Source of the DNA: the human T2T-CHM13v2.0 reference genome, Homo sapiens
Length of the DNA: 64,000 nt
Strand: one strand, 5' to 3'
Assembly: GCF_009914755.1 (NCBI RefSeq)
Contig: NC_060947.1
How positions within the stretch are numbered: position 1 is the stretch's first letter; the number at the start of each line of letters is the position of its first letter. This document shows, in pieces, positions 1 to 64,000 of the stretch. The notes under the pieces are model-generated. The model searched no databases and had not been told where the DNA came from. It saw nothing but the letters and a program-made list of their open reading frames with translations. The translations under genes and the position numbers were made by a program.

Positions 1-1934
<1,934 letters not shown>

Positions 1935-1970
1935 TTAGTTGATGCAGTTTCTTCCTAGTCTCGATGGTCT

Positions 1971-2983
1971 TTACATTTTGGCATGATTTTGTAGCGGCTG
2001 GTACTGGTTGTTCCTTTCCATGTTTAGTCCTTCCTTCAGGAGCTCTTTTAGGGCAGGCCTGGTGGTGACAAAATCTCTCAGCATTTGCTTGTCTGTAAAG
2101 TATTTTATTTCTCCTTCGCTTATGAAGCTTAGTTTGGCTGGATATGAAATTCTGGGTTGAAAATTCTTTTAAGAATGTTGAATATTGGCCCCCACTCTCT
2201 TCTGGCTTGTAGGGTTTCTGCCGAGAGATCCGCTGTTAGTCTGATGGGCTTCCCTTTGAGGGTAACCCTACCTTTCTCTCTCGCTGCCCTTAACATTTTT
2301 TCCTTCATTTCAACTTTGGTGAATCTGACAATTATGTGTCTCGGAGTTGCTCTTCTCGAGGAGTATCTTTGTGGCATTCTCTGTATTTCCTGAATCTGAA
2401 CGTTTGCCTGCCTTGCTAGATTGGGGACGTTCTCCTGGATAATATCCTGCAGAGTGTTTTCCAACTTGGTTCCATTCTCCCCATCACTTTCAGGTACACC
2501 AATCAGACGTAGATTTGGTCTTTTCACATAGTCCCATATTTCTTGGAGGCTTTGCTTATTTCTTTTTATTCTTTTTTCTCTAAACTTCCCTTCTCACTTC
2601 ATTTCATTCATTTCATCTTCCATTGCTGATACTCTTTCTTCCATTTGATCACATCGGCTCCTGAGGCTTCTGCATACTTCATGTAGTTCTCAAGCCTTGG
2701 TTTTCAGCTCCATCAGCTCCTTTAAGCACTTCTCTGTATTGGTTATTCTAGTTATACATTCTTCTAAATTTTTTTCAAAGTTTTCCACTTCTTTGCCTTT
2801 GGTTTGAATGTCCTCCCGTAGCTCAGAGTAATTTGATCATCTGAAGCCTTCTTCTCTCAGCTCGTCAAAGTCATTCTCCATCCAGCTTTGTTCTGTTGCT
2901 GGTGAGGAACTGTGTTCTTTTCGAGGAGGAGAGGCGCTCTGCTTTTTAGAGTTTCCAGTTTTTCTGTTCTGTTTTTTCCCCAT
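1971..2983 (-). pseudogene. L1 ORF1p, disrupted
   Basis: KRPNLRLIGVPESDGENG...REWGPIF; ATG at 2983, CGA>TGA stop near 2595 and small deletion near 2168. Confidence 0.9.
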
Positions 2984-3431
2984 CTTTGTGGTTTTATCTC
3001 CTTTTGGTCTTTGATGATGGTGGTGTAGAGATGGGTTTTTGGTGTGGATGTCCTTTCTATTTGTTAGTTTTCCTTCTAACAGACAGGACCCTCAGCTGCA
3101 GGTCTGTTGGAGTGCCCTGCCATGTGAGGTGTCAGTGTGCCCCTGCTGGGGGGTGCCTCCCAGTTAGGCTGCTCGGGGATCAGGGACCCACTTGAGGAGG
3201 CAGTCTGCCCGTTCTCAGATCTCCAGCTGCGTGCTGGGAGAACCACTGCTCTCTTCAAAGCTGTCAGACAGGGACATTTAAGTCTGCAGAGGTTACTGCT
3301 GTCTTTTTGTTTGTCTGTGCCCTGCCCCCGGAGGTGGAGCCTACAGAGGCAGGCAGGCCTCCTTGAGCTGTGGTGGGCTCCACCCAGCTGGAGCTTCCCT
3401 GCTGCTTTGTTTACCTAAGCAAGCCTGGGCA

Positions 3432-3572
3432 ATGGCAGGTGCCCCTCCCCCAGCCTCGCTGCCACCTTGCAGTTTGATCTCAGACTGCTGTGCTAGCAAT
3501 CAGCGAGACTCCATGGGCGTTGGACCCTCCGAGCCAGGTGTGGGATATAATCTCGTGGTGCGCCGTGTTTGA
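3432..3572 (+). CDS. L1 antisense ORF0, truncated (46 aa)
   Basis: MAGAPPPASLPPCSLISDCCASNQRDS matches ORF0; early TGA. Confidence 0.6.
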   Translation: MAGAPPPASLPPCSLISDCCASNQRDSMGVGPSEPGVGYNLVVRRV

Positions 3573-3866
3573 AGCCTGTCGGAAAAGCGCAGTATTCGGG
3601 TGGGAGTGACCCGATTTTCCAGGTGCTGTCCGTCACCCCTTTCTTTGACTCGGAAAGGGAACTCCCTGACCCCTTGAGCTTCCCAAGTGAGGCACTGCCT
3701 CGCCCTGCTTTGGCTCGCGCATGGTGCGTCCACCCACTGACCTGTGCCCACTGTCTGGCACTCCCAAGTGAGATGAACCCAGTACCTCAGATGGAAATGC
3801 AGAAATCCCCTGTCTTCTGCGTCACTCATGCTGGGAGCTGTAGACATGAGCTGTTCCTATTCGGCC

Positions 3867-5131
3867 CTCAGTCTCTCATTTGTCTATGAAAACAACAGTT
3901 ATTTCCTCACACAAATGTGCAGACAAGCCAATTGAGATTAATTTCAGGAGGAAAATTCAATGGAGAAGACTCTTTAGAATGCACCTCTGAAGGAGCATTA
4001 GGATTCTAAACAATAACTTTCTAGGAGAAAACAATAACGACAAAAAAACAGCCAAGACCACTTCCTGTAAACTGTCCTCAGCCACCCCTAACTTTGTAGC
4101 TCTCGTCCACCATTACACACACCAAGGTCAAATCCTCTCACAGTATAAGGTAATCTCTGGTACGCCTGAAACCAAAGAGGTCAAGTAATGCAATACAGAG
4201 GAGCAGAGCTTTAGATCTTGGAACAATCTACCCATGACTCTTGAAACTCCACAAAGAAAACAGAATGTCTCAAAAGGGGTGAGTGGCTCCTTTTTCCTGA
4301 GTTCTTTTAGGAGTTCGAGTCATTAGAAGCCTTCTCTAGATTTTTCTTGCTACTGAAGATGGTGAAGGGGGAAGGAGGTATAGGGCAGTGGAAAAGTAAA
4401 CAAAAGAACATTTGTTTTTTAAGACAGGTAGCAAACACAGAAACAAAGCACATGTTTTTATGTGTGGGGTTTTTGTTGTTGTTGTTTTTCCCTCTTTTGC
4501 AGCTGTGAGGAATTTTAGCCAATTCAGAGAGGCCTTGTTACCCATAATTTGGAATTCTCATTCAGATTTGACAAAGTCAGGTAGAGTTGGTCAAATCTGA
4601 CAGGAAAAAGACTGGAACAAACAACAAACAGAAAAACCCAACAATGTGACTACTGAGTACTCTAATGATAAGGAGAAGTTAAGACCAGTTGGTTGTTCAT
4701 CTTTAGCCAAGACAAAACCTCAGTTCAGCTACTTACCTAGGGATGGGTCTCAGGCTGAAGACTGCTCTCTACCATCCTAGAAGCAGGGAAAAAAACTCAA
4801 ACTTACCTTCCCTGTTGGAAGCAAGCTCAAACTCCATAAAGCAGTTATGTGTCTTCCATCATCATGGTAGAAGAAAAATTTGCCTTCCTTGTCAGAGGCA
4901 AGTAAAAATCCAAAAAAAAAAAAAAAAATGAGTTGTACATCAAAATAAACCTTAGATATCAACCAAATTTGGGGAGGTCAGGGATTCTTTGGAGGAGGTG
5001 ATTACAGGCCTCAGCAAACTGTCCTATTGGTTTGAGCCATAAAGACAGCTCAAGCTGGTACCAAGCACCAATATGAGATTTCTCAAAGGTCAGGGTCACC
5101 TCCACTCAGAATCCACTCATGGTTGTCAAAA
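3867..5131 (-). mobile_element. ERV1 MER4-group internal (leader) sequence, interrupted by the L1
   Basis: Directly follows the MER4A LTR on the minus strand with a PBS-like junction (ttttgacaaccatg); resembles recalled MER4-int leader. Confidence 0.7.
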
Positions 5132-5578
5132 TGTAAATCCCTAATATCTGAGACAGTTTTCTGTCAATTTAGACAGTTTATTTTGCCAAGGTTAAGGATG
5201 TGCCCATGACACATCCTCAGGAGTTCCTGATGACATGTACCCAATGTGGTCAGGACGCAGCTTGGTTTTATACATTTTAGGGAGACATGAGACATCAATT
5301 AATATATGTAAGATGTACCTTGGTTTAGTGTGGAAAGGTGAGACAATTCGAAGTGAAGAGGGGACTTCCAGGTCATAGGTAGATAAGAGACAAAAGATTG
5401 CCTTATTTTGAGTTTCTGATTAGCCTTCCAAAAAGAAGCAATAAGATACACATTTATCTCAGTGAGCACAGGGATGACTTAATAGAACGAGAGGCAGATT
5501 TGCCCTAAGCAGTTTCCAGCTTGATTTTTCCCTTTAGCTTAGAGATTTCGGTGTCCCAAGATTTATCTTTCTTTCACA
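5132..5578 (-). mobile_element. MER4A-type LTR (5' LTR of ERV1 remnant)
   Basis: Minus strand begins TGTGAAAGAAAGATAAATCTTGGGACACC and ends ...GGGATTTACA; TG..CA termini, about 450 bp. Confidence 0.88.
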
Positions 5579-6639
5579 ATACAAACAATATGTTTGTTAA
5601 CGTATTTTAGGGCACTCATTTTGAGGCGGCATTTGCATAGGAAGCACATCGTTTTGATATTAAAAACATTTTTATTCAGGGGTAATATGACATATGTGAA
5701 GGGATACTGGAGATTATGTATGATCTAAACCTTCACCTTGGCACCGCCGCTACTTAGCTTTCTTATTTCTAACACATAGAGGAAGAGAATCCTGAGGCTG
5801 GTTTTATTTTTCTTATTTCCTTTACATTGCTTAATGTTTCAGTACAAAATCTTTTTCCTCCCTCTTTCATTTGCTTTTGCATTTTTATGTCTAATCCTTA
5901 TTTTCCTCTATTTATAATTATCCCAGTAAGTTTTGACTTGATATTTAAAGAAATACTTAAACCAAAATTCTTTTGGCTGAGTGTCATGTTCAGGGCCCTC
6001 AGGTGATCCTAGCTGACTAGTTTCCTTCAGAGTGATGTCTCCCCTTCAGTATAACTCATGTCAACGATGAGAGTCTTAGATACTATCTGATGTTCAGGTG
6101 GTTTATTCTGGCCGTGCTCTTAGAAGATGGATAATGGGAGCAGGGCAGTGGCATGGGCCAGATACATTCAAGGGGCAGGTGACCACCTGACCAGGAGGGT
6201 TTTTATTTAAAGGCCATTTCAGAGTTTAGGTAACTCTTCTTCTTTTCTTATACCTGCATTCAGTTTGAGTCATTTACAAGGTGTTTATTTCATAAAGAGA
6301 ATTTAAACAATTATTGTCAGAGTAAGCTTTGTTTTAAGGTTTATGAAAGTTGAATCTGTGCTGAGGTAACATTATCTCCATGACAGCAAGGGATTTTTAG
6401 GCCCCATTATCATAGAGACTTGGTAATCCCCAGGTCAGGATGAAAATCCCTAGGCAAGGCCTAATCATACTGCTAAGTGACACATAGTATAGGTGCTATT
6501 AGATGTTTGACTGGGCCTTATGTCTATCATTAATCATATACCTACCATATGTCTCTTATACTATACCACACTGAAGAAAAGGTGAACAGAAGTCCATACA
6601 CACTAGAATTTCAAAGGTGAAATGATTATGTTGAGATAA

Positions 6640-6760
6640 TTATATTCTCACCTTATTTTACAAATAAAATAAAAACTAAGTCTCAGAAAAAAGGTAAGAA
6701 ACTTGCTCAAGATCATAAAGTGGTAGAGCTTGAATTTGTCCACATTGACTCCACACCATA
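6640..6760 (-). repeat. MIR SINE fragment
   Basis: attttacaaat...ctaagtctcaga...aaacttgctcaagatcata core. Confidence 0.6.
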
Positions 6761-9414
6761 GGTACATTGTGGGAAAAAACAGGCCAGATTTGACACAGTT
6801 CTCTGAAATAAAAAGACCAGTCACAAGAAAAGAAAAAAGTGATTGAAATGATGGGTTATTTGTCATTGTCTTTTCATAATGACTTTTTTGTGTGCCTTAC
6901 ATGAAGGGGAAGGCCCAGAAAGCCCATTTGTCTGTTCACTAACTTATTAGTGTCAATAGAAACCTTTTTGACTATAACTAGCCAGTCTATTTCTTACTTC
7001 TCTGTTGTGTTTATATCAGCATGTTACCGAAAGCAAAAAAAGAGAGGCTGAATAGAAGATGTTTCTTATAGAAGTGATAGTCTTGAGTTTTTTAATACTG
7101 ATAATAACATCAATCTTTTATCAACTCCTAGTTCACACACATTTAAAGACACATACATACAGATCCTACTGTGTTCTGCATTATACGACGTCCTTTTCAA
7201 AACCAGAACACCTCAATAGTTGCTTATTTGCAGATAAGGTTGACTGAGGTCAGGTTGTGATAAAGCACATATTTTCAGCAATACGAATTCTCCCTTCCTA
7301 AGATGAGACCCTATTTCAAATTACCAGTTCATCATTTTCATATAGATTAACAAATCATCAAGGGTGACTAAAAAGCATGCTAAAAAATCTGATTAGCTGT
7401 AGATAGGTTATGTATAATTTTATTTCTCCAAAAGATTTTAAAATAAACCACTAATTTGAGTCACTAAATAATACAACTCTTTGAAAATTAAATCAGATGG
7501 TTTCTCAAATCACTATTTTAACTGATCACCATGTTTAGTGTTTTATAATTAGCATTTCTCTAGGAAAAGTGAGATTTGACTATTTGTCAGAGCCACTGAA
7601 TAAAAATGAGTATATAAAATGTCCTTTTTTTGAGAGACATCCTATTTTTTCTAGTGTTCTTTTAGTTAATATAATGAAATACAAAAAGTAATATAAAAAT
7701 AATTTCATATTATTCCTTATCTGTAGTCTAATTTTATTGAATAATGGAGGGTTTGTAGGTAGTGAAACTTTCTAAAGGCTGCGACAAATTACATATTTAT
7801 TCAGCTAAATATGAGGTATTATTGTAGCAGCTTTCAAAAAAGAAATATAATAGATTTATAAAAGTTGAAAAAATGTTCTGTGCATTTGTTTCAAAAGTAG
7901 GTGATGGGAATATATATCTTCCTACTCCAGGTTAATATGAAATCCTATAGTAAAGACAAAACAATATTTTGTTCTGCAAATATGCCTACTTTGTGCTACA
8001 TTCTTATATAAATACGTGGTAATGTCAGAGGAATCTGTTCAGGCAATATAACTACTAGTCTTGCCAGTAACATAGCTTATATTAACATACTTGCCTGATA
8101 GCTTCAAATTATATTAAGTATTTTAAAGCCAAATAATGGCCTTCATTACATTTCTCAAGGCAGATCCAATGCTGGGTATTTTAAGAGACTATTTTTCAGT
8201 AGCATAAGAATGAGCAATGTTTCTTTATTTTCTGTTATTTGCTCAATTTAATGGCATATTAAAATATATAGTACTCTCTCCTATTTTAAACAATCAGGAC
8301 ATACAAATGTGCAGGCTTCATTCTTACATTTTAGCATGCCTTTTGAAAGACAGGCAATGCTATTTTATTTTACACATATTTGCCTGGAGGAAAATATTTG
8401 ATATTTGATAATTAAGGGCCTCTGAATTCAGTTATAATATCACTAGATAAGAATAGTTGTAATGCCTTATCTCAAATATCAAGAAAAATTGAGATCATAC
8501 CAGTTTATTTTACAAGTCAATATGGAACATGCATTGCATCTGCATAATTATCTAGCCCCACACCCACCTCAGAGTCCAATTCTAAACAGCCATGGACTCA
8601 GAAAATAACTCTAAAACAAACATGGATCTTTCTCACTCCAAAACTAAATCAGACTCTCTTTATTTTCTGCATCTTTTTGTAAGATCCAAGGCAATCTATG
8701 TTCATAATTAACTCTTGTTGACTATTTATATATGTGCTAATCACTTCACACTTATTGTCTTATTTAATGTAAAAATTACCAAGAGGTCATAATGCCTATT
8801 ATTTAATATCATTTTATAATTCTTTCTTAGGAACATCAAGTAAATAGACTTTTCTCAAGATATTTAGCTTGTGTTTATTTCAGTCATAGCTTGAGTATGA
8901 AACACTGAAATTGGACTAGGAGGACACAGTTTTTATTAACATTTATGGAAAAGGTGTCACATCAATTGTTGAATTTCACTGGGCAAATGGAACAATGTCT
9001 GGAAGAAACAAACACAGTAAGTCTTTATCAGTCCTATGTAGTATAAAAATACTGTTATTTTCCTCCAAATAAATATTAAGCTTAATTACTGAGGCATTAA
9101 AATGTTTAAATTGAGAAAAAGCAAGAGAAAAGTAATGCAATAGATAAGCGGAGTGGGAGGAAAGCATTAGAAAAGGTAATATTGTAGCATGGGTATTATC
9201 TAAGGAATCCAGGCCCAAAAGGGTAGGAAGAGCAGCATGTGTAGATTTGAATGCCTAAGATGGATAGGATCAATGAAATGTGTAAGAAGGCCACGGGAAG
9301 CGCAAATAGAGAATTTCTCAAGACGAACTCCTCAATGTTGTCTCTGATAAGTGTTGGTTACTTATCTGATTGTGCCAAAAAAAAATTTCAAAATGGCGGT
9401 GGAACTTTCCCCAG

Positions 9415-9860
9415 AGAGAGAGTATGGTGTAGTGGAAAGATGATGGACTTTTCCAGGCAGACAGACTGGAGTATGAGCCTTATCTCATGTATTGAATAGT
9501 TGATAATACCTCCTCAGGATTGTGTGAGGACTATATGAAACAGCATATGCACAGCCTTTAGCATTGTGTATAACACATAGTAGTTCCCCCACTCACTCAC
9601 AAATACCAGTTACACTTTTTGAGTTCATACTGTTTGCCTTACTACAGTGGTTTTCTATTCTGTCAGTTTTTTTTCTAGTAATAAAAGAATTGAAAGTACT
9701 TATAGAAATACTGGAATTAAGAGTCAAGAAACCTGGATTCTAGCATTTGCTTTATCATTAGCTTGTTGCTGGACCTTGGGTAATCAGTTCACTCTTAAAT
9801 GTTCCTATGTTCTTATGTAAAGAGGTAGAATCACATTATTTCTAAGAGGTTTACCAATTT
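9415..9860 (+). repeat. MIR fragments (two)
   Basis: agtatggtgtagtggaaaga...; gagtcaagaaacctggattctagc...gaccttgggtaatc. Confidence 0.55.
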
Positions 9861-12068
9861 GTATATTCTATCATTACTCCAAAAAAATAAATTCTAATAG
9901 ACAAACTATTGAGTAGTTGTAGTTTTTGTGTAGCAGCAAAAACTAAGCTCTAAACTGAACCATGTAAGAGTATATATTTAAATGGATTAGAGTGATTTTT
10001 AAGAGGTAAAACTATTGCACCCCACGAATAGTCTGCAAAATTTAGAAATGCATCTTATTCAAACACTCAATTTTCTTCAAAAGCATAGACTTTTCAGCCT
10101 AGCTAGGAAAAAATTCATTATTATGACTATTCTTATATAAATACGTTTTCAGTTCACTTTGTCTTGCAGAATCACTGCACAATTTTTGGATACTATGATA
10201 GCATAAACATAATTACAGCGTTCTCATTTTATAGGCAAATAATTAAACCACAATGCAGAAAAGTTAAATAAATTATGCAATGCCCACTCATAAGATACAA
10301 AACTAAAATAGAGCATAGTTATTCTGACGCAAAAATTTTATTTTCCCTATTGCCTCCCCCACCATCACTACCTGCTTCCAGATTCCTGAAGGACTAGTTT
10401 GCTTTTGACAATCTCAGACACGTAATTTTCTCTTTTTAAAGTGCTACTTCAATCTTTTGAGGAGAAAGGATATTTCTAGTTTAAATCCAGCCCAAATAAT
10501 ACCATCTCAAATGAGAATATCACTTACAACCACCCAACATGTGCACTACTTCCCTTTCCAGTTGATAGTTCAGCACTTTGGGAAGAAAATTGATCTTTTA
10601 CAGCCACTTAGTAGCATATTTCAAAATCTTACAGCAGTACTTTGCTAAATGGCATCCAGCTCATCTGGATGTGTTGAGTTTCCAGATCATAAACTCCTAA
10701 AGGGCAGAGTCTATGATTATTTGGCTAACTTTATATGTCTTATGACTGCGGGTGCTTAATAAATACTATTTCATGGTAATAATGATGATGATGACAAGTT
10801 AATGTTCCTCAAAGTGCCAACCAATCAGTCAATTTAGTGAAAGTCAAACTGGTCATTTGATATAAAAAATCTACTTAATTGATTGAATGAATTCTTGAAA
10901 TTGCAGCTGGTTGTTTTTATGCTTGTATAGACATAACATTAAAGTTCCTTTCATATTGAGAAGGGTTAAGAGAATGGTGCAATATAGATATTCATTAATA
11001 GTCAATTTTATCACATCAATCAGAAGCTTTGAAAAAGTTGAGTGAAATTACTGTTGAGATAAACAAAATATAATCATATAATGGCATGTAATCTCAGGAA
11101 TCTCAGGAATCTCCTTTAGGTACCCCTCCCCAGCCATGAATTTATGTCACTATATTCTTCTCAGATAAGTCCCTTGGCTTAACTTCATTGATCATGGACT
11201 GATGCAATTAGAATCACATATCCCAAGTGGGCAGCTTCCATGTGTCATTTTTTGGCCTGCATAACATTCACAACCATATCTATGTTAGTAAAATAAATCC
11301 ATTGAAGTCACTAAGCAATTTCTATTGCCAGCAAAGGAATATTGAGGATCATCAGAATTATGTTGATAATTGCTTTAGCATGTCCCTTTACTCACAAATG
11401 AATATATACACAATTTTTTAAAACAAGCAAAGTTGGAGGAGTTACTACCTTATTTCTAATCTATTCTAAAGATAGAGTAATCATGAAAATGCAGTATTTG
11501 TGAAAACATAGACATATAGATCAACAGAATAGAACAGATTCTAGACATAACCTTACATCTATTTGGTCAATTGATTTTTGAGAAATTTGCCAACATAAGT
11601 AATGTGGAAAAAATATTTTTGAACAAATATGTTGGAACAATGTGATAGGCATACATATGCAAAAAAATTGAACCTCAACCATGTCTCACACTCTATATAA
11701 AAATTAATAGAAAATGTGTCACAGACCCAAATATAAGAATGAAAATTATAAAAATTTTAGGACAAAATAGGAGATAAGCTTAGCAACCTTGGATTTGACA
11801 AAAATTTCTTAAATACAAAAAAGAACAAATTAATGAAGAAAGTAATAAAAAATCACAGTTTATTAATATTAAAGCTTTTCTTTTTAAAAGGCACTGCTAC
11901 AAATGTGAAAAGGTGAGCCATGGGCTTGAAGAAAATACTTGCAAAGCAAATATCTGAAAAATAACTTCTGTGTAGAATACCTAAATTACCTTTACAGTTT
12001 AATTGTTAGAACACAAAAAACAGAATTAAAATGGGCAAAATATTTGAATAGTTAACCAAAGACACTCA

Positions 12069-12464
<396 letters not shown>

Positions 12465-12758
12465 TTATACAACAACATTAAAAACAGCAATTTCTTATAA
12501 CATTAAATACATACCTGTCATACATATCAGCCATTCCACTCCTAATCCTTACCCAACAGAAATGAAAGTATATGCACATACAAAAATTTGTACATGAATG
12601 TTCATAGCAGCTTTATTTGTAATAATCACAAACTGAAAACAACCCAAATGTCTCTCAATAGGTAAAGGATGAAAAATATTTGGTGTATTCATATACTGGG
12701 ACACTAAGCAATAAAAATAAACAAACTATTGATAAATACAAAAACCTAGGTAAATCTT

Positions 12759-12948
12759 AATTATGCTGAATGAAAAAAGCCAGAAAAATGAGTATACACT
12801 GTAGGATATATATATGTATATCCTACAGGATACATATACATATATGTATATATGTATATGCATGTGTATGTATGTGTATCCTACAAGACATACATATATA
12901 TCCTACAGTGTATACTCATTTTTCTGGCTTTTTTCACCCAGCATAATT
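12759..12948. repeat. Near-perfect inverted repeat (about 55-bp arms) around a TA-rich spacer
   Basis: aattatgctgaatgaaaaaagccagaaaaatgagtatacactgtaggatatata is the reverse complement of 12894-12948 with 2 mismatches. Confidence 0.92.
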
Positions 12949-13832
12949 TTTTCACTCAGTATCTTATTTCTACATCCTCTTTAATACATATACCTATATA
13001 TGTATATGTATCCTACAGGATATACATATTTTTATATATATGTATGTATATAACTTTATAAAATTCAAACTAATCTATAATGACAAGAAGCAGATCAGTG
13101 GTTACTCGGGAAATGGTGGTTGGATTGGCTAAGGAAGGAAAATTACAGATTGGCACCAGGAAACTTTTGGAGGTAAAGGATATGTTTATTATGTTGATTT
13201 CGGTGATGGTTCACATATGTAAAACCAAATTTTACACTTTAAGGATTTGACTATATATTTATTCACACACACACAAACACACACACATATTTACACATGT
13301 CATCTAGGTACATGTGGCCATTGAAGCCATAGGAAGGATTATAAAATTAGACAGTGGGGATCTAGAAACAAACCTCGATTAAGTATAACATGTAACAGCT
13401 AGGCAGAAGAAGATGAGCTTTCAAAGAAGTAGGGAAGAAATGGGCAGAGAGACAGAGAAATAAAATCACAGATAAATATTGTATTGTAGAACCTAATGGA
13501 AAAGAGTGTTGTAAGAAGAGTTGAGTAGTTTGTCAGCAGTAAACATTGTTGCAAAGAGGTCCAATAAAATGGGAATTGTAAAATTGATTTTATTTAATGA
13601 CACTGGTGGCCTTAGCCTGATATTTTTATAGAGGAATAGGGCAGAAAACAAAATTTGAGTGGGGGAATGGGAGATAAATAGATGGAGATAGTAAATAAAA
13701 GCAGCTTTTTAAAAGATTTTTGCCTTATAGTTACAGAAAAATGAGATATAGAAGGAAGTTGCCAGAAAGAAAGGGATAGCTATGGAAGGCTGTTTTTTAT
13801 TTAATTGAGGAATAATATTCAAATATTTATAT

Positions 13833-14735
13833 GAGTGTTGTGCTGGAGCTGCACATGAGAGTCAATTATTAAATTTTCAGAAATTTTGCAAGCCATCATT
13901 AAAAATAGCCATTATTAAAAAGTAACTTTATAAATTCAGAATTCAGTAAATTATATTAAAATCAAGGTAACAAATACTCAAATCTCATTACTTCTTAATT
14001 ATTTAACTATTTTATACTACTATCTATACTCAAGATTATTTATGTCAATTGTATCTGTATAGTGGGACTATTATATAATAGTTTGAAACTGCACATCTCT
14101 TCTCCACTTTGTGTTCAATGACATAACGTTGTTAGGTTGAAACTGGCAATGATGGAAGTGTTTACACCACAAAAGTTGGTAAACACTTCAAATAACGACG
14201 TGGTTTTAAGAAGTTTGTTGTTATTATGGATTGTCTAGGAGGACATACAGAAAAATCTCAATAATTCTGATTAAATTTAGAAATTGTTGTGTTGTGGCTG
14301 TTATATTGTGAATAGCACAAAAAATAAGAAAAATATTTTCCTAGTATCCAAAAGCTATTAATGTGATTCACCAAAAGTCATTCACATCATTGATGAACAC
14401 ATTAATTTCTGACACAGTTTTTTTTTTATTTTTATCTTACTCATTGAGGAAAACAAAAATATCAATCAATATTCATGTCAGAACTACACTCATTTGTCAA
14501 TTACAACCACAGGTTAGTCACAAATATATGAGTTTACCAAAAACAATTAAAACATTCTGTAAGTATCATTAGTTACATGGAATTTATGATAGAAAGACTA
14601 GAATATTTTACTATTACTTGTAAATTGTTTGCTATACAGCCTTTATGTTAGTAATATAAATAGTAAATTATGTACATGTATTCATACATGCATTTTTACA
14701 GACAGCCAATTATTAAAAAATTACTACCACATTTG
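13833..14735 (+). mobile_element. MER63 (C/D-like) hAT-Blackjack non-autonomous DNA transposon
   Basis: agtgttgtgctggagct...aattattaaattttcagaaattttgc start; gacagccaattattaaaaaattactaccaca end. Confidence 0.7.
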
Positions 14736-14898
14736 TAACTCAGCAAAGCCATGATAAAACTGATCAGCTAAAAAAAATTCTGTTTATATTTTTTGAATAA
14801 CTATTTTCTGAAAATGTGAAATAGACCTTGAAACAAAGACAACAGAATATGGCACTAGGACAAGAGTCAGAATATAGATATATATTTATGAGAGGTAT

Positions 14899-15251
14899 TG
14901 ATATGGTTTGGCTGTGTGCCCACCCAAATCTCAACTTGAATTGTATCTCTCAGAATTCCCACCTGTTGTGGGAGGGACTCAGGGTGAGGTAACTGAATAA
15001 TAGGGGCTGGTCTTTCCTGTGCTATTCTCATGATAGTGAATAAGTCTCACGAGATCTGATGGGCTTATTGGGGGTTTCCACTTTTGCTTCTTCCTCATTC
15101 TCTCTTGGTGCCACCATGTAAGAAGTGTCTTTTGCCCTCCACCATGATTCTGAGGCCTCCCAGCCATGTGGAATTGTAAGTCCAACTAAACCTCTTTTTG
15201 TTCCCAGTTTCAGGTATGTCTTTATCAACGGTGTGAAAACAAACTAATACA
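14899..15251 (+). mobile_element. THE1A-like solo LTR (MaLR)
   Basis: tgatatggtttggctgtgt...ctaataca; 5-bp TSD ggtat/gatat. Confidence 0.9.
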
Positions 15252-15409
15252 GATATCCAATATAGTAAGCGATGTAGCTGTCAGCTGTGGTCAGGTTCAA
15301 AAAACACTGAATTTACAAAGTTGGATCAATAAAGTAGATTCATATCAGAACATAATTAAAACTCAAGTATTTCAATTTATTTGTCATTCAATAAAGGCCC
15401 TATAACAAA

Positions 15410-15660
15410 CACAATAAATGATGTGGATCAGACACTGTACTAAATGTTTTGAATATGTTAATTCTTCTAAATATTTTAAAAATCCTTATGCATAGGTATT
15501 ATTACTATCACCATTATATAAGATGAGGAAAGTGAGGCTTGGGCATGTTTATTAGCTTGCACAAGCTTACAGATCTATTAGTAGAAGGGAAAGCATTTGA
15601 ACAAACTGACTCTAGAGGTAAAATTGCTGATGCAAGTAACCACTATACATCTTTGCCTCC
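15410..15660 (-). repeat. MIR SINE
   Basis: ccattatataagatgaggaaagtgaggctt core. Confidence 0.65.
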
Positions 15661-16079
15661 ATCCAATCTCATCTTATGTGGTTAACTTTTTCTAAGCTAA
15701 GTTGGGCTTTCCCAATAGAACAATAAATCTATAAAGAAAGGAATTCTCAACACTAACCATACAGTTTAAGGGTATAATTTGAACATAATAACTCCTTGAA
15801 AGTTTAAATTAATTAATAGAAAGAAAAAAATTCACCTGCTGGATATCAGGGTGGGTCAGAGCTCATAAAATTACTTAGAATGGGCTCTAAATCCAAATTC
15901 AGAATAATTCTAAATGAGGAAAGCAACAGATATTTATTTTGAAGATTATTCTGATATGTTAATATTTAGGTCTCAGAAATGTCTGTCCTTCCTTTACATA
16001 AACTCACTAAGTAGTTTATATAATTGTGAAAATTCTACACAATAAATTCACACATTTATAAAAAAAGTAAAAGTTTTAG

Positions 16080-16640
16080 AGGATAATATGGTAATCTCTA
16101 TCAAAATTTATAAAGGATGTGTATCCTTTGAGTCAGAAAAAATTGTCATAAGAAATTTCCTAAGTACACAAAATTATGTGCATTTGTTCGTGTATATATG
16201 TATATATATGCATACTCACACATATATATTTAATTTTCAGCAGCATTGTTTTAGTAGAGAAAGGTTGATGACAATATAAATGTCCATTAGTATCAGAAGA
16301 GTTCAATTAAACATAGTTCACTTATATAATGCAATACTATGCAGCTACTCAAGTGGGTTACAACATTATCTATACATACACTGTCATCAAAAGTTGACAT
16401 TATTAACAAGCCAATAAAACAATTTATGACACAAAATACATATCACGATTCCAATTTGGCAAATATGAGACGTGGAGATTTAATTGGTTAGAAGGATAGA
16501 TAGATATAGGGGCTTGTAGATACACTGGACCATCCTTGAAAGTATATGCACATTCTAACGTGGGGACTTCTGGAAAAAGGGTGGACTGGGATGTGAGGTA
16601 TACTTACTTTCACTTTGTTGCCTATCTGAAAATTTTTTAA
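16080..16640 (+). mobile_element. L1ME-like 3' fragment
   Basis: cagcattgttttagtag...aaatgtccattagta...tactatgcagct motifs. Confidence 0.5.
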
Positions 16641-17709
16641 TAAGAAAAATAAAAACATAGGCATTTGGTAATTTTTTGAAAAAATACTAGCCTCAGCATT
16701 CCATTTTTGCAAGTGCCAGCATCAACAGCTATGGAGTCAGTGATCAATTATTTTGGTGGGTATGGTATACAAGGTCATGATCAAGCAACCCCGAGGTTCA
16801 CTCTTTGTCTACAAAGTTAGATTAAGACATAAAGTCAGGTTAGTTAAATACATACATAACAGGTCCCAGCATGTTCTTGACATTTCCAGATGCCACTGAA
16901 AAGCTCTATTTGAAAACTTGAATAGAAATGTAGAAGATATGACATATTGTAAGACCATTACATCTTCCCATTTTCATATGGAGTGGCAAATGTTTGCCAC
17001 AGGGGCACGTGGAAAGGTGGTAGAAAATCAAAATAGCATCCTAAACTTACAGAAATATATATTATTGTTCAAACTCTGCCAGCTTCCAACTTTACCATTG
17101 TTCGTGTGCAAAAATGAGAGTAAGTATAAATGTTTCTGACATATTTGACAATTATTCCATGCATATAAGCAAGCAGAAAAAGAGCATCCTAGGAGAAAAA
17201 TTTTAAGCATATTGTAGCCTAACCAGCTGAAATTCATAAAGTCATTTCTGAATGGATTTCTCTTGTTCTAATTTAGAGTCTCACAGGAATGGTAAAAAAT
17301 ACCTCAATCTTAATACTGATTTCATGGACTTTTAATTAAGTTTGAAGAAAATGACTTGATTTCCTATCCTTATGCATCACATCTGAGGAAGTAGAAACAT
17401 TTATACTCATGATTTAATATGGCCTGTCTAACTGATTGGTTCTCTTTTTTCTGGACATTTTTGGTGGTAAACATAGGTGGAAAGCTAATTCAAGAGGAGG
17501 AAAGTATGGGTATCCAGGGTGAGTGATATCAAAGATTGAAATGAGAATGATTTTAAAGGAGGCATAGTGATGAAAGTTGTACTTTAAGTGTGGAAAAAAC
17601 AGTTAAGAGACTTCTAACTTATAGCATTTTAAAAACTGATCCTTAACTAATTATTTGTATTTGCCAAAATGGATGAATAGGTACCTGTTGCTTTTCTCCA
17701 CTCAGTTAT

Positions 17710-18568
<859 letters not shown>

Positions 18569-18724
18569 AGCAGCAAATTTTTTCCTGAAAGATTAGTTTG
18601 AAGTTTTACAAGTCATCCCATTTTACATGTATGAGGAGAATGAGCTCCCTCTAATGTACAACATGGTGTCTACAGTTTATAACAGTGAATTGTATTCTTG
18701 AAATTTGCTAAGAGAGTAAGTAGG

Positions 18725-21109
<2,385 letters not shown>

Positions 21110-21621
21110 AATAGAGTAAGCAGGTCTAAAGTGTTCTTACCACCAAAGAAAGGTAAGCATAAGAGGTGATGGTTATGTTAATTAGTTTGATCATAGTGAT
21201 CATTTCACAATGAATACATATAAAACATTGTTGTACACCTTAAATATACATAATTTTTGTTTGCCGATTATACCTCAATAATTCTGGGAAAATATTTTTA
21301 AATACTCAGAGGTGATTATTTTATCAAAGTAAAATCTAATTTAATAAAATGTAATCACTTCCAATTATTAGTTTTGTTAAATTTTCTTTTTTTTTCTTTT
21401 TTTTTGTTTTTGTTTTTGTTTTATTAAAGTTTTAGGGTACATGTGCACATTGTGCAGGTTAGTTGCATATGTATATATGTGCCATGCTGGTGCGCTGCAC
21501 CCACCAACTCGTCATCTAGCATTAGGTATTTCTCCCAGTGCTATCCCTCCCCCCTCCCCCCACCCCACAACAGTCCCCAGAGTGTGATATTCTCCTTCCT
21601 GTGTCCATGTGATTTCATTGT

Positions 21622-25444
<3,823 letters not shown>

Positions 25445-25492
25445 TTATTTTGCTCTTTAGTTGATGCAGTTTCTTCGTAGTCTGGATGGTCT

Positions 25493-26510
25493 TTACATTT
25501 TGGCATGATTTTGCAGTGGCTGGTACCAGTTGTTCCTTTCCATGTTTAGTGCTTCCTTCAGGAGCTCTTTTAGGGCAGGCCTGGTGGTGACAAAATCTCT
25601 CAGCATTTGCTTATCTGTAAAGTATTTTATTTCTCCTTTGCTTATGAAGCTTAGTTTGGCTGGATATGAAATTCTGGGTTGAAAATTCTTTTCTTTAAGA
25701 ATGTTGAATATTGGCCCCCACTCTCTTCTGGCTTGTAGGGTTTCTGCCGAGAGATCCGCTGTTAGTCTGACGGGCTTCCCTTTGAGGGTAACCCGACCTT
25801 TCTCTCTGGCTGCCCTTAACATTTTTTCCCTCGTTTCAACTTTGGTGAATCTGACAATTATGTGTCTTGGAGTTGCTCTTCTCGAGGAGTATCTTTGTGG
25901 CATTCTCTGTATTTCCTGAATCTGAATGTTGGCCTGCCTGGCTAGATTGGGGAAGTTCTCCTGGATAATATCCTGCAGAGTGTTTTCCAACTTGGTTCCA
26001 TTTTCCCCATTGCTTTCAGGTACCCCAGTCAGACGTAGATTTGGTCTTTTCACATAGTCCCATATTTCTTGGAGGCTTTGCTCATTTCTTTTTATTCTTT
26101 TTTCTCTAAACTTCCCTTCTCACTTCATTTCATTCATTTCATCTTCCATTGCTGATACCCTTTCTTCCAGTTGATCGCATCGGCTCCTGAGGCTTCTGCA
26201 TTCTTCACGTAGTTCTTGAGCCTTGGTTTTCAGCTCCATCTGCTCCTTTAAGCACTTCTCTGTATTGGTTATTCTAGTTATACATTCTTCTAATTTTTTT
26301 TTCAAAGTTTTCCACTTCTTTGCCTTTGGTTTGAATGTCCTCCCATAGCTCAGAGTAATTTGATCGTCCGAAGCCTTCTTCTCTCAGCTCGTCAAAGTCA
26401 TTCTCCACCCAGCTTTGTTCCGTTGCTGGTGAGGAACTGTGTTCCTTTGGAGGAGGACAGGCGCTCTGCTTTTTAGAGTTTCCAGTTTTTCTGTTCTGTT
26501 TTTTCCTCAC
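25493..26510 (-). pseudogene. L1 ORF1p, disrupted
   Basis: Start codon is GTG, frameshift in A-run near 26300, TGA at 26120; C-terminus PLQNHAKM intact. Confidence 0.92.
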
Positions 26511-26958
26511 CTTTGTGGTTTTATCTACTTTTGGTCTTTGATGATGGTGATGTAGAGATGGGTTTTTGGTGTGGATGTCCTTTCTGTTTGTTAGTTTTCC
26601 TTCTAACAGACAGGACCCTCAGCTGCAGGTCTGTTGGAATACCCTGCCAAGTGAGGTGTCAGTGTGCCCCTGCTGGGGGGTGCCTCCCAGTTAGGCTGCT
26701 CGGGGGTCAGGGACCCACTTGAGGAGGCAGTCTGCCCGTTCTCAGATCTCCAGCTGCGTGCTGGGAGAACCACTGCTCTCTTCAAAGCTGTCAGACAGGG
26801 ACATTTAAGTCTGCAGAGGTTACTGCTGTCTTTTTGTTTGTCTGTGCCCTGCCCCCAGAGGTGGAGCCTACAGAGGCAGGCAGGCCTCCTTGAGCTGTGG
26901 TGGGCTCCACCCAGTTGGAGCTTCCCTGCTGCTTTGTTTACCTAAGCAAGCCTGGGCA

Positions 26959-27267
26959 ATGGCGGGCGCCCCTCCCCCAGCCTCGCTGCCGCCTTGCAGT
27001 TTGATCTCAGACTGCTGTGCTAGCAATCAGCGAGACTCCATGGGCGTAGGACCCTCCGAGCCAGGTGCGGGATATAATCTTGTGGTGTGCCGTTTTTCAA
27101 GCCTGTCGGAAAAGCGCAGTATTTGGGTGGGAGTGACCCGATTTTCCAGGTGCCGTCCGTCACCCCTTTCTTTGACTCGGAAAGGGAACTCCCTGACCCC
27201 TTGCGCTTCTCAAGTGAGGCACTGCCTCGCCCTGCTTTGGCTTGCGCACGGTGCATGCACCCACTGA
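26959..27267 (+). CDS. L1 antisense ORF0, open for 102 aa
   Basis: ATG in gcaATGg context; MAGAPPPASLPPCSLISDCCASNQRDS...; expression unknown. Confidence 0.62.
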   Translation: MAGAPPPASLPPCSLISDCCASNQRDSMGVGPSEPGAGYNLVVCRFSSLSEKRSIWVGVTRFSRCRPSPLSLTRKGNSLTPCASQVRHCLALLWLAHGACTH

Positions 27268-27388
27268 CCTGCGCCCACTGTCTGGCACTCCCTAGTGAGA
27301 TGAACCCGGTACCTCAGATGGAAATGCAGAAATCACCGTCTTCTGTGTCGCTCACGCTGGGAGCTGCAGACCGGAGCTGTTCCTATTC

Positions 27389-27399
27389 GGCCATCTTGG
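27389..27399 (-). promoter_or_regulatory. YY1 site of L1 internal promoter
   Basis: ggccatcttgg (sense CCAAGATGGCC) intact. Confidence 0.75.
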
Positions 27400-27509
27400 C
27401 TCCTCCTCCTAAATTTTCTTATAACAAAAATTCCTAAAGTATAGCAACTTTAGGATATATTCAGTAATGAAATGTGGTAATTAGGTCATAAATGGAAATG
27501 TGAAAACAA

Positions 27510-28530
27510 TTACATAAACTTTACTGAGTTTTTATTACATGCCAGGCACTATTCAGATTGCTTGTTTTTTACATATGTTATCATATTTCGTCCTCACAAA
27601 AGAGCTAATTAACTAGATGTTTCTCTACTGCCATTTTACCTATGAAGAAACTGAAGCACGAATAAGGATAGGGGTTAAGCCACTGGTCGAGTCATATAGC
27701 AAGAAGATTCAAACTTAGGCACTCAAAATTTACAGCTAGTGATTTTGATCACAGTACTATGCTACCTCTCTTGAATACACATTCAATCTGGAGACTACAT
27801 TTTTTGTATGTGGTGTTATGCTCTGTTGGATCACAAAACAGAGAAATTGTAGATGCTAGATGTTCATGTTAAAAAGCGTAAACATTAAGTTGTGGTGAAC
27901 CAGAGATTTCCTGGGAGACAGTATAACTTGAGTGGTTACAAATGAAAACTCTGGAGTAGAAGTGCCTAAATTCACACTCCAACTCAACCAATAGTTGTTT
28001 GTAGAATTTAAGGGGAGTTAGTTAACCACTCAGATTCATTTCATCGAATGAAAATGGTGACCATATTAATTCCAACTGCATAATGTTGTTATAAGCATTA
28101 AATTAGATAATATATGGAAAGGCTTGGAATTACACATGGGATACAGTAAGTAATTAATATATGTTAATTATTATTGTGATATTTACTACCTGACAGAAAA
28201 CAGGACAAATTATAATGGAGAGATTTAAGCTCTATTCTTTCTAGAGGAAAAAAGCTATTCAAATAAGTGAGAAAAATAAGGCTAAAGAGAAATACAATTT
28301 TTAAAAAAGTCACAGGTATTGATAATCTAAAATATGTCAAATGTTCTCTTAGGTGCTTTGCATACATAATTTTCCTTAACACTCATAGCAGACAGGGTAA
28401 ATAGTATGCTTACTTTACAAATAAGGAAACTTAATTAAAGAGCATATCCAAAGTTTAAAACCTGCCCAGTAACACAAGTTAGTGCAGTTATCAGGTACTA
28501 ATTGGTATTCAAATCAAGGAACATCTGATT
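27510..28530. repeat. Cluster of three MIR fragments (about 27510-27770, 27915-28160, 28330-28530)
   Basis: ccattttacctatgaagaaactgaagcac; gttgttataagcattaaattagataatatatgg; tttacaaataaggaaact. Confidence 0.6.
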
Positions 28531-28865
28531 CTCTTTCACCAAGAGAGACTTCTGAGTTTACAGACCAAAGGCAAAAAGGAGAACTACCCTAAATTGTGAA
28601 GTCATAGTCTGGAATTCAGTAAAATATAGGTGATCCCTTTATTCTATCTGTATACGTGTATCTAGTGCAAGCCTCACACAAGCCTCTGTGCAAGCTACAC
28701 ACTGTTGCTACACAAGGTTGTATAGGATGTGCCCTGTGCAGCCGAAGGGAAAAGGAGAGCTAAAATCAAGCCTATTATTCATTCACCAAACATTGAATCT
28801 AAGGGGATACATTTACCACAGAATAGGTACTTTTTCCTCATTTTATATAAAACTGAAATATAGGC

Positions 28866-31800
28866 TGACATGGTTTGGGTCTGTGTCCTCTCCCAAATCT
28901 CATGTCAAATTGTAATCCCCAATGTTGGAGGTGGGACCCTGTGGGAGATGATTGGATCATGGGGGCACTTTCTCATGGTTTAACACCACTCCCCGTGGTG
29001 CTGTGTTGCAATAGTAAGTGAGTTCTTGTGAGATCTGGTCGTTTAAAAGTGTGTGGCACCTCCCATCTTTCCCTCTTCCTCCTACTCTGACAATGTGAAC
29101 TGCCCCACTCACCCTTTGACTTTCACTGTGAGTAAAAGCTCACTGAAGCCTTCCCAGAAGCAGATGCTGCCATGCTTCCTGTACAGCCTGAAGAACTGAG
29201 AACCAATTAAATCTCTTTTGTTTATAAATTACCCAGTCTCAGGTATATCTTTATTAGCAATGCAAGAATAAATTAATACAGAAAATTGGTACTGAGAAGT
29301 GGGGCATTGCTATAAAGATACCTGAAAATGTGAAAGCAGCTTTAGAATTGGCTAACTGGCAGAGGTTGGAAGAGTGTGGAGGACTCAGATGAAGACAGGA
29401 AGATGAGGGAATGTTTGGAACTACCTAGAGATTTGTTAAATTGTTGCCACAAAACTACTGACTATAATATGGACAATGAAAACCAGGCTGAGGAGGTCTC
29501 TTTTGAAAATGAGGAACTTAATGAGAACTGGAGCAAAGGTCACCTTTGTTATGCATTAGCAACGAGGTTAGTGACATTGTGCCCCTCCCCTAGTGATTTG
29601 TGGAACACTGAGCTTTAGCGTGATGATTTAGGATATCTGGTGGAAGAAATTTCTAAGCGGCAAGGTTCAAGATCTGGCCTTGCTTCTTCTAATGGCCTAT
29701 GCTTATACCAGTGAGCAAAAAAAAAAAAAAAAGATGTATAAATGGAATATATATTAAAAGGGGAAGCAGAATATAAAAGTTTGAAAAATTTGTAGACCAG
29801 CCATGTGGTAGAAAAGAAAAGCCCATTTTCAGGGGAGGAATTGAAAAAGCCTGCATAAACTTGAATAAGTAAAGAAGAGCCAATTGCTAATACCTGAGAT
29901 AATGAGGGAATGGCCTCAAAGGCATTTCAGAGGTGTTCATTGCAGACCCTTCCATCACAGGCAGATAATGGTTTTTCCTTGTCCCCCCCAAATCTCATTT
30001 CGAATTGTAGTTCCCATAATCCCTATGTATTGTGGGAGGGGCCAGGTAGAGATAAATGAATCATGAGGATGGGTTCCCCTATCCTGTTCTCATGATAGTG
30101 AGTTAGTTCTCATGAGATCTGATGGTTTTATAAGAGACATCCCCCTTTGCTGGGCACTCATTCTCTTTCCTGCCACCGTGTGATGAAAAATGTGTTTGCT
30201 TCCCCTTCTGCCATAATTATAAGTTTCATGAGACCTCCCTAGCCATGCAAAACTGTGAGTCAATAAAACCTCTTTTCTTTATAAATTACCCAGTGTCCAG
30301 TATGTTTTTATAGCAGTGTGAAAACTGACTAATACAGTAAATTGGTACAGGGAGGGAGACACTACTATAAAGACACCAAAAACCATTGGAAGCAACATTG
30401 GAACTGGTTAAAAGGCAGAAGTTGGAACAGTTTGGAGGGCTCAGAAGAAGGTATGGAAATGTGGGAAAGTTTGGAACTTCCTAGAAACATGGAGGGCTCA
30501 TAGACAGGAAAATGTGGGAAAGTTTGGAACTTCCTAGAGACTTGCTGATGGACAATGAAATCCAGATGTAGGTAATCTCAGATGGAAATGAGGAACTTCT
30601 ATGGAACTATGGTAAAGGTCACTCTTGCTAGGCAAAGAGACTGGTGATATTTTGCCTGTGCCCCGTGATCTGTGAAATTTTAAACTTGAGACAGATAATT
30701 TAGGGTATCTGGTGGAAGAAATTTCTAAGTGGCAGAGCATAAAAGTTTAAAAAATTTGCAGCCTAATGGTGCAATAGAAAAAAAAAACTCATTTTTCTGG
30801 GAAGAAATTCAACCCTGCTGCAGGAATTTGCATAAGTAACAAGGAGCAATAAGTAACAATGTTAATCACCAAGGCAATGGGAAATACGTCTTCAGGCCAT
30901 GTCCCATCACAGGTCCAGAAGCCTAAATTGGAAAAACAGTTTCCTGGGCTGAGATCAGGGCCCCCCCAATGCTGTGTGTAGCCTTGGGACTTGGTGTCCT
31001 GCATCCCAGCCATTCCAGTGGTGGCTAAAAGGGGCCCATTTATAGCTCAGGCCATTGTTTCAGAGGTTGTAAGCCCCAAGCCTTGGCAGCTTCTACGTGG
31101 TGTTGGACCTGTGGGTGTGCAAAAGAAGTCAAGAATTGAAGTTTGGCAATCTGCCTAGATTTCAGAGGATTTATGGAAAGGCCTGAATGTCCAGGCAGTA
31201 GTTTGTTGCAGGAGTGAAGCCCTCATGAAGAACCTCTGCTAGGGCAGTGCTGAAGAGAAATAGAGGGTTGGAGCCCCCAGGCAAATTCCCCACTTGAGTA
31301 CTGCATAGTGGAGCCGTGAGAAGAAAGCCACTGTCCTCCAGACCCAAAATGTGGGATCCACTGACATCTTGCACCATATGCCTGGAAAAGCCACAGACAT
31401 GCAATGCCAACCCATGTAGGCAGCTGGGATGGGGGCTGTACCCTGCAAAGTGACAGAAGCAGAGCTGCCAAGCCTGTGGGAGCCCACCTCTTGCATCAGC
31501 ATGACCTGGGTGTGAGAGATGGAGTCAAAGGAGATCATTTTGTAACTTTAAGGTTTAATGACAGCCCTATTGGATTTAGAACTTGCATGGGGCCTGTATC
31601 CCCTTTGTTTTGGTCAATTTCTCCCATTTGGAATGGGTGTATTTACCCAATGCCTGTATCCCCATTGTATCTAGGAAGTAACTAACTTGCTTTTTATTTT
31701 ACAGGTTCATAGGCAGATGGGACATGCCTTGCCTCAGATGAGACTGTAGACTTGGGCTTTTGTGTTAACCCTGGAATGAGTAAAGACACTGGGGGACTGT

Positions 31801-33372
31801 TGAAAGGCCATGATTGTGTTATGAATTGTGAAAACATGAGATTTGGGAGTGGCCAGGGGCAGAATAATATGGTTTGTCTATATCCCCACCCAAATCTCAT
31901 CTTGAATTGTAGTTCCCATAATTCCTATATGTAGTGGGCATGACCAGAAAGAGAAAATTGAATCATGGGGGCAGTATCCCCCGTTCTGTTCTTGTGATCA
32001 TTAGTTCTCATGAGATCTGATGGTTTTATAAGGGGCTTCCCACTTCACTGGGGAATCATTCTCTCTCCTGCTTCTGTGTGAAGAAGGATGTGTTTGCTTC
32101 TTTTTCTACCATGATTGATTGTTGCCTGAGGTCTCCCCAGCCATGTGAAACTGTGAGTCAATTTTACCTTTTTTCTTTATAAATTACCTAGTCTCATGTA
32201 TGTCCTTACAGTAGTGTGATAATGGACTAACACACAGGCCCAGAGGCTTAGGAGGACAGAATAATTTTGTGGGCCAGGCCCAAAGCCCCACCACTTTCTG
32301 CAGCCTCAGGACACTGCTCCCTGCATCCCAGCCACTCAACCCCAGCCATGGCTAAAAAGAACCCATGTACTACTTGGACTGCTGCTTCAGAGGGTACAAG
32401 CTGTAAGCCTTGGTGGCTTCCACTCAGTGTTAAGCCATTGGGTTTGCAGAGTGCACAAGTTGAGGCTTCAGAGCCCCCACCTAGATTTCAGAGGATATGT
32501 GGAAAAGGCTGGATGTCCAGGTAGAAGCCTGCTACAGTGGTAGAGCCCTCACAGGGAACCTCTACTATGGCAGTGTAGAGGGGAAATGTGAGATGGAGCC
32601 CCAACACAGAGTCCCCACTGGGACATTGCCTACTGGAGCTGTGAGAAGAGGGCCACTATTTTCCAGAACCCAAATGGTAAAGTAACCAACAGCTTGCACC
32701 ATGTACCTGAAAAAGCTGCAGACACTCAGTGCCAACTCTTGAGAGTAGCTGGCACAGGGGTAGAGCTGCCAAAGGTGTGGGGAACCCAGCACTTGCATCA
32801 GAGTGCCCTGGATATGAGACATAGAGTCAAGGAGATTATTTTGGAGCTATAAATTTTAATGACTGCCTTGCTGGGTTTTGGAGTTGCATGTGGCCTGTAC
32901 CACTTCTTTTGGCTAATTTCTCCATTTTGGAATGCATGTATTTACCCAATGCCTGTATTCATATTCTATCTTGGAAGTAACTAATTAACTAACTTGTTTT
33001 TGATTTTATGGACTCATAGGTAGAAGGAACCAGCATTGTCTCAGATGAGACTTTGGACTTTGGACATTTGAGATGCTGGAATGAGTTGACTTTGGGAAAT
33101 TGTTGGGAAGTCATGATTGTATTTTGCAATGTGAGAAAAACATGAGATTTGGGAGGAGACAGGTGTGGAATAATATGGTTTGGGTCTCTGTGCTCACTGA
33201 AATCTCATGTTGAAGTATAATCCCCAGTGTTGGAGGAGGGGTTTGGTGGGTGATGATTAAATAATGGGAGCTATTTTTTAATAAGTGGTTTAGCAACATT
33301 CCCCTAGTGCTGTTTGTGTGATATAGTTCTATGAGATCTGGTTGTTTAAAAGAGTGTGGCATCTCATACCAC
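28866..33372 (+). mobile_element. MSTA MaLR provirus: LTR 28866-29280, internal 29281-29962 and 32240-33170, truncated 3' LTR 33171-33372
   Basis: tgacatggtttgggtctgtgtc...aattgtaatccccaatgttggaggtggg LTR; MaLR internal start gaaaattggtactgagaagtggggcattgc. Confidence 0.88.
29963..32234 (+). mobile_element. Full-length THE1 (C/D-like) provirus nested in MSTA-int: LTRs 29963-30336 and 31865-32234
   Basis: Two LTRs around THE1-int; perfect 5-bp TSD caggc at 29958-29962 and 32235-32239. Confidence 0.92.
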
Positions 33373-35010
33373 CATATGTGACCCTTCAGACAGATAATTC
33401 AAAAAGCAGTGCTGAGGAAACTGAAGGAAATTCAAGAGAGCACAGAGACAGAATTCAGAATCCTATTAGATACATTTTAAAAAGAAATTGAAATAATGAG
33501 AAAGAATCAAGCAGAAATTCTGAAAAATACAACTGGCATAATGCAGAATTTAGCAGAGTATATTAATAGCAGAATTGATCAAGCAGAAGAAAGAATTAGT
33601 AAGCTTGAAGACAGGCTATTTGAAAATACAAAGTCAAAGTAGATAAAAGAAACAAGAATAAAAATCAAGGAAGCACACCTACAGGATCTAGAAAATGGCG
33701 TCAAAAGGTCAAATCTGAGAGTGATTGGCCTTAAAGAGGAGGTAGAGAAAGAGATAGGGGTAAAAAATTTATTCACAAGGGATAATAACAGAGAAGTTCC
33801 CAAAACTAGAGAAAGTTATCAATATTCAGTACAAGAAGGTTGTAGAACACCAAAGAGATTTAACCCCAAGCAGACTACCTTAAAGCAATTAATAATCAAA
33901 GTCCAAAGAGCAAGTATAAAGAAATAATTCTACAGCAGCATAAGAAAAGAAACAAATAACATACAATGAAGCTCCAATATGTCTCACAGAACACTTTTCA
34001 GTGGAAGCTTTATAGGCTGGATGAAAGTGGCATGACATATTTAAAGTGCTGAAGGGGAAAAAAAAATCCAAACCTTTGTAGTCTAGGATACTATAGCTGG
34101 TGAAAATATCCTTCAGGCATGAAGGAAAAATGAAGACCTTCCCATACAAACAAGAGCTAAGGGATTTCATCAAAACCAGATATGACCTACTGTAAATGCT
34201 AAATGGAGTCCTTCAATCTGAAAGGAAGGGATATAAATGAGCGCTAAAGAATCATTGAAATGTACAAAACTCACTGGTAATAGAAAAACACAGAATATTA
34301 TAAAACTATAATTTTGGAGCATAATTAATTCACTCTTAAGTAGAAAGAAAGACTAAATAATAAAGCAATCAAGAATAACTATACAAACTTTTTAAGGCAT
34401 AGATTGTCCAATAAGATGTAGAGAAAAAACAAAAAGTTAAAAAGGGGGGGAACTAAGTTAAAATGTAGAGTGTTTATCAGTTTTCTTTTTACATGTTTAT
34501 TTGTTCATTTATAAGATCAGTGATGTTTCCAATGTAAAATAATGGATTGTAAGATAGTATCTACAAGCTTTATGGTAAACTCAAATCAAAAAAACATACC
34601 ATGGATACACAAAAAATAAAAAGCAAAAAATTAAATCACACCACCTGAGAAAAAGACCTCCACTAATAGGAAGACAGCAAGGAAGGAAAGAAAAAGAAGA
34701 AAGAGAAGACCACAAATAACCAGAAAGCAAAAAAAAATAGCAAGAGTAAGTTCTTACTTGTCAGCCATAACATCGAATGTAAATTGGCTAAACTATCCAA
34801 CAACAACAGCAAAAAAAAAAAAAAAAAATCATAGAGTGACAGAAGGGATTTTTTAAAAAAGACCCAATGATCTACAACATAGATCTTGCCTAAAAGAAGC
34901 ATAAATCACCTATAAAGATACAAATAGACTCAAAATAAAGGGATGGAGAAATAGATTCAAAACCAATGGAAATCAGAGAAGAGCAGCAGTAGGCTTTATC
35001 AGACAAAATA

Positions 35011-35090
35011 TTAGATTGGTGCAAAAGTAATTGCTATTTTTCCCATTGAGAGTAATGGCAAAAACAGCAATTACTTTTGCACCAACCTAC
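35011..35090. mobile_element. MADE1 (Hsmar1-derived 80-bp MITE, hairpin)
   Basis: ta|ttagattggtgcaaaagtaattgc...gcaattacttttgcaccaaccta long inverted termini. Confidence 0.92.
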
Positions 35091-35986
35091 AGTTTTCAAG
35101 ACAAAAACTGTAAGAAAAGACAATTTAGCTCATTAAATAATATATAAAAATATATAACAATTTTAAATATATATGCAACCTAGACTGGAGCACCCAGATA
35201 TATAACGCAAATATTATTGGACCCCAAAACAATAATAGTTGCAGACTTCAATATCTCACTTTTACCATTGGACATATCTCCTAGACAGAAAATCAATTAA
35301 GAGATACCATAGTTAATCTGCACTACAGAAAAAATGGATCTAATAGATATTTACAGAACATTTCTTCTAATGGCTACATAATATATATTTTTTTCCTCAG
35401 CACAAGGATCATTCTCAAAGATAGGCCATATGTTAGATCACAAAACAAGTCTTAAAACATTCAAAAAATTGAAGTAATATCAAGCATCTTCTCTGACCAC
35501 AGTGGAATATAAATAGAAATGAATAAAAAGTAGAATTTTGGAAACTACAAAAACACATGGAAATTGAACAATATGCTTCTGAAAGACCACTAGGTCAAGG
35601 AAGAAGTTAAGTAGGAAATTGCAAAATTTCTTGAAGCAAATGATAATGGAAACACAGTATATCAAAATGTATGAGACACAGTGAAATAAGTACTAAGAAG
35701 AAAATGTGTAGTTATAAATGTTAACATAAAAAAGAAGAAAAATTTCATATAAATAACCTAAGATGCATCTTAAAAACCTAGAAGAGCAACAGCAAACTAA
35801 GACCAACATTAGTAGAAGAAAAGCAATAATAAAGAACAGAACAGATGTAAATACATTTGAAATAAAGAAAATAAATACAAGAAATGAATGAAATAAAAAG
35901 TTGGCCTTTTGAAAGATAAACAAAATTGGCAAAACTTTAGCAAGACAAAGGAAAAAGAAAAAAGACACAAATAAAAACAGAGATGA

Positions 35987-38300
35987 GCAGGTTGTTCAGT
36001 TTCCATGTAGTTGTGCGGTTTTTAGTGAGTTTCTTAATCCTGAGTTCTAATTTGATTGCACTGTGGTCTGAGAGACTGTTTGTTTGTTATGATTTCCATT
36101 CTTTTGAATTTGCTGAGGAGTGTTTTACTTCCAATTATGTGGTCAATTTTAGAATAAATGCAATGTAATGCTGAGAAGAATGTATATTCTGTTGATTTGG
36201 GGTGGAGAGTACTGTAGATGTCTATTAGGTGCATTTGGTCCAGAGCTGAGTGCAAGTCCTGGATATCCTTGTTAATTTTCTGTGTCACTGACCTGTCTAA
36301 TATTGACAGTGTGGTGATAAAGTCTCCCACTATTACTGTGTGGGAGTCTAAGTCTCTGTAGGTCTCTAAGAACTTGCTTTATGAATCTGGGTGCTCCTGT
36401 ATTGGGTGCATATATCTTTAGGATAGTTAGCTTTTCTTGTTGCAATGTTCAAAAATCACAAGCATTGCTATATACCAAAAATAGACAAACAGAGAGCCAA
36501 ATCATGAATGAACTCCCATTCACAATGGCTATAAAGAGAATAAAATACCTAGGAATAGAACTTACAAGGGATGTGAAGGATATCTTCAAGGAGAACTACA
36601 AACCAATGCTCAAGGGAATAAGAGAGGACATGAACAAATGGAAAAACAAACATTCCATGCTCATGGATAGGAAAAATCAATATCATCAAAATGACCATAC
36701 TGCCCAAAGTAATTTATAGATTCAATGCTGTCCCGATCAAGCTACCATTGACTTTCATCAGAGAATTGGAAAAAACTACTTTAAATTTCTCATGGAACCA
36801 ATAAAGAGCCTGCATAACCAAGACAATCCTACGCAAATGGAACATAGCTGCAGGCATCAGGCTACCTGACTTCAAACTATACTACAAGGCTACAGTAACC
36901 AAAACAGCATGGTAGGTACTGGTACCAAAACAGATACATAGACCAATGGAACAAAACAGAGGCCTCAGAAATAATGCCACAGATCTACAACCATCTAATC
37001 TTTGACAAACCTGACAAAAATAAGCAATGGGGAAACGATTCCCTATTTAATAAATGGTGCTGGGAAAACTAGCTAGCCATATGCAGAAAGTTGAAACTGG
37101 ATCCCTTCCTTACACCTTATACAATAATTAACTCGAGATGGCTTAAAGACTTAAATGTAAGACCTAAAACCATAAAAACCCTAGAAGAAAACCTAGGCAA
37201 TACCATTCAGGACATAGGCATGGGCAAAGACTTCATGACTAAAACACCAAAAGCAATGACAACAAAAGCCAAAATAGACAAATGGGATCTAATTAAACTA
37301 AAGAGCTTCTGCACAGCAAAAGAAACTATCATCAGAGTCAACAGGCAACCTACAGAATGGGAGAAAACTTTTACAATCTATCCATCTGACAAAGGGCTAA
37401 TATCCAGAATCTACAAAGAAATTAAACAAATTTACAAGAAATAAAACAAACAACCCTATCAAAAAGTGGGTGAAGGATATGAACAGACACTTCCCAAAGG
37501 AAGTCATTTATGCAGTCAACAAACATATGAAAAAAAAAGCTCATTATCACTTGTCATTAGAGAAGTGCAAATCAAAACCACAATGAGATACTATCTCACA
37601 CCAATTAGAATGGCAATCATTAAGAAGTCAGAAACAGATCCTGGAGAGGATGTGGAGAAATAACACTTTTACATTGTTGGTGGGAGTGTTAGTTCAATCA
37701 TTGTGGAAGACAGTATGGCAATTCCTCAAGGATCTAGAACTAGAAATACTGTTTGACCCAGCAATCTCATTACTGGGTATATACTGAAAGGATTATAAAT
37801 CATTCTACTATAAGGACACATGCACATGTATGTTTATTGCAGCACTGTTCACAATAGCAAAGACTTGGAACCAACCCAAATGCCCATGGATGATAGATTG
37901 GATAAAGAAAATGTGGCACATATACAGCATGGAATACTATGCAGCCATAAAAAAGGATGAGTTCATGTCCTTTGCAGGGACATGGATGAAGCTGGAGGCA
38001 ATATCACACACTAGTGTCTGTTGGCGGATGGGGGGCTAGGAGAGGGATAGCATTAGGAGAAATACCTAATGTAGATGACGTGTTGATGGGTGCAGCAAAC
38101 CACCATGGCACGTGTATTCCTATGTAACAAACCTGCAAGTTCTACACATGTACCCCAGAACTTAAAGTAGAATATAAAAAATTAATAAAAAATAAAAATA
38201 ATAAAAAACAAATAACCAGATGGCAACACAATGCCATGATAAAATCTACACATATGAATATTAACCTTGAATGTAAGCAGGCTAAAATAAATAAATAAAT
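35987..38300 (+). mobile_element. L1PA7-like insertion with 5' inversion (35987-36444 antisense, 36443-38210 sense) and short 3' transduction
   Basis: TSD ataaaaacagagatga (35971-35986) / ataaaaagagagatga (38301-38316); host ORF2 resumes aaaaggagacattacaactg. Confidence 0.9.
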
Positions 38301-41300
38301 ATAAAAAGAGAGATGAAAAAGGAGACATTACAACTGCTACCACAGAAATTCACAGGATTACTATTGGCTACTAAGAGAAACTATATGTCAATATATTACA
38401 AAATCGAGAGGAATTGGTAAATTCCTAGACACATAGAGCCTACCAAGGTTGAACCTGGAAGAAATCCAATACCTGAGATCAAAAACAAGTAACAAGATCA
38501 AAGCTGCAGTGAAATATGCCATCAAAGAAAAGCCCAGAATCTGTTGGCTTTACTGCTGAATTCTGCCAGTAATTTAAGAAACTAATTCTAATTCTATTTA
38601 TACTATTCCAAAATATAGAGGAGGAGGGAATACTTTCATATTCATTCTGTGAGGCCAGTATTATCCTGATACAAAAATCAAACAAAGACATATCAAAAAA
38701 AGAAAATGACAGGCCAAAATCCCTGATGAATATTGATGAAAAAATCTTCAACAACATACTAGCAAACTGAATTCAACAAACATTAAAATGATTTTTCATC
38801 ATGACCAAGTAGGATTTACTCTTGGTATGCCAGAATGGTTCAACATATGTAAATCAACCAATGTGATACATCATTTCAACAGAATGAAGAACTAAATCTA
38901 TATGATCATTTCAATTGATGCTGAAAAAGCCTTTGATAAAATACATCCTCCCTTCATTAAAAAAACCCTCAAAAAGCTGAGTATAAAAGGAACATACTTC
39001 AACATAATAAAAACTATATATGACAGAACCACAGCCAGTATCATACTGAATGAGGAAAATCTGATAGCCTTTCCTCTAAAATTTGGAACATGACAAAGAT
39101 GTCCACTTTCACCACTGCTGTTAAACACAGTATTGGAAGTCCTAGGTACAGCAATCAGAGAAGTGAAAGAAATAAAGAGAATCCAAATTGGAATTTTTCT
39201 TTTAAAAGTCCTTGTTTGTAGAAAGTCTGATCTTATATTTGAGAAAATCTAAAGACTCCACCAAAACTATTAAAACTGAGAAACAAATTCAGTAAAGTTG
39301 CAAGATACAAAACCAACGTACAAAAATCAGTAGCATTTCTATGTGCCTACACTGAACAATCTGAGACAGAAATTAAAAAGTAATCCCATTTACAATAGCT
39401 ACACACAAATTTAAATACCTAGGAATTAACCAAATAAGTAAAAAATTTCTACAATAAAAAATATAAAACATTTATGCAAGAAGTAGAAAAAAGATGAAAA
39501 CATTGAAAGATTTTCCATGTTCATAGATTGGAGGAATAAATATTGTTAAAATATTTATACTACCCAAAGCAATTTACACATTCAATGCAATTTCTATCAA
39601 AATTCCAATTACATTCTTCACAGAAATAGAAAAAAAAATTATCCTGAAATTTACATGGAATCAAAAAAGACCCCAAATAGACAATGGTATTCTGAGCAAA
39701 AAGAACAAAACTGGAGGAATCACATTAACCGACTTCAAATTATTCTGCAGAGTTATAGTAACTAAAACAACATGGAACTGGCATAAAAACTAATACATAG
39801 ACCAGCGTCATGGAATACAAAACCCAGACACAAATCCATACATTTGCAGTGAATTCATTTTTTACAAAGGCGCCAAGACCATACATTGAGGAAAGGACAG
39901 TTTCTTCAATAAATAGTGCTGGGAAACGTGGATATCAATATGCAGAAGAAAGTAACAAGACTCGTCTCTCTTGATATATACAAAAGTAAAATCAAAATGG
40001 ATTAAAGACTTAAATCTAAGACCTCAAACTATAAAACTACTACAATGAAATGTTGAGAAAACTCTCCAGGACATTGAAGTGGGCAAGAATTTCTTGATTA
40101 ATACACCACAAGCACAGGAAACCAAAGCAATCATGGACAAATGGGATCACATCAAGTTAAACAGTTTCTGCACAGCAAAAGAAACAATCAACAAAATGTA
40201 GTGACAACACACAGAATAAAATCAAATATTTGCAAAGTACCTATCTGTCAACAGAATTATAAACAGAACACATGAGGAACTCAAACAACTCTATAGGAAA
40301 AATATAACAAATTGATTGAAAAAAATGGGCAAAATATCTGAATAGATATTTCTCAAAAAAAAGACATATGAATGACAAGCAGGCATACAAAAAGGTCCTT
40401 GGCATCATTGATCATCAGAGAAATGCAAATCAAAATACAATGAGATATCATTTCACCCCAGCAAAATGGCTTATATCCAAAAGCAAGGCAATAAGAAGTG
40501 CTTGTGAGGATGTGGAGAAAAGAGAACACTCATACACTGTTGGTGAGAATGTAAATTAGTACAACCACTATGGAGAACTATTTGGAGCTTCCTCACAAAA
40601 CTAAAAATAGAGCTACCATATTATCCAGCAATCCCACAGGAGTGGATATACCCACCAGAAAGGAAATGAGTATATCAAAGAGACATATGCCCTCCCATGT
40701 TTGTTGCAGCAGTGTTCACAATAGCCACAATTTGGAAGCAACCTAAGTGTCCATCAACAGATAAATGGATTAAAAAATGGGGTACATATACACAATAGAG
40801 TACCATTCAGCCATATAAAAGAACAAGATCCTGTCATTTACAACAACATGAATTTTAAAAAAAGAGCGAGATCCTGTCATTTACAACAATATGAATGAAA
40901 CTAGGGGTCATTATGTTAAGTGAAATAAGCCAGGCACAGAAAGACAAACATTCTATGTTCTCACTTATTGTGGGACCTTAAAATTAAAACAACTAAAATC
41001 ATGGAAATAGCAGAAACATGGTTGCTAGATTCTAGGGACAGTTGGGGAGGGGTTATTGGAGGGGAAATTGGCCTCATTAATGGGTACAAAATATAGAAAG
41101 AATGGATAAAACCTAATATTTGACAACACAACAGAGTGACTGTAGTCAATAATAATATAATTGTACATTTTAAAATAACATATTTGTTATATGTTATATA
41201 GTATAATTGGATTGTTTATAACACAAATGAAAAACATTTGAGGGAATAAACACCCCATTTACTATTATGTGATTATTACACATTGCATGCCAATATCAAA

Positions 41301-41374
41301 GTATCTCATGTACACCACAAATATATACACATACTACACAGCACAAAATTAAATGTTTTTAAGTTTTAAAAAAT

Positions 41375-43415
41375 ACAGCAATGAATTTTGTTGCATCAGT
41401 GGAGTCTTCCTATTGCAACATATTTCTCTATAGCACACAATGCTGTTTGATAACCCTTTACCCACAGTAGGACTTCCTTAGAAATTAGAGTCATTCTTTG
41501 CACATTCTGCCACTGACTTATGAATCATGTTTGTGTAATATTATAAATCATTTGGTGTCATTTCAACAATGCTCATAGTATCTTCACCAAGACTAGGTTC
41601 CATCTCAAGAAATTACTTTGTTCATCCACAAAAAGCAACTCCTCATCTCTTCAAGTTTTATCATGAGATTGCAGCAATCCAGTCACATCTTCAGGCTCTA
41701 CTTCTAATTCTACTTCTCTTGCTATTTCCACCACATTTACAGTTAATTCCTCCACTGAAATCTTGAACCCCTCTCAATGTAATCCATGAAAGTTGGGATC
41801 AGCTTCTTCCAAAATTCTGTTAATGTTGATATCTTGGCCTCTTCCCATTAACCACAAATGTTCTTAATGGCATCTAGAATGGAGAATCCTTTTCAGATGC
41901 TTTTCAATTTACTTTACTCAGATGCATCAGAAGAATTACTACCTATGGCAGCAATAGCCTTATGAAATGTATTTCTTAAATAATAATACATGAAAGTCAA
42001 AATTACTCCTTGATCTATAGGCTACAGATTGAATGTTGTGTTTTGCAGGCACGAAAACAAGCTTAATCTCCTTATACATCTCTATTATAAATCTTGAGAG
42101 ACAAGGTGCATTGTCAATACGCAGTAATATTTTGAAAGGAGTCTTTTTTCCCAAGCAGTAGGTCTCAACAGTAGATAAAATATTCATGAAATAAACAGAT
42201 ATGCTGTCATCCACTCTCTGTTCTTCTATTTACAAAGCACAGGTAGAGTAGACTGAGAATAATTCTTAAACGCCCTAGGATTTTTCTAATGGTAAGTGAA
42301 TACATGTTTCAACTTAAAAAGTCCACGGCTGCATTTGCCTGTAATAAGAGAGTCAGCATATCCTTTGAAGTTTGAAGCCAGGCATTGACTTCTTTCTAGC
42401 TATGATATTCCTAGATGGTATCTGCTTCCAATAGAAGGTTGTTTCATCTACATTGAAAATCTGTTGTTTAGTGTAGCTATCTTTATCAATGATCTTAGCT
42501 AGATCTTCTGGATAACCTGTTGCACCTTCTACATCAGCATTTGCTGCATCACCTTGCACCATTATGTTACACAAACAGTTTTTTTTTCTAAACCTCATGA
42601 GCCAACCTTTACCAGCTTCAGAGTTTTCTTCTGCAGCTTCCTTACTTCTCCCAACCTTTGTAGATTTGAAGAGAGTTAGGGCCTTACTCAGGATTAGACT
42701 TTGGTTTAAGGGACTCTTATGGCTGGCTTGATCTTCTATCTAAACCACTAAAACTTTCTCCATATCAGAAACACATTTGTTTTGCTTTCTTATAATTCAC
42801 TTGTTCACTGGCTTATCACCTTTAATTTTTTTAAGAACTTTTCCCTTTCATCCACAACTAGGCCAACTGCTTTGCATAAAAGAAGTCTAAACTTTTGGTC
42901 TAGTTCAGCTTTTGACATGGCTTCCTTACTAAGCTTAATAATTACTAGATTTTGATTTAAAATGAGAGATGTGCAAATCATCTTTCCCTTGAACACACAG
43001 AGTCCATTGTGGAGTTATTTATTATCATAATGTCAATAGTTTTGTGTCTCAGGGAAGAGGAAGACCCGAGGAGAGGGAGAGAGATGGTGAAGCAGCTGGT
43101 CAGTAGAGCAGTCAGAACACAACATTTATCAATTGACTTAATCGTCATATGGGCGTGGTTCATAGCACTCCAAAACAATTACAATTGTAAAATCAAAGAT
43201 CACGGATTCACAGATCAACATAACAGATGTAATAATAATGAAAAAGTTTTAAATACTGCAAGAATCACCAGAAGGTGACACAGAGACACAAAATGAGTAC
43301 ATACTATTGGAAAAATTGTGCCAATAGACTTGCTGGACATAGGGTTGGCACAAAAGGTCAATTTTTTAAAAGGCAATATCTGGGAAGCAAAGCACAATAA
43401 AACGATGCATGGCTG
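41375..43415 (-). mobile_element. Tigger1 (TcMar-Tigger) DNA transposon, transposase decayed, 3' end missing
   Basis: ORF 42353-42598 [14 protein letters not shown] and 41960-42214 KILLRIDNAP (pogo/CENP-B DDE motifs); TIR remnant plus TA at 43390-43417. Confidence 0.9.
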
Positions 43416-44789
43416 TATTTATGGTGGGAAATGGCAGAAAGCTATGACATGGGGTCAGGGGCAGGATATTTTGTAAGACTGTATAACCTGAAAAGGTTGT
43501 TCATCTTTAATTTTACAATTCAATTGCCTAAATGAAATTATGTCAACATTAATCTATTTCTGTAATATTATATTTATTCACCTCATGCAACTTTGACACA
43601 TAACTCTAATAAGAAGTATTTCTCGTGTTAAAAAACCAAGGATTTCATTTTACATTTTAGAGAAAATGTTTTATCAGAAGCAAGCGCTTTAATTGTGGAT
43701 TTTGAGAGTTCAATAGCAATATCACTTCAGTTGTAAAATATCCTTATATTGTCTGAGAGCATTTCAAGATATATAAGAGGATGTAATCTATAAACTTTTT
43801 AAATATTTAGTAAAGAAAATACACTTCTTCTTTATTAGCTTTATCATATAATGTCATAGTAACAAGAAATTACTTCCTAATTTTTATTGTAATGTAGTAG
43901 TCTCATTTACTAAAAAGCATTTTCCAGCTGTTATTATAGCATATACAAAATATTTAGAAACCAGAGCAGTGTGGGAATAGGGGTGTAATAGAGATTCTGG
44001 TATGAAAAGATAAATTTTGATGCTAGGAAAGTTTTGATTGGCATGCAATGAAAACTCATTAACACTAGCATAAGCAGAGGGGGGATTTTTCTTTTAATGA
44101 TGCACTTCTTTTTTTTTCAGACCCCAAGGGCAAAAATATGGTCAGGCCTAATGAGGTACAGAAAACATGAACTGAAGAGCCATTTGAAAACAACTCATTT
44201 TGTGTGTTTGTCTCTCTGTTTTCTTGTGGCTTCATGGTCTATAATCATTGCTTGTGTCTGTTTTACTATTTCACATTTCTCTTTCTATAGCCTGGCTCTC
44301 ACTGCTTGTTTCTATGCACAACATATGAGGATGACTCACAACTCTCCAGTCTTCCTTATGTTCCTTAAGGAGATAGATAAACTTTACTTTAGGACAAATA
44401 GATTTGCTACTAAACCATAGCGGTGAACAAAAGTCCCAAAATAATAGAAACAAATTAGTGATTCTTGGTATCTAGAGTTATAGTGACCTACCGTTAGGAC
44501 TACATGCATCTGTCCCTCCTCCCACAATTGCCCCAAATACAGAGGTATAAACTGAGTTCTTAGCTACACTATTTTAATGAAGGCTTTTATGCACTTCTAA
44601 ATAGATTACAGTGAAATTGAGAAGTGGGTGTTTGAATGTTTCAGTGACCTAAATAACCAATTCCATTGGAAATAAAAATATATATATAAGGGATTTCATA
44701 GTAAAATAAAGAGAATGTAGTAGTGAATGATATGAAAAAGTTTGCTCTGTAGTAATATCCACTAATGCAGTGGATATGAAAATTGAGCA

Positions 44790-44930
44790 TAACCTAGAAG
44801 AATTGTTAAAACACAGATTGCTGGGTCCTATCTCCAGAGTATCTGATTTAGTAGGTAAGGGGCGATTATGGGTCATGATACTTTGAATTTCCAACAAGTT
44901 TCCTGGGACCACACATTAAAAACCACTGTT
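44790..44930. mobile_element. MER5A-like hAT-Charlie element
   Basis: ttgttaaaacacagattgctgggtcc...ctgatttagtaggt...gggaccacacattaaaaaccactg. Confidence 0.7.
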
Positions 44931-45589
44931 TAGCGTATTTGCCATTAATAGGTTTGCCTGAGTACAAATTGACTTTCAGGCTTATCTCATACTTAACTTG
45001 GTCAAAGATACTCTGCTGTGCTGGAAACAGGCAGGCTGGCACTAATGCAGGAAAGCAGAAGGCAGTAAGGAAAAGGAAAACATTCAGATCTTGCCTGGTA
45101 TTTTATAATACTGACTTATAATCCATTATGCAGGTGCAAACATTATGCTATCTCAAGGTTCCTTTATGAACCTATTACTATGTATTTCTGTTGCTGCAGT
45201 AAAGAAAAATGAAAACAAAAACAAAGCAAACAAACCAAACCTAGCCTGATAAGGTATGATGTTTTAGACTAGATTGCTATGTACCACATAGAAATGAACT
45301 ACATAGTGGTATAAAAATTGAAAAGGGAACAAGCATATAGGAGATGTAAAGATAAAGTGTTTACAGTTTCATAAATCACTATTTTACAAAAAGATTAAGA
45401 ATAAACTAGTTTACTATTTTTTTCAGGAGAAAAATATCTTGTGAAAAAAATTGAAACAACAGGAAAATAAATTTAATAAAAAATGTTGCAAAGCCATTCT
45501 AATAAATGTGTTTAGCAAAAACATCAGTTTAGAAAAATCTCTTCATACAGTATGTCCTTGTCTCATATTGTGTTACTATGATCATATTC

Positions 45590-47190
45590 AAAATAACCCA
45601 TATCTGTGGATACGTGACATCATGCATTTGTCAAAATTCATGGAACTTTATAACAGAAAGAGTTAAGGTTAATGAATGTAAATTTAAAATAAATCATGTA
45701 GGAGGTCAGGGGAGTCCAGGACAAAATATAGACCATGACAAAAGAATCTAACTGCATTTAAAATGTAGGCAAAAACCTCACTAAAAAGGTGAGGTGGGAG
45801 GGGGAAGATATTGACATAAGAAATTTTGAAAAGCAGTGGAGACTATAAGACTAAAGACAAAAGGATCTGTACATAAGCACTGTACACTAGTGGATAAAAT
45901 AGTTTCTCTTAGGGATAAAGGTTGACAATTCTGAAACCACTATTTGTGTACCTTGGAAATGAACAATTAAGTAAATGGTGGCAAATGGTGGGAGCCAGGT
46001 TTCTTGTTACAGACAAGAAATGAGAGGAGGTTAGAATTATCTATGTGATAATGGATTCGAGTTGGAAACATTAACTTGAATTTATGTTTAGCTATATATA
46101 TGTCTCCATGTGTATGTGTGTACACAAGTTAGCATACACACATATATTTCTTTGCTCTGTCAGTTGAGAGGGTCTAGAAACAATAACACCCTAGTTTCAA
46201 TGAGCATACCCAGCACCCAGAACTTGATTTCTAATACCATACTTAATAAAAGGAACCAAGGTTCCTTGGAGAAATGGCTGATTTTAGAAATGGGGTAGGT
46301 AATATACAAGGTAAACTTGGAGCATACTGTAGTACCACAAATTAAGGAAATGCCAAGAAAAAAAAAAAAGACTGATTTTTGGAGCCAACTGAAAGGGTTT
46401 CCAACGGCTAAAGGTGGCACAGTTTGAGTAGCAAAATAAATAAAGTGATATCAAAGTATAACCAAAAATACAAAATAAATAAGTCCATACTAATATAAAT
46501 CAAAAATTAAATAAAAAATGATAACTGGGGAGAAGAGAAAAATCTCTCACAAAATACAAATTTCAGATATTTATTTAGACTCTGCCCTCAAGGTGTTGTA
46601 GCATAACACTCAATTCTTAAGTGTGGGCTACACTGGGTATGGACAGAGGAAAAATAGGAGACATACAGTGGAGAAAACCACCTCAGCCAGTTAATCAATG
46701 TTAACATAAGTAATAAGCCACGTGGGTATCATGTACCTACGATATGATATGATGAGAATGGCACTTTACATCTGTGGTCTTCCTCCTGCAGATGACAATG
46801 TAATCACAAGAAAAACATGAGAAAAATACCAATTAAAGGACATTCTACAAAATACCTAATCAGTACTCCTCAAAATGGTCAAGGTCATTAAAAGCAAAGA
46901 AAGTTTCAGAAAGTGGAGCCTAAGAAGACATGACAACTAAATGTAATGTGGTATCCTGGATGGAATCCTAAAACAGAAAAAGAAAATTAGGTAAAAACTA
47001 AAAAGTCTAAAGAACATATGGACTTTAGTTAGTAATAATGTACCAATATTAGTTCATTAACTGTGATAAAAGTACCATCCTGATGCAAGATGTTAATTAT
47101 AGGGGAAACTAGATGTGGAGCACACAGACACTTTCTATGTCACTGCAAACTTTCTGTAAATGTAAAGCTCTTCTTAAAAGTTTATTTAAA
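45590..47190 (+). mobile_element. L1MC/L1MD-type 3'UTR
   Basis: aaaaggaaccaaggttccttggagaaatggctgatt and gacatgacaactaaatgtaatgtggtatcctgga motifs. Confidence 0.75.
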
Positions 47191-48549
47191 AAATGCTATA
47201 TCTCAATGGTAGAATTCTTTGCCAGAAATATCTTTTCCAAAAGCAAAAGTAATACTAAAATAAAGAGCAAATAATTTTATTTTAGGATTTGTATTTCTTC
47301 CACACTGTGTATCAGGATGGCATTTATCCATTTTGCTGCCTTTTAAGAGAGACTGGCTACAATTCTTAATCCTTTTTATTTTTACCACTTTTCCTTACCT
47401 CAGAGATCAAGGTACTGAACATGACAGTGTTGCGGATGATAGCTCCAACACTCTGAGGAAATCAGATTATAATTTCAAGGCAGTTCTGTTGTTAGCATTG
47501 CCCAAGTTTGGATCTACCTCAACAGGTCAACCTACATCTAAAGAATGAAAATTGCTGCCTTCTGTTCAACTGCCCACCACCACGAACACCAAATACAACA
47601 ACAACTCAAAAAAAGCTATAGAAAACATTATTTTAAAAATGTTATTTTGATTTGTACATCCCTACTGAGTAATAATATTGAGTAGTTCCATACAGTGCAT
47701 GCCTACCATACATATGCAATAGAGAATGAAATCAGAAATGGCTCATTTAAGGAGGTAACAATTTGGCTTGTGACCTGAAAGGGAGCTGGATATGTGTTGA
47801 CTGAGAAAGGAGCCATTAGGACAAAGAAACCAAAAAGGCAAAAACGGAAGGGAAGGAACTTGGAAATGAAGGGAAGATGTTGATCATGCCTGTAATGGTA
47901 TAAGAAAGGGTGCTAGATGAGATTAAAGAAGTGGGTAGTTAGTTAGAGTGGTACCTTGAAGGCCAGGGTTCATTGTTTGGATTCATTCTTAGTGCAGCTA
48001 TAGTCATGTGAGGGTGGTAAGTATGGGAAGGAAGTGACATGATGTACTTTTTTAAAACTTTTATATTGAAGTAACAAATACAAGCATACATCAAAGTGAA
48101 AATGCCTTACAATACAGATTAAGAACTGATTTGTGGATGATTCTTCAAGTTTTTAAATGTTAATTGTCCTTTAATATCAATATATAAACTCTGAAAGCTG
48201 TCTCTCTCTTTGCTCACAAAAGAAAAAAAAAACTAAAACCTGTAAAAATTCCCACCATCAATATATGGTCTATTGGCCCAGATTCTTATGACTGCCCCTG
48301 GATTTCCTTTTGGCACACTCAGAAGATTAAACAACAGGGTAAAATGCAATACAACTTCCTCCCAATGATGTTTTTATGCTCAGATTTTTATATCCATTTT
48401 ATAACTAGATTACTGATTGCCACCACTGGCAGAGGATTCTTAAAGAGGGAGAAACATTTTCTCCACAGACATTTTGCTGTTGTTGTTGCTGTAAATATGA
48501 TGGTATATTTTCATTAATCTTATGTTATACATTGGATCCCTTATTCATA

Positions 48550-49910
48550 GATTTTTTATTGTGATGTAATTCACTTATCACAAAAATTAGCCCTTTACAG
48601 TATACAATTTAGTGGTTTTTAGTATATCCACAATGTGTGCAGCCATAACCACTAGAAATTTGAGAATATTTTCATCACCCCAAAAAGAAACTCTGTATCC
48701 ATTAGCAGTAACTCCCCATTCCCCACTCACCCCAGTCCCTGGTAACTACAGATATACTTTCCATTCCTGTGTAATTGCCTACTATGGACATTTCATATAA
48801 ATGGAATCACACAGTACATGACCTTTTATATCTTGCTCATTTCACTTACATAATGTTTTTAAGATTTATTCACATTCTAACATGTATCAGTATTTCATTC
48901 TTTTTTATGACTGAATATATTTCATTGTTATTTTTTATTTTAAGAAGCAAGGTCTCACTTTGTCACCCAGGCTAAAGTGCAGTGGCATGATCATAGCACA
49001 CTGCAACGTTGAACTCCTGGGCTCAAGGCATCCTCCTGCCTCAGCCTCTCAAGGAGTTGGGATTACAGGCACACACCACCATTCCCAGTAAGTTTTTTTT
49101 CTTTTTCTTTTTTTAGTAGAAATGGGGTCTCACTCTAATGCCAAGACTGGTCTCAAACTCCTGGCTTCAACCAATCCCCTTGCTTCAGCCTCCCAAAGTG
49201 CTGGGATTACAGGCATGAGCCACCACACCAGGCCAGAATATTATTTCATTATATTGATACTATTTTGTTTATGTATTCATCATTTTATAAACATGTGAGT
49301 TATTTCTACTTTTTGGCTACTATGAATAATGTCACTATAAATATTCATATACAAGTTTTTATGTGGACATATATTTAAAATGCTCTTGGGTATATACCTA
49401 AGAGTGGAATTGCTGGGTTACGTGGTAACTCTATGTTTAACTTTTTGAGGAACTTCTTAACTGTTTCCCCAGTTGCTTACCTTTTTATATTCCCACAGTC
49501 AATGTATGAGGCTTCCATTTTCTCTACACCTTTGCCAATAATTATTAATAAATGTGTGGTTTTTTTAATTATAGCCAAACTAATGGGTGTTAAGTGATAT
49601 CTCACAGTGGTTACATTTTGCATTTTCATAATGACTAGTGATGTTTAGCATCTTTATACATTGTATGCATACCAGTAGTTTTTTGTTATTGGTTTGTGTA
49701 AATGTTCTTAAAATCAGATGGAAAATAAAATGAGTCATAAAAAATACATTTATACTGTTTTTATATTTCCAATGTTGTTACCTTTTTGACATTCTTTTTT
49801 TCTTCATGTAGACTTGAGTTATTGTCTAGTGAACTTTTATTTCAGCTTGAAGGACTCACTTTAGTATTTGTTGTGAGGAAGATCTGTTAGCAAAAAATTC
49901 TTACCTCTTG
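48550..49910 (-). mobile_element. L1MB-like 3' fragment (plus adjoining L1M piece) interrupted by AluJ
   Basis: ggacatttcatataaatggaatc; gggtatatacctaagagtggaattgctggg. Confidence 0.75.
48931..49234 (-). mobile_element. AluJ, full length
   Basis: gatcatagcacactgcaac...tgaactcctgggctcaag AluJ diagnostics; degenerate TSD gaata(t)atttcatt. Confidence 0.9.
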
Positions 49911-51828
49911 TTAGCCTGTTGTGAACTCCATCTATTACTTGTCTTTTTAGGCAGCCACACTGTTCTACAGTTCCCACAAATGTTCCCAAGGAAAATGTTG
50001 TTCATATTAGGCAATCACTTCTTGTGGTCTTCTTACTTAGGCTATACCTTTTCCCTAAAACAAAAAAAATACAAGAATAGTCTTTCAAAATAAATATTTC
50101 TACCAATGGATTGAAACAGCACCTAGTGAAAATGGAAAAATATGGTATGTATGGAATATAATTGCCATCCAAGAAGCTCAAATGTTGGCCATGTCTCAGA
50201 AAAAGGAACTAAGAGATATATTTCCTTTTGTCCTAAATAAGAATGAGAAATCCCCCAACACATGCCAAAAACCATTGCTTAAATTGAGATGGAGAGTAGG
50301 TGTCACAGTCATTCATTAATGGTAATATCACATGTGTTTTTAAGTTCCCAAACTCCAGTATGTATAATTATCCTTTATTACCTATAAAAGAAGTAATTGT
50401 CTGGAAATAGTTTGTTGTTTTTACAAGTTTAATTTAAGACAGAAAGCTGTAAGATTCCAAAAGGCACAACCTGAGGATAACTGCAATTTTACTAAATATG
50501 TAAGAATATATACTGATACTTATATGGAAGCTTGGCATCAGAGTTCATCCAAAGCAAACTAATGGCAGCTGTAACAGACTACTAAAGCTCTGTTGTTATA
50601 TCTACCAGGCATTGGAGAATGAAGATGCTGTGAAACTCTCTGAGTTTACAGCAGGTTAGCACTTTTTCACCTCTCAGAGCATGGAAGCAGCTCTTTATCC
50701 ATATGCTATAATGACAAGCCTGGCTTAGTATATTGTCAGGATCTTCAGCAGGAGCTATTTATCTCTTTCCTTATGGTTCAGCCTGGTTTGCAGCTGTAGG
50801 GGAATATCCAGCCTCTAGGTAAGTGAAGTATAAGCACCACACTCACAGATCTAAAGATCAGAGGCACAGTATCAAGTCGGAGATGCCTCTATTCACACTA
50901 TCATGCCTCCTAGTTTTAGTAAGTACCAGGATACTGCATTTCCCCCTTATGTTCAAAGCATTGCATGAACCATTATTTGTATAATACCATTATAGGATTA
51001 GGTGATGGTCAATTCATAAGGAAATAAAAAGAGAGTCAAAGCAAAGGAAATCTAATTTCCAAAGACAAGCTTTTACTATAGCACATTTTTTTCATCTGGT
51101 TTCAGTGCGAGAGCATGTATTATTATATTAAGACAGTGTGCTTGTTCAATCAGATATTGTCAGAGGTTTGAGAGCAATGAACTAACAATTAGAAGGTATA
51201 TTTTCTAATTACGGCTCATCACATATTAATTGTGTAGCATTTCACTTTCGTAGACTCAGTTTTCCACATCTGTTGAACAGGGATTGTCATAAGGTCATTT
51301 ATATATGCTAAATAATGACAATCATAAGGTCATAATACAAATTAAAATTTAAAAAATGTATTTAATGCACTTAGCACCATTCCTAGCACCTAGTAATCTT
51401 AATGAATCCATTTGGAGAATGAGAAGGGAGGGGAGGAGGAGGAAAAGATGGAGAAAGGAAGGACAGATAGAGGAGAAGTAAATGTAAGAGGAAGAATAGT
51501 AGAAGCAGTAAGAAGCAATGGTGATTTTGATGGTGGTGGAATGGTTGTTAAAAACACGAGTTTTTGCCATGATGCTTCTGTGATCTCAAACAAAATAAAT
51601 AATTCAACCATTTGAGCCTGTTTGTTTTAGAATTTTTAAATAGATAAATAATAATTGTCCATATTCAAGGGATACATAGTATATAGTGATTTTTGATACA
51701 TATAATGTATAGTGATCAGATCAGAGTAAATAGCATATCTGTCATCTAGAGATAGGGAGATATTTCTTAAAGAATATAAAATTAGAGTTAAGAGGGTTAT
51801 CTTTTAGTATTATATACTAGAAGCTATT

Positions 51829-54193
51829 TGTATTAGTTTGTTCTCATGCTGCTAATAAAGATATACCCGAGACTTGGTAGTTTATAAAGAAAAGAGGTTT
51901 AATGGACTCACAGTTCCACATGGCTGGGGAGGCCTCACAATCATGGTGGAAAATGAAGAAAGAGCAAAGGCACATCTTACATGGTGGCAGGCAAGAAGGG
52001 GAAAATGAGAGCCAAGTAAAAAGAGAAACCCCTTATAAAACCATCAGCTCTAATGAGACTTATTCACTACCATGTGAACAGTATGGGGGAAACTGCCCCC
52101 ATGATTCAATTATCTTCCACCAGGTCCCTCCCACAACATGTGGGAATTATGGGAGCTACAATTCAAGATCAGATTTGGTTGGGAACACAGCCAAATCATA
52201 TCATTCCACACCTGGCCCTTCCCAAATCTCATGTCCTCACATTTCAAAACCAATTATGCCTTCCCCTCAACTGTCCCCCAAAGTCTTAAATCATTTCAGG
52301 ATTAAGTCAACAGTCTAGTCCAAAGTCTCATCTGAGACAAGGCAAGTCTCTTCCACCTGTGAGCCTGTAAAATCAAAAGCAAGTTAGTTACTTCCTAGAT
52401 ACAATGGGGGTACAGGCATTGGGTAAATATACTTATTCCAAATGGGATAAATTGGCCCAAACCAAGGTGCTACAAGCCTCATGCAAGTCCAAAATCCAGG
52501 ATGGCAGTCAAATCTTAAAGCTTCAAAATAATCTCCTTCGACTCCATGTCTCACCTCCAGGTAATGCTGATGCAAAAGGTCTGCTCCCAGGGCCATTGGC
52601 AGCTCTGCCCCTGTGGCTTATCAAGGTACAGCCCCCATCTCGGCTGCTTTAACAGGCTGACATTGAGTGTCTGCAGCTTTTCCACATGCACAGTGCAAGC
52701 TGATGATGGATCTCCATTCTGAAGTCTGGAGTACAGTGGCCTTCTTCTCGCAGCTCCACTAGGCAATGTCCCAGTAGGGATTCTGTGTGGGGGCTCCAAC
52801 CCCACATTTCCCTTCTGCACTGCCCTAGCAGAGGTTATCCATGAGGACCCCACCCCTGAAGCAAACTTCTGCCTGGACATCTAGGCATTTCCATACATCC
52901 TCTGAAATCTAGGTGGAGGTTCCCAAATCTCAATTCTTCACTTCTGTGCACCCACAGGCTCAACACCATGTGGAAGACACCAAAACTTGGGGCTTGCACC
53001 CTTGGAAGCTATGGTCTGAGTTGTACCTTGGCCACTTTTAGCCATGGCTTGAGCAGCTGGGATGCAGGGCACCAAGTCCCTAGGCTGCACACAACAGGAG
53101 GGCCCTGGGCCCAGCCCACAAAACTGTTTTGTTCTTCCTATGCCTCCTGGCTTATGGTAAGAGGGGCTGCCATGACAACCCTGAAATGCCCTAGAGACAT
53201 TTTCCCCGTATTCTTGGCAATTAACATTTGGCTTCTCATTACTTATGCAAATGTCTGGAGCCAGCTTGAGTTTCTCCTCAGAAAATGGGTTTTTCTTTTC
53301 TATCCCATTGTCAGACTGCAAATTTTCCAAACCTTTATACTCTGCTTCCCTTTTAAACATAAGTTCCAATTCCAAACCATATCTTTGCAAATCAATAAAA
53401 CTAAGTGGTTTTAAAATCACCCAAGTGACCTCTTGAATGTTTTGCTGCTTAGAAATTTCTGCCATCAGATACTCTAAATTATCTCCCTCAAGCTCAAAGT
53501 TCCAGAAATCTCTAGGCCAGGGGAAAAATTCCACCAGTCTCTATGCTAAAACATAGCAAGAGTCACCTTTACTTCAGTTCCCAACAAGTTCCTCATTGCT
53601 GTCTGAGACCACCTCAGCCTGGATTTCATTGTCCATATCATTAGCATTTTGGTTAAAGCCATTCAACAAGTCTCTAGGAAGTTCCAAACTTTCCTACATC
53701 TTTATGGCTTCTTCTCAGCCTTCCAAACTCTTCCAACTTTTGCATGTTACCCAGTTCTAAAGTTGCTTCCACATTTTTTGGGTATCTTTACAGCAGCACC
53801 CCACTCTTGGTACCAATTTGTATTTGTCAGCTCTCATGCTGGTAATAAAGACATACCCAAGGCTGGGTAATTTATAAAGGAAAAAGGTTTAATGGACTCA
53901 CAGTTTCACATGGCTGGGGAGGCCTCATAATAGTGATAGAAGGTGAAGAAAGAGCAAAGGCACATCTTACATGATGGCAGGCAAGAGGGAACATACAAGA
54001 GCCAAGCAAAAGGGAAAACCCCTTATAAAACCATCAGCTCCCATGAGACTTATTCACTACCACAAGAACAGTATGGGGGAAACCACCCCCATGATTCAAT
54101 TATCTCCCACCAGGGCCCTCCCACAACATATGGGAATTATGGGAAATAAAATTCAAGATAAGCTTTGCGTGGAGACACAGCCAAACCATAGCA
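51829..54193 (-). mobile_element. Full-length THE1 (B/C-like) provirus: LTRs 51829-52203 and 53819-54193
   Basis: Two similar LTRs around 1.6-kb THE1-int; TSD ctatt/ctgtt; 198-aa ORF 52938-53534 is a MaLR-int remnant. Confidence 0.92.
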
Positions 54194-54217
54194 CTGTTTA
54201 CTGATAACTTCTTGAAA

Positions 54218-54345
54218 GTCTATCTGTCTGTCTATCTATCTATTTATTGTATCATCTATCTATCTATCTAATGAATCTATCTATCTATTCACCTACCTAC
54301 CTACCTACCTACCTACCTACCTACCTGTTTACCTACCCATCTACC
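54218..54345. repeat. Compound (TCTA)n/(CCTA)n microsatellite
   Basis: Direct reading. Confidence 0.9.
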
Positions 54346-55200
54346 TCCCTCTCAGTGAGTCACTGGCTGATGAAAGGAGCATGGATGACATTCTGTAGGA
54401 TTACTGTAGTCTTCAATAATACACAGTTTCAAATAACCAGAAGGAGAATATTGATTGCTTCCAACACAGAGAAATGATCAATATTTGAGCCCCAATTTTC
54501 TTATGTGTAAAATGTAGAATCTGATGTATTGTCATGCATACTCAGAAAGCTGCTGTAAGATGTAAATAAAATAATGGACATAAAAAACATTTTGATACCT
54601 ACTAAATTCAAAAGAATCCTAAAAGATTATTACTCCAAAAAACAGTCCCTGTAGACCATGTTAGGCCACTACATAATAAAGATAAATGGTGCTTGGCATA
54701 GAGCTTCTTCCTAGTTTCTTCTTTATCATTTATGTGGACCTAAATTGAGATTACAGAAGAGACCAGGTATGATCTAATCACTCCCTGGGAGGTTTTTATA
54801 TAGGCAAAATAGAGTACAGTATTTGAAGTTGAGTTGTATATAAAACATGTTACAGAGTAGAATTGGTCTCCATTGTATTACGTGAACACCTTTATTTATA
54901 TGTGTAATTGCCCTTTTCCAAAACTATATGAATTCTTTGGGGGATAATACAGGTTGGATGGGTATATTAAACTTGATCAAATGTTCTGAGAGTCAATTAA
55001 AATCAAATCTATCAAACCGTTATGTTTTTGTTTCTGTTTTTTAAATGAATTGTCACACTTTTAGCACCCAAATACACAGTCCATAGATAAATTAATTCAA
55101 TTACCTTTACAATTTCAAATATTGGAAGAAAACATTTTTAACAAGTTGTCTGGACCCTTCCGTTCTTTTGATGAACAGGAGTGATGGCATGACATCCCCA

Positions 55201-55537
55201 TGATATAGTTTGGCTGTGTCCCCACCCAAGTCTCATCTTGAATTGTACACTCCCATAATTCCCATGTATTTTGGGAGGGACACGGTGGGAGATAATGGTA
55301 TCATGGGGTCAGTTTCTCTCATACTGTACTCATGGTAGTGAATAAGTCTCACAAGATCTGATGGTTTTATAAGGGGAAACCCCTTTTGCCTGTCTCTCAT
55401 GCCTTTCACCTTCCTCCATGATTATGAGGCCTCCCCAGTTACGTGAAACTGTGAGTTCATTAAACCTTTTTTCTTTCTTTATAAATTAGCCAGTCTTGGG
55501 TATGTCTTTATCATCAGCATGAAAATGGAGTAATACA
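55201..55537 (+). mobile_element. THE1B/C-like solo LTR
   Basis: tgatatagtttggctgtgtccccaccc...gtaataca; TSD cccca/ccccc. Confidence 0.88.
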
Positions 55538-56336
55538 CCCCCCACTCACACTCCTTGGTGCTGCCCTAAATATTTTTTTTAAGGGTAAAAGAAAGGCTTC
55601 CTTTCCATGCTCAAACCACTTACATTCTAGGATCCTGTCTTCAGACTGACACGCCTTATTTCCTGGAACCTCAAAATTCTGGATGGCATTTAAATAGTGA
55701 AATTGAGGTCTCAGGATTGCGTCCATGCTCTTTTCAGTCAGCCAGTGGGTCTTTGAGAAGGATGTAGATGGGCAGGTAAATAGGTAGGGAGCAGGTAGGT
55801 GAGTAGATAAATAGATTACTTAGATACATAGAAAGACAGACAGACAGACTTCAAGAAGTTGTAAGTAAGAAGAGATAGCCAATATGAAATTATCTTAATT
55901 ATGTAAAAACCTATTTCTGTAATATTTTCTTCTGACAAATTAAGTAGCATTGGGTGATTTATGAAAAGATGTTTTCATATGCAGTGATTTCTTTGTTATA
56001 AAATAAATACCTTAGGTCTTTAAGCATTTGAAAGTTATTTGACACTAGAGTTCTGTATTTTTATGAGTATATACTTGTCAAAAACGAAAGCCTTCAATAG
56101 AGTGGAAATCAATTATTTGTATTTAGATTGTTTTCCTGAAATAAAATTTAACTTGGATTTCTGCTTTTTTGTTTGCCAAATCTAGCAGCCCTATGGTAAA
56201 ATGATAAGCTCAGTATGGGTAAACCCAGATAACTTCTAAGTGTCCTTTCAGCTGGGAACATCCACATTGCTGTTGCAGGACCAGCCTGGCAAGCAATATG
56301 CATATGTGGAATGGATACTAGTATACGCTTGGAAGG

Positions 56337-56510
56337 CAGTGGTTCTGAAACTTCACTCTTGAGAAACATTTAAAATATCAAATCTTGTGCAACACCCTAA
56401 GAAATTCTGATTCACCAGTTCTGGAGTAAGGCCACTGAAACTGCACCATTAACAGCAACTCAAGTAACTCTGATGCAAGTATTCAAAATCCTCATTTTGA
56501 AAAACACTGG
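56337..56510. mobile_element. MER5-like hAT-Charlie element
   Basis: cagtggttctgaaac...attctgattcaccagttctgg...tttgaaaaacactg termini. Confidence 0.65.
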
Positions 56511-57409
56511 ACTTTCTCTTACAAATAAATGCAGGAATCATGACTACCTGGATCAGAAAATTATATCATTATTCATTTATGACCATACTAAAATCTAAAT
56601 ACTGCTTGTCTAACCACGCAAAAGACCCACTCTGGACTACTCTGCCAACATTTTGTTGACTAAAATATATTTAATGCTAAATTGGTCATGAAATTGTTTT
56701 ACATTAATTTTTGTGAAAGTGGGAAAATTCAACTTAATCATATTCATATATACATAAAAGCACTGTAGAAAAAGACAATAAAATTTTCATTTAATAAAGA
56801 AAAATAACTTGTTGAATCTTATGCATGGAAATAATAGAATAAGCTTTTGATTAGAGGAGGAGTGTGAAGCACTTCTTCTGAGAGAAAAAGCTCATTATTT
56901 TAATACAAATCAACCTGCTATTAAGGCAAAACTCTAAAAGGTCAAAGAGCGCTATATAAAACCCATGCACTAAACTATTTTTCAGTGAAGATTCAGTATT
57001 CTCTAACAGCCATTTTCCCTCAATTTAATATTTAAATGTTCCCTCCTGTAATAGCAATTTAAAAAGGAGATTATGTCTAAAAGTTAACATTTAACTAATA
57101 ATCTCACTAGAGGGTATTCCTGCAAGCACAGCTAGTTAAACTTTGGTTGTTCATCAGACTAAAAGCCAGGTTGACTGATTTGGTGGGGGGCAGAAACTAG
57201 CTTTCAACTGACCTGATCATTAATAGTTTAAACGTACACAAATATTGTATATGGATAAATTCACACATTCAGATATCACTAGTAGGAAAAATTACTGTAA
57301 TTTTATTGTTTGTACGATTAAGGCAAAAACATGTTTTTGCTAGGAATTATCCCACTGTAAACAAATATTTGATTCTCTACACTTAATTACTCTTAAAAAC
57401 TGGATTTTA

Positions 57410-57448
57410 GATGAGGTCGGGCGCGTTCAGGGTGGTATGGACGTAAAA
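57410..57448 (-). pseudogene. 5S rRNA 5'-end fragment (about nt 1-39), antisense, part of a chimeric retrocopy
   Basis: gatgaggtcgggcgcgttcagggtggtatggacgta versus reverse complement of 5S GACGAGATCGGGCGCGTTCAGGGTGGTATGGCCGTA. Confidence 0.92.
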
Positions 57449-58413
57449 ATGGCATTCATGATGTCTGAAACAAGCCTAAATAGAATTCAAGATTAGACTA
57501 AATGATTTTCACAAGGTGCATTCAAGGTTTTACATTCCATGATTGGAAAAAAAAATTTTTTTGAAAACTTTTTATTTCACATTCTTTCCTGTAGGATTTT
57601 GCTACAAATGACTTTGGGAATGAATACAGTGGAATGGTAACTTTTCAGTGGTTCAGAATTGAATTAGACTACTTGTGATTGTGATGTTTGGTTTCCATTC
57701 AAATATATGAAGTGAGATGTCATATCCTGAATATAGTTTCTCTTCCCCAATTACTGATAGCATGTCTGTCAGCCAGTAAAGATTAAGAACAGAGTTTCTC
57801 TAAATTCCTCTGATTATTTCACTAAGGCACATTAAAATACTTAATTTTGGGAAACCAAATATCACAGATTTCTCCATGAAGTCCTAAATCTTCTTTAAAG
57901 TCAGAATAGGTATCTTAGTTACTGACAGTATTCAGGTTTTTTTCTCCCTTGGTGATGATATGTCATTCCATCAGTGAAAAAATATTTTTCTCCCGGGGTA
58001 AGAAAGGTATTCTTGTAATACATTACCATCAATCCTTAAACAGTAACAGTCTTGGCACTTATCATAAAACCGACCCATCTCTTATAACCAGAAAGATTAT
58101 CTTAGACTGTCCTTCACATTATACTTTACTTACTGCCTTGTAAGAATAAGAGTTGCTCACTGTGTTTATTTGCTGTCCTCCATATTCTCCACTGCATCAC
58201 TGGTGTATAATGTTAAGAGTTTCATTGAATATTATTTGAAGTATTACAAAAGACAGCTTGCTTCTTAATCTATGCATCTTTGGGGTTTTTGAAGAAGAAA
58301 TTTAATTCTTTGATGTAAAAAGGAACTGTTAAAAGAGTTGGAAACTCTGCACCTGTGTATATATACATTTTTAGCAATAAAGCAGCATGGACTGAGACTG
58401 CAAAAAAAAAAAA
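57449..58413 (+). pseudogene. Processed retrocopy of an unidentified mRNA 3'UTR (about 950 bp)
   Basis: AATAAA 58376-58381, A12 tail 58402-58413, 15-bp TSD aaaaactggatttta at 57395-57409 and 58409-58423, TT/AAAA endonuclease site. Confidence 0.85.
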
Positions 58414-58529
58414 CTGGATTTTAATATTATCAAAAGAAACTCAGGTGAATTGATTAGAAAATGCTGCAGCAGAATTTCTCATGTAACTTTTGTTTCTATC
58501 ATATGGGAGTGAAATCATTGAATTTAACA

Positions 58530-58760
58530 TAACAGACATCTGACTCTGGAGCCAGAATTATTGGGTTTAAATTCTGAATGTGCATCCTACTGCAACCTAC
58601 TGTGTTTCCGTGGAAACATACTCAGCTTCCCTTTGCCTCAATTTCTACCTCTCTATAATAGGATTAGAACCTTCCTTTTGGATTGCTCTGGGGATCAAAT
58701 GAAATTAAAATTATGTGGGTAATGTTCTTATAATATTTTCTGGTGCCTGCAAAGTATATA
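58530..58760 (+). repeat. MIR SINE
   Basis: gactctggagccaga...tttgcctcaatttctacctctctataatagga. Confidence 0.6.
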
Positions 58761-58973
58761 TAAGTTGGGGGGAAGGAAGGTCATTATTATTATGTTTCAG
58801 GTTTATGGCCTTTTCACACATAGCATGGTTGATGGCAAATCTTAAGTACTATTTTGTTCAGAGTTCATTCTAGGGGATCAAATAATCTCTGATACAGTAT
58901 GATTAATTCTCAGGTAAAAAGTATGACAGATGAAACTACAAAGCAGTCAGATCTTTCACCTTTTGATTATGTA

Positions 58974-59269
58974 CAGTCATGCATCACTTAACAACGTGGA
59001 TATGCTCTGGGAAATGCATCTTTAGGTGACTTTAGCACTGTGCAAACATCATAGAATGTACTTACACAAACCTAGATGGTATGTATAATATTATTTATAT
59101 ATTTTTAAATGGAAAACCAAACCTCTCAGCACCAATATTGACTGTCTACAATGCCAATACCAAGTACCATATATCAGGTTTCTACAAATGCTCCATGATA
59201 ATTTTATGGGATCACTGTAATATATTCAGTCCATCATTAACTAAAATGTCATTATGCGGTGCATTACTT
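58974..59269 (+). mobile_element. Tigger3-derived MITE
   Basis: ta|cagtcatgcatcacttaacaac...gtacttacacaaacctagatggtat...gtcattatgcggtgcattact. Confidence 0.8.
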
Positions 59270-59769
59270 TAATTAGTTTCCTGGCTGTCAGTACACTGTG
59301 TATGTATGTTAAGATAACTCTGAAGCATATTATCTCACAATGCTGAAGGTGGCACACCTTTGGAAGATAGAACCATTTCCTTCCCGGTGCCACTTGTAAG
59401 TCTAAACGCTCTTCTAGAACTCCAATCTGGTGTTGAGACAATTTGTTTTGTTTGTTCCTCCAGTCCAACCCTGTATGTTCACTTTGTGTTTCTTTACCTC
59501 TTAATTTCTCAAACTACCTGACTTTCATTGTTACCTAAAGTCCTAGAAATCTGACTTCTGTTTTGATTCAGTTCTGTGAGCTTTATGTTCAAACGTGTTC
59601 TTGCACACCCCCTTCCTCTGTTCTGCTCTTCCATTGATTCTGACTCAAATGGTATAACTTATACTCTGGAGCATTATACTTCTGAAAGAAACCACTATAA
59701 GGCCTTTCATGAGGTTTTGCATACACATCCACTTCCTGGAAGTTTCTGTGAGTCAGTACAGAGGTTTCA

Positions 59770-59862
59770 TGAGATGTCCTATTTATAACTGTGTCTCCCT
59801 GATTAATAACAGTACCTAGCACAAAATGCGTAAGAAATATTTGCTGAATGAATGAATGACTG
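59770..59862 (+). repeat. L2 3' end
   Basis: cagtacctagcaca...aaatatttgctgaatgaatgaatga. Confidence 0.65.
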
Positions 59863-61695
59863 CATAGAAAACAGTTGTTATCTTCATATATATATATATG
59901 TCCTTTATTTATGTTCTTCTTCTCTTTGTTGCCTGACTTTGTGCTTATATTTTTTTTAATTTTAGTGAACTGATTACCACTTAGTCCCTCCACTACTTAT
60001 GGTTCACTTAATGTTTTCTTTAATTCCAAAACCTTTTGCTACTTGATGTTATTAGCAAAACTGTTCATACCAAGAGGTACTATTGCTAGCCAGAAAGATT
60101 TCATCAACATCTCTAAAACTTGGTTTGCATGTAGACAATTAATATGCTAGGGAAACAATCAATACACAATCAATGTACTAGATTTTAATTTCAGTCCATG
60201 TCTTCTGTTTCCAGCCGAATTCATCATGACTCCTAGGGAGAGAATATTTATTCTAGAGGGCAATTCTATAATAAACAATTCCTACCTTTTTCTCAAATCT
60301 ATATTTGCCTATCAACCCAGAATGCAATAAACACTATCAGGTTAACAGTTGATCAATAATTTCAGGCAATGATGGGAAATGCCAATACAAAGAGCATAGA
60401 AGATGAACAAAGGCAGATTTGGGGCACACTGGGTGACATCCTAGAAGAAAGTAACTGAAACCTGCAGAGTAGTTAGGTGCTTTACATGATAGATTATTGA
60501 TGAGTCTCAGTTTGTATCTTGGGGAAAGAATGCCAAATAAATGTCACAAGGAGTCAAGACATTAATCCCATCTAATATGGAATCTCTAAAGTATTGTGGG
60601 AAATGACCTCCAATGAACAGGGGAAGCATCTGACACAGTCCGAACTTGATTTTCCAGAATATTCTGCAGTGGGCTTCTGGTGTTTGGCTTAGATGGCAGG
60701 TTTGGCCTGAGGGGAGAGATTTCCATTGACTATTCATAAGGCAGAATTGACCAGATATATTTATGCATCTAACATTTCCATGTGGGTTACCTATATTGCC
60801 AAACGTTTTTTTTTTTTTCAGAGTTCTTTTTTTTATAATCTAAATAGTTTAAAACATCTTTTGTAACTTTGATGTAACATTACATTCCCTTTTAGAAAGT
60901 GAAAATTGCTGCTCTCAAAATGAAAACAAATTTTAAATCAGAGAGCTTGAATTTAATGCAGGGGGCGGCGGATGGGGGAGAAGCCAAATATGTAAAGCAG
61001 TCTAGCAGCTGGCACTCATATTGGCAAAAGCTGTCTCTAAACATGTAAAGTGAAGAGAAATGCGGTGGTTTTTCAATAATTCCAGAAGTTTCACACCTTG
61101 TTTGTAATTATCTGAGCATTCAAACTAAACTGTATATTTGTCTCAATGACATAAAGAGTTAACTCAAACCTTCCCTTAACTTCATATAGAGAAAAGCAAA
61201 CCTTATCTATAGTACTATACATTGAGATGTTTAGAAAAATCTGGTTAATTGACTGCATTTTAAAATTTCTCATCCAGATGCTTAGCAACATGGGGCCAAA
61301 ACTAAGGTCAGTGAGACTATTTGCAACTTTTTTCCAAAGGACAGAGCAAATTGTTCCCAAAATATTTTGTGATGGAGAGAGAAATATGAGGTTGTCCCAG
61401 TCCAATACACTTAGAGTGTTAGGGTATTATTGGGCAGAAAGCTGCCTGAATATCCAGAGCCTAGACAAACTTGTAGAGATACAGCTAAGATCCTCTTCCT
61501 ATGATGTGAAATCACTACTGGCTACCTCTTTGTCAGCAAATATTAGTTCAGTTAGAAGGTCACATTTTGATAAAAAGATGACTTGAAAAATGAAAGAGGC
61601 ACTTAAAATGTCTCAAAAATTGCCTAAATTTTCAGTAATAAAGCAAAATAAAATGAAGACATAGCTGTTTAACTGTGAACTCTGACTTGGTAACG

Positions 61696-61807
<112 letters not shown>

Positions 61808-64000
61808 ATCTGGTAGCAGTGTTGACAATGTGATTTTCAAACCATTCAATTTCAATATTTCCCTTTACTAGCTCTACTTATATTGTGCCTATGTGTGAAC
61901 ATAGAAGAGAGAGAGTAAGAGGAAATGGATGAAAGAGGGGAAGGTAGGGGGACAGATAAGAGAAAAAAGGGAAAAGAGAGGCTAGAGGAGAAAGAAAAAT
62001 AAAGAGCAGTTTATTTAATTTAAACAAGAGGACCTCAGTATGACAGAAAAAAACAATTAGACATTTCCATGTAACTCGGGATTCTGTCAAGGCTATCTGT
62101 TGTGGTGAGGTCTAATTGGTAGATATGTCTGGCTCCCAGGCCCACCCTGACAGGATTGGTATGAGAAGAGATATCTGGGAGTATCCACCATTCTCTGAAT
62201 ATTGGTTGGCTAGCCAGTCCCTTTCAGCAAGTTGATGGCAGTCTCCAGTACTGCAATTCACTGAATCAACCATTCCCATTGTGAGACAGAGCCACCCACC
62301 AAACACTAATTTGACTCCAAAGTCTTTTTTTTATTGTCGAGCAAAAGAATGTGACAAAATGACTGAAAACCAGGCATGGTCAAGATTCCCATAGATGAGC
62401 TGGAATGGGAATCAGAATGTAGCTCTTCATTTTTATAGGTAAATAATGAGATCTCATTGGTAAGGTTCTAACAGAACTCTTTATCAGTGATGCAACCACC
62501 AATGGCATTGATAAAGGTTATTGGATTATAGAGAAGTAAATAAATGTATTGAAGAAAATGAGACTACCAGCACAGGATGTGAGTAAGAGTTCAAATTAAT
62601 GCTGGCAGAATGGAACTAATAGAAGAAACCTGTGCAACAATCCACTTCTCTAACAGAGTTCTAACATTCTTTTATATGAGAACATTTGGATGCATAATTT
62701 TCCTGTCAAGTTAGGTCTTCAAAATTTGAAACCAAGATTTTCCTGGCATGTGAATACAGTTTTCTTCTTTCTTTGTGACAAGATATATTTGACAGGTGAA
62801 CTAACTCCATAAGACATTTTATATTGACATTTCTTTTTAGTTTTTTTGTCTCCGTACTAACAATAACATACACATTAGGGAGCCACAAGTCTTTGTGGCC
62901 TCAGCCCCATTATTTAAAGTATGATCCATGTAATTTTTTTCTGGCTCTATACGTTAGGGAAAAGGAAACAAACTGGCTTTTTAAATGTAGTTGTTAGTTT
63001 GGGGACATGCCTTAAATATATTAATTATGTTTCTTAGTGTTTCAAAACACTTAATCCATGAGCTCTGTAGTCCAGTCACCCAAAAGAAACATTAGGTTAG
63101 ATTATTTCTATGCGAATCACACAAGTTTGTTGAATTTATTTCCTTTGATCTGATATTCTCAAAGTCTATTTCACTTAGAAGTCTCCATAGTGAAGATTTC
63201 TTTTAATCACATATGACCATGAGAACCCAGGTTCTTTTTATCTCTGGAAATCTCTTGCAAATGTGCATTTTATAAGGCTGTGTCTATAGAACACTGTCAG
63301 AAAAAGGGCTGTTGGGACCGAACGGAGATCCTTTCATATCCATATACTCAATTGTACTTGCTCAAACAAGTTGTACTAAATGACAAATGTTAACGAGTTG
63401 ACCTTAACTTCCTCCCCGCCATGCCCAACACATGCTACATCTTTAAAATTCTAAGTGGTAAATTGAGAATGAGATTTGAGATATGGGATCATTGATTTTC
63501 TTGTACACAAAATGATCAAGCCTCAGAAATAATAATTCATCACCACAATGCATGTAGGTGTTACACAAATGAAGGTTTTTTAAAAATAGGAATTAAGAGA
63601 GGAAATGCCTATTATAGATCACTGATAAAGAAACACACTTTATGATTTGATTTGAGAACATCAGTTTATTTAAATTCAAGCCTGTTGACTCCCTTAAACA
63701 TATTTGTATAATTCCTATAAATTTAAAGGTTTAAGACTGCCAGCTGAAAAAAAAAAAAAAAACTAATACTGCTGTCTTTGAAATCATCAAGAGAAACCTT
63801 GCCTCCATTCAGGAATGTAAAATAGCTTTGAAATTGATGTGTTTGGTCATTAAGCACAAACACTTGACACATTCCTTTGATTTCATAGATTGTAAATCCC
63901 TGCAGTACTGCAAGAAGCCATTTATGAAATTGAGCTATTGATTGTTCTAATCTATACAGTAATTACTAGTGGCAGCCTATTGAATAGGTGCTACCTCTAC

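What the first reader, a model, noticed from the sequence alone, without database searches (positions are those of the whole stretch)
57395..58423. Second two-RNA chimera: antisense 5S rRNA 5' end capping an mRNA 3'UTR retrocopy
Seen: perfect 15-bp TSD at a TT/AAAA site, then about 39 nt of reverse-complement 5S rRNA running toward its 5' terminus, then about 950 bp of sense non-repeat sequence ending in AATAAA and poly(A). The TSD's last A is also the next 5S-complementary base. Established: U6-type chimeras have both parts in the same orientation, and tailless 5S fragments occur in primate genomes. Inference: the opposite orientation here points to second-strand priming on 5S rRNA (a ribosome-associated RNA) rather than template switching or RNA ligation.
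Basis: partly seen in the sequence, partly recalled or inferred. Interest (0 to 1): 0.8.

Follow-up and report, generated by a model that had tools for sequence, protein, structure and literature searches.

The report
Antisense 5S cap on lncRNA retrocopy
A retrocopy of the 3' end of a chromosome 15 non-coding RNA carries about 31 bases of backwards 5S rRNA at its front, probably because LINE-1 enzymes copied two different cell RNAs from the two ends of one DNA break, a mechanism already published for LINE-1 partners.

Summary

**What is there**
- A perfect 15-bp target-site duplication (TSD; 57395-57409 and 58409-58423) at a TTTTT/AA endonuclease site encloses two parts.
- Part 1 is antisense 5S rRNA, nt 40→9 (57409-57440; 29 of 31 match).
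- Part 2 is a sense, 5'-truncated, polyadenylated retrocopy (57440-58401).

**Corrections**
- The 5S piece is about 31 nt, not 39. ACGTAAAA (57441-57448) belongs to the parent.
- The parent (chr15, 96.4% identical, no 5S nearby) lies between CHP1 and OIP5. It is therefore probably the lncRNA OIP5-AS1/Cyrano, not an mRNA 3'UTR.

**Mechanism**
- In a census of 71 short genomic 5S 5' fragments, 61 of the 70 examined are tailless 5S retropseudogenes.
- In one pattern's 51 loci, every break falls at 5S nt 38-44 (hairpin loop C, nt 35-40, and its 3' flank), usually behind a T run. The junction here looks the same.
- Seven of the 70 are antisense-5S chimeras: four with L1, one Alu-like, two with unique RNAs (this one and one on chr2).

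**Novelty**
The kind is already in print: Doucet 2015 for snRNAs, and Law 2026 with 27 antisense 5S/LINE-1 chimeras. Only the non-LINE-1 partner is new.

The parts
57390..57394 (.). 5' flank CTCTT. With the first A's of the TSD it gives bottom-strand TTTTT/AAGAG, the first endonuclease-type nick site.
   Evidence: Sequence read. The motif TT/AAAA is named as the LINE-1 endonuclease motif in PMC13174262 (passages).
57395..57409 (+). 5' copy of the 15-bp target-site duplication AAAAACTGGATTTTA. Its 3' end (TTTT or TTTTA) is the inferred top-strand primer.
   Evidence: the repeat finder family D4, 100% identity.
57409..57440 (-). 5S rRNA fragment, nt 40/39 -> 9, antisense on the + strand. A57409 is shared with the TSD and G57440 is shared with the retrocopy.
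   Evidence: Ungapped alignment to the chr1-array 5S gene in L006: 29 of 31 matches, mismatches at 57412 and 57416. 5S positions and structure come from the Rfam alignment.
57440..58401 (+). 5'-truncated retrocopy of the 3' end of a chr15 transcript (G000:C15:39111742-39112691, +), probably the terminal exon of the lncRNA OIP5-AS1/Cyrano.
   Evidence: Genome search at 95% identity. Alignment of 948 positions with 34 substitutions and 8 gaps gives 96.4% identity and K2P 0.037. The parent has no poly(A) or TSD. The parent lies between a CHP1 exon and an OIP5 Yippee-Mis18 exon.
58376..58381 (+). AATAAA polyadenylation signal, about 20 nt before the tail. It is also present in the parent.
58402..58408 (+). 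Remnant poly(A) tail: 7 A, running on into the 5 A of the 3' TSD.
   Evidence: The parent reads CTGAAATC at this point.
58409..58423 (+). 3' copy of the target-site duplication. It is followed by ATATTA, so the top strand reads GGATTTT/AATATT (or TTTTA/AT), the second nick site.

Best explanation
This is one LINE-1-mediated insertion made by heterologous twin priming.

1. ORF2p endonuclease nicked the bottom strand at TTTTT/AAGAG. The T-run 3' end primed reverse transcription on the poly(A) tail of an OIP5-AS1 (Cyrano) lncRNA.
2. The top strand was nicked 14-15 bp downstream at GGATTTT/AATATT. That T-ended 3' OH primed a second reverse transcription, internally on a 5S rRNA at U40-A42, at the 3' edge of hairpin loop C. 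Synthesis ran toward the 5S 5' end.
3. The two cDNAs met and were joined at 57440. The strict overlap is 1 nt. There is also an imperfect 6-of-10 patch between the 5S 5'-terminal cDNA and the lncRNA cDNA. Joining lost the last 8 nt of the 5S cDNA and everything 5' of the lncRNA junction.
4. Fill-in produced the 15-bp TSD.

Shown: the anatomy, the parent without 5S, the recurrence of the 5S nt-40 priming junction, and the recurrence of antisense-5S chimeras.

Inferred: that both parts entered in one event, the order of the two nicks (both sites fit the endonuclease motif, so either could have been first), and that the 5S cDNA originally reached nt 1.
For: 1. A single perfect 15-bp TSD encloses both parts, and endonuclease-type sites sit on both strands.
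2. The parent locus lacks the 5S piece. No 5S-like sequence beyond chance 9-13-nt matches (E>=1) exists in about 50 kb spanning the CHP1-OIP5 interval. The junction in the parent is not preceded by AG, so it is not a splice acceptor.
3. A pattern excluding intact 5S at nt 50-52 gave 58 hits against 0 for the control. Five look full-length. The other 53 represent 51 independent loci after collapsing three chr17 copies.
   - All 51 break at 5S nt 38-44, although breaks up to nt 49 were detectable.
   - 36 of the 51 break at nt 40 or 42.
   - In 32 of those 36 the adjoining outside base is T, usually a run. I counted this by eye from the listing.
   - This locus (TTTT, then A40) is one of the ten nt-40 cases.
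4. Rfam's consensus structure puts nt 35-40 in hairpin loop C and nt 1-9 in helix I.
5. In the tailless copies the T-run junction is the priming junction. In the clearest cases the matching TSD copy directly follows 5S nt 1, for example L052, L053, L061, L064 and L069.
6. I examined the 5S-5' side in 70 of 71 independent short 5S fragments.
   - 61 are tailless with a TSD (two of them weak).
   - 2 are antisense 5S plus a unique sense sequence ending A-rich within one TSD: this locus and C2:116673599-116673762, with TSD AAATGATAAGTAC and a parent on chr9 at 93%.
   - 4 are antisense 5S plus sense L1.
   - 1 is antisense 5S plus a sense Alu-sized repeat.
   - 2 are unresolved.
   - All 7 resolved partners are in sense orientation, with their 5' end facing the 5S 5' end.
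7. Published precedent.
   - Law et al. 2026 (PMC13174262, passages): 27 5S/LINE-1 chimeras, typically antisense and truncated. 20 have TSDs and 14 have endonuclease motifs, insertion timing was inferred from multi-species alignments, and twin priming was proposed.
   - Their Table S2 lists entries at chr1:234.30 Mb (5S:8-45) and chr2:33.23 Mb. These probably correspond to my L095 and L097. The match rests on similar coordinates and 5S range only.
   - Doucet et al. 2015 (PMC4476161, passages): inverted, 3'-truncated U5, U1 and U2 chimeras, truncated in a loop and complementary to the target, explained by top-strand twin priming.
Against: - No outgroup genome could be consulted, so co-insertion is inferred from the TSD and from recurrence, not observed.
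- Complementarity between primer and 5S is minimal: A:U40, a possible T.G41 wobble, and T:A42.
- The internal junction has only 1 nt of strict microhomology. The 6-of-10 patch would arise by chance at about 2% of positions (my binomial estimate; one search gives the 6/10).
- The 5S piece lacks nt 1-8, whereas tailless copies almost always reach nt 1. An extra trimming step therefore has to be assumed.
Confidence: 0.75

Rival explanations
1. Two sequential insertions. A tailless 5S(1-40) retropseudogene first inserted at this site and created the 15-bp TSD. Later the OIP5-AS1 retrocopy inserted at the boundary between 5S nt 1 and the right-hand TSD copy. That second nick would be at bottom-strand TTTTT/GT, and the event would delete 5S nt 1-8 and make no TSD of its own.
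For: - Tailless 5S(1-40) insertions with exactly such TSDs are common: 61 of 70 examined fragments, and 555 in human per PMC5322556 (passages).
- The A-run at the start of the right TSD copy would offer a T-run primer for a second event.
- The missing 5S nt 1-8 would be a small target deletion.
Against: - It requires a second insertion at one specific nucleotide boundary, at a poorer endonuclease site (T/G rather than T/A), with a target deletion instead of a TSD.
- The same coincidence would have to recur at the chr2 locus and at the L1 and Alu-like chimeras. All 7 resolved partners are sense and lie at the 5S 5' side.
- Law et al. infer, from multi-species alignments, that the 5S and LINE-1 parts of such chimeras were inserted at the same time.
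Confidence: 0.12
2. Filler capture. The retrocopy's 5' end was attached by end joining, and a stray 5S cDNA or DNA fragment was captured between the target DNA and the retrocopy cDNA in a random orientation.
For: The internal junction has little microhomology (1 nt strict), as end joining would give. The fragment is short, at 31 nt.
Against: - Random capture does not predict that the fragment starts at the 5S nt-40 hotspot directly behind the target's T run.
- It does not predict the consistent antisense orientation with the 5S 5' end facing the partner in 7 of 7 resolved chimeras.
Confidence: 0.08
3. Template switching or RNA ligation of the U6 type. The reverse transcriptase jumped from the lncRNA to a 5S RNA, or a ligated 5S-lncRNA chimeric RNA was copied.
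For: These are the established routes for U6/LINE-1 chimeras (PMC13174262 and PMC4476161, passages; PMC6789731, seen in search listings only).
Against: Both routes place the two RNAs in the same orientation (stated, Figure 7 legend). Here they are opposed. An antisense 5S transcript would have to be assumed.
Confidence: 0.02
4. The 5S piece was already in the source transcript, through a parent gene or isoform that contains it.
For: None found.
Against: - The parent genomic sequence runs straight through the junction without 5S.
- No 5S-like stretch occurs in about 50 kb spanning the gene interval.
- The junction is not at an AG acceptor.
Confidence: 0.02

Closest known systems
Antisense 5S rRNA/LINE-1 chimeric insertions (Law et al., Cell Genomics 2026, PMC13174262; preprint 10.1101/2025.02.02.635956)
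   Same: The 5S fragment is truncated in the loop C region, antisense to the polyadenylated partner, with its 5' end at the junction. One TSD pair and an endonuclease motif are present, and twin priming is proposed. Two of the L1 chimeras in my census probably appear in their Table S2.
   Different: Their partner is by design always LINE-1, because the pipeline looks only 5' of LINE-1 fragments. Here the partner is a retrocopy of a cellular lncRNA, so neither template is L1 RNA. OIP5-AS1 occurs 0 times in their four held supplementary tables. Here the 5S part stops at nt 9, not nt 1-2.
Inverted snRNA/L1 chimeras by twin priming (Doucet et al., Mol Biol Evol 2015, PMC4476161)
   Same: A 3'-truncated small RNA lies in inverse orientation, truncated in a single-stranded loop, complementary to the target at the junction. 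The endonuclease consensus is read in the partner's orientation, and recruitment is at the top-strand nick. One of their U5 cases is joined to a unique 'unknown sequence'.
   Different: The small RNA there is U5, U1, U2 or U6, not 5S. The partner is mostly L1.
Tailless 5S rRNA retropseudogenes (Noll et al., Genome Biol Evol 2015, PMC5322556; Schmitz et al. 2004 as cited there)
   Same: Same internal priming site on 5S (nt 38-44 in my census), no A tail, and a T-rich target end abutting the truncation point. They report 555 human copies with hotspots in loops and favour internal priming.
   Different: A tailless copy stands alone between its own TSDs and reaches 5S nt 1. Here the 5S cDNA is joined head-to-head to a second cDNA, and the TSD encloses both.
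[quoted passage not shown]
   Same: Two reverse transcriptions start from the two ends of one staggered break and join internally, giving an inverted 5' segment inside one TSD pair.
   Different: Classically both primers use the same L1 RNA. Here they use two unrelated cellular RNAs.
U6/LINE-1 chimeras by template switch or RtcB ligation
   Same: A bipartite small-RNA plus poly(A)-RNA insertion within one TSD.
   Different: In U6 chimeras both parts are in the same orientation and U6 is full length. Here the parts are opposed and the small RNA is truncated.

Membership tests
LINE-1-mediated processed retrocopy (target-primed reverse transcription) | Flanking target-site duplication of about 7-20 bp | tested here: met
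   Perfect 15-bp repeat at 57395-57409 and 58409-58423.
LINE-1-mediated processed retrocopy (target-primed reverse transcription) | Insertion at an endonuclease motif (TT/AAAA on the sense strand) | tested here: met
   CTCTT|AAAAA at the 5' edge. The motif is as named in PMC13174262.
LINE-1-mediated processed retrocopy (target-primed reverse transcription) | 3' poly(A) after a polyadenylation signal, absent from the source locus | tested here: met
   AATAAA at 58376-58381 and an A run at 58402-58413. The chr15 locus continues CTGAAATC without an A run.
LINE-1-mediated processed retrocopy (target-primed reverse transcription) | Loss of introns relative to the source gene | not testable with these tools
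   The copy is colinear with one genomic stretch, so it covers only a terminal exon. No transcript annotation was available.
Heterologous twin-priming chimera (Doucet 2015; Law 2026) | Small RNA 3'-truncated and antisense to the polyadenylated partner, with its 5' end facing the partner | tested here: met
   5S nt 40->9 antisense, followed by the sense retrocopy.
Heterologous twin-priming chimera (Doucet 2015; Law 2026) | Truncation point in a single-stranded loop, with complementarity to the target end | tested here: met
   nt 40 lies in hairpin loop C (nt 35-40) by the Rfam consensus. A57409 is shared by the TSD and 5S. Complementarity is only 1-3 nt.
Heterologous twin-priming chimera (Doucet 2015; Law 2026) | Both parts inserted at the same time (empty site in outgroups, no intermediate) | not testable with these tools
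   No primate outgroup genomes are held. Co-insertion is inferred from the single TSD and from recurrence.
Heterologous twin-priming chimera (Doucet 2015; Law 2026) | Partner is a LINE-1 3' segment | tested here: not met
   The partner matches a unique chr15 locus, not L1. This is the point of difference from the published catalogues.
Tailless 5S retropseudogene | 3' truncation at a hotspot, no A tail, T-rich target end at the truncation | tested here: met
   The break is at nt 40 behind TTTT. All 51 independent loci break at nt 38-44.
Tailless 5S retropseudogene | 5'-complete 5S fragment directly flanked by its own TSD pair | tested here: not met
   The 5S part ends at nt 9 and is followed by about 960 nt of retrocopy before the second TSD copy.
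U6-type template-switch or ligation chimera | Both RNAs in the same transcriptional orientation | tested here: not met
   The orientations are opposite.

The most novel reading that the evidence does not exclude
Twin priming needs no LINE-1 RNA. At a single staggered break, both T-ended nicks were extended on host RNAs supplied in trans: a polyadenylated lncRNA on one strand, and 5S rRNA at the 3' edge of loop C on the other. The second-strand nick of a trans-mobilisation event would then be a free primer that samples abundant structured RNAs at the same landing sites that give tailless retropseudogenes. In that case a measurable share of processed pseudogenes should carry short inverted caps of 5S, tRNA or snRNA. 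Here 2 of 70 examined short 5S fragments have unique-sequence partners and 5 have L1 or Alu-like partners.
Probability: 0.6. Interest if true: 0.4.

Novelty: new member of a known kind. Interest (0 to 1): 0.3.

Why it matters
Inverted small-RNA caps are a direct footprint of what the LINE-1 reverse transcriptase does at the second-strand nick, the least understood step of retrotransposition.

Published catalogues record such caps only next to LINE-1. This locus, and the chr2 one, show the same footprint on retrocopies of ordinary cellular RNAs. The two priming events are then not tied to the L1 RNA that encoded the enzyme.

The shared 5S start point (nt 38-44) in stand-alone tailless copies and in chimeras links two described phenomena to one priming reaction.

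For annotation, it explains a 31-nt 5S-like fragment on chrX and corrects the parent to a lncRNA. It is a tidy example rather than a surprise.

Tried and rejected
- **Rfam on the region.** A scan of 56000-60000 at E<=10 and of the whole window at gathering score found no 5S. The fragment is too short, so I aligned it directly to a genomic 5S gene instead.
- **Rfam on the parent.** A scan of the parent neighbourhood found nothing that names the parent.
- **Finding a coding exon.** Stop-to-stop ORFs in the 10 kb upstream of the parent showed no coding exon. I scanned ORFs of 58 aa or more from L015, L012 and L011 against Pfam (44 of the 202 non-Alu ORFs of 30 aa or more). Only a CHP1 EF-hand exon, 27 kb upstream, was found.
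- **CHP1 3'UTR as parent.** Rejected on distance, and on the lncRNA known to lie between Chp1 and Oip5 (PMC8184514, passage).
- **Parent carries 5S.** Rejected.
- **Earlier findings of this scan.** These were closed.
- **Longer pattern.** I replaced it with two 35-place patterns.
- **Wider flanks.** The TSDs of the four L1 chimeras and the Alu-like one therefore stayed unchecked, and one locus (C23:128081082) was not examined.
- **Stalling at helix I.** I considered that the reverse transcriptase stalled at 5S helix I (nt 1-9). I rejected this as a general cause, because tailless copies nearly always reach nt 1.
- **Relative age.** Dating the two parts against each other is uninformative: 2 of 31 mismatches in the 5S piece against 3.6% in the retrocopy.
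Full report
**1. What is in the sequence**

Reading 57200-58600 and searching for repeats confirm a perfect 15-bp direct repeat, AAAAACTGGATTTTA, at 57395-57409 and 58409-58423.
- The left flank ends CTCTT, so the bottom strand reads TTTTT/AAGAG.
- The right flank begins ATATTA, so the top strand reads GGATTTT/AATATT (or TTTTA/AT).
- Both fit the LINE-1 endonuclease motif, given as TT/AAAA in PMC13174262 (passages).
- Just before the 3' repeat lie AATAAA (58376-58381) and a 12-A run, five A of which belong to the repeat.

**2. The 5S piece**

Rfam did not report a 5S match here even at E<=10. I therefore took a 5S gene from the genome's own chr1 array (family RF00001, 47 scored matches; locus L006) and aligned it directly.
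- Window 57410-57440 is the reverse complement of 5S nt 39->9, with 29 of 31 matches. There is a 22-nt exact run, and the mismatches are at 57412 and 57416.
- The 22-mer has 478 genome matches at <=2 mismatches against 0 for the reversed control. The match is not chance.

**3. The parent, and a correction to the 5S length**

A search of the window's own genome with 57449-58401 found the following.
- The window itself.
- A 95% match on chr15 (C15:39111751-39112691, +).
- Two shorter copies, at C11:125824968-125825504 (-) and C7:137763369-137763481 (+). Both end in A/T runs.

The chr15 locus has no A run after the cleavage site and no flanking repeat, so it is the source.

It reads ...GTGACAAATGACGTAAAAATGGCATTC. 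The window's GACGTAAAAA (57440-57449) is therefore parent sequence. Positions 57441-57448 match the parent 8 of 8 and antisense 5S 5 of 8. The demonstrable 5S piece is 31-32 nt (nt 40/39->9), not about 39 nt reaching the terminus.

Retrocopy and parent align over 948 positions with 34 substitutions (26 transitions, 8 transversions) and 8 gaps. That gives 96.4% identity and K2P 0.037. With a recalled primate neutral rate of about 1e-9 per site per year, the age is very roughly 15-30 million years.

**4. Identity of the parent**

No coding frame appears in the 10 kb upstream.
- An ORF at L015:2841-3089 (about 27 kb upstream, + strand) matched EF-hand below Pfam's curated cutoffs (22.9 and 21 bits against 30 and 25.4). 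Its CHP1 identity rests on 45 of 45 residues identical to human CHP1 in PDB 2e30.
- An ORF at L014:3822-3986 (about 13 kb downstream, - strand) is a Yippee/Mis18 exon with E=5.8e-10. I take this to be OIP5, on the domain match and on position.
- The lncRNA OIP5-AS1/Cyrano is described as lying between Chp1 and Oip5, antisense to OIP5 with overlapping last exons (PMC8184514 and PMC8582974, passages).

The parent is therefore most likely the terminal exon of OIP5-AS1, not an mRNA 3'UTR. This is an inference from position, because no transcript annotation was available.

A BLAST of 5S against about 50 kb spanning this interval gave only 9-13-nt chance matches (E>=1). The junction in the parent is not preceded by AG.

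**5. A census of short 5S 5' fragments**

I wanted to know what an antisense 5S piece starting at nt 40 behind a T run means. I searched the genome with two 35-place patterns that exclude intact 5S by three 'not the canonical base' letters.

*Pattern 1* has the negative letters at nt 43-41 and the core at nt 30->9. It gave 39 hits against 0 for the control.
- I examined 38 of the 39 hits. The unfetched one has a 35-mer identical to a fetched chrX hit.
- After collapsing three chr17 copies, a three-unit chr22 tandem and the chrX pair, 34 independent loci remain.
- Four of the 34 extend to about nt 90. The other 30 are short.

*Pattern 2* has the negative letters at nt 52-50 and the core at nt 39->18. 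It gave 58 hits against 0 for the control.
- Five look full-length. The other 53 represent 51 independent loci.
- By eye from the listing, the breaks fall as follows:

| 5S break position | Loci |
|---|---|
| nt 44 | 1 |
| nt 43 | 7 |
| nt 42 | 26 |
| nt 41 | 3 |
| nt 40 | 10 |
| nt 39 | 3 |
| nt 38 | 1 |

- No break falls at nt 45-49, although those were detectable.
- In 32 of the 36 loci that break at nt 40 or 42, the adjoining outside base is T, usually in a run.
- Rfam's consensus structure places nt 35-40 in hairpin loop C.

**6. What those fragments are**

The union of the two patterns is 71 independent short fragments. I examined the side beyond the 5S 5' end in 70 of them. C23:128081082 was not fetched.

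| Class | Loci (of 70) | Notes |
|---|---|---|
| Antisense 5S about 40->1 flanked by a TSD whose T-rich end abuts the truncation | 61 | Two TSDs are weak (L059, L068) |
| Antisense 5S + unique sense sequence | 2 | This locus and the chr2 locus below |
| Antisense 5S + sense L1 | 4 | L086, L087, L095, L097 |
| Antisense 5S + sense Alu-sized repeat | 1 | L105; called Alu from recall only |
| Unresolved | 2 | L077, L089 |

- The 61 are the 'tailless retropseudogenes' of Noll et al. 2015 (PMC5322556, abstract and passages). That paper reports 555 human 5S copies, hotspots in loops, and favours internal priming.
- The L1 flanks match the window's own L1 at 21370-27087. Pfam confirms that element by ORF1, endonuclease and reverse-transcriptase domains.
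- The L105 flank matches three repeats of about 300-580 bp in the window.
- The chr2 locus, C2:116673599-116673762 (-), has TSD AAATGATAAGTAC and antisense 5S 40->3. It then has 107 nt at 93% identity to C9:131570334-131570440, and ends in an A-rich stretch.
- All seven resolved chimeras have the partner in sense orientation with its 5' end facing the 5S 5' end.
- I did not check TSDs for the five repeat-partner cases.

**7. Mechanism**

In the tailless copies the T-run/5S junction is where target-primed reverse transcription began. In this locus the same junction sits on the top strand, and the poly(A)/TSD junction sits on the bottom strand. Both ends of the insertion are therefore priming junctions, and the only 'joining' junction is internal, at 57440.

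That is the anatomy of twin priming, with two different RNAs as templates.

The internal junction has 1 nt of strict overlap. The 5S 5'-terminal cDNA and the lncRNA sequence agree at 6 of 10 positions there. By my binomial estimate that would occur at about 2% of positions, so it is only suggestive.

Tailless copies almost always reach nt 1. The 5S cDNA here probably did too, and lost its last 8 nt in the joining.

Both nick sites fit the motif, so their order cannot be told.

**8. Rivals**

- *Sequential insertion.* A tailless 5S came first, and the retrocopy later landed exactly at the 5S-nt-1/TSD boundary with an 8-bp deletion and no TSD. This is possible but needs a precise coincidence, and it would have to recur at the chr2 locus and in the L1 chimeras. 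Law et al. infer from multi-species alignments that the 5S and LINE-1 parts were inserted at the same time.
- *Random filler capture.* This does not predict the nt-40 start behind the T run, nor the constant orientation.
- *Template switching or RNA ligation.* These give same-orientation chimeras (Figure 7 legend).
- *A parent that already carries 5S.* Excluded at the genomic level.

**9. Comparison with what is known**

- Doucet et al. 2015 (PMC4476161, passages) described inverted, 3'-truncated U5, U1, U2 and U6 chimeras. These are truncated in a loop and complementary to the target, and the authors proposed top-strand twin priming. One U5 case is joined to a unique sequence.
- Law et al. 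2026 (PMC13174262 and its preprint, passages; supplementary tables searched) catalogued 27 5S/LINE-1 chimeras. These are typically antisense and truncated, with the 5S start at the junction. Twenty have TSDs and 14 have endonuclease motifs, and the authors propose twin priming.
- Their Table S2 has entries at hg38 chr1:234.30 Mb (5S:8-45) and chr2:33.23 Mb. These probably correspond to my L095 and L097. The match rests on similar coordinates only and was not verified.
- Their pipeline looks only 5' of LINE-1, and OIP5-AS1 is absent from the four supplementary tables held.
- Searches for 'twin priming' with 'processed pseudogenes' and '5S rRNA' (4 papers hold all three terms, 2 listed), and for 'twin priming', 'chimeric', 'pseudogene' and 'tailless' (42 papers hold at least three of the four terms, 15 listed), turned up no description of an antisense 5S cap on a non-LINE retrocopy. 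The library covers open-access papers only.

**10. Verdict**

What is new is modest.
- The polyadenylated partner is a cellular lncRNA retrocopy, so both templates acted in trans.
- A second such locus exists on chr2.
- The chimeras share the nt 38-44 priming site with stand-alone tailless 5S copies.

Interest is about 0.3. I class it as a new member of a known kind.

Noticed in passing
window 19337-19628: Window 19337-19623 matches window 27099-27398 and 3630-3865 at 71-73% identity. The first of these adjoins the 5' end of the minus-strand L1 at 21370-27087, so the stretch looks like antisense L1 5'UTR. It abuts the annotated 5' end of the SET pseudogene SETP8 at 19628. This is probably the 'first two-RNA chimera' that the finding's title alludes to, and possibly another twin-priming product. 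I did not look for a TSD.
   Followed up: partly
G000:C2:116673599-116673762 (-), locus L062: A second unique-sequence chimera. It has TSD AAATGATAAGTAC and antisense 5S nt 40->3. It then carries 107 nt at 93% identity to C9:131570334-131570440 (-), ending AATAAAG plus an A-rich stretch. In the chr9 source the match ends right before GTACTG, so the end may be an exon boundary or an internally primed A-rich site.
   Followed up: partly
G000:C22:36777185-36777325 (-), locus L079: A tailless 5S(39->1) insertion, together with its 14-nt target duplication, is repeated head to tail at least three times with a 53-bp period. A retropseudogene plus its TSD has become a small tandem array.
   Followed up: no
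G000:C11:125824968-125825504 (-) and G000:C7:137763369-137763481 (+), loci L003 and L004: Two more 5'-truncated, A-tailed retrocopies of the same chr15 3' end, at 91% and 95% identity. The source RNA was evidently retrocopied repeatedly.
   Followed up: partly
G000:C17:46419334, C17:47367008, C17:65774339 (loci L053-L055): One tailless 5S insertion (TSD TTGAAGGACTATTTT) is present in three copies with identical flanks over the 120 nt shown. It sits inside a chr17 segmental duplication.
   Followed up: no
G000:C14:43285769-43285848 (-), locus L116: A tailless 5S fragment in which the last about 21 nt of the 5S 5' end (antisense) occur twice in tandem before the TSD. This may reflect slippage or a second short priming.
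   Followed up: no
G000:C11:10987854-10987933 (+) and G000:C16:14833769-14834000 (+), loci L089 and L077: Two short antisense 5S fragments with no recognisable TSD in the 28-45 nt beyond the 5S 5' end. They are possible further chimeras.
   Followed up: no
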